A DNA stretch of 53,235 nt, the filler included, from Sphacelaria rigidula (taxonomy: Eukaryota): NCBI GenBank assembly GCA_964200075.2. It is 3 parts of 3 records of this genome, joined end to end, with 100 filler letters (N's around TTAATTAATTAA, not from the genome) between each part and the next. Parts side by side here need not be neighbours in the genome. Positions count along the whole stretch, not along the records: positions 1 to 17,695 come from CAXNAA020001015.1; 2 more parts are not named here. One strand, given 5' to 3'. Shown piece after piece: positions 1-53,235 of the stretch (position 1 is the first letter of the stretch; each line of letters starts with the position of its first letter). The position numbers were made by a program, and so were the translations under genes. Below the pieces are notes generated by a model. The model saw nothing but the letters and a program-made list of their open reading frames with translations, was not told where the DNA came from and did not search any database.

Positions 1-851
1 TTTTTTTGTTTTTTTTTTTCCCCCCCTCCCCTCCCACCGGCGCAACGCCCCGCCCCTTCCCCCCCTTTCCACCCCCCCCCCCCCCCCCCCCCCCCCTAAA
101 AAATCAGAGAAATTGACGGTTTCAGTCAGCGCTGTACGCTCGTAGCGTTGGTAAAATGCACTGGGAAAAATATATATTTATATGGATATATATTCGCGAC
201 TTGAGGAAATAAGACTGACAAAAAAAGTCACGAGGCACCATTGCTGGAACTGTGGGGAAAGGATAGTTTCGGGGTGAACCTCATTATACTGTCCAGCGTC
301 ATTTTAAAGAATTGCCTTTGGCTTATAGCTGCAAGCACACGACACTGTTACAGGCAGAAACAACACATTCGGAGCATTGGTCAAGTGAGAGCGAATGAAA
401 TTGCACGAAAAAAATGCTGGACACTCCCCCTGGCTACAAGTTGTTGGAGGATGTTGCAAGATAAACAAGGGTGACGGGTAAGTATTGCGCCAGTCAGGAA
501 GAGTTGGGAGACAATGGGAGTTAGAAGTCGAACAGTGGTGTCACGGTTCATTCGTTGCCGACTACTACGATGAATGTCCTAACGATCAGCTCTTGGCAGA
601 TTTCCACTGAAGCACACGACCATCGCACACGACTATCGCCAGAATGAGGATCGCAACTCGACGAAGCTGGTGGAACGTGGCGCTGAGATGTCAGGACCCC
701 ATGGTCCCACCACCTGCTTCGCACAAAGATAAAAGAAAAAAAATGGCCGATCAATTGTCATTCGAGGCCGCCGACAAAATACGCGAGAGCACGCCAACAT
801 ACCCCCGGGGTAATTTGAGCAACGGAATCGGTACAGGGAATAGAGTGTCAC

Positions 852-3800
852 CTACAATGTACCGTCTGCCCGAGGAGAAGAATCAGACACTCCTAGCTCC
901 AACTTCACGTTCGAATTCTCCTCTGCCTGTTCAACGTCCACATAACCAATGCCCAGGCGTTCACGTGCCATAGCCGGCGAACCACTCACCCGCCCCGAAC
1001 TCACACCACCACTGCCAATGACGCTACTACGACCACCTTCGTTGGTCCAATCTCTCGAACGAGGAGCCTGCTCTCGACCCTCCCTGCCCCTGTCGCAACC
1101 GGGTGTAGCAGAACGAACTACAAGCTCTACTTTCATCCAATCTTCTGCACTCGTCTCTGGAACAATTTGACCAGCCCTTGGAGCTGGGGATCTTGTTCGT
1201 ACAATCTGCCTGGGATCAGCGAACGCACTCCAGCGAGCACCAACAACGTCGTTCGCAACGGAATCCGAGCATCCTGCGCGCTTGCGTTTTGTTCCTCGTA
1301 CATCAGCAACGCTTCCTCCACCACCCTTTGTCGGGCTATGGACGTGAGTGCCCTCCCCAGTGTGAAGCCTCGCGGTGTCGGACACCGCAGCTGTTTTGTG
1401 TGCAGAGGTATGTTGTCGGAAGACCTCTGCCTCATCAACGGTGTGCCTCTTATCGACAGTGAACTTGAACCACCCCTCTTCACCGCACTTCTCGTTCCCC
1501 ACATTTACCATTCCCGGTCTTGCGTGCTTGGAGCAGAACTCCGAATTCATGCTTCCTGCCACACCATACGATGGCTTCGTGAAGCAGCCCTCGTGGCCGC
1601 ACTTCTCCCTCCCCAACCTTACCATTCCCGCCCTTGCATGCTTGGGGCAGAACTCCGCCTTCATGCTTCCCGCCGCACCAAACGAGGGATGCGCGGAAAA
1701 CGCCTCGTAGCCGCACTCCGTGTCCACCACATCCAACACTCTTGACCTGGCATACTTTGAGCAGAACTCCGCCCTTTTTATTCCCGCCACACCATATAAC
1801 GGCCTCGTTGAGGAGTCCTCGTAGCCGTACTTCTTGTTCATCACATTCACCGTACCCAACCTCGGATGCTCGGAGCAAACCTCCGCCTTCTCGCTTCCCG
1901 TCACACCATACGATGGCTGCGTGGAACAGCTCTCGTATCCCTGCTTCTTGTTTATCACACCAACCATACCCAACCTCGCATGCTTGAGGCAGAACTCCGC
2001 CTTCTTGCTTGCCGCCAAGCCATACGACGGCCTTCTGGAGCAGCCCTCGTAGCCGCACTCCTTGTTCATCACATCCACCATGCCCAACCTGGCATGCTTG
2101 AGGCAGAACTCCGCCTTCTTGCTTGCCGCCAAGCCATACGACGGAAGCGTGGAGCAGCCCTCGTGGCTGCACTTCTTGTTCACCACATTCACCGTTCCCG
2201 TCCTGGCGTGCTTGCAGCAGAACTCCGCCTTCTTGCTTCCCGCCACACCATACGACGGAAGCGTGGAGCAGCCCTCGTGGCCGCACATCTCGTGCACCAC
2301 ATCCTCCATTCCCGCCCTGGAATGCTTGGCGCAGAACTCCGCCTTCTTGCTTCCCGCTATACCATACGACGGCGTCGTGGAGCAGCCCTCGTAGCCGCAC
2401 TTCTTGTTCACCACATTCACCATGCCCGATCTGGCATGCTTGCAGCAGAACTCCGCCTTCTTGCTTCTCACTGTACCATACGAAGTCTTCATGGAGCAGC
2501 CCTCGTGGCTGCACCTCTTGTATACAACACCCACCATTCCCGCCCTGGAATGCTTGCGGCAGAACTCCGCCTTCTTGCTTCCCGCCACACCATACGACGG
2601 AAGCGTGGAGCAGCCCTCGTAGCCGCACTTCTTGTTCACCACATCCACCATGCCCGACGTGGCATGCTTGGCGCAGAACTCCGCCTTCTTGCTTCCCGCC
2701 ACACCATACGACGGCCTTGTCGAGCAGCCCTCGTGGTCGCACTTCTTGCCCACAACATTCACCATTTCCGACGTGGCATGCTTGGCGCAGAACTCCGCCT
2801 TCTTGCTTCCCGCTATACCATACGACGGCGTCGTGGAGCAGCCCTCGTAGCCGCACTTCTTGTACACCACATTCACCATACCCGATCTGGCATGCTTGCA
2901 GCAGAACTCCGCCTTCTTGCCTCCCGCCACACCATACGACGTCTTCATGGAGCAGCCCTCGTGGCCGCACTTCTTGTGCACAACACCCACCATTCCCGGC
3001 CTGGCATGCTTGCAGCAGAACTCCGCCTTCTGGCTTCCCGCCACACCATACGACGGCCTTATCGAGCAGCCCTCGTGGCCGCACTTCTTGTTCACCACAT
3101 TCACCATTTCCGACGTGGTATGCTTGGCGCAGAACTCCGCCTTCTTGCTTCCCGCTATACCATACGACGGCGTCGTGGAGCAGCCCTCGTGGTCGCACTT
3201 CTTGTACACCACATTCACCATTTCCGACGTGGCATGCTTGGCGCAGAATTCCGCCTTCTTGCCTCCCGCGACACCATACAACGGTATCGTGGAGCAGCCC
3301 TCGTAGTTGCACTTCTTGTTCACCACACCCACCATGCCCGACCTGGCATGCTTGCAGCAGAACTCCGCCTTCTTGCCTCCCGCTACACCATACGACGGCC
3401 TTGTGGAGCAGCCCTCGTAGCCGCACTTCTTGTGCACCACATTCACCATTCCCGATCCGGCATGCTTGAGGCAGAACTCCGCCTTCTTGCTTCCCGCTAC
3501 ACCATACAACGGCTTCGTAGAGCAGCCCTCGTGGTCGCACTTCTTGTTCACCACATTCACCATGCCCGACCTGGCATGCTTGCAGCAGAACTCCGCCTTC
3601 TTGCTTCCCGCTACACCATACGACGGCGTCGTGGAGCAGCCCTCGTAGCCACACTTCTTGCTCAAAACCTTCACCATTCCCGACGTGGCATGCTTGCAGC
3701 AGAACTCTGCGTTCTTACTTCCCGCCACACCATACAGCGGCTTCGTGGAGCAGCCCTCGTGGCCGCACTTCTTGTTCACCACATCCACCATTCCGGCCCT

Positions 3801-4301
3801 GGTATGCTTGCAGCAGAACTTCGCCCCGTTGCTTCCCGCCATACCATACGACGTTCTTGTGGAGCAGCGGTTGTAGCCGCACTTGTTGTGCACCACATCC
3901 ACCATTCCCGCCCTCGCATGCTTGAGGCAGAACTCCACCTTCTTGCTTTCTGCCACACCATACAATGGTCTTGTGGAGCAGCCCTCGTAGCCGCACTTCT
4001 CGTTCACCACATCCACCATTCTTACCCCAGCGTGCTTAGAGCAGAACTCCGCCTCGTGGCCCTGTACACTGTGAGATGGCTTAGAGCAGCCTTGGGTGAT
4101 GCACACTTTCTGGCTACGTCGACCACCGGGTTCTTCTTGTTGTGCTCTCTTGAAAACTAACTGCTCCGGAAGCACAAATACCCAGACGGCAGAACATACC
4201 TCGTGAGCCATGGGGTGAGAGTGAGTTGAAATGGTTTGCATGACAAGTGGCGTTGCTTTTACGGCACATACTCCGGGGATAATGTAGCCGCCTGCAGTCA
4301 A
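852..4301 (-). CDS. EsV-1-7 cysteine-rich repeat protein (~23 tandem 38-aa C-x4-C-x14-C-x2-H repeats plus low-complexity C-terminal tail)
   Basis: 1149-aa ORF with repeats of consensus KKCGYEGCSTxPSYGVAGSKKAEFCxKHAxxGMVxVVN. This matches the EsV-1-7 motif known from Ectocarpus virus 1 and expanded in brown algae. The stop is at 852. The true start is uncertain: a pyrimidine-rich CAG near 4161 may be a splice acceptor, so the first ~47 ORF codons may be intronic. Confidence 0.9.
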   Translation of the reverse strand: MTAGGYIIPGVCAVKATPLVMQTISTHSHPMAHEVCSAVWVFVLPEQLVFKRAQQEEPGGRRSQKVCITQGCSKPSHSVQGHEAEFCSKHAGVRMVDVVNEKCGYEGCSTRPLYGVAESKKVEFCLKHARAGMVDVVHNKCGYNRCSTRTSYGMAGSNGAKFCCKHTRAGMVDVVNKKCGHEGCSTKPLYGVAGSKNAEFCCKHATSGMVKVLSKKCGYEGCSTTPSYGVAGSKKAEFCCKHARSGMVNVVNKKCDHEGCSTKPLYGVAGSKKAEFCLKHAGSGMVNVVHKKCGYEGCSTRPSYGVAGGKKAEFCCKHARSGMVGVVNKKCNYEGCSTIPLYGVAGGKKAEFCAKHATSEMVNVVYKKCDHEGCSTTPSYGIAGSKKAEFCAKHTTSEMVNVVNKKCGHEGCSIRPSYGVAGSQKAEFCCKHARPGMVGVVHKKCGHEGCSMKTSYGVAGGKKAEFCCKHARSGMVNVVYKKCGYEGCSTTPSYGIAGSKKAEFCAKHATSEMVNVVGKKCDHEGCSTRPSYGVAGSKKAEFCAKHATSGMVDVVNKKCGYEGCSTLPSYGVAGSKKAEFCRKHSRAGMVGVVYKRCSHEGCSMKTSYGTVRSKKAEFCCKHARSGMVNVVNKKCGYEGCSTTPSYGIAGSKKAEFCAKHSRAGMEDVVHEMCGHEGCSTLPSYGVAGSKKAEFCCKHARTGTVNVVNKKCSHEGCSTLPSYGLAASKKAEFCLKHARLGMVDVMNKECGYEGCSRRPSYGLAASKKAEFCLKHARLGMVGVINKKQGYESCSTQPSYGVTGSEKAEVCSEHPRLGTVNVMNKKYGYEDSSTRPLYGVAGIKRAEFCSKYARSRVLDVVDTECGYEAFSAHPSFGAAGSMKAEFCPKHARAGMVRLGREKCGHEGCFTKPSYGVAGSMNSEFCSKHARPGMVNVGNEKCGEEGWFKFTVDKRHTVDEAEVFRQHTSAHKTAAVSDTARLHTGEGTHVHSPTKGGGGSVADVRGTKRKRAGCSDSVANDVVGARWSAFADPRQIVRTRSPAPRAGQIVPETSAEDWMKVELVVRSATPGCDRGREGREQAPRSRDWTNEGGRSSVIGSGGVSSGRVSGSPAMARERLGIGYVDVEQAEENSNVKLELGVSDSSPRADGTL
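1490..4105 (-). repeat. 114-bp coding tandem repeat (EsV-1-7 array)
   Basis: The motif gcagaactccgccttcttgcttcccgc recurs every 114 bp. Central units are near identical; the first unit and the last four are degenerate. Confidence 0.95.
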
Positions 4302-4575
4302 CGCGAACGACGCTCCACGTCATCTGACCCCCACAATCACGAAGATACTCGCAAAAAGACTCAAGGGAATGGAACGATCTCTACACAATTGCGGAACGGA
4401 TCGAAAGGTGGTGGAGTTCTAGTATAAAACAAAATCAGGATGGTCATTGTCATTGCACGAACAGGTGAAACACGACGCCAAGGCTGAAGCATGCTCAGCC
4501 GTATCGAAGGTATTCGACATTGACGTTTTTCAGAATACAAATCTCATGGCTTGTGCGTCAGACAGGACGAGCCAG

Positions 4576-5726
4576 CGACGGGCTGGGCCGCCAACGGTGC
4601 GAACAGGAACGTCAACACGCGAGTCGTGCGCTTGATTTTGAGTGGTTTTCGAAAATATTTCAACGTGATGTACAGGACGTATGTGCGAAGACTCAACCTT
4701 TCCCCCCCAGCTTTCTTCGTTTTTCTTCGCGGGTTATTGATTATTTGTTTGCGAAAAAAACTGTTCTGAAATAGTTCGTCGCCATTAATTCACCAAGAAA
4801 AAAAATGGGGGAGAACATGGATCTTTGCACATGCGTCCTGTACATCGTGTCAAAATTTGACCGAAAACGATTCAAAACTGGGCCCACGATTTGCGCCATT
4901 CTATCGTGAACCGGTTCTTACAGTGTATGGAAATGGACCAACCACGAATAATTCAAACGCACGTAGGCTGTTCAATTTCAAGTTGTTTTCGATGAAATTT
5001 TGACATGATGACAGGACTTATGTGCGGAAACTCCTCTTATCCCCCGTGTTGTGAGTCATTGGCAGGTTTGTTCTGAAGAACTGTTCTGAAATGTTCCATC
5101 GCCAATAACTCACCAAAAATGAAACAAAAACACAGGGCAGGAATGACGGGGTGTTTGCACATACGTCCTGTACATCATGTCAGAATTTCATCGAAAACGA
5201 CTTAAAAATGAGCTCGGGCATTGCTTCATTCTCTCGAAATCCAGGTCCTATGGGGAGATGGAACCTCAGCAGGAAGTTCGCCTTCGCCTTGTCCTTTACT
5301 TTCGGCTCGGAGGTCTTCACAAACTGCTCGTTGGTTCGCACACTACTGCCAGACGCCTTGGCACGCTGCGGGCCTCGTCTGCGTGCCATCTTGGATATTG
5401 CGCGCCTAGTGCGACAGGTGTTATTGTACAATCGCAGCTTGTGCGGCACCACGCGGCACAACCGGCTGTACCCGAAAATTCAAGTTCAGCCGGATTTTTT
5501 TCCTAATTCCGCCGCACATGGTACCCTCAACTCCTTACACTTTCGCACGTGCCTACAGTTTGGTATTTCGTTTGACGAGGCCTTGTCGGATCGCAGTGCT
5601 ATATGGATTTGAAGACGCGCGCTGATTTTCCGAATACCACGTTGTGTCATAGTAGGCACAACTCGCGCTACATGGTCACTTCGAACGGGCTGAAGGCAAG
5701 CGAGCTCCCTAGGTGGCCCTGCCTGT
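4576..5726 (-). mobile_element. Non-autonomous TIR DNA transposon, family A (ends CAGGCTGGGCCGC, flanked by TA)
   Basis: Ends are cgacgggctgggccgc (4576) and ggtggccctgcctg|ta (5726). It carries many subterminal gatgtacaggacgtatgtgc motifs in both orientations. Homologous over its whole length to 14660-15818 in inverted orientation. Confidence 0.8.
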
Positions 5727-6704
5727 AGAAATCGTTGTGCAAAGCGGAACGCCAGACAACATCACCAGAACACTCAGCGATCGCTATGCAGCATCATAGA
5801 CGCAATACACGTGTATAAGCATAGAAGGGGCGCGTGTGGTGGGGGGTGGGCAACTGTTGTGTTCAACACCGCCTGCAAAAATGCACGGGTCGTACATGGC
5901 TTGGGAGAACGGTCACGGCGACTTCGAACTCTTGGACAGGACGACCCGGAAGCGGACGTGTACCTAATATACCGCAGATGTCACTGCCGTCGCTCTGTAG
6001 GCCGCTACATAGTATCAGCTACTCATCTGTTATGCGAACTCGGTGAGATCAATGATGATACAGAACGGTGTTGGTATAGAAATCGACATCCCAGTCACAC
6101 CGGCGAAGATGTGCTGAAAGATTTTCAATGCAATCAGCTGTTGCAAGACCTAAAATCGCTCAGCGAAAACCTACACGGTTAGGACAAATCAAGATTTATA
6201 CGAGTTGACTCCTCACGACATGACAAGAGACAACCTGTATTCACGTGTTGGTCCCGCATACACCCGACGGTGAATAACGTATGCAGTACAGTAATTTCAA
6301 CCGCATGCAGATTGGGAGAAAAGTACGACCGATGCAAGGCTCATGTCATGACAGGATTCAACGATCTGCCGACTCTTTGTCCCGCACGGATACATACGCA
6401 TGACAGAGATTAGATGTCATTCACGCCTCATGGTAAGTGTGGGTGGCATGTACAATCGATCCATTCCGCATTCTTCTACAGGGGGTCAACATATGTCCAT
6501 GATCTCCCCTCTATGACGTGGAGGTAGGAAACGGGTACCGTTAACGGTGCACTGCACGACACAAGAGCTCAAAACCTGTATGAATCGCAAATAAATGATG
6601 TACGACTCGTATGATTTATTCGTTGAAATGATGGCAATGATTTGAATCACGATTTTATTTGTCGTGACCGTGAAACCCTACCCAGGTGATTTAGTGCTAT
6701 CAGC

Positions 6705-8037
6705 CAGGGTTGCACATCGGATATCGATAATCGATACGATTTCGATAAATATCGGCGATATGCCGTATCGGTATCGGAGCGCAGAAACCCGATATATGTG
6801 ATATGTATCAGTATCGAATATCAACATCGAATATCGATAGACTCGACATTTCTGTTTAGTTTTCGTCGCATTAGCTCAACTTCTCGAAACCTTCGTCACG
6901 GGTTTCGCAGGGGGGGTAGTATTTCCCGAACGGCAGATCCCCAATTGATTTGCAACCCCGCCCCCCCCATCCCTTACTCCACAAGGTTTCCTTCACATAC
7001 CACACACCGCTGGTGCCTCGTGGGTTCAAGGTTCAGTTATATGAGTTAGCGGGGGTGTTTACCAACGGCAACATAAGGGTGGCGTGGCGGAGTAGAGATG
7101 AGGTCACGATCAATGCAAAGCTACAGATGACAGTAAAAAACAGCTGTCCCTCGGAGTATGAGGAGATGGTACCGTCACTTCGACTTTCGAGAATTGGATT
7201 TATTTCCCCCTCCATTCACTAGTCTGGACATTCTAATTGTTGCAAGCTTAGTGGGTTTTATATCTTGGTTGGTGACATACGAATGTATCTTTTTGGAATC
7301 CAAAAATGAAAACTTGACGTTTTCTGCCGACGTTTCCTGTTATTGGTTGTGAAGAAAGTTGAAAAATGAGAGCTTGCATTTGAGTTTGTGCATGTTCGAG
7401 GTTTGACACCTTTTCTTCTTCTGATGAGTGTGTAGAGTCGAGGTATGCGCTCATTCGATCGAAACACACAGAATAGTGATCGTAGAAACGAAAGCAGAAT
7501 AATCCATACCCGGCCCGCTGTTATCAACTACCTCTTGCCCGACGACGAAAGATATTCGCAAGACAACTGTATCATTGCATGTGGCCGCTGCTATGATGTC
7601 AATTTGCACACAACCCGCTGCTATACATTCTGTGTCCACTGCTGTCCTCTGGAAACTACCGTAAATTGCTTGAGATACCGCACCCTCAGGAGCGATTTTC
7701 AAAGCTCGATTGCTTTCTCGACTAGATGGTTGCAACGCCGCCCAGTTCAGCCCCGGCATCGCTTCTGGTAAGGAGTGAGTGAGCTTTGAAAATCTGTCTA
7801 GGGGAAGTGGTATCTTGAGCGACCTACAATAGTGAGTGAGGGTGTAAGTGTGCCAGTGTACTGCTCGGGCTTGTACACTGCGGCCATACCAAAACAGCCG
7901 TATCGTATCGAATATCGATACTCGATAGGTATCGTGTCATTTTATGAATATCGACAAAAATATCGGTATCGGCGGTTGTGGTTCGATATTCCAAGAAAAT
8001 ATATCGAACTTTATCATCGGTCCGGCATGCAATCCTG
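6705..8037. mobile_element. Non-autonomous hAT-type element
   Basis: TIRs CAGGGTTGCA (6705) and TGCAATCCTG (to 8037). Exact 8-bp target duplication CTATCAGC at 6697-6704 and 8038-8045. Dense ATCG/CGAT subterminal repeats at both ends. Confidence 0.9.
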
Positions 8038-9524
8038 CTATCAGCATCACTCTGCGGCCTCTGTGAAATATTCAGCATGGTTAAACTTGTGCAACGACTG
8101 CGCCCGGTCCTTGCAAAACTTGCCGGTGTGGTGGAGACCAGAATTGAAACAAAAACTATACAGTGAGGCTGAATCAAGAGTAGTACAGCGACGAGATCTG
8201 CCATCATCGTTTCGATGCACACCCCGTCTACATGGCACCATATGCGACGACAACGCCGAAACCCACGGCAGAAACACGGTTATTTATCGGTACGGGCAGG
8301 CAAAGGTTCAGCAAGTGCGCGCATGCGTGCCAAGGCATCTGTGGGTGCATGGACAAAGTAACTCTGAGGTTCACTATCGGAACACGGTCGGTGCGTCGGC
8401 TGTGTGATGCCCATTAAAGCTTCATCCGCTGCGCTGTGGCGTGGACAGGGAGAATTTGGTGCCCGCAACTCCATGTTTCGAAGCGTTTGTACTGAACATG
8501 ATTCTTGACTGTATAATATCGGTTTTACAAGGGCTTGCGTACATAAAGGCACACAACGTTCATCGTCGGGATGATACGAATCTGCCGCTGAGCTGTGCTA
8601 TGTCGTGGCTATCGGTGTTGTTCATAAGCTGCATTGGTGATCCTAGACATCGTTGATACATACACTGTGCTTGATGGGGTACTATGTGACCTAGGCGCGT
8701 GTATGCTGTGCTGGCCATGAACTGAAATATAACGGAAATGCACAAACTGACTGTATACTGTTGAGTACACAACATGTTGCTACGAGCTGGGCCGGCCTAG
8801 ACGCGAATTTGTGGCTTGCAGACTCTGTGTCACCTCAATTTTGCGAGTTTGACTTTGAAATCTGGTACGGAGGAAGAATAGGGTATGCTAAAAAGCTGTC
8901 GATCGGAAGGTGCAGATGTTTCTTTTCTCCGTGAGTTAAGGGCAATCATAAGTACCTCGATACAAAAAAAAAACGTAATCTCACGAAAAAAACAATCTGG
9001 ACGTCCGGATCGAACGCTTTCCAGCATGCCCCCTATTCTTCCTCTATACCAAATTTCAAAGTCTAACTCGCAAATTGAGGTGAGACGGGGCGATTTGGAA
9101 ACCGGGCCGGGCAAAATTGGGAACAATATTTTCAGGCCATTTACCGGCTCGGGTTTGGTACTTGTGTTTTGAATCTTTGTGTGGGATCACGCTAGGCCAT
9201 AGCCAAGCAAAACAAGTGGGAAGGGTTGATATATGTAACGTGTATCATTTCACCTTTTCACGATTTTTGCCGAGTTTTTTCTGGCAGAAGGGCGTTTTAT
9301 CCCGCGGCTTCTTTTGCAGCGCACGGAGAAGACGCAGCGGTACATTACCGTTCAGATTTGGGCACCATCTAATACCTGCGGCGCGTGTTCTGGCCATCGA
9401 GAGTCGGCCAAACTGGCTCTTTTTCGCGGGGTGTCGATCCCGAACCACAAAAGCTTCTTCGAGATGATCGAAAACTCCATACAGGAACCCGAATCACAAA
9501 AGCCTGTTTAGGGCGGGTGACTTT

Positions 9525-10360
9525 TTCACCGTGGTTTTCTTCGCATTCTCGTTGTTTTGGGAGCACGACGACGGTGGTTATGCAGCGAATGTGACAAGAA
9601 CATGAGAGCAAAGCAGTTGAAAACGATTGAACATGGCCTTGGCCTCAGTCAGCAGCAAAAAAGAGTCGAATGATCTGAGATCCCCCATTATGAAGTTTTG
9701 ACGTGAAGCCTCCAACACCGTTATATCTGCGTAATGTGGGTCCCAGTTATGCGAACCCAACAGTCCACAAAAGTATGTTAAAGACCATTGATGAGAATAA
9801 GTTGAAACAGGATAACCTTTGGCGGAGTATTTTTTTCCCCGTGTTCTTTCTGGGTCGCGTTCTCGTTTTTTTGGGAGGAGGAAGACACCGATTACGCGTC
9901 CAATATCACGAGAACATGAGAGCAAAACAGTTTAAAACAATTAAACATTGCCTTCGCGTTAGTCAGCAGCAAACACAAGTCGCATGATCTGAGATCTTTT
10001 ACTCTTTAGCTCTGACGTGAAGCCTTCAACACCATCATAAGTGATTGGTAGCATGGGTCCCGGTAACCCAACAGTCCTTATCGTTTTACCTAGAACAAGA
10101 CCCACGAGTCCCGTCCATAGGGAAATTATAGCCCCGACGAAAGTTCCCCGTGTGTCGGCTAGATTGCTGTAGGAGATTTTGTGAACCTGTCGGTGTACCT
10201 CGGGAGCCACGGAGCCATGTTTACGCTCCAAGCTCAAAGCCAACGCACACGATGCTATCGATCGGGTGTCGGCTAGCTGCTCCATGAGATTCGTTGAACT
10301 GTCTGTGTACCTTGGGAGCCACAGAGCTATGTTTACCCCTAAGCTCAAAGCCAATGCACA
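9525..10360. repeat. Internal degenerate tandem duplications
   Basis: ~9525-9767 resembles ~9835-10077 (gaacatgagagcaaa...cccaacagtcc). 10151-10247 resembles 10265-10360 (gtgtcggctag...aagctcaaagccaa). Confidence 0.75.
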
Positions 10361-10409
10361 TGTACCATAAAGCTCACAGAATGTGTGTTTGACTGTACAC
10401 TACACCACA

Positions 10410-10960
10410 AACTGTAAATAGGTGACTTAGTCATAGTCCTGCATGCAGAGCTAAACCATCTGTAGATTGATCAGCAATATGAACTGCTACAGATTCATCG
10501 AATGCTTTCATGTGGACACTGTATGTGCGAAGCACTGGGATGTTCACTGTCAGCTCTCGTGAGCATTGTCCTGTCCTCAACGCGCCGTCATAGCTTAGTC
10601 GACAGAGTATGCCGCTGTATCAGAGAGTACACGGGTGGCCACTGGGGTGCCTGCAGTCTCAAATTTGGACGTTACAGACGTTGCGCAAGGTCTGTAACGT
10701 CCAAATTTGAGGTTACAGGCACCCCAATAGCCACCCGTCTAACTGTAAACAGGTGACTTAGTCATAGTCCTGCATGCAGAGCTCCACCATCTGTAGATGG
10801 ACCAGCAGTATGAACTGCTATAGATTCAACGAATGCTTTCCATGTGGCCAAATGTATGTGCGAAGCACTGGGATGTTCACTGTCAGCTCTCGTGAGCATT
10901 GTCCTGTCCTCAACGCGCCGTCATAGCTTAGTCGACAGAGCACTCTGCTGTATCAGAGAG
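10410..10960. repeat. ~220-bp direct repeat pair enclosing a 108-bp palindrome
   Basis: aactgtaaa...tatcagagag occurs at 10410-10627 and 10741-10960. The segment 10631-10738 is self-complementary with about 5 mismatches per 54-bp arm. Confidence 0.9.
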
Positions 10961-13289
10961 GCGAGGGTCCATAACCATCTGGGGGTATCGTACCATTTAT
11001 AAACAGCGAAAAAGATAACCTGAACCCTAACCCAACTGCTAACTGCTGCACATTGAAATACAACAGCCTCTTTTGATAATATATTTTCGACTTGCATCAC
11101 CCGCGGGAGGTCCGTACCAACCATCCGAAAGGGAACCTTGTTTACAAATAAATATATATTATATAGATATATATATATTTCACTTGCTCAGGACGCTTGA
11201 GGGTAGTGACACCATATTTTCACGAGAAGGCCGGCAAACTGCATTTGGAGCAGGACAGATCGCTCGGTAATTAACCAATCATATCGCTCCATTTCGCTTG
11301 GAAATCGCCAAGGGAGTACTCTGACACCAAGTGTTGTGCGGTCTAACTCGTTGCGCGTTTCAGACAAATACAGTATCATAGATAATACAGTATTGTACAT
11401 CGAACACAATACAACAGTACGCTACAGTACAGGCGCCCAACGCACGGCACCAGCAGGGGTGTCGTAGCAACGGACAGCGCGTTGTTCGTCTTACCGAAGA
11501 CGAAACAGTCAACACACTCATGAAGCTTCCAACAGTGTGCAGCCAGCACTGCGTGGCGACTGACGTTGTTTTCTGCAGAGGCGAACACAACGACAATATC
11601 GCAGCTCATGCAATCGAAACCGTCTTCGCAATGCGTGAACACACCACAGCAGAACAGACAGTGGAAGCTCCTAACACATGAGAGAGGTTTGAGTGTTTTT
11701 GCTGCGGTACAGTAGTGAACCAGGACATGTCCCATGTTTCAGTCCTCCGTCTGATTTTGGAGAGGTCTTCAATTTTGGGCCAGTGCCGAGTCCGAAAACT
11801 TGGCAATAGTCGCGCTCATGTCATTTCACTTTGGGTTACCTTAATCTGTGTGTGGGAGATTCGGCTCGTGATGTGGGCTTCGCCCGCTAATTTCATTCAG
11901 CAGGTTTTGTCCCGGAACATCTTCGATTTGCCAGAAGGCCCGTACTCCTCGAAAAAAAAATGAAGGGCCCATTTTTCAAAGGCAATTCTCCATAACAACT
12001 TTCAAATCTCAGTTTCAAAAATTGAGCTGGAAAGTCGATACGAGGTCCAGGCGCATTGTCCATTTTCCCTCAAAACTCCCCCCCACAAAATGAAAAAAAT
12101 GGAGAAAAATGGAATGTTTTTCTTGTTCATTGTGAAGTAGCGATTCTCCATACGATAATATCAAAGCACAGCTCTCAAAACGTGAGACGCAATATCCAGA
12201 TGTAGTGCATGAAGTGCCTCTGCTCGAAATATGTTGATTTCATACGTGCTCCAGGGAACGTCAACACCAAAAATCGTCATAATTCGCTGTATATATCGTT
12301 CGGGTTTTGATATGGGCTTTAGTATGGACGCTATTTCTGTACCGTGTAGGAAATACTGGACATGGGATTGCATGTACGAGATAAAAATTTGCCCACATAT
12401 TGGAGCAGACGGGCAGCTTTCCCATGATCAGACGATCGATACGATAGGCAGATTACGGCCCAACTCGTCCATGTCAATAAAATATTGCTTTGAAAGCGCA
12501 AGCCCGCATCTAGGCCGGCCCAGCTCGTACGCGGTACGGTAGTCACAGAGCGACGCGCGCTACCTGTGCAGCAAGCGCAAGACCGGAGAGCGTGAAACAA
12601 CTACTTGACGCGCTGCAGCATTGACAGTTGAACGGGCGGCATTGCGTTGGTCACGCTCACTGGTGAAGCGTGCGCTCCGTTTATTTCACCGGGCAAGCGA
12701 GCACAAAGAACATACACATCCATGGTGCATAATTCATCAACATATACGACGGAGAACAACAACATCTTTGTGCATCAGATACTTGGGCAAGTTGTTGTGG
12801 ACTGGTGAACATCTGATTACTTTCTCCTCTCTCTTGTGTGTTACATTCGGCCACTGGGGACAGAAAAGGGGTAACATGTGGGCTGGACAGCGGTTCACTT
12901 CAACACTTGTTACGGCAAGAAAGGGCAATAGACAAGAAAAGTGGGTCGACCCAGCCCTTTTTCAACCAATATGAAATAGTGGCCAAACACAGGTACGGGC
13001 CCTGCCCCTGCTCCTCCCAAAGCAATCAAAATCTAACCCTGACCCGAAGACAACACCACCATGGCCTGGGCAAAGCAAATCAATCAATACTCACGAACGT
13101 TCGGACGCGCCTTTGGGCCGAACAGTGCCGCGGGCAACAAGGACTACGTAGGGGGTCCGCTCTCTGGGTAGGGGGTCCCCTCTCGTCCGAGAACGGGATG
13201 GGACTACCCATCGCCATTTAATCACCCCCCCCCCGTCGTCCGCCGCGATAGTCTGTTCGGGTGGAATATCGGCGTGCGCCATCCCGGCT

Positions 13290-13842
13290 TTGTACGGGCG
13301 GATCTTCTATGGGGTTCGCGTTGGTTGGCGATTACGCTGTAAAGCACGCCACTCACTGCGCCAAGTTTGGCAAACAGGTTGCCGACTTTTTCGCGCGCTT
13401 GCGTTTCGTTTGCAGGAACCACGATGGTGGTCAAGCCAGATCATATTGTGCGGGGTAGGAGAACCTCAGCTCCGCGCAAAGGAGACGATCGTACTGCGTA
13501 ATGTTCAGATGGTGAGACACCCATGAGGCAGTGTACATGCCGTGACGGTACCTTGAAGTGCCGTGACGGTACCTTGAAGTGGCGATACCACAATGTGAAG
13601 CAACCCATTGAAGATTGGCATCCAGATGCGAGATAATTAGTACGCTTCGGGCCGAACAATCTTAGCAGGATGAAGTTCACTCTTCATGCGACTCGCCTGA
13701 CACACCACGGCGCTTCGTGCTTGGTGATTGATTGCGAGCCTGGTCCGGCGAAACCTCGGCGTGCTCCGTGCCGGCTTTGCAGGGATGCGAGGTCAATGGT
13801 CTGATGACTATGGCATGCATGATCATGAGTACACCCTCCCCT
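13290..13842 (-). mobile_element. Unclassified dispersed repeat, family G (conserved end GGGTGTACTCATGATCATG)
   Basis: Reverse-complement homologue of 16845-17340. The same end also occurs at 16465, 35677, 41120 and 53173. Confidence 0.75.
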
Positions 13843-14202
13843 CCGTCGCCCCTTTTTATCCCAGGACCTAAAACATGTCCACCGCTTCTTTCTGCGGACT
13901 GGAGGGACTACCCCGCACACAAACCAGACCCCGTCGGGATGTTCAGTTGGTCTCCACCTCACAGCACAACAACAATGAAGGCAGACGATGATCTCTCACA
14001 GATTGTTGCTCGACAACAAATGTAGAGACCTCAACGGAACGGAACGGGCCGCGGTCCCGAAGAGTATGGCGAAAAATGTTCTAGGGGCCAACAGGATCGC
14101 TGCGTAAGCGCTCTAGACGGAGGGTTTGAATATTTTCTCAGAACACACTCTCGAACAGTGTTGCGTGGCTCCTCTTCCCGACATACGATACGTAAGGGTA
14201 GG

Positions 14203-14413
14203 TGTAATGCGTGAGAGGACCGCGTGCTTAGAGGACCGTATCGGAATTCGAACACCATTGTGGTTAGGGGTAGGGTTAGGGTTAGTGTTGGGGTTAGGGT
14301 CAGGGGCGTGGTGCCAGTAGGGACTGACCCGATTGGTTTTGAAAAACGTCGATCCTGAAGAATTTTGAACTACGGCGCGGTCCTCTAAGCACGCGGTCCT
14401 CTCACGCATTACA
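14203..14413. mobile_element. MITE with 36-bp perfect TIRs and internal TTAGGG-like tract
   Basis: tgtaatgcgtgagaggaccgcgtgcttagaggaccg (14203-14238) has its exact reverse complement at 14378-14413. The tract ggttaggggtagggttagggttag...ggttaggg lies at ~14262-14300. Confidence 0.85.
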
Positions 14414-14659
14414 TCAATCTTGACTTCCTGTACTTCCGGAATGATAACACAAAAGTTGTCCGACAACGACAACGCTAATGGGGTAGCACAACGCCCCTAG
14501 GCTCTGTCGAGACAGCACAACGGGTCGCCATCCAAACAGACCCACCCAGCAACCTACATAGAACTTATATGAAAAGGATACTGTTCGAGACGCCAATTGG
14601 GCCGCCAAAAGTGTGTGAGCTTCTCGCAGACACCATTGAGACCGTGGACAACGTATCTA

Positions 14660-15818
14660 CAGGCTGGGCCGCCTAGGAAGCTCACTTGCCTTCAGCCTGT
14701 TCGAAGTGACGATGTAGCGCGAGTTGTGCCTACTATGACACAACGTGGTATTCGGAAAATCAGCGCGCGTCTTCAAATCCATGTAGCACTGCGATCCGAC
14801 AAGGTCTCGTCAAACGAATACCAAACTGTAGTCAAGTGCGAAAGTGTAGAGAGTTGAGGGTACCATGTGCGGCGGGATTAGCCAAAACAAAACGGCTGAA
14901 CTTGAATTTTCGGGTACAGCCGGTTGTGCCGCGTGGTGCCGCACAAGCTGCAATTGTAAAACAACACATGTCGCACCAGGCGCGCAGTATCCAAGATGAC
15001 AAGCAGACGAAGCCCGCAGCGTGTCATAGCGTCTGGTAGTAGTGTGCGAACTAACGAGCAGTTTGTGAAGACCTCCGACCCAAAAGCAGAAGAAGACAAG
15101 GCAAAGGCGAACTTTCGGCTGAGGTTCCATCTCTACATGGGAACTGGATTTCGAAAGAGTGAAGCAATGCCCGAGCTCATTTTCGAGTCGTTTTCGATGA
15201 AATTGTGACAGGATGTACAGGAGGTATGTGTAAATACCTCGTCGTTCCCGCCTTATGTTCTTGTTTTGTTTTTGGTGAGTTATTGGCGATGGAACATTTC
15301 AGAACAGTTCTTCAGAACAAACCTGCTAATGACTCACAACAAGGGGGATAAGAGGGGTTTCCGCACATAGATCAAGTTCATCGTGTCATATTTTCATTGG
15401 AAACAACTTGAAATTGAACAGCATAAATGCATTTGGGTTATTCGTGGCTGGTCCATTTCCATATACTATAGGAGCCGGTTGACGACAGAATGACGCGAGT
15501 CGTGGGCTAGTTTTCAATCGTTTTCGATGAAATTCTGACACGATGTACAGGACGATGTATAAAAGATTTAACGTCCCCCCCCAACTTTCTCTTCTCCTCA
15601 TCCCCGTGAGTTATTGGCAACTTTGTTCCGAAGAAATTTTCTGAAATGTTTCGTTGCCAATAACTCACGAAGGAAGAGAAAAAAAACATGGCGGGAAAGG
15701 TTGGGTCTTCGCACATACGTCCTGTACATCGTGTCAAAAACATCCCGAAAACGACTCAAAATTGAGCGCACGGCTCGCGTGTCAACATTCCTGGTCGCAT
15801 CTTAGACGGCCAAGCTTG
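14660..15818 (+). mobile_element. Family A TIR element, second copy
   Basis: Starts ta|caggctgggccgc and ends with degenerate acggccaagcttg. It is the reverse complement of 4576-5726. Confidence 0.8.
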
Positions 15819-16461
15819 TTTTGTTTCTATTTTTCTTGGGATGCTCCACTTGGATAGACTTGGATTTATTATCTACCCTGTTGATGGCGAACCCGTGCGT
15901 TCAGGCGGCGCCCTTCCTTTTTAGGCGCTACATACACCCGTACACCGTTGACACGCACGCACCCAGCTGGAGTTTTTTTTTGTGCCCTTACAGTGTACGT
16001 CGAAACCTGAATAAAACAGCCATTTTCCAGTTTATTCTGCTGACCGTGGGGCGTCTTCTGGAGCGCCTACTGCCGTGCTGTGCATTCCAATGTGAAACGC
16101 ACGAGGCACAAAATCAGCGCTCGAAATGCACAGGTGGGCAACGAGAGCCGCGCTGCCACAGTCGGCCCTTAGATGGCGTGTCCCGAACAACCCTAGATGG
16201 TATGCCACTCACATGTGTTTGGAAAAAACAGGTACTCTCCGCCTGGTATCTATATATCACGAAGTGAACGGGCATTCTGCGTGTGCTTGGCAGATACGTG
16301 CTGTAGTGAGCATAGGATCCAAATGCCGCGATTTTGCACTGCTTGTCCGCACAGTACAGTACTGTAGCCTGTGTACCTCAGGGCATTCATTGTACAAGCA
16401 GGACAGGCGGCAGCATAGCCGTGTACTGTAGCTGCGCAAACTATTGGTGTAGAGATAGGGG

Positions 16462-16650
16462 AGGGGGGTGTACTCATCATCTTGCATGCCGTATGCATGA
16501 GGCCACTGATCTCGTAATCACCAAGCGCGCGGCGCCGTGATGTGTTCGGCGAGTCGCATGAGGGGTGATCTACAACCTACTGATATTATTCCGCCCGGAG
16601 CGTACTACTCGTGATTATCTTGCGCATGGATGATAGCTTCGAATGAGGTT
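16462..16650 (+). mobile_element. Family G fragment with internal deletion
   Basis: ggggggtgtactcatcatc...atcaccaagcgcgcggcgccgtg...gattatcttgc is homologous to 16845 onward. Confidence 0.6.
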
Positions 16651-16844
16651 TTGTGATAATCAGCTTACAACGTGATCACACCCTCGGATACGTTTATTTT
16701 TTCTTTGTATCGCCACTCCCTGAGGCAGCCACGGGTTTCACTGCTTCATGAGTGTCTCGCCATCAAAACGTTTACACCATCAGTGGCGTGTTTTACAGCG
16801 ACGTTGCCGACCGACGTCACCCTTCAAAAACAGGACGTGAGGAG

Positions 16845-17340
16845 GGGGGTGTACTCATGATCATACATGCCATAGTCATCAGACCATTGACCTCGCATCC
16901 CTACAAAGCCGGAACGGAGCACGCCGGGTTTTCGCCCGACCAGGCTCGCAATTAATCACGAAGCGCGAAGCGCCGTGGTTCGCTCGGCGAGTAGCATGAA
17001 GGCTGAGCTGCACCCTGCCAAGATTGTTCGGCCGGAAGAGTACTGATTATCTTGCATTTGGATAACAGCCTCCAAAGAGTTGTTTCTTTCGTGGTATCCC
17101 CACTTCCAGAGATAGTCACGGCTCTTGCACTGCCTCATGGGTGTCTCACCATTTGAACACTACGTAGTATGAGCATTTCCTTTGCGCGGAGTTGACGTTT
17201 GCCCACCCCGCACAATATGATCTACTATAATAGGTCGACTAGCATCATGGTTCCCGTGAAAAAAACGCAAGCGCGCGAAAAAACAATCGGTAACGTGGTT
17301 GCCTAGCTCGCGCAGTGAGAGGGGGATTTTGCAGCGTCAT
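16845..17340 (+). mobile_element. Family G copy, interrupted by a SINE
   Basis: Homologous to 13290-13842. Homology stops at cagcgtcat, exactly where the tRNA-like SINE head begins. Confidence 0.75.
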
Positions 17341-17695
17341 CCGCCGATCGCCCTGGTGGCTCAGTTGGTAACCTCGAAACCTTCTGACGGCTGGGTCGTG
17401 GGTTCAAATCTTGGAGCGACCTGGTATTTTTTCTCACACCATGCCGAACAGTGGAGAGCTACGATGTCGTGGGTACATAAAATTCGACTGAACGGTCGAC
17501 GAGGGAAAGGGACTGCTGAAGCTCTCTCGCGGTAAAAAAAGAAAGGGAAGCACCGCAGAAGGAAGGTGGAGTACTACAAAGAGGAAAAAAAACTCCCGTG
17601 TTGACCTTCCTCCTGTGTGACCCCGGCTGATGCACCCACATATACCGAAAGGTGTAAACCGGCGTCCAAAATAGATGGGACGACAACATACACAT
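17341..17695 (+). mobile_element. tRNA-derived SINE, family S
   Basis: Pol III A box TGGCTCAGTTGG and B box GGTTCAAATC, a conserved body (gttgaccttcctcctgtgtgaccccggctg...gaaaggtgtagaccggcgt) and an AC-rich tail. Six copies occur in the window. Confidence 0.85.
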
Positions 17696-17795
17696 NNNNN
17701 NNNNNNNNNNNNNNNNNNNNNNNNNNNNNNNNNNNNNNNTTAATTAATTAANNNNNNNNNNNNNNNNNNNNNNNNNNNNNNNNNNNNNNNNNNNN
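17696..17795. other. Artificial contig linker (N44-TTAATTAATTAA-N44)
   Basis: Exactly 100 bp with stop codons in all six frames. Identical to the linker at 35467-35566. Confidence 0.97.
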
Positions 17796-17984
17796 GATAT
17801 TCGCTTGTTCTATGTTCTATGGTTGGGTGTGTTGTGGCAGTGCATGCTGCCGTGGCGCTGAACTTGCGCTTACATCGCGTGCGTATTATGATGACGTATG
17901 TACACTCTTCTTAAACCCCTGTATCATATCATACGAGTATCACATACGCTTATCCCACACTAATTGTGATACAAGTTGAGCGTA

Positions 17985-18356
17985 TGACGGTTGTGACGTT
18001 CATTCACACGTCACAAACGTATAATCATGTGACATGTGACGTTAATTGTGACGTGCAACGTCAATTGCGACGTGTAACGTCAATTGCGACGTGTAACGTA
18101 TAAAATACGATACACGTCACGTGAAACGTTTCAAAATACGTTACTTTGACGTATTAAAAGATATACGTCACGTCACGTCACATTTGTGACGTATCAAAAA
18201 ATTGAACGTTACGTCACGTCATATTTTTTCATAGGTACGTTACGTTACGTCACATTTGTGACGTATTCGAAAAACATACGGTACGTTACGTCACATCGTT
18301 GTGACGTACGTTTGTGACGTGTAACGTACGTGTAACGCGTAACGTAAAGAGCCCTG
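17985..18356. mobile_element. ACGT-rich subterminal array and probable hAT-type terminus
   Basis: Dozens of gtgacgt/acgtcac/taacgt motifs end abruptly at agagccctg (reverse complement CAGGGCTCT). The partner end was not found. Confidence 0.55.
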
Positions 18357-19029
18357 AAAAAAACGAACCGGAAGAAACGGCCTAACATCCCCCAAATTCA
18401 AATGGAATCTATTTGTTATGGCCGCACCACCGCCCTTGCTGGCATGTGTATGTCAGAGAACAGTAGTAGCGGTGACGGGAACATTGCCCTGTTTTTCAAC
18501 GACATGTTTTTTGGCGCACAGAGGCGTGTCCTGTCCAAAAGGAGAGGCAGATAGCTCCTCGCCTGTGTGTCCTTTGTGTGTCCTCGCTCGGCGATCACCA
18601 AACTCTCGAGAGACAGGCATCATCGATGTTACCAGCATGTGCCCAATTTTCCATGTGCCGGAACATCGAGCTGCGGAGATATTATATCTCGTCTTACAAT
18701 TGCCTGTCGAGCTCACGAATGCGAGGAGTTATTCCTCTCTGTCGTTGCTTCTCTCTCTGGTGATATCGTTATCAACATGCGTGTACACCACATTCGTTAG
18801 TTAGGTGCACCTAGCCACAGCTGCTTAACTGCTGCGGACATTTGGGGGGGGATATGACTTCGCTCGATCGTAAGTGTTTCCCGTCATCCCTGCAAAAAAA
18901 AAATGCCACTTGAACCTCATTTTTGGGATGGACCCCATTTTCCAGGATCCACTGTTCGTCAGTGAGGTACTGTAAATATTCACTCCCCCCCCTTTACTAC
19001 GAGTATGGAACAGGCAACAAAATTATACT

Positions 19030-19220
19030 TCGTAGCGATAAAAAATATTAAAGGCAAGCACCGCACGAGGAAGGTGGAATACAGGTACTGTACTAAAAAC
19101 AAACGAACAAAAAAACTTCTGTGTTGACCTTCCTCCTGTGTGACCCCGGCTGATGCGCCCACACACAGTGAAAGGTGTAGACCGGCGTTCAGAAGAGATG
19201 GGACGACAACGCACACACGG
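19030..19220 (+). mobile_element. SINE family S, 3' portion
   Basis: gcaagcaccgca...gttgaccttcctcctgtgtgaccccggctgatgcgcccac...gatgggacgacaacgcacacac. Confidence 0.8.
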
Positions 19221-19911
19221 ACACGTAGTTGCTACTACAGTATGTAGGCAAACAAGTAGCGTTCAACACGGTCTAGCTCCCGCTGCGTAACCCTTGTGTG
19301 GTCAAAGCAAAGGACTGCGTAAGGATTGCAACGGATTACATGGTTGTACGAGCAAGTTGCCTGGGGTATTATTCTTCTCAATCATCGTTCATTCATGTTT
19401 AAGACGAATGGCCTACCAATCCTACCTAACGGTACGATAATATCTCTACTGCACGTGTGAACAAATAGTGTGCTGCGATGAGATGGACCTCTTGCCCATG
19501 CATACTACCACACGTGTACGTACAGGATACCATTGCTCGTAACTTCAAAGTTGGGATCGTGGGTATACACATGTATGTGTACACCTGGAGTAAAACCTGT
19601 CAGACGGTCTGCATCCCAACAATATCGAAGAGGCGTTTGGGGTGCTGCGGATTTGAAACTAATCCACGTACAGTACCCGCTGATCCTCCGAACAGACGGT
19701 AAAAACGTGAACTCACACTCACACGGTTCAGGTCCCCCGCCTTCTGCTACGACTACGCAGCAGACATCTGGTCTACATTCCTCTGCTGTTCCCCCTTACC
19801 TTGACTACATATTTTCTAATCCAGCAGACATTCATCTGTCCAATAGCACGCACGGGCTACATTTTGTGCGAGCTGGGGATCGAGGACGATTCAGTCTACT
19901 CTTGGTAAGAG

Positions 19912-20028
19912 ATGCCGGACGTTATAAAGCCACCGCCGGGAGAAGGGGCGGGCGAAGAGGATGAACAACGACAAGACGACGCCGTAATGGATGTCATGGG
20001 TACCTCCGGCAGGGATTTACCCCTCCAG
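19912..20028 (+). CDS. Possible first coding exon of an unidentified gene (MPDVIKPPPGEGAGEEDEQRQDDAVMDVMGTSGRDLPLQ)
   Basis: ATG-initiated, GC-rich, acidic peptide ending at CAG|GTGTGT. No downstream exon was confidently linked. Confidence 0.4.
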
Positions 20029-21240
20029 GTGTGTGTGTATTCTGGGGGTGTTGTGGTCGCTATACCGTGTGATGTGGTACTGTTCTGTGTGCGATCTCAC
20101 TCTGGGAAATTGTCGTACGATCGCTGTTGTACAAAATGTGTGATGTCTGAACCCAGATGCAAGAGCCGTGAAATATACCTTCTGATGAGGAAGTACAAAT
20201 GGCAACTACAACCCAAGAGACAAGAGACAGTACCGACAATATACTTTCTGGCGTATAGCCTGCACTGCCCAAACTTCAACGGTTCGTTGCCGGTCCCTGA
20301 AGACAGGGTACATGTACAACACGACATTTACCCCCGGTGGATTGATTCGAGTATTGATCGCATGCTGAGGTATGTATAAGACCTACGAGCTACATGTAGC
20401 TAGCCTTTGCTGTGCGGTATGATTGGGGGCACCGAGTGTAAGATATTTCTGACGGAGGCCCCAGTCGAATCATGATCATACGATTATACACTAGCAGCGA
20501 TGAATTCGTTTCGTACTAACATAAATATAACTGTACTATAGTATTGGCATAGTACGCACGACTGACTGTCCGCGACGATGTGCGCCGCACTGTGTGCGGT
20601 ACGCAGGAGCGAACTGGTGCGGTCCAACACGGGCCACAAGCCGTGAACCCAACCCCCTTAGTGTGATGTGAGAAATTGCTCGGTGACAAAGGTGCTCTCC
20701 CGTGCTGCTGTCTCGTCACGGCCAAAACCAAATATGCCTGATGCAAGTACCAGAAAATCACCAGGCGCTCCATGTTTTTAAAATCTTTATTAGGTGAAGA
20801 TCAATTTCAATTTTTAACTTTTTGGCGGACAGGCGTCACACGATACTGCTATAATACGGTACTACTTTATCGCCGCTGCTTTATTAGCATTGAAGAACAC
20901 TGTCACTTTTGGCACTCGATCGGTAACGTCGTGACCCCAACACCCGACATATCGGATACTGTACTGTACTGTATGTGATATATGATATATATGATATGTA
21001 ATGCCGCTTGATTCTTGCCCCGTTCGGAGAGGGTGGGATGGAACGCAAAAACAAAACCCACAATCCATCACACGTTGACACTGGGAAAACATCGCATTCG
21101 CATCCACAGATGATGCCCAGGTTTTATCCATCCTCTATAATGGAATAAATAAGATTCGTGTTGCAGCAAAAATCGGAAACGATTAATTGTTCGTTGTCCT
21201 CAAATAAGAGGTGACCAAGGATTTGGTCGTATATCCATGG

Positions 21241-21824
21241 CGGTAGAGCTAAAGCTTTGGTCGTATTCCTATGGCTGACAACATGACTGCTTGATTTAGA
21301 CTTGAGAAAGCTCTGAGAAAAATTATGGTTTGGGGCAGGTGAGTAGTGGACCCAGCTCGTCCAGAACGTGTTTTCGTCGAAATCGGCGCCTGCGGCGTCG
21401 ATTTCAGGTCTTCCAACGAACACGTTGCCCCAGGGGAACGTATGCAACCCCCTTGCCCGAGGGTCTCGATTGTCTTGGGTCGAGGGTCGACGTCAGGCGA
21501 CATAAGATTTGGGTTGACATAAGGTACGACATATCTATGGTTGATTTTCTCGAATCAACTAGCAATAACGCCAACCTTACCCCTAACCTCGACCCAAGGC
21601 ATACGAGACCCTCGGGCAACGGGCGTGCATAAGTTTCTCTAGGCAACGTCGTCGTTGGCAGGCCTAAAATCGACGCCGCAGGCGCCGATTTCGACCAAAA
21701 CACGTTCTGGACGAGCTGGGTCCACTTCTCACCTGCCGCATACCATAATTTTTCCCAGAGCTTTCTCAAGTCAAGTAGTCATGCTGTCAGCCATAAATAT
21801 ACAACCAAAGCTTTAGGTCTGCTG
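21241..21824. mobile_element. Fold-back element/MITE with ~250-bp imperfect inverted arms
   Basis: 21241-21500 is the reverse complement of ~21570-21824 (e.g. tggacccagctcgtccagaacgtgtttt / aaaacacgttctggacgagctgggtcca). The motif ccttacccctaacc lies near the centre. Confidence 0.85.
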
Positions 21825-23439
21825 TCAAATTACAAAACCTTTCTGATATCTGTGCAGGAACTAGTCCGAAGTTAGCATCTGATGCAGACGCCTTCCGTGG
21901 TCACAGGCTGACTACCCACAATAAGGTATAACGAAGAATATAAAAATAGCACCCAGGAAAAATCATACAGACGCGTACACAAAAATATAAATACTGCTAA
22001 CCTCATGAGGTACGGGGCCGCAAACGACCACTCGCACTACTGGAGACAAAGCCCAACGTTCTCGAAACGCGAGGCCAAACAGAAATAGAGCCAAACTCGG
22101 GGACCAGAGATCACCAGCCATAGCAAAAAGAACCGTGTGGTTCTTCCCTTGTACCTCCGGAGGGATACCCATATGTATAAGTGTACTGGGCATTCGTAAC
22201 AGGAAAAACACCATGCACAACAACCACCTCGGGGGAGGGGGTACAAAGACAGAAAATAATAAGGGAAAAAAATAGACGGAGAATGTGGAGGATTCCTCCC
22301 ACCTCCTCCATGTTCGGTCCGGTACATATTTTGGGTACACGTTATGCCATCTCTCTCTCTTGCTCCCCTCGGCTGCGTTGATATCCTTGTATCCTCGTAA
22401 CCTCAATTTGAACCTTCAGTCACTTGTTCCCCCGCTTATCCCCCTCCGTCCTCTGGGCGATAGTCACTCCTTTCTCTCTTATCTTGTTGTACCGGCGTCC
22501 CGTTTAAGCGCACGTCTTCGACTCACCTCCTCCTCGTCCAGTGCAATTTCTGTGCGGCTGCTACCGCTGCTGTACGGTACACGCAAACGCTTTTCATCAC
22601 TACGCTCCCCCTGGGCTTGTTGCTCGACCTGCAATCTCCTTACGGAAAATTCGAAACGCGCATTGTGGTGTTTTTACGATTTTCGGTAGATCTGGTAACA
22701 CGCACCCAACCTCCCTCAAAAACTACCCACTCACTGACTAGAAACACCTGGGTGTCTCTGAACGGTCAGCCGGCGAAACTGTTCCGAGGCGAGGCTCGTA
22801 GCCTAAGCGTTGACCGCTTGACCAAGATAAATTTTGGATCATAACTGTAGGAGCAGCTACATACAAAATCAACACACAGCCTGGTGCGTTGACACTCGAG
22901 ACGAAGATGGACTGCATCTCAGTGACACGGTTCTCACGACGTCGGCACCTCATAGACACCTCATTGACTCGAACAGCCCAAACGTGACAACCATCAACTA
23001 TCTCATGTTCCCTTTTCGCATTGTCATCGGAATGCTCCTCCGTTGTCACAGAAAACAATCAACGGAAGAGTTCCCATTTTGTTGGTGAGAATGTATTCGA
23101 GAATGTATTCGAACGGGATGAGCAAAGAGCATCGGCCCTCAACCAGTCAAAAGGGCAAAAGAAGGTGGATCATCATCATCATTTACGTTCTCACCGTCGT
23201 TGTATTCTCACTTTTTTTTTTGTCTCCCCTAGGACCCACTTCTGTACTGTGATGTTTCGTGTTCCCTCCGCAGTCCTTCGCCAAAATAAGTATGGTATAT
23301 ACTTACCGGAATGCCCGCACTTTGTGAAGCCCGCACTTGGCCCACACTCGAAAATCATTGCCCTTTTGAACAAAAAATTTGCTTGGGAATTTCTCCGCCG
23401 TTAGTGAAATCTCAGGGCAGATCGGGTAGGCTATTTACT

Positions 23440-23780
23440 AGTGGATACTCGAGTAAAATACCTGGGTATTTACTAGGTATGGCCTCGAATACTCTTCCCA
23501 AAAATTGGATAAATTGGGGATGATCTTGAATACTCTACCCCAGTATTGGGTAAGCACCCTCAGCAGAATCTGGCTATAAAGAAGTATCACTCAGGTATGG
23601 CCTCAATATTATCTCCAAAATTTGGGTGGATTGAACACGATCTCAAATACTGCCCATTTTTTGGGGTAGATTGGGTACGACCTCAAGTACTCTACCCAAA
23701 TATTGAGTAAGCACGCTCAGCAATACCTGGGTATGGAGTATCACCTGGGTACGACCTCAATACTCAACCCAAATTTTGGG
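23440..23780. repeat. Degenerate short tandem repeat (ggtatggcctcgaatactctacccaaaatttgggt-like)
   Basis: About 6-7 diverged units carrying tactct(a)ccca and ttgggta motifs. Confidence 0.55.
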
Positions 23781-23790
23781 TGAGACCGTC

Positions 23791-23988
23791 TCTTAGGCCG
23801 TGTCTCAGCACACTAGTTTTCGATCAAAAATGTGCGGTGGAAAACAAAAATCTCGATCTGATACGTCGGGATTTCAACCATCGTCCAAATTTTGAAAATG
23901 TTTGGAATCACGACCAATCAGATCAGGATTTTTATTTTCCACCGCACGATCTCGATCGACAGCTAATGTGCTTAGACACGGCCTAAGA
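23791..23988. mobile_element. Palindromic MITE (~200 bp)
   Basis: Ends are tcttaggccgtgtctcagcaca and tgtgcttagacacggcctaaga. The inner gtgcggtggaaaa / ttttccaccgcac segments also pair. Confidence 0.8.
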
Positions 23989-24144
23989 CACGTCATTTTT
24001 CGATCGTTCGAAAAGTGCGGTGAAACTGACTTGGAGGAATTCGTTCATTTCTCGCGAGTTGGGTTGGGTCCAAACGAGTTTGCAGAGCTGTTTACCAGTT
24101 GGTCGATGGCGAAATTTCTCGGAAACATCCTTGTTTAAATAACG

Positions 24145-24390
24145 CTAACCCTAACAACCCTAACCCCAACGGAAGGGATAACGAGAACCCTCGGGCGAGA
24201 GGGATGTGAAGCGTTCCCTAGGCGAAGTGTGGCGTTGTCGGACCTCGAAACGGCGCTGTTTGACGAAAATGCGTTCTGCGCACGCGAGGGCCAGTTGGGG
24301 CTGTCAGCCCCGCCAAAGAATCGAATATCTGTGTTGACACTCAAATCAAGTAATAAATCCCGGGAAGGTCCTAATCGACCAAGTGGTGAA
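24145..24390 (+). mobile_element. Dispersed repeat starting with CCCTAA-like tract
   Basis: ctaaccctaacaaccctaacccc followed by cgagaaccctcgggc...gacgaaaatgcgttctg...aatcaagtaat. Homologous to 48535-48740 and partly to the arm of 21241-21824. Confidence 0.65.
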
Positions 24391-24606
24391 CAATACTGGA
24401 TTTGCAAGCTTCCGATCGAAAGAAAACTGAAACTCGCAAGTCGGTCGTCCACGCCACGACGCAGTTCCGTCACCGATCCCCACCATGAAGAAGATGGTCA
24501 AATTTTCGTCAACAAAAATAAACTCATCATACCCAAGTACTGCAATGTACAGTGTATCTATCCCTGTGCCCAATTCGTGCTTTATGCGGCAGGGTTGCGG
24601 TAGTAG

Positions 24607-24817
24607 CTAATGATGAGTTGTGTGGGGTTTGCATGCTTCCGTGAACGGGGGGTGTCTGGCGTGGTGGTCTGCAAGATAGGCGTCGAGTGCCCCTTCATAC
24701 CTTTCCTCCGCATGTTTCCCATCGAAAGAATAGGATAGGATACCGTGTATCGGGTATACCCTTTGCGACGTGCCCTTCATATCCTTGCAGTAGTGTACCT
24801 CCATCAAACGTGGTGCA
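24607..24817 (-). CDS. Possible terminal exon of an unidentified gene (..APRLMEVHYCKDMKGTSQRVYPIHGILSYSFDGKHAEERYEGALDAYLADHHARHPPF..)
   Basis: Protein-like open frame with a possible TAG acceptor upstream and a stop at 24607. No family recognised. Confidence 0.3.
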
Positions 24818-26969
24818 CTAGTCGGACATCACACAAGAAAGCAGTACAATATGTGCACCGGAGAACAGCTCATTTCGGCCACCGAACAAAGTTCAAGTAA
24901 GCGAATACCGATAAACCGTCCATACGCCCTCAAAACGACTATCTCGCAGCCCAGATTCTGTGCACTGTAAGTCAATGCATATGTGGAAATGGTGGTGCAC
25001 TCACTTCCGCATCATGATCACCTGGAAGCGTGCAGTGCTGGTAAACATAGATCAGTAGTGGCACACCCTCTGGATAATGACAATCTGTTGAAAACTTGTT
25101 ACGGTTTCGCCTGTAGACATGCCCATCGCGGGAGGCACGGTCGTACACGCGCTGTCGTCGCTGCCAGGCGCTGAAACATCGGTCACATGTCATATAAACC
25201 ACAATCAACAAGCCCATGTGTCTGGATCTGAGGTCGGGCGTTGCAGCAATGCGCGAGGGAATGAAATAGGTCAGATTCTGTTCCGAAATAACCTTTTTTC
25301 ATTGTGCAACTTTTTTTTTTCTGGCACAGGACTGTCCATCCTCCGCGCGAACGAATCCTTCACGTTGTTTTTGTACTTGTTATCTATGGTGTTGTCTATG
25401 AGGTTTAGGACGCAGCGACTGGAAGCACCGTATAATCGAAGGTACGTACAGTACGGCGCACGGCCCGGATGAGGTTTTCACGAAGACCCAGAGCCCTTCA
25501 CCGTTGTTTTTGTTTTTGCATCACTTTACTTGGCCACTTGAAGAGAGACCCGCGACAAATCTCGCTTGCGTTTTGTGCCAGAGCTATGTCAGCGTGGTGA
25601 CATGTTTGTCAGTCACTGATGTTCGCGTGACTCAGTGCTGAGTTATATAACTCAATTCAACGGCACATGTTCCACTCGGGTGAATTTTACAGCATGACGC
25701 AGCGGTGCATGTCTCATGTCTCCACTGGGGTGATTTAACCAGCATGTAGTACAGTAGCTCAACGCTTGCAACTATGTTTCCAATGGGGTGAGGTATTTAT
25801 ATATATATATATATATCGCGTCTGTGTGAATTTTTCTGACACAAGGACAAGGACAAGAACAAGAAGTCACTCAGCGTTATATGTTGATGTTTCTCCGCCC
25901 GGTTGAGTTGTATAAGTTATCACCTCAGCTGTAACTCTTGATGTTGATGTTCCAGCTCTGGGGTGACTTGTTACGAATGAAGAAGCTGTTGTGAATTGGG
26001 TTTAGGCCGCCGATACCATGTGAGCGATTTCATGTCAACAGACCATGTCATGGCATGTCTCGTGCGGCAGTTTTCATGTGATATGTTGTCCGCAGATCAC
26101 CCGATAATTCCTGTTCTCTGCAGATTACAAATGATTTCAAATAAAGTATTAATATTGGCATACATATGTCATATTCCACCTAGAAGCATATCTACTCGGA
26201 GGTGCATGAGGAGCAATTTTCCATGCCCTAGACAAAAGATTTCATTGTCAAAAACTCTACTGCGTACAGTGTGGAATCTTCTGTCTATTACAATGGACGC
26301 AGTAGTCGATGCTGTACGCAGTTCAGTTTTTGCCGATGTAATCTATAGCATTGTCATTATCCAGGATGTGCAAGTTTTTTACGCACGCCTTCGTACCATT
26401 CGTAATTCGTACGCGTAATATCGTTGTGCACTGCATTCTATCGCTTGTGACTTGAAAACAGGACTCTTTGAGTGACTGGGGCGAGTTATGCAATACCCGT
26501 GGGTTGTCCGACGTGCTCCTGACACGCTCCTGATATGCTTGTGCTCAGCTGCCACGCAGTTGGAGATCTCTTGAGGGATCTCTTGAGGGTGTGCTGGTGT
26601 TCCTCATTGGGCTGTTTTGAGCTGGAAGCTGCTGTTCAGATCCCACGCAATAAACTGATGAGCCGTGAATTAAGTGCTGATACGAAACAAGGAAAAAAAC
26701 ACGTGAATCACCAGAATGATGAGTCATTCTCACGGTGCATTGTCACTTTTTTTGTCTCGTGAAGACGGGACCTAAATATTCACGTGTTGATGTGAAAAGA
26801 TATTCTGCATTCTGGAAAATCACCATTCTAAACCGCAAATGTACTTTTGGTGTTTCGAAGCCACCTGGGGCAGGGAGGGGGGAGGGGTCGCAGCCTGAGG
26901 GATGGCCCCGCAAGGGCCGTGACTAAGACAGCTAACATGTACACATTTACCTAACATGTACACTGCACC

Positions 26970-27327
26970 AACCGGTCCCCGCGGTGGCTCAGTTGGTAAC
27001 CTCGAAACCTTCTGACGGTTGGGTCGTAAGTTCAAATCTCGGAGCGATGTGGGATTTTTTCTCACATAATGCCCAACAGTGGAGAGTGACTACGTCGTGG
27101 GTACAGAAAGTTCGACCAAACGGTTAACGAGGGAAAGGAACTGCTGAACCCCTCTCGCGATGAAGAAGAAACGCAAGCACCGCAGAAGTAAGGTGGAGGG
27201 TTGAAAAAACAAATTGAAGAGAAAAAAAGCTCCTGAGATGACCTTCCTCCTGCGTGACCCCGGCTGGTGCGCCCACATGTACCGAAAGGTGTAGACCGGC
27301 GTCTAGAACAGATGGGACGACAACACA
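26970..27327 (+). mobile_element. SINE family S, full length
   Basis: A box tggctcagttgg, B-box-like agttcaaatc, conserved body and acaacaca tail. Confidence 0.85.
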
Positions 27328-28579
27328 AGGCAGTACCCATGGAATCCCGAACAAAAAAACCGTGGTCGGCCTGACCACCAGCGCACGACGTTTAGTGCTA
27401 ATACCTCCAACACTTATTGCTCATCTACGTAAAATGGTGTCGGTTTCACAGCAACCCCTCCATTCACTGTTGGAGTGTTAGAGGAGGTGTGGCCGTGCGT
27501 GTGGCTGAAACGTTGCTCACGATGCACTTGTCGACCGTTCGTCCGTGTTTTGACGGCGTCTGTTGATCGAATCGTCGCATCTCATTCGATCCCAAGCCGC
27601 ACTGTTGAGATAAAAGTGTCGTACTCTGTTGATCAATAGCCACGGCTCGCGCTATGCATCATCTATCGTGGGACTGGGATTTAAACGTTCATATGGGATT
27701 GTGCCTTAGGTGTGCTCTGTGCTCTGTATGACACTCGTGCACCTCAAGGATTATTATACCGCTCCATCAGGTTTCCCTCGAAGCAAAACGTTTTCATGAG
27801 CAGCCCGGATTGTGTTTTGGTTACTCAAGATTTGTCCTGAAATCACATGTTGCAAGCAGAATAAATGGTATAAGCTATGACGCCAAAAACTGTGAGGCTT
27901 CTCTCCGGGGGGTGGGTGGTATCGTGGTGATTATCGTGTTTCTCTCGGAAGTTTTCTTCTGTAAGCTCCGTTTGTCCCGTGAAGACAGCCTCACACTTTC
28001 ACACTTCCGTACCTTTTGTTATCCAACAATTTTTTCCAATGTTTTCCACTGAGCTGTCCTCGGGCATTTTTTCGCCATGAACAAAAACCAACACGGTCTG
28101 TGAGTGCTGTGTGATGCATCAAGTGCCGCTCCAATTAGGGCGGACTCGAATGGCAACGCACGCGACGTGACTTTGCTTCGCTGCGTTGTAATAGCCACGT
28201 TATGAGAGGCAATCTGGTGGCCGTGGTGGCTATAATGTTTACAGTGTTGGAGCGGCCGTGATTTCTTGCGGTGGGCGTGCAATATTCTTCGAGTCGTACT
28301 TTGGCTGACCGCCTCTGCTCCCGTTATTGACCGACGGACGTTTCTCAGACCTCGTGGTATCTAGGTCGTATCAACGTCGCGGCTCTCCGTGTACAACACG
28401 CTCCTAAGTTTTATGCGCCTATACATGAGTCAGCATGCCTTGATACCAGTCGAGGCATTGTATGGTGTTGTTTCGCTGCTCGGCGTTCAACAAATAAACA
28501 TTCGGTGCAGCGAACCTTCATGTCTTCGGGCACCAGAAACGTATTATGGTCTGCTACAAACGTCGGTGATAGTTTTTAC

Positions 28580-28907
28580 GTTGAGGTACAGGAGTTGTCC
28601 ACTGTAGTGCCCCTCATGTACCCAAATCTCGGAGATCTTGGAGGTGCCTAGCTGTTCCGAGGTATCGGATGAAAGCACATCATATCCCGGAAGGCTGGAA
28701 ATACTTGACACGCCGTGACCGACGTGTGGATATGCAAGTCAATCATATAATCAAGTCAATCATATAATCAAGTCAATCATATAATCAAGTCAATCAAGTC
28801 GAGGTGACCAGCTGATAGCTCCTACCCGCCGGAGAAGAGTTTCCGTCCACGTTCCTTCTCATGTTTTGACGTTATGTGCATAGAGATCAACCTTTGAAGT
28901 CGTCCTA
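28580..28907 (-). CDS. Two phase-compatible candidate exons (28907-28826, 28694-28580) of an unidentified gene
   Basis: cttacag|...|gtagg and tttccag|...|gtaaaa splice into GRLQRLISMHITSKHEKERGRKLFSGGLPGYDVLSSDTSEQLGTSKISEIWVHEGHYSGQLLYLN. Possible upstream exons lie at 31329-31205 and 30188-30150. Confidence 0.4.
28735..28800. repeat. 17-bp tandem repeat (caagtcaatcatataat) x~3.5
   Basis: Exact repeats read directly; they lie in the putative intron of the exon pair above. Confidence 0.9.
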
Positions 28908-29149
28908 CTGTAAGAGGTAGCATTAAGTGGCGAAAGCTTGTGGTGATGCCTGTGGTGTCTATGCTTCCGTTGCTTCAACAGAAGAGGAAGTAATATAATC
29001 TTCAAATTCAATGATTTAGTTCAGTGATGTATAAGATACAATGCACAGGCAAATTCTTCTTGCGCGAAGCCCTTTTGTCCCCTCCTGGTGCTGTACAAGT
29101 ATTACACAAGTGCTGCACGCGAGACGAAAACATTTTGTATATGTGTACT

Positions 29150-29410
29150 GTGTTATGTTGCCGTCACATCCACTTTGGACGACGGTCTATACCTTTCGGT
29201 ACATGTGGGATGCACCAGCCTGGGTCACACAGAAGGAATGTCAACACAAGAGCTTTTTCTTTTTTCTTTTCTGTTAGTACCCCACCTTCCTTCTGCCGTG
29301 CTTACCTTTTTATTTTCATTTATCGCTATAGGGGTTCAGCAGTCCCCTTCCCTCGTCGACCGTCAAGTCGACTTTTGTGTACCCACGATATGGTCGCTCT
29401 TCACTGTAGA
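29150..29410 (-). mobile_element. SINE family S, headless copy
   Basis: Reverse complement of the SINE body (ggtctatacctttcggtacatgtggg...gggtcacacagaaggaatgtcaacac). Confidence 0.75.
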
Positions 29411-30314
29411 GGACGTTCGTATTGCAGCACCACGATCAAGCGATTGGAGTGGAAGCCGTTCATTTGCTGGGTGACATGAACGCATGACACTTTGCTCGAT
29501 GCGAGTGCTCGTGTGTTGAGGATTCCTCCCCCTCCCCCTCCCCATTCGTGTCATTTTGTATCAGGTGCTTATGCTGGTACTCCTGCTGTTGGGGTGGATA
29601 CACGCTAACGGTCTTCCCGTGTGCCGGTGCTAGGCGATGGGTTTGTTCCGTGACACGCGATCGAGTTCAATTTACGGCCGTTCTTCCCCACACCATCACG
29701 CGGGCGTACGACCGAGCTACTTGCGTAGCCGCCGCCGCTTTTGTTCATATTTGTTCGTTGTTTGTGTGTGTGTGTGCGTGCGTGCGGGTTTGTGTGTTCT
29801 CAGTGTTTCGTTGGGAAGGAAATGAAGTCTGATTCGCCACCAACAGCATTTGTTCTGCGTTGTGCGGATTGCGGTGAAAGTAGCAATGCTTCCCTCTCCC
29901 CGTGTGTGTTCAGTTTGTGACCGTTACCGTAGTGTCATGCCTCGATTGAATTTCTACTCTAAAATGAGTATGTTTTTTTCCGCAACGTGCTTGGTGGCGT
30001 CCTCAGAACGATTGCGATGAAGTTGTATAAGCCTTTAGTATGCAGTATGCTTTAGTGCGGACGATCATGGCCGTTAACTTGGTTAGGACTTGGCCACCTT
30101 TCTAGGTTTGCAGTCCAAGTGACAATTTTGTTTTGTTGTTTCTTTATACGTCGAGTCCATATCCATCACCAGCGCAGGGATAGCTGGACTAGCAATAGGA
30201 AGACTTTGCCGTGCGTATTTGTACAAGGATGAAGTAGATTGGGTAGGTATTCATGTATAATGAACAACGTATGCTGAATAAACAAGTGGCTGTGCGGATT
30301 TGGCCCACACCATC

Positions 30315-30575
30315 CCCAACCGTGGGGAGCGACCACGTCGTGGATACACAAAATTCGTCTAGACAGTCGACGAGGGAGAGGGATTGCTGAACGTCTCTCG
30401 CGATGAGAAATAAAAAGGCATGCAAACTCAAAAGGAAGATGGAATACGAAAAACATATAGAAAATAAAAAAAACTCCCGTGTTGACCTTCCTCCTGTGTG
30501 ACCCTGGCTGGTGCAACCATGTATACCGAAAGGTGTAGACCGGGCGTCCAGAAAAGACGGAGCGACAACACACAC
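30315..30575 (+). mobile_element. SINE family S, headless copy
   Basis: Body (ctcccgtgttgaccttcctcctgtgtgaccc...gaaaggtgtagacc) and acaacacacac tail. Confidence 0.8.
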
Positions 30576-32050
30576 TGTGCGAAGACGCCAGTAGCCACAT
30601 ACAGGAGAGAGGATCCGCTGCACCCGTGGACAGGTAGCACCCTGTGGGGCGCACTGTGCAGGGTCCGTACAGGGTCCTCCACAGTCTTTGTGGAAAAAAC
30701 CCTGACAGTGAAATGCAAAATCTGTACCCCTCGTAGCTTTTTGATAGGGTTTTCCCCAGGGTTGAATTTGCAGCCCTGTGTAGGCACGTCAGCAAAGCCC
30801 TGCCCAGTCATGGGGTAGTGTTTGGGTGGGAAAACCTCAGGTTTTTCTTTTGAAAATTCCAAATATTTTGGTACAAAATCTGTAAATTAATATATCTTCA
30901 GTAGCTTGTCCTCCTGTCCGAGGTAAATTCCTCTACACCCGATTTGAATCGAGAGAAAAGGAATTTATTTTGGACAGCAGGACAAGCTCTTCAAAACAGA
31001 TCCTTTTCTCGCCCAATTTATTTCGGCAAAAAAAAGGATTTATTTAGAATAGCAGAAGAAGCTGTTCAAGATCGATTTTTTTTCACCCATTTTTGAGATG
31101 AGCGAAAAAAGGATCTATTGCGAACGACTTCTGCTGCGCAAATCCCATGCACACTGGCAGATTCGGAATTTGACCGGCAGAAGAAGCTCGAAATAAATAT
31201 TTACTTTTCCCTCGAATTCATCCAGAGAAAAGGGGGAAAGAGATTTATGGCGAGCAGCGTCAGCTGCTGGGCAAATCCCGCATACCGCATCGTTACCAGC
31301 GCATGGGATTCGACACGCAGAAAAAGTTGCTGAAAGGTATTCATCCTTTTGCCCCCCAGTCCATGTGTATATAATGTCCACCACCAACAGACATAAATCC
31401 CCATTTTGAGGCACACCAAACAAGACACATCGTACACGAACGAAGTATACATACGTCCATGCAAGCGGCCACGTCTATTTTTGTGGCACACACACATGAC
31501 GAGGCTCTTACCATCGATCGATTTGAAGCTTTCGCTGCACATGGCGTTCGTTCCTCTGTGTGCAGCGCCACAGTTTTTGTTCCAATAACGATATACACCC
31601 ACCCTCAGACACTAGGCGTCGCGTGAAGACCCGCACATGTCCACGCTATGGAAGGTGACTGCCAAGCTGGAATGTCAAAATGTGAAGCACGTACCGTCAG
31701 TGGGATGTAAACGACATCATCTCTCATCATCCTTCAGACGAAAAATCAATGGCATCAAAGGTCCGCACCCCATCAATAGACTCGGAGTCAGGGGACTGCA
31801 AGCGACTGAAAGCGCCCCTGTTTGTGCTCCAGTGCGGCGTAAAATCACGCCTCCGTAATTACCACAAGACAGCTAATTTATCCCCCAAATTAACAACCAA
31901 ATCACATCCTACCGCGCGCGCGGATAGATAATATACTTCATGTAAATCCCTCTTGACACCCCGGACAGGGCAGGACAGGACATCCCTCGTCACCACAAAC
32001 AAATAACACGCGACCCTCTATAATATCTCAATTTGATTTTCAACAAGGAC

Positions 32051-32272
32051 CTAGAGCTCGTCTCTCCTGTCGGCAGGTGGAGGCGACCCGCTTTTTGACC
32101 GTGGGGGATCCAATCGACCAGCCCCACTTCCAGAACCCCCAACCCCGTCACCCTTATTCCCTATTTTTTTCTCGTGTTGCGAGTCGAAGTCCTGCGCGGA
32201 GTGGCCGTTCTTGTCTAGAATGCTACAATCTGCTCCCGCCGCCTCCAGCGCACCTATTATATTCGTGTGAAC
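32051..32272 (-). CDS. Terminal exon of an ankyrin-repeat protein with C-terminal RDEL
   Basis: The acceptor aatacag| is followed by VHTNIIGALEAAGADCSILDKNGHSAQDF, an ankyrin helix-2/loop signature (GAD.s..D..G.sA.D). The exon ends ...DRRDEL-stop. Upstream exons were not found in this piece. Confidence 0.75.
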   Translation of the reverse strand, partial: VHTNIIGALEAAGADCSILDKNGHSAQDFDSQHEKKIGNKGDGVGGSGSGAGRLDPPRSKSGSPPPADRRDEL

Positions 32273-32728
32273 CTGTATTGAAATTCCGCGACATGAGAGG
32301 GGCCGTGTCAAAGACGAGGCAATGTTCGCACAACAGCAACTTTATAATTCACTGTCTGTACTGTACACGACCATCGTGAACGTACGGGCATCCACCTCTG
32401 CACTAGAGTAGCCAACATGTGTGTGTGTGTTGTGCGATGCTGGTGGCATTTTCGTACTGCGCGATTTTTCAACCGTTTTTTTTCGCTCGTCACCGCTCAT
32501 CACAGTCAACGTTTCATCTCAAATTTTTGGAGATCGGAGGATGTTAATTAATATCCACTCCACCTTTCGAAAACGAAATCAAATTTTACAGGGGTTGCCA
32601 TCGACCGCTTCCGGTGGAAAACACACTTTTTACGGCACTAGCGCGATGAATAGGACAAATTGGAGAAAAAAATCGCATGCACCAATCGTCCCAGAGAACG
32701 ATCGGGATTGGTTTCCCCTGTACCACAC

Positions 32729-34727
32729 ACAGCCCGAGCCGCCCAGTCAGCTCACTTTCCTTCAACCCGTTCTAACTTACGATGCATCGCGCGCCGTGCA
32801 TACCATGACACATCGTGGTAATCTGCAAACCAACGCATGTCTTTCACTTTATGTAGCACAGCGATCCGATAAGTTAATATCAAACGATATACCAAACCGT
32901 AGTCAGCTGCAAAGTGTAGACAGTAGAGGGTGACATGTGCGACGGAATCAAGTAAAAAAAACGGCTGTAATCGAATTTTCGGTTACAGTCGGTTGTACCG
33001 CGGCTGCAAGCCGTGGTGCTGCACAAGTTATGCTGGTACCACCATGCATGTCGTACTGTAGGCGCGCAGTGTTTAAGATGGCACACGCAAACGAGGCCCC
33101 CAGCGCGCCAAGGCGTCTGCTTGTAGTGTGCGAACCAGTCAGTGAGCACTGGGTGAAGAAAGTTTGTAGAAAACGTCAGATATCTGGCTGCGGTTGTTGC
33201 ACTTTAAAAGCTAATCAACCGGTTTTTGACAGAAAAACGCGGTTGCGCTGCTCAAATTTTAGTCGTTTACAACGGAATTTTGAGACGATGTACATGAGGT
33301 ATGTGTAACGCCACTACTATAATACTGTTCACTCACGAGAAGAGAAAACAAGGTGAAGTGAGTGATGAACAGTATTATAGTAGTGGCGTTACACATACCT
33401 CATGTACATCGTCTCAAAATTCCGTTGTAAACGACTAAAGTTACGAGCTGTTTCACGCTCAAACTTGGCAAATGCAAATGCCTTTCGCAATACCTACCCA
33501 ATAGTCGCGTAGGTATTGATGCTCCAAATTGAAAAAAATCAATTCTCGACAATATTTCAAAGTTTCTCCGTTTTCCTACCGGCTTCCGGGGATTCCAGTA
33601 TAATGACCCCCGGAAGGCGGTACAGAATGCCTCGGGAGAATAATATATATACATATACATATATGATGCGTCCCGTAATAGTCCAAGGAACACATATACA
33701 AAGTTTGGTCGAGGAACTCGAAAACATGTATAGTTTTTCTTGCTTGAACGTAAAATTTACCGAAAAAGACGCTTTAATACTAAAACCAAGTAGTTAGGAG
33801 TTGCACGTTTCAAGCCTACGTTCTCGCACAAACGCGCAAACCTTCATGCAGTTATCAAGGGTTAGACCCTGGAACTTTGCACAAATGTGCTATGGATCAT
33901 TACGCAAGTTTCGATGGACGAGGTTTTTTTACCCCTCCACTATTTTCACCGTTTTTCGGAGGTCCGACGGGATCCAAGTCGTTTTTTCGAGTAACTTTCA
34001 TTCTGGGACCCCGGAAGAGCGGCACTGCGATTTTTTTTTTTCATTTTTCGCGAACGAGGTGTCCCTTCATAACCCAAGGACAGGCCCCATAAAATTTCGT
34101 GGTGAAAATCGATTAATTGATGCATGAATTTTCATGTTTACGTCAAAGAAGGCCCAAAAACGTCATTTTTGTACTAATAATAATATCAAATAGTTTGCGG
34201 TTTCACCGCGGCACGGCGAAGTTCACCCCACAAACGCGGAGAACCTCACACGCCGTTTCAAGGAGTTGCATCGTGAAAGTTTGCACAACTGTGCTGTGGG
34301 TCATTACGCAACTTTGCATGAGCGAGTTTTTTTCTCTTGTTCTCTCTACCGTTTGACGGGGGTCCGACTGGATCGAAATTTCATAGTTCGATACGAAAAC
34401 GCGATTATGCTGCTCAATTTCGGTCGTTTGCTATGAAATTTTGACAACATGTACCGGACGTATGTGGGAAGACCTCATCTTCCGCTCCCCTCTATTTTTT
34501 TATTCTCCCATGAGATATTAGCGACAGAAAATGTCGGAACAGTATTTTTTCGGAACTGAACGCGAAGAACTCACGAAAAAAAATATGCAGGGGAAGAAAG
34601 ATGGGTTTTTCGCACGTACGTCTTGCACATGGTGTCAAAAATTGACAGTGAACGAGCCAAAATCGAGCAGCATAATCGCGTGTAGACAGATAGATATTCA
34701 CCTTCGCGTCTTGGGCGACCCAGCCTA
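32729..34727 (+). mobile_element. Family A-related TIR element with internal hairpin and insertion
   Basis: 32729-33306 and 34395-34727 are homologous to 14660-15818. The right end is gcgacccagccta|ta. It is interrupted by 33258-33439 (hairpin) and ~33440-34390 (unrelated sequence). Confidence 0.65.
33258..33439. repeat. Perfect inverted repeat, 74-bp arms
   Basis: 33258-33331 is the exact reverse complement of 33366-33439, with a 34-nt spacer that pairs partially. Confidence 0.92.
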
Positions 34728-34795
34728 TATTCACAATTCAGTTGGGCAATTTTCGTCGTTGTTTCCCTTTCTTCCTCGCGTAGTATTCTACCCTA

Positions 34796-35264
34796 GACCG
34801 CTCGTTATAGCGATCAAAAATATAATCCTGTAAAAATGCTTTTTTGGTCCTTCGTCGTTTTACGCCCTGAAAGAGAGCTGGGCAGAGTTAGATACCTTGG
34901 AATGACTTGCTTGACTGGCTGAGACGAGACGCTTCTCGGACATCTTCACGTCGTACGGTGGTCGTACTTTTTATTCAGGCCAAACTTGAATTCTTGTCCA
35001 AGAACGGTGAAGAACACTGTCAATCACAGAAAAAAATGTCATTTCCCTCTGGACTTGACCGTCTCTGGACAACAATGCTTGTTTAGCCGGAAAAAAAAAA
35101 CAGCGGCCACCGCAAAACGCGAAGATATCGTGGGACCGCCTTAGCGAGTACAGCAAGTCATCCCAGGGTGTCAAAGTCCGCCTAGCTCTCTTTCAGGGCG
35201 TAAAACAACGAAGAAGGGCAGAAAAAGTGTTTTACAGGATTGTTGTTTGCTGTAAGGAGCGGCC
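34796..35264. mobile_element. MITE with ~115-bp imperfect TIRs (PIF/Harbinger-like)
   Basis: gaccgctc...ttttacgccctgaaagagagct...gacttgct pairs with agcaagtc...agctctctttcagggcgtaaaa...gagcggcc. Flanks are CTA and TTA. Confidence 0.75.
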
Positions 35265-35466
35265 TTAGAGCACTTCACAGTTTCAGAGTCGGTAGATTTT
35301 GGGCAAAAAAGCAGCGTGTGCGCAGAACACGATTCATACGTTGTTGTAGGGGCGATACGGAGTAAGACTCGGCTTGGGGGGGGGGGGGGGGGGGGGGGAC
35401 TTTTTTGTTGGTTGCTTTAGTTTTTTTACCTTTCACCACCCATCCCTTTTGGGGGGGGGGGGGGGG

Positions 35467-35566
35467 NNNNNNNNNNNNNNNNNNNNNNNNNNNNNNNNNN
35501 NNNNNNNNNNTTAATTAATTAANNNNNNNNNNNNNNNNNNNNNNNNNNNNNNNNNNNNNNNNNNNN
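35467..35566. other. Artificial contig linker (N44-TTAATTAATTAA-N44)
   Basis: Identical to 17696-17795. Confidence 0.97.
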
Positions 35567-35677
35567 TTTGAGTGCAAACCTGGTCCGGCGAAAACCCGGC
35601 GTGATCCGTCCCGGCATTGTAGGGATGCGGGGTCAATGGTCTGATGACTATGGCGTGCATGATCATGAGTACACCCT
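35567..35677 (-). mobile_element. Family G end fragment at contig edge
   Basis: cctggtccggcgaaaacccggc...gtcaatggtctgatgactatggcgtgcatgatcatgagtacaccc. Confidence 0.75.
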
Positions 35678-35850
35678 AGGCTGCCTCAGCTCAAACGAAC
35701 TTCAGCGTCTCTACCTCACTCGTATTCTTCGCCAACCTTCAACCTATTACTTATTTGCATGGATGGTTTTTGGTCTTTGTTTTATGTCCTACCTTTGTTG
35801 CGATATGGGGGACAGAATTTCGATTGCCTTGTGTTTCGGCATGGGGAAAT

Positions 35851-37116
35851 AAATGGTCGTTTTCGTTGTTACATGTCTTTGTCCGGTCTGTGTTCTGGGT
35901 AATGCAAAGAAAAAATAGTCAGCAGTTTTAAAATCAAGTCTATATCCGGTATGTGTTATAGTAGTGCAAAAAGGAAAAAAGGTGATCTTCGTTATCTGAG
36001 TCTACATCCTGCCTGTGTTCTGCAAAAGATGATGGTCAGCTTCGTTATTTCATCTCTATGTTCGGGCTGTATTTTAGCCTAGTTAATGCAACGAAAAAAC
36101 GGATAGCTTCGCTATTTCATGTCTACATCGGTCTGTGGTCTAGTAGTGCAAAGACAAAAAACGCGCAGGTCCGTTATTTCATGTGTGTCCGGACTGTGTT
36201 CTTGTAGTGTAAGAGGATAATGGTCAGCTTCGTTATTTTATGTCTATGTCCGGTTCGTGTTCTGGAAATGCAAAGAAGAAATGGTGAGCTTCGTTATTGC
36301 ATGTCTTTATCCGGGCTGTGTTTTGGTACTGCAAATAAAAAATGGCTAGCTTCTTCAGCTCATGTACATGTCCGGTTTGTGCTCAGGTGATGCAAAAAAA
36401 ACATCGTCGGCTTCGTTGTTACATATTCCTATATCCGGGCAGTATTTTGGTTAATGCAAAGGCAAGAATGGTTGGAGTATGAGTATTTATTTCATGTCTA
36501 TATCCGGTCTGACACCTGGAAATGCAAAGAAAACGAGATGGCTATCTTCATTATTTCATGTCTATGATCTGACGTCTGGTAGTGCAAAGAAAAAATGGCC
36601 AGTTTCGCTACTTCATCTCCATGCCCGGCCTGTGATCTGGTCAATGCAAAGGACAATGGTTAGATCCGTTATTTCATGTCTATATCCAACCTGTGTTGTG
36701 GTGAAAAGAAAAGTTTGGTCAGCTTGGTTGATTCATGTCTAAATCCGGTTTGTGTTCAGGTAATGCAAAGAAAAATTGTTAGCTTCGTTACTTCATACCC
36801 GCATCCGGTCTGTGTTCTGGCACTGCAAATTCAAAATGGTTTGTTTCTATACTTCATGGCTATATCCGGGCTGTGTTCTAGTACTGCAAAGAAAATATGG
36901 GTAGCCCCGTCATTGGATGTCTATGTCCGGGCTGTGTCCTGGGTAATGCAGAGGATGAATTATCAGCTTTTTTAATTTCATGTCCATGTGTGAGCTGTGT
37001 TTTTATGCAAAGAAGAACGGTTCGCTTCGTTATTTCGTGTCTATATCCGGGCTGTGTTCTGGTTAATGCAAAGAAAATGGTCAGCTTCGTTACTTCATGT
37101 CTGCACCTGGTGTGTG
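35851..37116. repeat. Minisatellite, ~59-60-bp unit, ~21 diverged copies
   Basis: Consensus approximately atggtcagcttcgttatttcatgtctatatccgggctgtgttctggtaatgcaaagaaaa, repeated head to tail. Confidence 0.9.
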
Positions 37117-37648
37117 TTTTCATACGGGAAAAACAAAATCACTGATCGAGTGATTTCATGCCTATTGTAGCGTGTCTGCTGGTGCGGGGAATCGTTTGTT
37201 GTCTAATGTCGGTGTAGGTGTGGTGAAAGTCTGTACAATTCATGTCTAGCTTCTGGCGGCTTGTTTTCACAGCGTCGTGGCCACTCGATGCCAACCCAGG
37301 AGTCAAGAGAGATGGGGGGTAAGGGGGTGGACGAGGAAGCAAAGGAATTGCTTATGTATATGTCGACTCGACAAAGATGAAAATGGCACCAACAGGACAC
37401 GTCATCCAGCGGGGGCATCTGGACACACAGTACAGCTACGAACAGCGAATCCCGGGTACAATGGCCGGGGTTCAAATGTCGTGCAACATCCGCATCATTT
37501 TACACCACTATGGAAAACATCTGCCCCCCTACGGCTGGAGGACCACGTAATCATGTACACGCACGGGACGCCGGCATCATCCTCCCGGGCACAGACCTCA
37601 CCAAAGGCATTGATTACCCCACCTTCACGCGCGCGCAGTGCGTCATAC

Positions 37649-40600
37649 CTTCCGAATCGCCCCGTCACCAGCCCCGCAGTAAACGCAGCCTGTCGCCGGA
37701 TCGGTGCAGATGGAGAGCAAGCCACCTGAGCAGACTGGCACGCTGGCGCGGAATACCTTGGCTTCGACACTGTCAGTTTCCGTGAAAAGGACGACGTTGT
37801 GGCGAATGCGTTTCGGGCGGTGAGCGGGTAAGCAGGTTTGTGACGTGGGGCGATAGCAAAGTGTTGTGCATTTGCCGTATATCTATAATAGGCGGAGGTG
37901 CGTGCGGCGCTTGATTTTGGCTGAAGGGTGCGCATGTAAGTCATCGTCTTCTCTCTGCTACTCAAATACAACAGCATAGTTTTGGGGGGTTGTTTGGCAC
38001 TGTAATACGGTGTACAATGCAGGAGGAAACTCGCGGACAACACTGCGCACAGACAGTGCAGGATGCATCGCAGCGTATTAGGAACAAGCAACGGTACGTG
38101 AGTGTTTCCCGCAAAAACGTTCGTTCTTCCGTCGGTGTTTCTCTTCGTCGTGCGTCGGGAGTGTCTCCACGCGGAAAAAACAACGAACAGACGATGCGAC
38201 GAATAGGCCAGTGGAAAGGGTTAAAAAGTTCTAGACCGCCCCACAGACACCAGACGACGACCGACACCTGAGCTCACATGCGCCAAAGGTATACGTACGC
38301 ACAGGAGTACACATGATACAGAAAATGATGCTACACAACGTGTCTGTGATCTGAATATTTCGATAAAGAACGAAATGAGCTGATACAAGGTACGATTGAG
38401 TTGCTCTTGATAAACTAGACTATCATGCACGTCCGAACTTCCGGTCATCATATTGTTTTCCGCCTCCAACCACCCACACCATCCGGCCGATCGTCCCCAC
38501 TGCTACGCATGAAGTAGTGCTTCGCTCGGGCGGGCTGCAGATACATCTGTCGCCATCGTTGACACATACTCGCTGTTGGCTACAAAGCATTCGTGGATTG
38601 ACTTTTTCTACCTACAACCGAAACCAAAATTATGTGCACCTTGAAAACCGACGATTTTTACAACGCGATCAACGCACTGTCGTACCGTACTGTAACATTC
38701 CTTGTCACTATCGTTCCACCCGATATCGTTCTTTTCATGTCGTCTCTCTCAACGTGTAAGATCTTGCACTGGCGAAAGACCAGGTCTACTGGACTGACAG
38801 ATCTCAATGGGATTTTTGTAACCGTAGGGTACAGTAATCAATGTCATGAATACCGTCGCTGTCGAGAAAAAAGTGAGACCGACAAATGATGCCAAGGAGT
38901 GCGACATCAAAGGGTTACAGGATGCATGAAGCTCATACACTGCACCATGATACCTGTGTTCTCATGAGGTTGGAGGACTAAACAGTTGCCCCCTCTCCCC
39001 TTCCCTCCCCTTCCCTCCCCTCCCGGGTCTTACCCGTACACGACCATATCACCGACGTCTGTACCGCATAAAAGAAAAGCTCCGCGGTCGACCAATGTGG
39101 AGCAGAAATATTGGCGCCTGAGGCCGGAGCTAGGCGTAGCCATCGCCCCCCCTGTGCGGGCCGTGCAATGAGTAGGTGGTGTGGTAATGACTGGGGTGGG
39201 TCACGGTGTGATGGGCAGGCTCGTTATGACGGGGGAAGGGGAACGGGGGGGGAGGGGGGGGTCTCGAGTTCCATGCATGGCATTCCTCAAGTGTAGGAGC
39301 CACGCACCATATTGTATTTGAAACAAGATATCTGATGTTGTAGCATGTAGGTCATCTCGCACACCAACGCTATCAGGCGTTCTGGTGGGATAACAACGGC
39401 AGTGGCAAGGACGATAGGTAGAGTGGTGATATGATGTTTGTCGCTCCCTGTACGGTGCAGCGAACGGCAGTGAAAATGTTGAAGCGCAAGCTATAAACGC
39501 TAGACAAGGCCACGTATCTCAGAACACCAAACTACACTCCAACAGATGTAACAAGGCCAGAAAAAGGACGTATCGGAGTCTCTGGTTTATCAAATGCCGC
39601 GTATACAAAAGAAGAGGGCCGTCATGGTCCTGTAGATATATTTGCGCGCACGTCTGGTACATAAGCTTGTGTCAGCACGGTGGTTGGTTCGCTTGTTGTT
39701 ATGCTAGAGGGGGGCTGTGAAGAACGACGTTACTCTGTTCAAAATATTTTGGTGCATTGTTCAAATGGATCGAACAAATAACACGAAAAATCATTCGTGA
39801 CGCAGTGGCTATTTCTTTTTGCGGTAAAAGGGTCTACAACCCCCAAAACGCGAATGAGGTGACTATCATACTCCATAATCATGTGTTGAATTGTCAACAT
39901 GTGTTCTTGTTTTTTGCACTACTCATCCCACCCATATATCGCCGAGGTGTTCGCGGATCGCATAAAGGTCAAAGCGTACAGAAAAAGAGTCAGGGTAACA
40001 CCTGACAGATGCCACTGACGCTGCGCAGGGTCGAACTTCAGCTCCAAGACGAGCGCATCCTTGCCCACGCACAGACATATCTTCTCGTCATCACAGACGC
40101 ACATGAACGCGGTACACAAAGGAATCCGAAAGTGATAAATAGTACATGGCGCAGGATCTTTCTTTCCGTAGAGACAGTTTGTGCGGGGGGGGGGGGATTG
40201 TTGCTGTAGCGCGAGCTATGAGTAGCGACAGGTCATAAGCATAGTACGTTGATGTGGATGTGCAAACGGATTGGAATAAACTGGTGCAGCGCATGGTAGA
40301 TAGGCTTGTCGTTGTTGTGCGCCGCCAGGAGCAGAGGGGGTTTACATGCATGAAAAGGGAAAATATGACGGAAAATAAAGTGATGAAATATATGGACATG
40401 GAGACATGTGTCTGATCGCGAAAATGACATGAGTGGTTAGCCGTCCTTTTTCGATGGTTTCTTCGGAGAATGAAAACCTCCGACGGAGAGCGCAAAAATG
40501 GCGGTACAGTGTACAGACGTGTTAAACGGGCAGGCACACCATGGTCGAGAAAACCCCGTGGCAAAGCCACGAACCCAAGTCGATGATGGGCGGTTGGACC

Positions 40601-43600
40601 ATTGGGTTCTATTAACCCAAAGCTTTGATGAAATCGCATCTGCTGCCGTGATCCACATATTATGAAAATGCCATCCTACCAAGAGTGCATCACCCAGGTC
40701 GGCGTTAACGGCGGTGCTCGATTCTAAAGCCCACAACCTTCGTGCCAACTTGCCCACTGCTCATTAAACGTTCCGGTTGGTACCCACAGCCGCCCTCCAC
40801 GACTTCGTCTCTTCCCTGAACTTCAGATCGCGAGAACTAAATTTCGTTGCTAATCCATTCAGTGCGCCTCTCACCGAATAGGTCGGCCTCCTGCCCGCAA
40901 CCTTGATCACACCCCACTGCCCCGAAGTGGCGATTTGGGCGTATTGTTTGCCCGTTACGAGCTCCCCTGTACTGGTGTCCCAAACATACGCGAGGCAATT
41001 TCTCCCACACCCCAGCAGGAATCTCTGATCAGGGCTGAACGATAAATGGGTCACCCCCTGACAGAGGGGAGGGGATGGGCGGACGGAGCGGTGGAGAAGG
41101 GGGAGGGGCGGGGGGGGAGGGGTACTCATGGTATTGCACGCCGTAGCTATATGACCATTGACCTCGCATCCTTACCAAGCCGGGACAGAGCGCGCCGGGG
41201 TTTTGCCGGATCAGGCTCGCAATCAATCACCAGACGTGAAGCGCCGTGGTGTGTTCGACGCGGCGCGTGAATGATGAGCTGCGTCATGCTAAAATTGTTC
41301 GGCTCGAAGTCTACTGATTATCTTGTATTTCGATGACAGTCTCCAGTGAGCTGCTTCATTTTCTGGTGTTGCCACTTCCAGAGACAGCCGCGGGTCACAC
41401 ACTGCCCCGGGCGTCTCACCATCAGAGGTGGAGGAGGTGCTAAAAAAATGGGCAGAAACGGTGGAAGGGAATGCCAATGCGCTCATCGTGATTCCACTGA
41501 TATCTCCCGGTGGCGGCTTCATGATATCGGTACTGTCTGCGCACTGGTTGAACTGAGCTCAGCATGCCGTGAAGGCCAGTCAAAGCTCAATTCCACGTTC
41601 ACTCAACGCATTGGTACTTCACCGAGGTACGGTCTCGCGGTGTGCAGTATGACGTATACCTGGGTAGAGGGAACGATAACTCCACAACGCCGACAGTAGC
41701 TCCCCGACGTCAAAGAGCTGCCACACTGAACATGCCAGACGCCCAGTTGCACCGCTCTATTGCACGACTGAAGCATGAGGTTACCAACAGTCTACGACTC
41801 TGTGGACTCTCTGCACAGAATGATCGTATTTGCAGACGTCATTTTCCGGTAGCCCTTCTTCGAGAAACGGATTACACTATATTGGATCCGTTGATGCAAC
41901 GGACGGTACGCGAACGCTCATGTCACCTCACTCAATCCTTGCAGCTCGAACAATCTTGTTCGGGTAGCGTAGTCCCACACAAAGACAGGCGCAGGGAATC
42001 CTTTGCGTCGCGTGGATCCGGATTGGCCTTGATTTCCAGGTACCATGCATTCGATGCGTGCCAGGGGGAAGTAGAAGAGGAGAAGAGAAAGAGAACTCAA
42101 CAGGTGTATTCGTCATTCGAGAGTGGGTGTTCAGAGTTCCCCTGAAACGCTCGACAACGGTGAGCGTTACACATTCAGCGCCCGAGAGGAAGGTGGCCTG
42201 TCGTGCACGACGCAAAATCATGCCCCGTTTCTCCAACAGGCAATATCCTTGAACGAAAGTGCCTTCGCTACGTTTCTGCCAGCAGGGCACGGCGTTGGGC
42301 ACTATCCGGGCACAACCTGTTATTTCGAACCATTGCTCGTAGCAGCAGTAAGCCACGTAACTTACGCTTAATTCGACCGTATGCTCAGATCCTCGCTTGA
42401 TTGGTTCCGATCAAAACTTAAAATATGGGCAATCACACAGTGGAGTAAAAAGACCGCCACCGGCTGAAGAAGCAACTTGTTCTCCGTCATCGACAGCGAA
42501 CCCAGCTCAAGTGTTTTTACAACAGTCAATCAAGCAAACACGAGGAAAGTGTTTTCTGTCCTCCAACCTCATCTTGCTCGCTCTATTTCCTGCAGTTCAT
42601 TTCTATGTGCGCAAGGTTCCGTGTACACAGACACACAGGCACGCACTGGAGGCATGCACAGGAGGCACGCAAGAATACGTGGTTAGTACAAGCCCCCGCG
42701 CCCCGATCATCTAGTGGTACAACTTGCACCATTAAGGAGGAGAAATGCGGGTTCGACTCCCGGTAGATATACTATTTTCACCTTTTTTTTTCTGAGAAGT
42801 ACCTGATTTCCGTCGTCGGAAACATGAGAACGCGGGAAGCGAAAGTGTAATATTCGACGGGAGTCTACGTGCTGCAAGGGGGGCTGATCTGATTGGCGAC
42901 ACCAAACTGTAAGGCATGTACCGGGAGGTAATCCCTGGAGAGATGAGTTAATCCCTCGAGACCACGAACTCGTCCCGAGGAATGAGACAGATTTGAAAGG
43001 AGACGAAAACATTCAAACAAAGAGTGCAGACACCATCTAATACACCGTGAAATTTACCCTTTTCTTGTCATGTTTATCGGTCACACTTCATGAATCTCGT
43101 AGTTTTGTTTTCCTCCCCGCTCCCGTCATCTTCAGTAACCTCCATGCCAACTTTCCACAACGTACCTGTGGCAATAAGCGAACCCGACGGGGACACTGCA
43201 AGGGCGCTGATCTCCATGTCATGACCTCGCAGCAGTTGTTGCTGGTGAGGATCTGAAATGCTACCTGATCGCATCATCGTACAAAATCAGAAATATTCCA
43301 TTGGATAGTTAGACGTACGTCACAGTTCCAAGCATGTAATAGGAATCCCGGCAGTGTGAATTATCTGCCTGTCGGAGTGGTGAAGCAACCACTGCACCTC
43401 CCTTGGAGCTACGGGGCCTGGTTGATAGTAGTGTACAATCTAGAGTTGGAGACTGCAAAAACTATACCGGAATCGCCATCATATCCGGGGTCGAAGCAAA
43501 GATAGACGTTTAGACAGCGTGTCTGGGGCGGAGGGGGGAAGGTGGGCACCTGACCCAGGGCTCACATTTTCACACTTCGATTCAAAATTGCGATAAATTC

Positions 43601-44507
43601 AGGGCCATAACGACAAGAAAGCGCTGGATCGACCGGGCGATCGGACAGTTCATCTTACAGAAATATTACAGGTATGTGAATATGTGAACCCCGAGGAGGC
43701 GAGGTGTATACGATGTCCGTGCGCTAGCAGCACACGAATGAGACCTTTTAGCGGGTGAATAACAATAACTCCTATGTCCAACATCCTGCTCTGTCACAGT
43801 TATAATTTTAATGCTCACCGATCACCAAGAGGGCTCCCACGCACTTGATGATGACGCTGGTGTGTTCCGGGTGAGTGAGGACTGTCTGACGAAAGTGACC
43901 CGTGTACCTGGCAGAACGAGGAGAGAGGAGAAAGGCATGCCGGAGTCAGACGGTATATGTGCTTGTAGGCACGACGGAGGTACTGTGTACGCAACTCCTG
44001 TTTTTAGTAGTTTTTCGAGTAAGGTGGTGGGAGTTATCTGCTATGTATTTATACCACTACGGGGCGTTCAGTCATGAGCGCCAAGGCAGCGGGCGCATTT
44101 TTTGTGCACTGTGATCGGCGACGATGGTGGTTTTGTTGTGTGGAGTACACGCATACGTGAATCCATGTGTTGCATGCTTGCGGTCCGTTCATCGTGATTC
44201 TGTCCGGTTCTCATCGCCATTGCATCCAATATTGTGTGGGGTAAAATCCTCTGGAGCGTAACCAAAACCGACATTTCAAACAGCCAGGAGATTCTGCGCA
44301 GTAGAGCAAAGTGTCGTGATTGCATACTTGCTGTATGTGCACCTTGAAGGTTTCGATTTATCTGCTGGATATTTCTACACGTCTGCCGGCACACGGCGGT
44401 AATGGTTTGCTCACCCAATTATGTGCTCCAACTCGAGCATGTCCTTCGTGTCACCATTTGCACTTTCAAGATGCTCCCCAGCATGTGTACCCCTCGAATT
44501 CTCGCTC
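37649..44507 (-). CDS. WD40-repeat protein, CFAP52/WDR16-like (5' part; 8 exons)
   Basis: Exons 44507-44415, 43907-43819, 43264-43166, 42027-41927, 41057-40875, 40080-40002, 39151-39034 and 37769-37649 have GT-AG ends and consistent phases. They give MLELEHIIGYTGHFRQTVLTHPEH..DPHQQQLLRGHDMEISALAVSPSGSLIATGQ..PVFVWD..GVTHLSFSPDQRFLL..CGTDVGDMVVY..VFRASVPVCSGGLLSI..GAGDGAIRK. The start codon is either ATG 44440 or in an upstream exon. The 3' exons fall outside this contig. Confidence 0.88.
41118..41425 (+). mobile_element. Family G copy in WD40-gene intron
   Basis: ggggtactcatgg...gaccattgacctcgcatcc...aggctcgcaatcaatcacc...gcgtctcaccat. Confidence 0.7.
42691..43020 (+). mobile_element. tRNA-headed element (probable second SINE family or tRNA pseudogene)
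   Basis: A-box-like tcatctagtgg (~42707) and B box ggttcgactcc (~42750). The acceptor stem does not pair. It is intronic and single-copy in this window; the 3' boundary is a guess. Confidence 0.5.
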
Positions 44508-46923
44508 CTGAAAGAAGAAACCACACATCGCATAAACGCGGTTTCAGGTGTACGCATTCTATTTTTTTCGAATGCTATAGGATAAGGTGTTTGGAGCGGC
44601 ACGTCTTGAAATCAGGGGGTTCAATTGATCTCATGAGGGCAACGGTGACGTTGTATATACTTGACATGGGGTATGGAAAGTACTCCGAGCATGCTGTCTT
44701 CACATTATGACAAAGGACGCCTGTGGTCCATCAGGACTAGAGCTTCAGTTTACAACGCGCTGTCAACTGCGAAAAGAAGAGTCACTTGGAAAACCCTAGA
44801 CATATATACGGCAGTGCTACGGTATTAGCAGCAAAGGAGGACGGGGCACCGAGATTGATCGGAACCCCATTACGCTTTCAACGTCAAATTGTGGACTTTC
44901 GCTTGGCGGTCGCCTACCCTGTCGAGAGTACGTTATTACGAGTAACGTTCCTGGTACTCCGCAGTTCCGATCCCCTCGATATCATCTACGAGGATAATTT
45001 CCCACAACGAAGAGCTTGTTAACTGTCCGGCTCCCATGGAGATATTCCTTCTCTCTGACCCTATGTCTCTATTAACCTGTTGTGTGTGTTCCGTACTCTG
45101 TATTGTACCCATGAGTTCAGCCTTTTACCACTAGGGCATCGACACAGCGCCCGGGGTAGCCAGTCTCCCGTGGGAGCAGTGTTTTTATTTGGCGCCAACG
45201 GTCTGTTCACAGGCTCGAGACGAGTATGGGGGGGCGGATGCGTAATTTGGAGAGCATGTTCTTGACGCCACAGGAGTCTCGCAATTCCGGTCCCCTACAC
45301 GACATCCACAAGGAGGATCATTTTTCGGCACCTAAAGCTTGCTAGCTGCCTGGTCCCTAACGAGAGACTCGCTCTGTCTAGACCAAGCAACGTTTGCGTG
45401 TGTGTGCTCCATACTCCATCCACGAACCCAGACTCTAAAACTAGAGCAACGGCACAGGACCCGTGGAAGCCAATCTCCGACGGGAACATGATAATGTTCT
45501 CAATGAAACCACTTTTTGTCGTTATTTTGCTTTCAGAACACCCACCCTTTCTCGGCACCAGCCCATAGTCTGACGGGATTAACTCATCTCTCTACGATGC
45601 TGTGGAAGTACTTGCCTGTAAGAGTTTATTTGCTTGCTTGGGGTCGTGTACTCTGCTCGCCCCGGCGTGATGGGGTTGCCGTTAAACGGCGCGACGAATG
45701 GTCTGTGACGAGAGTCCGAAATATGTGGAGGGAAATGGCACGCCCGGTGGTTTATTGGCATGGCAGCTAGGCGTGCTCATTTACGTGTCAAAGTAACGAC
45801 AGGATTTTCTTTGGTATCATGTCTGATGTTTACAAAAAGCCAAACGCGACTGCGTTAACTGCCTGCGCTCATTTTAGCTGAGAGCGTCGGAAATGGAGCA
45901 AAAATACACCGCAGCACCGTGACGCCCTCCAACTCTTGTTCCGCACGATACGATATGGGTGCCGTAACATGCTGTAATCATAACATATCACACGTACTTG
46001 CTGCTGCACATACCGAGAACAAGCTAAGAAGAAATCCATCGTAAATCCCGAACTGTAGTACTGGGCGCCTGAACGATTTATTGTTCAATATGTTTTTTTT
46101 CTCGCCGCTACTCTTCGATAGAACTCGAAAGCGCCAGCGTCGGTAGGTTTTGGTAAAATGAACATATCGTCTTCTCCCCCCCCCAGTGCCCAAGCTAGTG
46201 TAACTTGGTGTTATCGGGCGATACGAGTCGATGCCCCGTTTATCAGGAGGGTGTCATTGGCCGTGAAACACAGTTATTCTACTCTAGTGCAATGAGTAGG
46301 TGAAAGAAAAAAAACAATTCTGCAGATTTATTCATGAATATAGAAGGAAAAAAAAAAAAAAAATCGGGACAGGCTCGATCGACCGACAATACCAGAGAGC
46401 CCGAATCTGGCTGAAACGTGGCAGGATCCCCGATGACCGATCAGCCCGTAAGTCAGCCAATATTGAGTACACATGATTTTTTCCTCGGAATGTGGAGCGG
46501 ATACAAGTATCTTCAGATCTTCAATGTGATGGGCGATGACAAGCGAAAGGAGCTAACAAAGTCGCTAATTACGAAGAAATAACCAATATCAACAGTTCAG
46601 GCGCCCAGTAACTAATGGCCCTGTGTCATGAAAATGATGCATCACACAATATACTAGACATTCACCAAGTAAATTGACGAAATTGGGAAATTGTAAAACC
46701 TCCCGTACGACTACGTAATCTCAGTTCTGCGATGCTTAGTGCAGTGCACGTACGTGTAGGTAGGCTGCCGACCCTTCGAGCGCACACAGATGGATGTCTG
46801 ATTCCGAAGACGCATTTTCAAGTGATGATGGTGTCGATTCAACAGATGGACACGATTGGGCGGCCAGAAGGCCAACGGTTTCGTGGTGCGTCACCACCGT
46901 ACCGTGCAACGCGTTCACGACCC

Positions 46924-47117
46924 CCACCTTGCGGGTTCAAGGTCGTCCGACCATACATAACCACTGTTTACGCTGCGCACTGTTGTGATGATTTCGGAAA
47001 ATAAAATCGTACTGTAGCTACATTCACAGTACGATTTTATTTTCCGAAATCATCACAACAGTGCGCAGCGTAAACAGTGGTTATGTATGGTCGGACGACC
47101 TTGAACCCGCAAGGTGG
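46924..47117. repeat. Perfect inverted repeat, 92-bp arms, 10-nt loop
   Basis: 46924-47015 is the exact reverse complement of 47026-47117. The loop is agctacattc. Confidence 0.95.
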
Positions 47118-48144
47118 ATTTTATTTTCACGCGAAGCATGGCATACATATATGCACCGTGCTCTAGCTAGTTTTCCAGTACCGTAGGCTACGATTCAGAT
47201 CTCACGGTCGTCGTCCCGGGGATAGCACGCCGTAAGGGGTTGCAGTGGCACTCCCCGGCACGATCCCTGTTGGCGATTTCGGCAGCTGCTCGTGCATTGC
47301 AACAGGGATGCCCGCATTGCCACCTTCGACCTCGTTGCCGCCGCTAAGATCGCTGTGGTTTGCTGGCAAACTCTCCTTTGCACCAAACAGGCCGGTACGT
47401 TCCGAAGCGCCGATGGGTACACGTGCTCGGCCACTCATTTTGCTTCAATCACGATAGACACAAAACGTACGAAGACCGTACTGCAGTTAGTTGTACATTG
47501 GTGATACCGTTTGAAATAGAAGCGATCTCTCGGTATCGATTGGATCTTTTCTTCAGGGCTAGGTCGGATGAGGTATTGTCAGTGTAAAGCATAATACAGC
47601 GTACAATAAGTACAGCAATTATCCGACTTCAGGCTTTATATCATTACAAGAACTCTCATGATGATGGCTCTATGCGAATCTGTTCATCAGTTGGTATCGA
47701 GGAAGAAGCAGGAAGATACAGTCAACGGACGGTGCGCGCACTGCCGATGATAGCTTAATTCTCTCAATAGCTCATGTGTTTCTTCACCTGCTCACTTGAG
47801 ACGATCACAACAGAAGAGATCGCGTGAACAGTACGCCCAGGTTTCTTTTCGAGGGCAGAAGCTGCACGCCCACCTCTCCCACAGTTGCTGAGGAAGTTCT
47901 CGCGTGTTCAACCTTACCTGGTGGTACAGTCAGGCACAATTGAACAGTACAAGTGCGCAACACTTGCCGTGCAGTGCAGGACTCCCAGATCCCTGGTGGG
48001 GTATCTTGTTGTGACCACGGGTCTGAAAATACGATAATCCTAAGTACTGTAGAGCCGGCTGCATCGCGTACAGGTACAGCACAACCGGTAAGCATTTGCC
48101 GTGGTGCACGGTCTTACCAACTGCCTTGCGGTGGATCAAGCGTC

Positions 48145-48333
48145 ATGTCTTCTACTACTGCTGGTTCTGCTTCATCGACTTCTACTCCACCGGTTGTGCC
48201 GGATACCTCCACCGTGATTGAGCGTCGATCGCTGAAAGGGCGCATCACGTCCGTTACTGTCTTCACTACAGGCAATGCAGAGGTTACACGAGTCGTGAAC
48301 ATGACGGCCGAAAGCAAGACCGGCCTTTACGAG
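48145..48333 (+). CDS. First exon of a DUF4140/DUF4139 (MuiA-like) family protein
   Basis: MSSTTAGS...KGRITSVTVFTTGNAEVTRVVNMTAESKTGLYE|GTATGC. The I.sVTVf...AeVTR motif is the N-terminal DUF4140 signature. Later exons were not confidently located. Confidence 0.7.
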
Positions 48334-48534
48334 GTATGCGACGTGATCCTGTACTGCACTGCTGCATCGCCATGTACCAGCGAGGACAAACGTGCGTGCG
48401 CGAGTAATGTACTGTACTTTCTTTTGCGATTGTTTTTATTCGCTGGTGCCGCTTTGATGACTAGCCAGCACAGACCAGGCCATGTTTCCACTGATCGATT
48501 AAGAACTTTATCGGAAACTCATGATTTCGAACAA

Positions 48535-48740
48535 ACTCTAACCGTAACCCCAACTTCAACCGAAGACATACCGAGAACCCTCGAGCAAGGAGGGCGCGTC
48601 GGCAGGTTTAGACGAAAACGCGTTCTGCACACCCTCGGAGCACTTCGAAATGTTAACCCCACTGAAGATCGAGTATCGGTCTTCACGTTCGAATCAAGTA
48701 ATGAAATTCAGGGAAAGTCTTACCGACTGAGAGGCAGTAT
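48535..48740 (+). mobile_element. Repeat homologous to 24145-24390
   Basis: ctaaccgtaacccc...cgagaaccctcgagc...gacgaaaacgcgttctg...aatcaagtaat. Confidence 0.6.
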
Positions 48741-49997
48741 CTACTAAGGCAGCAACAACAGTCTTATTCCCGTTCAATAATATGGAGGCGGTATCTTTGA
48801 AGGGCGTGCTCTAGACACACCACTCTTGGTTTCTGATGTTGTTGAAACTTCCAGTATATGTTGCCTGATGTCGCAGATTGGTGTTGCAGCCACAGGTTCG
48901 ATGGCGCAAGATGCTGTGCTGCGGGGGTAGAAAGGGTGACGATGAGCCTTCTCGCGCTTTAATCGGAACAGTTCATTCGATGTATCATGATAGTTATGGA
49001 GGGTACGATATCACACCAGCCAGGAGGCGACGGCAAATCTTGCAGGATAGACGTTCAACTCCGCCCGCTCATCGCTGGACCCTAACAGTAACACAGGTTA
49101 CAAGCACGGTTGAGGCTTCTCCGTACGTGAGAGGCTGCTGTCCCAAACGTTCACCCGTCGTCTCTCGCCAGACGTCACCGTGAAGCCGAGTCGGTGCTAG
49201 CCATGTGTTCTGCCAAGGACCACTGTGAACCTCGTCGGGAAGGGGGGCGACATTCCCTCACAAACAGCACCAGACATCACGACAGCCTTATCACCACGGG
49301 GGCGATCGTTCTTGTCTTATACCAGAATCAACTTAGATTCCGACCATTGGTGGCTCCTACCTGAAGATTTTGAGCATGGCGCAACATTCACCTAGTGTAT
49401 CTTTTCGGAGTTTTTTACCTACTGTATTCATTTGATCTCACAATGCAACAAAGTGCAATTTTCGTATGAGTAGTCACGGATAGATCGCGGGTATTGCAGC
49501 GCTGCCGAGGCGTGACTCGCGTAGTACAGTCGGCACAGTACGACAGGATACACGCACTTGGTGCCAATTTTGTCTCGGGAGGCCGGACACATTTTGTGTG
49601 TGTTAAGCGCTTCCAATCTACGCATGCAGCACACGCTTTCTTTGCCCCCCGAATGGCTGAGCCATGTTGGTTGCCGGTACGGCCAACTTTACGTGCGGTA
49701 GAATCACTTCTCTTGCAAGCACGCGTTGCCGTCTAAATTCAGCACAATTCGCACCGTGGATCATGATCGTTTGAATACAGTCGGTTGTGCCGCGGCCGCA
49801 AAAGTGATGGTGCTGCACAAGTTGTGGTTGTACAACAATGCATGTCCTCCTGTAGGCGCGCAGTGTCTGAGATGGCACGCAGACGAGGCCTCCAGCGCGC
49901 CAAGGCGTATGGTACCGGTGTGTGAACCGGTGAGCAATGGATGTACAAAGCTTGTAGAGGACGTCGAAAATCCGGCTGAGGGTGTTGTACTCTAATA

Positions 49998-50353
49998 CAG
50001 CCGGTCGCCCCAGTGGCTCGGTTGGTAACCTCGAAACCTTTTAACGGTTGGGTCGTGGGTTCGAATCTCGGAGCGATATGGGATTTTTTCTCGCACAATG
50101 CCCAACGGTGCAGAGCGACTATGTCGTGAGTACACGAAATTCGACTTCATGATCGATGAGGGAAAGGGACTGCTGAACCCCTCTCGCGATAAAAAGGACA
50201 GGTAAGCACCGCAGAAGGAAGGTGGGGAACTAAAACAAGCAGAGAAAAAAACTCCTGTGTTGACCTTTCCGCTGTGTGACCACGGCTGGTGCGCCCACAT
50301 ATATCGAAAGGTGTAGAACAGCGTTCAGAATAGATGGTACAACAGCACACACG
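49998..50353 (+). mobile_element. SINE family S, full length
   Basis: A box tggctcggttgg and B box ggttcgaatc. Imperfect duplication ctctaata/ctctaaaa flanks it. The equivalent empty site is visible at ~33200 (cactttaaaagctaatcaaccgg). Confidence 0.88.
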
Positions 50354-51047
50354 CTCTAAAAGCAAGTCAATCGGTCCTCAACAGAAAAACGCGGTTGCGC
50401 TGGTCAATTTTGAATAGTCTTTTATGAAATTTGACACGATGTACATGAGGCATGTGCGAAGCCCCTATCGTTTCCCCTTTATTTTTTTTGCTTACCCTCA
50501 TGAGTTATTGGTGATCGAACATTCGGGACATGTTCTCTGTACAAAAGCATCGACAACTCATTGAGAGAATAAATCAAGGGGGGACATTACGTCTTTACAA
50601 CATACCTCATGCACATCGTGTAAAAATTTCGTGGAAAAAGGCTTGAAATTGAACAGCATAACCGCGTTTTGGTTATTCGTGGCTGGTCCATCTCCACATC
50701 GGAACCGGTCGTCAACACGACCATGCGATTATGCAGCTGGATTTTGGGTCGTTTCCCATGACATTTTGACACGATGTACAGGGCGTATGTGCAAATACCC
50801 CATCATCTCTCCTCTATACATTGATATATATATATATATATATTCTCCGTGAATTATTGGCGACTAAACATTTCAGAACAGCTTTTTCGGAACTAAATCG
50901 TAAATAACTCATAAAAAAATGTAGGGGAGGGATAATGGGGTCTTTGCACATATGTTCTGTACATCGTCTCAAAAGTTCATTCAAAACGACCCAAAATTGA
51001 GCTGCATAACCGCGTGTTCACGTTCCTGTCCGCGTCTTGCGCGGCCC

Positions 51048-52108
51048 GAGGGGCCCCATATCGGGAAATCCATGCACCACTCCCCCCTTCGCCGCACAAA
51101 CCTTATTGTGGGGTTGGAGGAAGGGGGGGGAGGTACCCGATTTCATGGGAGGGGTACCCCCCTGATCGCTGGATGACGGCGATAGTAGTTGCTGTACTGC
51201 ACCGCACGTGTTTGCCGGTAGCGTCGGCCTGCGCCGCGTGTACCGAAATGGTAGGTGGGGTAAGTCAAAGTAAGTAGAGAAGAACATGCCCGTAGAAGCA
51301 GGGAGTGAAGATCAAAGCGCTTAGGGTACCGGCGCTGGAAATGTGCCGCAGATTCCAGAAGTCTTGCAAGGGGTGAACGTGAAGTGGGCGCGCACGCTTG
51401 CCGCCCAGGAGTTTGCATGAATCTGCCCTTGCGGGCGTAACAATATCAATATCATGTTGATTACATTTCATGACTGCCGCTACCTCGATGTTGGATATTC
51501 TTTTTCGCAACACCACGTCCATAACATTCTCCTTTGCAACCTCCCCCTCTCTTGTGTCACGGTGCAGTATGAATTGCAATATGTAGATATACGCGTTGTA
51601 TAAGCACGGCTGTCTGGCCAAACGTGCGCAAAGTACGTGATCATCTGCAACTCACACATTGTGCCCGTCTATAATATCAGAACATTTTCGTGTCGGCTGG
51701 TAACACCGCACAGTCAACTTACTGCATGTCCATTTCAGTCATTCAGTAGCAGTGCACCGCCCTTCATAGCATGGCGCCCGTATCACGGCGATAGTGCCAG
51801 GTCGGTAGCAACCGGTCTTGCAAAAGCCAGCGGACTCAATATTCATTATCCAGTGATTGCCGCGACTCAAAAGTCATTTTCCAGCCGGCAAAATTGCTCC
51901 CCAATCGCCACAAGAACAACTGACACACCAAAACTCCTCTGTTTTGGGCTGCTAGGCGAACCCGGAGATGTCTAACTGATCCTTCAATTCCGTATACTAG
52001 TGGAGGAAAAGAAGGAATACGTTTTTTTTCCCAAATTGATTTGGCATTTTCCTCATTCTCGACCGCGGGTAGCGGTGGTGCATGGATTTCCCCGATATGG
52101 GGCCCCTC
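51048..52108. mobile_element. Non-autonomous Mutator-like element (9-bp TSD)
   Basis: TIR GAGGGGCCCCATATCGGG(G)AAATCCATGCACCAC at both ends. Exact 9-bp duplication GCGCGGCCC at 51039-51047 and 52109-52117. Confidence 0.88.
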
Positions 52109-53171
52109 GCGCGGCCCAGCCTGTAGTGCAGTGCGCCCCGGTGAAGGCGACCGTAGTACCGTGCGATGGTGAAGTACAGCACTGTTGAGTACAGTGCGAC
52201 TGTAGTTCAGTACACTTTGACGAGTACAGTACAGTACATCACTCCACAAGCACGGTACAATGCCGCATGGGGATACTGTACGGTGGGTGTAGCACTGTAC
52301 AGTGCATATCGTATCTTCATTGCCGTGCGAGACAACATTCTGTCACTTGTCTCATTTTTTGTCTTTCGACCTTCTCACAAGTTATGAACCACCTTCGCAA
52401 AGAAGCTGCACGCGCACTTGCAGTGGAGAACAACTGTTGTTGATAACACGAACCATGATTTTTTGCGCAATTTAGGAGCGTTTCCGTGATGCCAGTCGTA
52501 ATCCAACAACGGAAGGTCACTGTGTGACCGTGACCGTTTTGCGCGATTCATGAGCGTTCTCTTGTAAGGTATCATACAATTGTGTGACACTCCAAGAGCA
52601 ACATGTATACATGGCCGAACAGGCAAAATGTGAGACAAAAATTACAAGATGGCAAAATATGCTGTGGGGTGAAAAAGGCTTAGCTCTCCGCCCCTGACAT
52701 TTTATTCCGAAAGTCGATACATCCGCCTGGCCGCCCTTCTCTTGGTCAAAAAGGCGTTTTTGATCAAACCTTTTTGGTCGTACATGAGGTGGTCCGCGGT
52801 GATTCATTGATTGCCGTACATGTAGTGATCCCCGGTCATTATCCACAAGGTATGTGTACCCAAGGTGAACGAAACAGACACACTCGTTGTATGGAACTCG
52901 AGAAAGCAAGAAGACAAGGGGAAAAAAGATGATGAAACAAGCAGATTAAAACTGAAGAAAAAGGAGCGACAGACGAAACAAGAACAGAATAGAATAGAAT
53001 AAAATCACATGAAAGCGAAGGAAGGAAAAAGTTGGAGACGAATGACCACGATTAACCGACGCTGATGAAAATAGTTGAAACAACCACAAAGGGAGGAAAA
53101 CAATGAAGGGGGCAAGAAATGGCCGGCCCCTACGACATGGTTTCAGGTTGAAAAGTAAGAAGGCTGCGACA

Positions 53172-53235
53172 GGGGGTGTACTCATGATCATGCTTGCCAT
53201 AGTCATAAGACCATTGACCTCGCATCCCTACAAAG
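53172..53235 (+). mobile_element. Family G end fragment at contig edge
   Basis: gggggtgtactcatgatcatgcttgccatagtcataagaccattgacctcgcatccctacaaag. Confidence 0.75.

Follow-up and report, generated by a model that had tools for sequence, protein, structure and literature searches.

We show that a minus-strand ORF of Sphacelaria rigidula, which contains 114-bp tandem repeats and a non-repeat tail, encodes an unusually long, otherwise ordinary member of the known EsV-1-7 family. Based on the architecture of the array, comparisons between its units and searches for relatives, we propose, at a probability of about 0.6, that the array has grown within the gene, that some sites of each unit are free to vary, and that the product is probably a nuclear binder of polyanions.

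The protein (P0001) matches the Pfam family PF19114 (EsV_1_7_cys) in 22 stretches, scoring 982.7 bits in total where the cut-off is 25 (E=0), confirming the family membership and the C/C/C/H scaffold that the first-pass annotation had read from the DNA. Its estimate of about 23 tandem 38-residue units is also upheld, as we identify 23 units followed by a decayed 24th (Table 1). At the DNA level, TRF reports 22.6 copies of a 114-bp unit at 1483-4054 with 81% matches, and the whole array lies within the single minus-strand ORF. A Pfam match to DUF1490 was set aside, as no single stretch passes by itself. A higher-order repeat was likewise rejected: TRF scores 228 and 342 bp slightly above 114 bp, and the matrix of differences between units is without a clean two- or three-unit periodicity.

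Table 1. Features of the EsV-1-7 repeat gene; positions count along the window, the whole 53-kb stretch of DNA that was analysed.
Feature	Position	Strand	Description
EsV-1-7 repeat protein ORF (P0001)	852..4301	-	1149 codons plus stop at 852-854; true start uncertain
First in-frame ATG, candidate start	4239..4241	-	ORF residue 21, read from sequence; possible exon upstream
Unit 1	3996..4109	-	aa 67-102; four ligands kept; spacer 2 residues shorter, C-x4-C-x14-C-x2-H; position 24 = Ser
Units 2-19	1944..3995	-	18 canonical 38-aa units, C-x4-C-x16-C-x2-H, no two identical
Units 20-22, decayed	1602..1943	-	one to three ligands missing in each
Unit 23	1488..1601	-	full ligand set
Remnant unit 24	1410..1487	-	aa 939-964, CGEEGW...AEVFRQH; same decayed unit kept in paralogues
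Non-repeat C-terminal tail	855..1409	-	common to 9 shorter proteins
KRKR basic cluster	1278..1289	-	inside conserved GSVAD-VRGTKRKRA block
MKVE	1125..1136	-	conserved hydrophobic-K-x-E motif
VKLE	897..908	-	inside conserved C-terminal NVKLELGV motif

An exact 38-residue register holds for 22 units (aa 103-938), the canonical C-x4-C-x16-C-x2-H spacing is found in 19 of the 23 units (u2-u19 and u23), and the ligand set is intact in 20 of 23. Each 38-residue unit would most likely form a small module that holds one zinc ion via Cys1, Cys6, Cys23 and His26. In the AlphaFold2 model of four units (mean pLDDT 82; 52 for a single unit), each unit repeats a strand at 12-14, a bridge at 22, a helical turn at 24-26, between Cys23 and His26, and a strand at 31-33. 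In the available parts of the literature, zinc binding by EsV-1-7 motifs is put forward as a hypothesis only (10.1101/2024.02.19.579948; PMC12477816; PMC12629598), and we found there no zinc- or nucleic-acid-binding data for any EsV-1-7 protein. Units 2-19 represent the homogenised centre of the array, with 6-15 nucleotide differences per 114 nt among central units as compared to 17-41 for edge units. In agreement with this division, central units group together in the unit tree and some edge units join units of paralogues, for example u21 with unit 5 of P0045, in a FastTree reconstruction on 38 residues that is poorly resolved. In the decayed units, Cys1 is replaced by Gln (u20), Cys1, Cys2 and His by Tyr, Ser and Tyr (u21), and Cys2 by Phe (u22). 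Such loss of ligands could signal decay of the gene.

Two unnamed Sphacelaria rigidula proteins, CAM9625022.1 (P0045) and CAM9749683.1 (P0055), are 65-70% identical to P0001 across its final units and complete tail. In both, the decayed unit that closes the array, the KRKR block and the NVKLELGV motif at the C-terminus recur, and position 24 is nearly always Ser. They hold 7 and 4 units, respectively, versus 23 here, and both gene models begin mid-unit, perhaps through truncation. The units of P0045 that align to u20 and u21 keep all ligands, and the one that aligns to u22 keeps Cys2 with His replaced by Gln. All four of the nine tail-sharing proteins that were looked up are assigned by NCBI to Sphacelaria rigidula. 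These shorter, tail-bearing paralogues surfaced through profile search alone, and a query with the tail against proteins of 631-2011 aa returned no match. P0001 itself is absent from the public protein collections searched, where the best protein of near length reaches 49% identity. The highest numbers of PF19114 stretches seen elsewhere are 14, among the best 150 of 3645 representatives, and 11, among 43 near-length matches. A protein-atlas search gave family-level neighbours only (scores up to 0.87), and close viral or metagenome relatives were not found, the contigs reaching 29-36% identity only.

The array is strongly basic, with a net charge of +66 and a pI of 9.2. Together with the conserved KRKR cluster of the tail, which on the basis of its motif is a putative nuclear localisation signal, this makes a nuclear, nucleic-acid-binding role plausible, and a nuclear location appears most likely from these sequence features. 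The conserved tail further contains two hydrophobic-K-x-E motifs, of which MKVE is presumably a candidate SUMO-site-like motif. The DNA coding for the second, VKLE, lies within a stretch of very high summed contig depth. Within positions 1-1482 of the window, contigs of four runs (three of them guessed to be RNA) cover 895-1300 with no differing letters, which is uninformative on transcription, and contigs of the guessed-RNA runs leave gaps in the 3' flank.

How the units differ from each other is central to any functional interpretation. Across the 22 units in register, amino-acid entropy peaks at positions 9 (2.46 bits), 24 (2.26) and 36 (2.15), followed by positions 29 (1.89), 33 (1.88) and 14 (1.73), while 10 of 38 positions are invariant among the 18 intact units. 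The residue strings listed by the first-pass annotation were reproduced exactly, both at positions 8-9 of u2-u19 and at position 24 (L C C C L C A A C C A A R C A C L L), as was the near constancy of the flanking codons, with TGC at codon 23 in all 22 units and AAG at codon 25 in 21 of them. Its statement that substitutions gather at a few fixed sites is upheld, with qualifications. Nonsynonymous changes counted on the tree of the 18 intact units are over-dispersed among sites (variance/mean 3.03, p=1.7e-9), and synonymous changes are over-dispersed too (1.96, p=4e-4). However, the variation is diffuse, as the six top positions hold 42% of the total entropy and at least two residues, each present in at least two units, occur at 16 of 38 positions; a confinement like that of TALE repeats accordingly finds no clear support.

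Codon models that compare units within this one gene, applied to two unit sets in several fittings, return an M0 omega of 0.51-0.52 for units that are 5-23% divergent in DNA. A constrained class with omega 0.15-0.32 comprises about 67-76% of sites, demonstrating purifying selection on the scaffold, and a variable class with omega 1.7-1.9 comprises 16-29% of sites; both unit sets place positions 3, 9, 24, 29, 33 and 36 in it with posteriors above 0.75. In a tree-free count, these six sites account for 20 of 64 nonsynonymous state changes. Likelihood-ratio statistics are 7.04, 6.39 and 4.65 (2dlnL), depending on unit set and fitting; the first two correspond to nominal p of about 0.03-0.04 and leave room for weak positive selection. 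An omega above 1 is nevertheless not robust because the units have recombined with each other (incompatibility affects 56% of the informative pairs of sites; PHI-type permutation p=0.009) and because simulations under the neutral model M1a yield values at least as high as the observed 4.65 in 2 of 24 replicates with a single tree and 5 of 24 with two trees. The dN/dS at the variable sites is compatible with 1, and the variation resembles that of residues under ordinary loose constraint more than an established code for reading DNA or RNA.

Comparison to the nine paralogues refines this picture. Positions 3, 9 and 36 vary there as well; positions 24, 29 and 33 show conservation among the paralogues and have diversified in this gene only. 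Of the 41 paralogue units, 32 have Ser at position 24, as opposed to none of the 18 central units of P0001, which carry C, A, L or R there. Hence, simple relaxed constraint explains the pattern incompletely, and either a founder effect or diversification specific to this gene has to be invoked in addition.

We propose the following course of events. Unequal crossing-over and gene conversion within the gene would have brought the array to its 23 units, with selection retaining the ligands, glycines and hydrophobic residues of each unit. Between 6 and 10 probably exposed positions per unit would be free to change, in particular 3, 9, 24, 29, 33 and 36 and more weakly 2, 11, 14 and 16, and recombination from unit to unit would then reshuffle the variants, giving a different combination in every unit. 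In the nucleus, an extended polyanion, i.e. DNA, RNA or chromatin, is probably bound multivalently by the many lysines and arginines of the array, and the variable residues would tune the contacts made by each unit. We infer nucleic-acid binding from the net charge, the tail motifs and the domain fusions found elsewhere in the family. A helicase-associated HA domain is fused to EsV-1-7 repeats in 2 of 16 proteins scanned, and, in the parts of the sources available, EsV-1-7 repeats of Ectocarpus are described as fused to a Tc1/Mariner transposase (PMC12477816) and the family is hypothesised to consist of zinc-finger transcription factors (PMC12629598).

Alternatively, the units may be zinc modules akin to LIM, B-box or RING domains that form a multivalent protein-binding adaptor, the variable residues tuning the choice of partner. 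In the AlphaFold2 model of four units (mean pLDDT 82; 52 for a single unit), each unit repeats a strand at 12-14, a bridge at 22, a helical turn at 24-26, between Cys23 and His26, and a strand at 31-33. Foldseek against the PDB gave no match at E 0.001 or better, and a PDB sequence search nothing relevant. All the weak structural rows point to zinc modules of the kind this alternative invokes, namely the coronavirus nsp13 zinc-binding domain, LIM, B-box and GRF in Foldseek (E 0.8-10) and IDOL RING as the single row of a wide VIA-align search (Z 2.2), each of them below a useful threshold. PF19114 is present in 104 of the 104 closest representatives, Zf_WRKY19 in 7 and a second DNA-related domain in none of those scanned, and one relative matches Pfam CoV_NSP13_ZBD; these last two results speak for a protein-binding role, and the lack of a DNA-related partner domain counts against the polyanion binding proposed above. 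A nuclease domain was seen neither in these 104 proteins nor in the 16 mentioned above. However, the charge of +66 and the fusions to transposase and HA domains fit nucleic-acid binding better, and we therefore regard a protein-binding scaffold as unlikely.

The first-pass annotation suggested a recognition code, in which a short word of DNA or RNA would be recognised by each unit via positions 8-9, 24, 27-29, 33 and 36 and shuffling of the units would reprogram specificity. In this respect, the point estimate of omega for the variable class and the strongly basic array are as expected, and position 24 is conspicuous, with 11 nonsynonymous and no synonymous changes on the tree and the Ser of the subfamily gone from all 18 central units. 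In addition, the six-residue combinations at positions 3, 9, 24, 29, 33 and 36 are distinct in all 18 of these units. Arg, Lys, Thr, Asn, His, Tyr and Gln are residue kinds often in contact with bases, and these are what positions 9 and 36 carry; in contrast, the Cys, Ala and Leu of position 24 are atypical of base-contacting residues. As for the idea of fixed code positions, position 9 lends it support, ranking in the top five for variability in 9 of 12 other arrays, but positions 24, 29, 33 and 36 attain this rank in only 1, 1, 0 and 2 of the 12. Combined with the diffuse distribution of the variation and the neutral simulations and recombination that undermine an omega above 1, this renders a code of this kind quite improbable. 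We give slightly less credence again to its more specific form, with the 18 central units as gene-specific, recombination-shuffled specificity modules whose positions 9, 24, 29, 33 and 36 set the DNA or RNA word.

It is most improbable that the array is a recent runaway amplification, now drifting without function in a frame that is open merely for want of a stop in the unit: u20-u22 have lost ligands that the P0045 counterparts of u20 and u21 retain, the alternative frames of the array are likewise open over 724-764 codons, so that openness says little, and the protein is missing from public collections, yet about 70% of codons are constrained across units that differ considerably in DNA, most units have their ligands intact and the motifs of the non-repeat tail are conserved.

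That the gene belongs to an integrated phaeovirus (Nucleocytoviricota) is not supported, as no viral marker gene was detected among the 144 ORFs of at least 90 aa in the other 50 kb, where the sole Pfam match is a weak WD40. Giant-virus EsV-1-7 proteins, encoded on the IMG/VR contigs L001 and L002, hold 5 and at least 2 PF19114 repeats, respectively, of the same kind as here, at an identity of only 35-36%. These viral repeats adjoin Nucleocytoviricota-type genes (AEP primase, NUDIX protein and major capsid protein), unlike the gene described in this work.

P0001 resembles TALE, PPR/PUF and C2H2/KRAB arrays in that a conserved scaffold is repeated in tandem, in units of 28-38 aa, with residues that vary at fixed positions, and in that the array changes by recombination. 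P0001 has no sequence or fold relationship to any of these, the variation among its units is much less confined than in TALEs, and, as compared to KRAB-ZNF and PRDM9 arrays, diversifying selection is not established, the omega of 1.7-1.9 not being robust. Were the code reading true, EsV-1-7 arrays would join the programmable repeats that read nucleic acids as a fourth kind, one found specifically in brown algae and the giant viruses that infect them. A natural array of 23 units, accompanied by shorter paralogues with the same tail, represents a convenient test object for zinc and nucleic-acid binding and for specificity set by particular positions. If these positions do set specificity, the family would provide a new modular binding scaffold, and a route to understanding how genomes are regulated or targeted by brown algae and phaeoviruses.

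[quoted passage not shown] According to the parts of the sources available, the family is among the largest gene-family expansions of brown algae and includes the developmental regulator IMM (10.64898/2026.04.27.720984; 10.1101/2024.02.19.579948). P0001 belongs to this large expansion (described in 10.1101/2024.02.19.579948). The same source describes a tendency of EsV-1-7 genes toward tandem gene arrays, as opposed to the 53-kb window, in which no other member was found. P0001 is without any other Pfam domain, in agreement with what the available text reports for Ectocarpus members (10.64898/2026.04.27.720984). It differs from IMM in having 23 repeats rather than five (10.1101/2024.02.19.579948, as far as available), and in carrying a subfamily-specific tail in place of the N-terminal domain of IMM, which is absent here.

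The minus-strand ORF is a real gene, and its protein (P0001) is a new, unusually long member of the EsV-1-7 family. The heterogeneity among sites in this protein most plausibly reflects a conserved, probably zinc-binding scaffold together with loosely constrained positions that are reshuffled by recombination. [quoted passage not shown] Together with the codon analysis, this match shows that the coding frame is the minus-strand one; in the other frames, plus strand included, the unit contains no stop codons, which explains the long ORFs there as by-products. The canonical C-x4-C-x16-C-x2-H arrangement is present in 19 units (u2-u19 and u23); three more (u20, u21 and u22) are each missing between one and three of the ligands. 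The 39-nt stretch close to the 5' end of the ORF begins and ends with what look like splice signals, though it is very short.

Features of the EsV-1-7 gene and of the remaining window
Feature	Position	Strand	Remarks
ORF	852-4301	minus	single, 1149 codons; encloses whole 114-bp array
114-bp tandem array	1483-4054		22.6 copies, 81% matches (TRF)
N-terminal region	ahead of unit 1	minus	short, print of 38-residue register
Unit 1		minus	spacer two residues below normal length
22 units	aa 103-938	minus	exact 38-residue register
Decayed 24th unit	1410-1487, aa 939-964	minus	two ligands missing
C-terminal tail		minus	non-repeat, 185 residues
In-frame 39-nt stretch	4160-4199	minus	near ORF 5' end; GTATGT at start, CAG at end
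Run of 25 C	72-96		
Filler at record joints	17696-17795; 35467-35566		each one pair of 44-base N runs, 12 bases between
Short tandem repeats	18031-18226		rich in ACGT/TGACGT, directly after first N-run pair
Degenerate 61-bp tandem repeat	36032-37102		17.4 copies, 64% matches, 8% indels
ORF fragment, weak WD40 match	40767-41171	minus	E=6.4e-5, under gathering score

The residue strings that the first-pass annotation had read at positions 8-9 and 24 were matched exactly. The codons flanking position 24 are nearly fixed (codon 23 is TGC in 22/22 units, codon 25 AAG in 21/22), and entropy over the 22 units is highest at positions 9, 24, 36, 29, 33 and 14. The accompanying claim, that substitutions fall at a few fixed sites, stands as regards clustering and is less well supported as regards tight confinement. 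In the 18 intact central units (u2-u19), codon parsimony on the maximum-likelihood tree shows strong over-dispersion of nonsynonymous changes from site to site (variance/mean 3.03, p=1.7e-9), and 42% of the entropy falls on the six most variable positions (60% on the top ten). Synonymous changes are likewise over-dispersed (variance/mean 1.96, p=4e-4). Ten of the 38 positions are invariant in these units, and 16 show at least two residues each found in at least two units.

Recombination or gene conversion among the units is evident from a PHI-type permutation test (p=0.009), with 56% of the informative site pairs incompatible. Central units differ pairwise at 6-15 of 114 nt and edge units (u2-u4, u20-u23) at 17-41 of 114 nt, a pattern typical of arrays in which unequal exchange homogenises the middle. 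In the poorly resolved unit tree (FastTree), the central units fall together and several edge units group with units of paralogues. No clean signal of a higher-order period of 2 or 3 units was found in the array. The protein sequences of all 22 units are mutually distinct, and the 18 central units carry 18 distinct combinations at the six variable sites.

Selection was assessed using a purpose-written codon likelihood (GY94/F3x4) under models M0, M1a and M2a. About 70% of the codons are clearly under purifying selection, while the rate of the remainder cannot be told apart from neutral, its point estimate being somewhat higher.

Codon model fits among the units
Units and branches	M0 omega	M1a lnL	M2a lnL	M2a omega (sites)	2dlnL
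22, all branches optimised	0.51	-1139.72	-1136.20	0.32 (76%), 1.93 (16%)	7.04
18 intact, all branches optimised	0.52	-841.01	-837.81	0.23 (71%), 1.82 (28%)	6.39
18, branches proportional to nucleotide tree		-841.77	-839.45	1.67 (29%)	4.65

Sites 3, 9, 24, 29, 33 and 36 reach a posterior >0.75 in both unit sets, and the 18-unit set additionally flags 2, 11, 14 and 16. By parsimony, the six sites have accumulated 48.2 nonsynonymous vs 4.8 synonymous changes, and the other 32 sites 57 vs 34. A tree-free count, a lower bound obtained by joining the codons observed at each site in a minimum spanning tree, assigns 20 of its 64 nonsynonymous changes to the six sites, where omega is about 1.5-1.65, based on only 3 synonymous changes. 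Recombination inflates the M1a/M2a likelihood-ratio test. The nominal p of 0.03-0.04 is therefore weakened by the exchange among units and by neutral simulations (M1a, fitted parameters, fast pipeline), in which the statistic of 4.65 was attained in 2/24 replicates on a single tree and in 5/24 with separate trees for the two unit halves.

Variable positions of the unit: predicted element in the four-unit model, and number of 12 arrays from other proteins (each with at least five full units) in which the position is among the five most variable
Position	Predicted element	Arrays
3	knuckle	
9	loop after knuckle	9/12
24	helical turn	1/12
29	loop after helical turn	1/12
33	last strand	0/12
36	linker	2/12

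The entropy profile correlates with the mean of the 12 arrays (Spearman 0.48), dropping to 0.32 (p=0.07) when ligands and Met31 are omitted. In the tail-sharing paralogues (nine proteins, 41 units), positions 36, 9 and 3 vary most, with Ser at position 24 in 32/41 units, Ala at 29 in 28/41 and Asn or Asp at 33 in 35/41. Position 24 of the 18 central units is occupied by Cys (8), Ala (5), Leu (4) and Arg (1), never by Ser, which is retained in unit 1 and in three of the four C-terminal units. Based on these profiles, half of the variable set is family-generic and half peculiar to the expanded centre; this split fits a founder unit that then diversified locally, and equally fits gene-specific selection.

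Searching 1.84 billion representative proteins with an 18-unit profile gave 3645 matches at E<=0.001, and among the best 150 the highest count of matched stretches was 14, vs 23 units in P0001. The best match, the shorter paralogue P0045 (CAM9625022.1), has the same non-repeat tail, as do eight others (9/187 proteins compared), and the four tail-sharing proteins looked up all carry the name Sphacelaria rigidula at NCBI. The P0045 alignment pairs each of u17-u23 with one unit and continues through the decayed 24th unit and the tail (65% identity), hence the decayed unit is old and conserved. It is preserved near residue for residue in P0045 and in a further short paralogue, P0055 (CAM9749683.1), and given this conservation may have its own role. 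The P0045 units that correspond to u20 and u21 retain their cysteines, and the one corresponding to u22 retains Cys2 and has Gln instead of His. Summed contig depth jumps at 867-920, 1251-1300 and 1401-1482 in all four runs (743-1633 at 851-950 vs 29-71 nearby, with loose ends at 884, 885 and 920). The high-depth stretches encode the paralogue-conserved tail motifs NVKLELGV and SVADVRGTKRKRA, and are probably common to many paralogous copies at the DNA level.

The four-unit AlphaFold2 model (41-row alignment; mean pLDDT 82, pTM 0.42) predicts the same pattern in each unit: strands at 12-14 and 31-33, a bridge at 22, and a helical turn (24-26) that runs from Cys23 to His26; a single-unit model (pLDDT 52) was too poor for use. 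Foldseek with the four-unit model found no match at E<=0.001, the weak rows being other zinc modules, VIA-align returned a single row (Z 2.2), and a PDB sequence search gave no relevant match. Zf_WRKY19 (PF24906, a new Pfam family) is also matched by seven of 104 close relatives, a hint that plant WRKY19-type proteins may contain a related zinc module. Among the relatives, one matches the model of the coronavirus nsp13 zinc-binding domain, paralleling the weak Foldseek rows.

Charge, tail motifs and family fusions hint at a nuclear role, in which the protein may bind nucleic acid or chromatin. The array has a net charge of +66 and a pI of 9.2, and the tail contains a conserved GSVAD-VRGTKRKRA block. 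By consensus motif, this block is a putative nuclear localisation signal, and MKVE and VKLE, the two hydrophobic-K-x-E motifs also conserved in the tail, are candidate SUMO-type sites. Among 16 proteins scanned, EsV-1-7 repeats are combined with a helicase-associated HA domain (PF03457) in two (P0019 and P0021) and with a retrotransposon gag domain in one. An N-terminal EsV-1-7 domain is reported on an Ectocarpus Tc1/Mariner transposase (PMC12477816), and the family is hypothesised to comprise zinc-finger transcription factors (PMC12629598). However, no second informative domain was present in the 104 closest representatives, which counts against such a role.

Outside this gene, the window resembles gene-poor eukaryotic DNA. 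The 144 ORFs of at least 90 aa there yield one weak WD40 match and no viral or transposon domains, and no second EsV-1-7 motif occurs elsewhere in the window; the WD40-like fragment probably represents an exon of an adjacent gene.

The EsV-1-7 motif is described as a possible new zinc finger class, and the family as vastly enlarged in brown algae (up to 335 members in Ascophyllum, against 31-54 in sister taxa), its genes frequently lying in tandem clusters (10.1101/2024.02.19.579948). Ectocarpus members carry no other Pfam domain (10.64898/2026.04.27.720984), and IMMEDIATE UPRIGHT is the sole member with a phenotype. In the full texts searched, which do not cover all of the literature, no study of how sites vary within an array was found, and the sole passage found on positive selection concerns Ectocarpus orthologues rather than the EsV-1-7 family. 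The proposal that each unit reads a short nucleic-acid word via its variable residues appears quite unlikely, all the support found for it being analogy. Judging from the entropy shares, the dispersion and the tree-free count, clustering of variation in the P0001 array is real but much more diffuse than in TALE proteins, in whose repeats the variation between units is far more confined.
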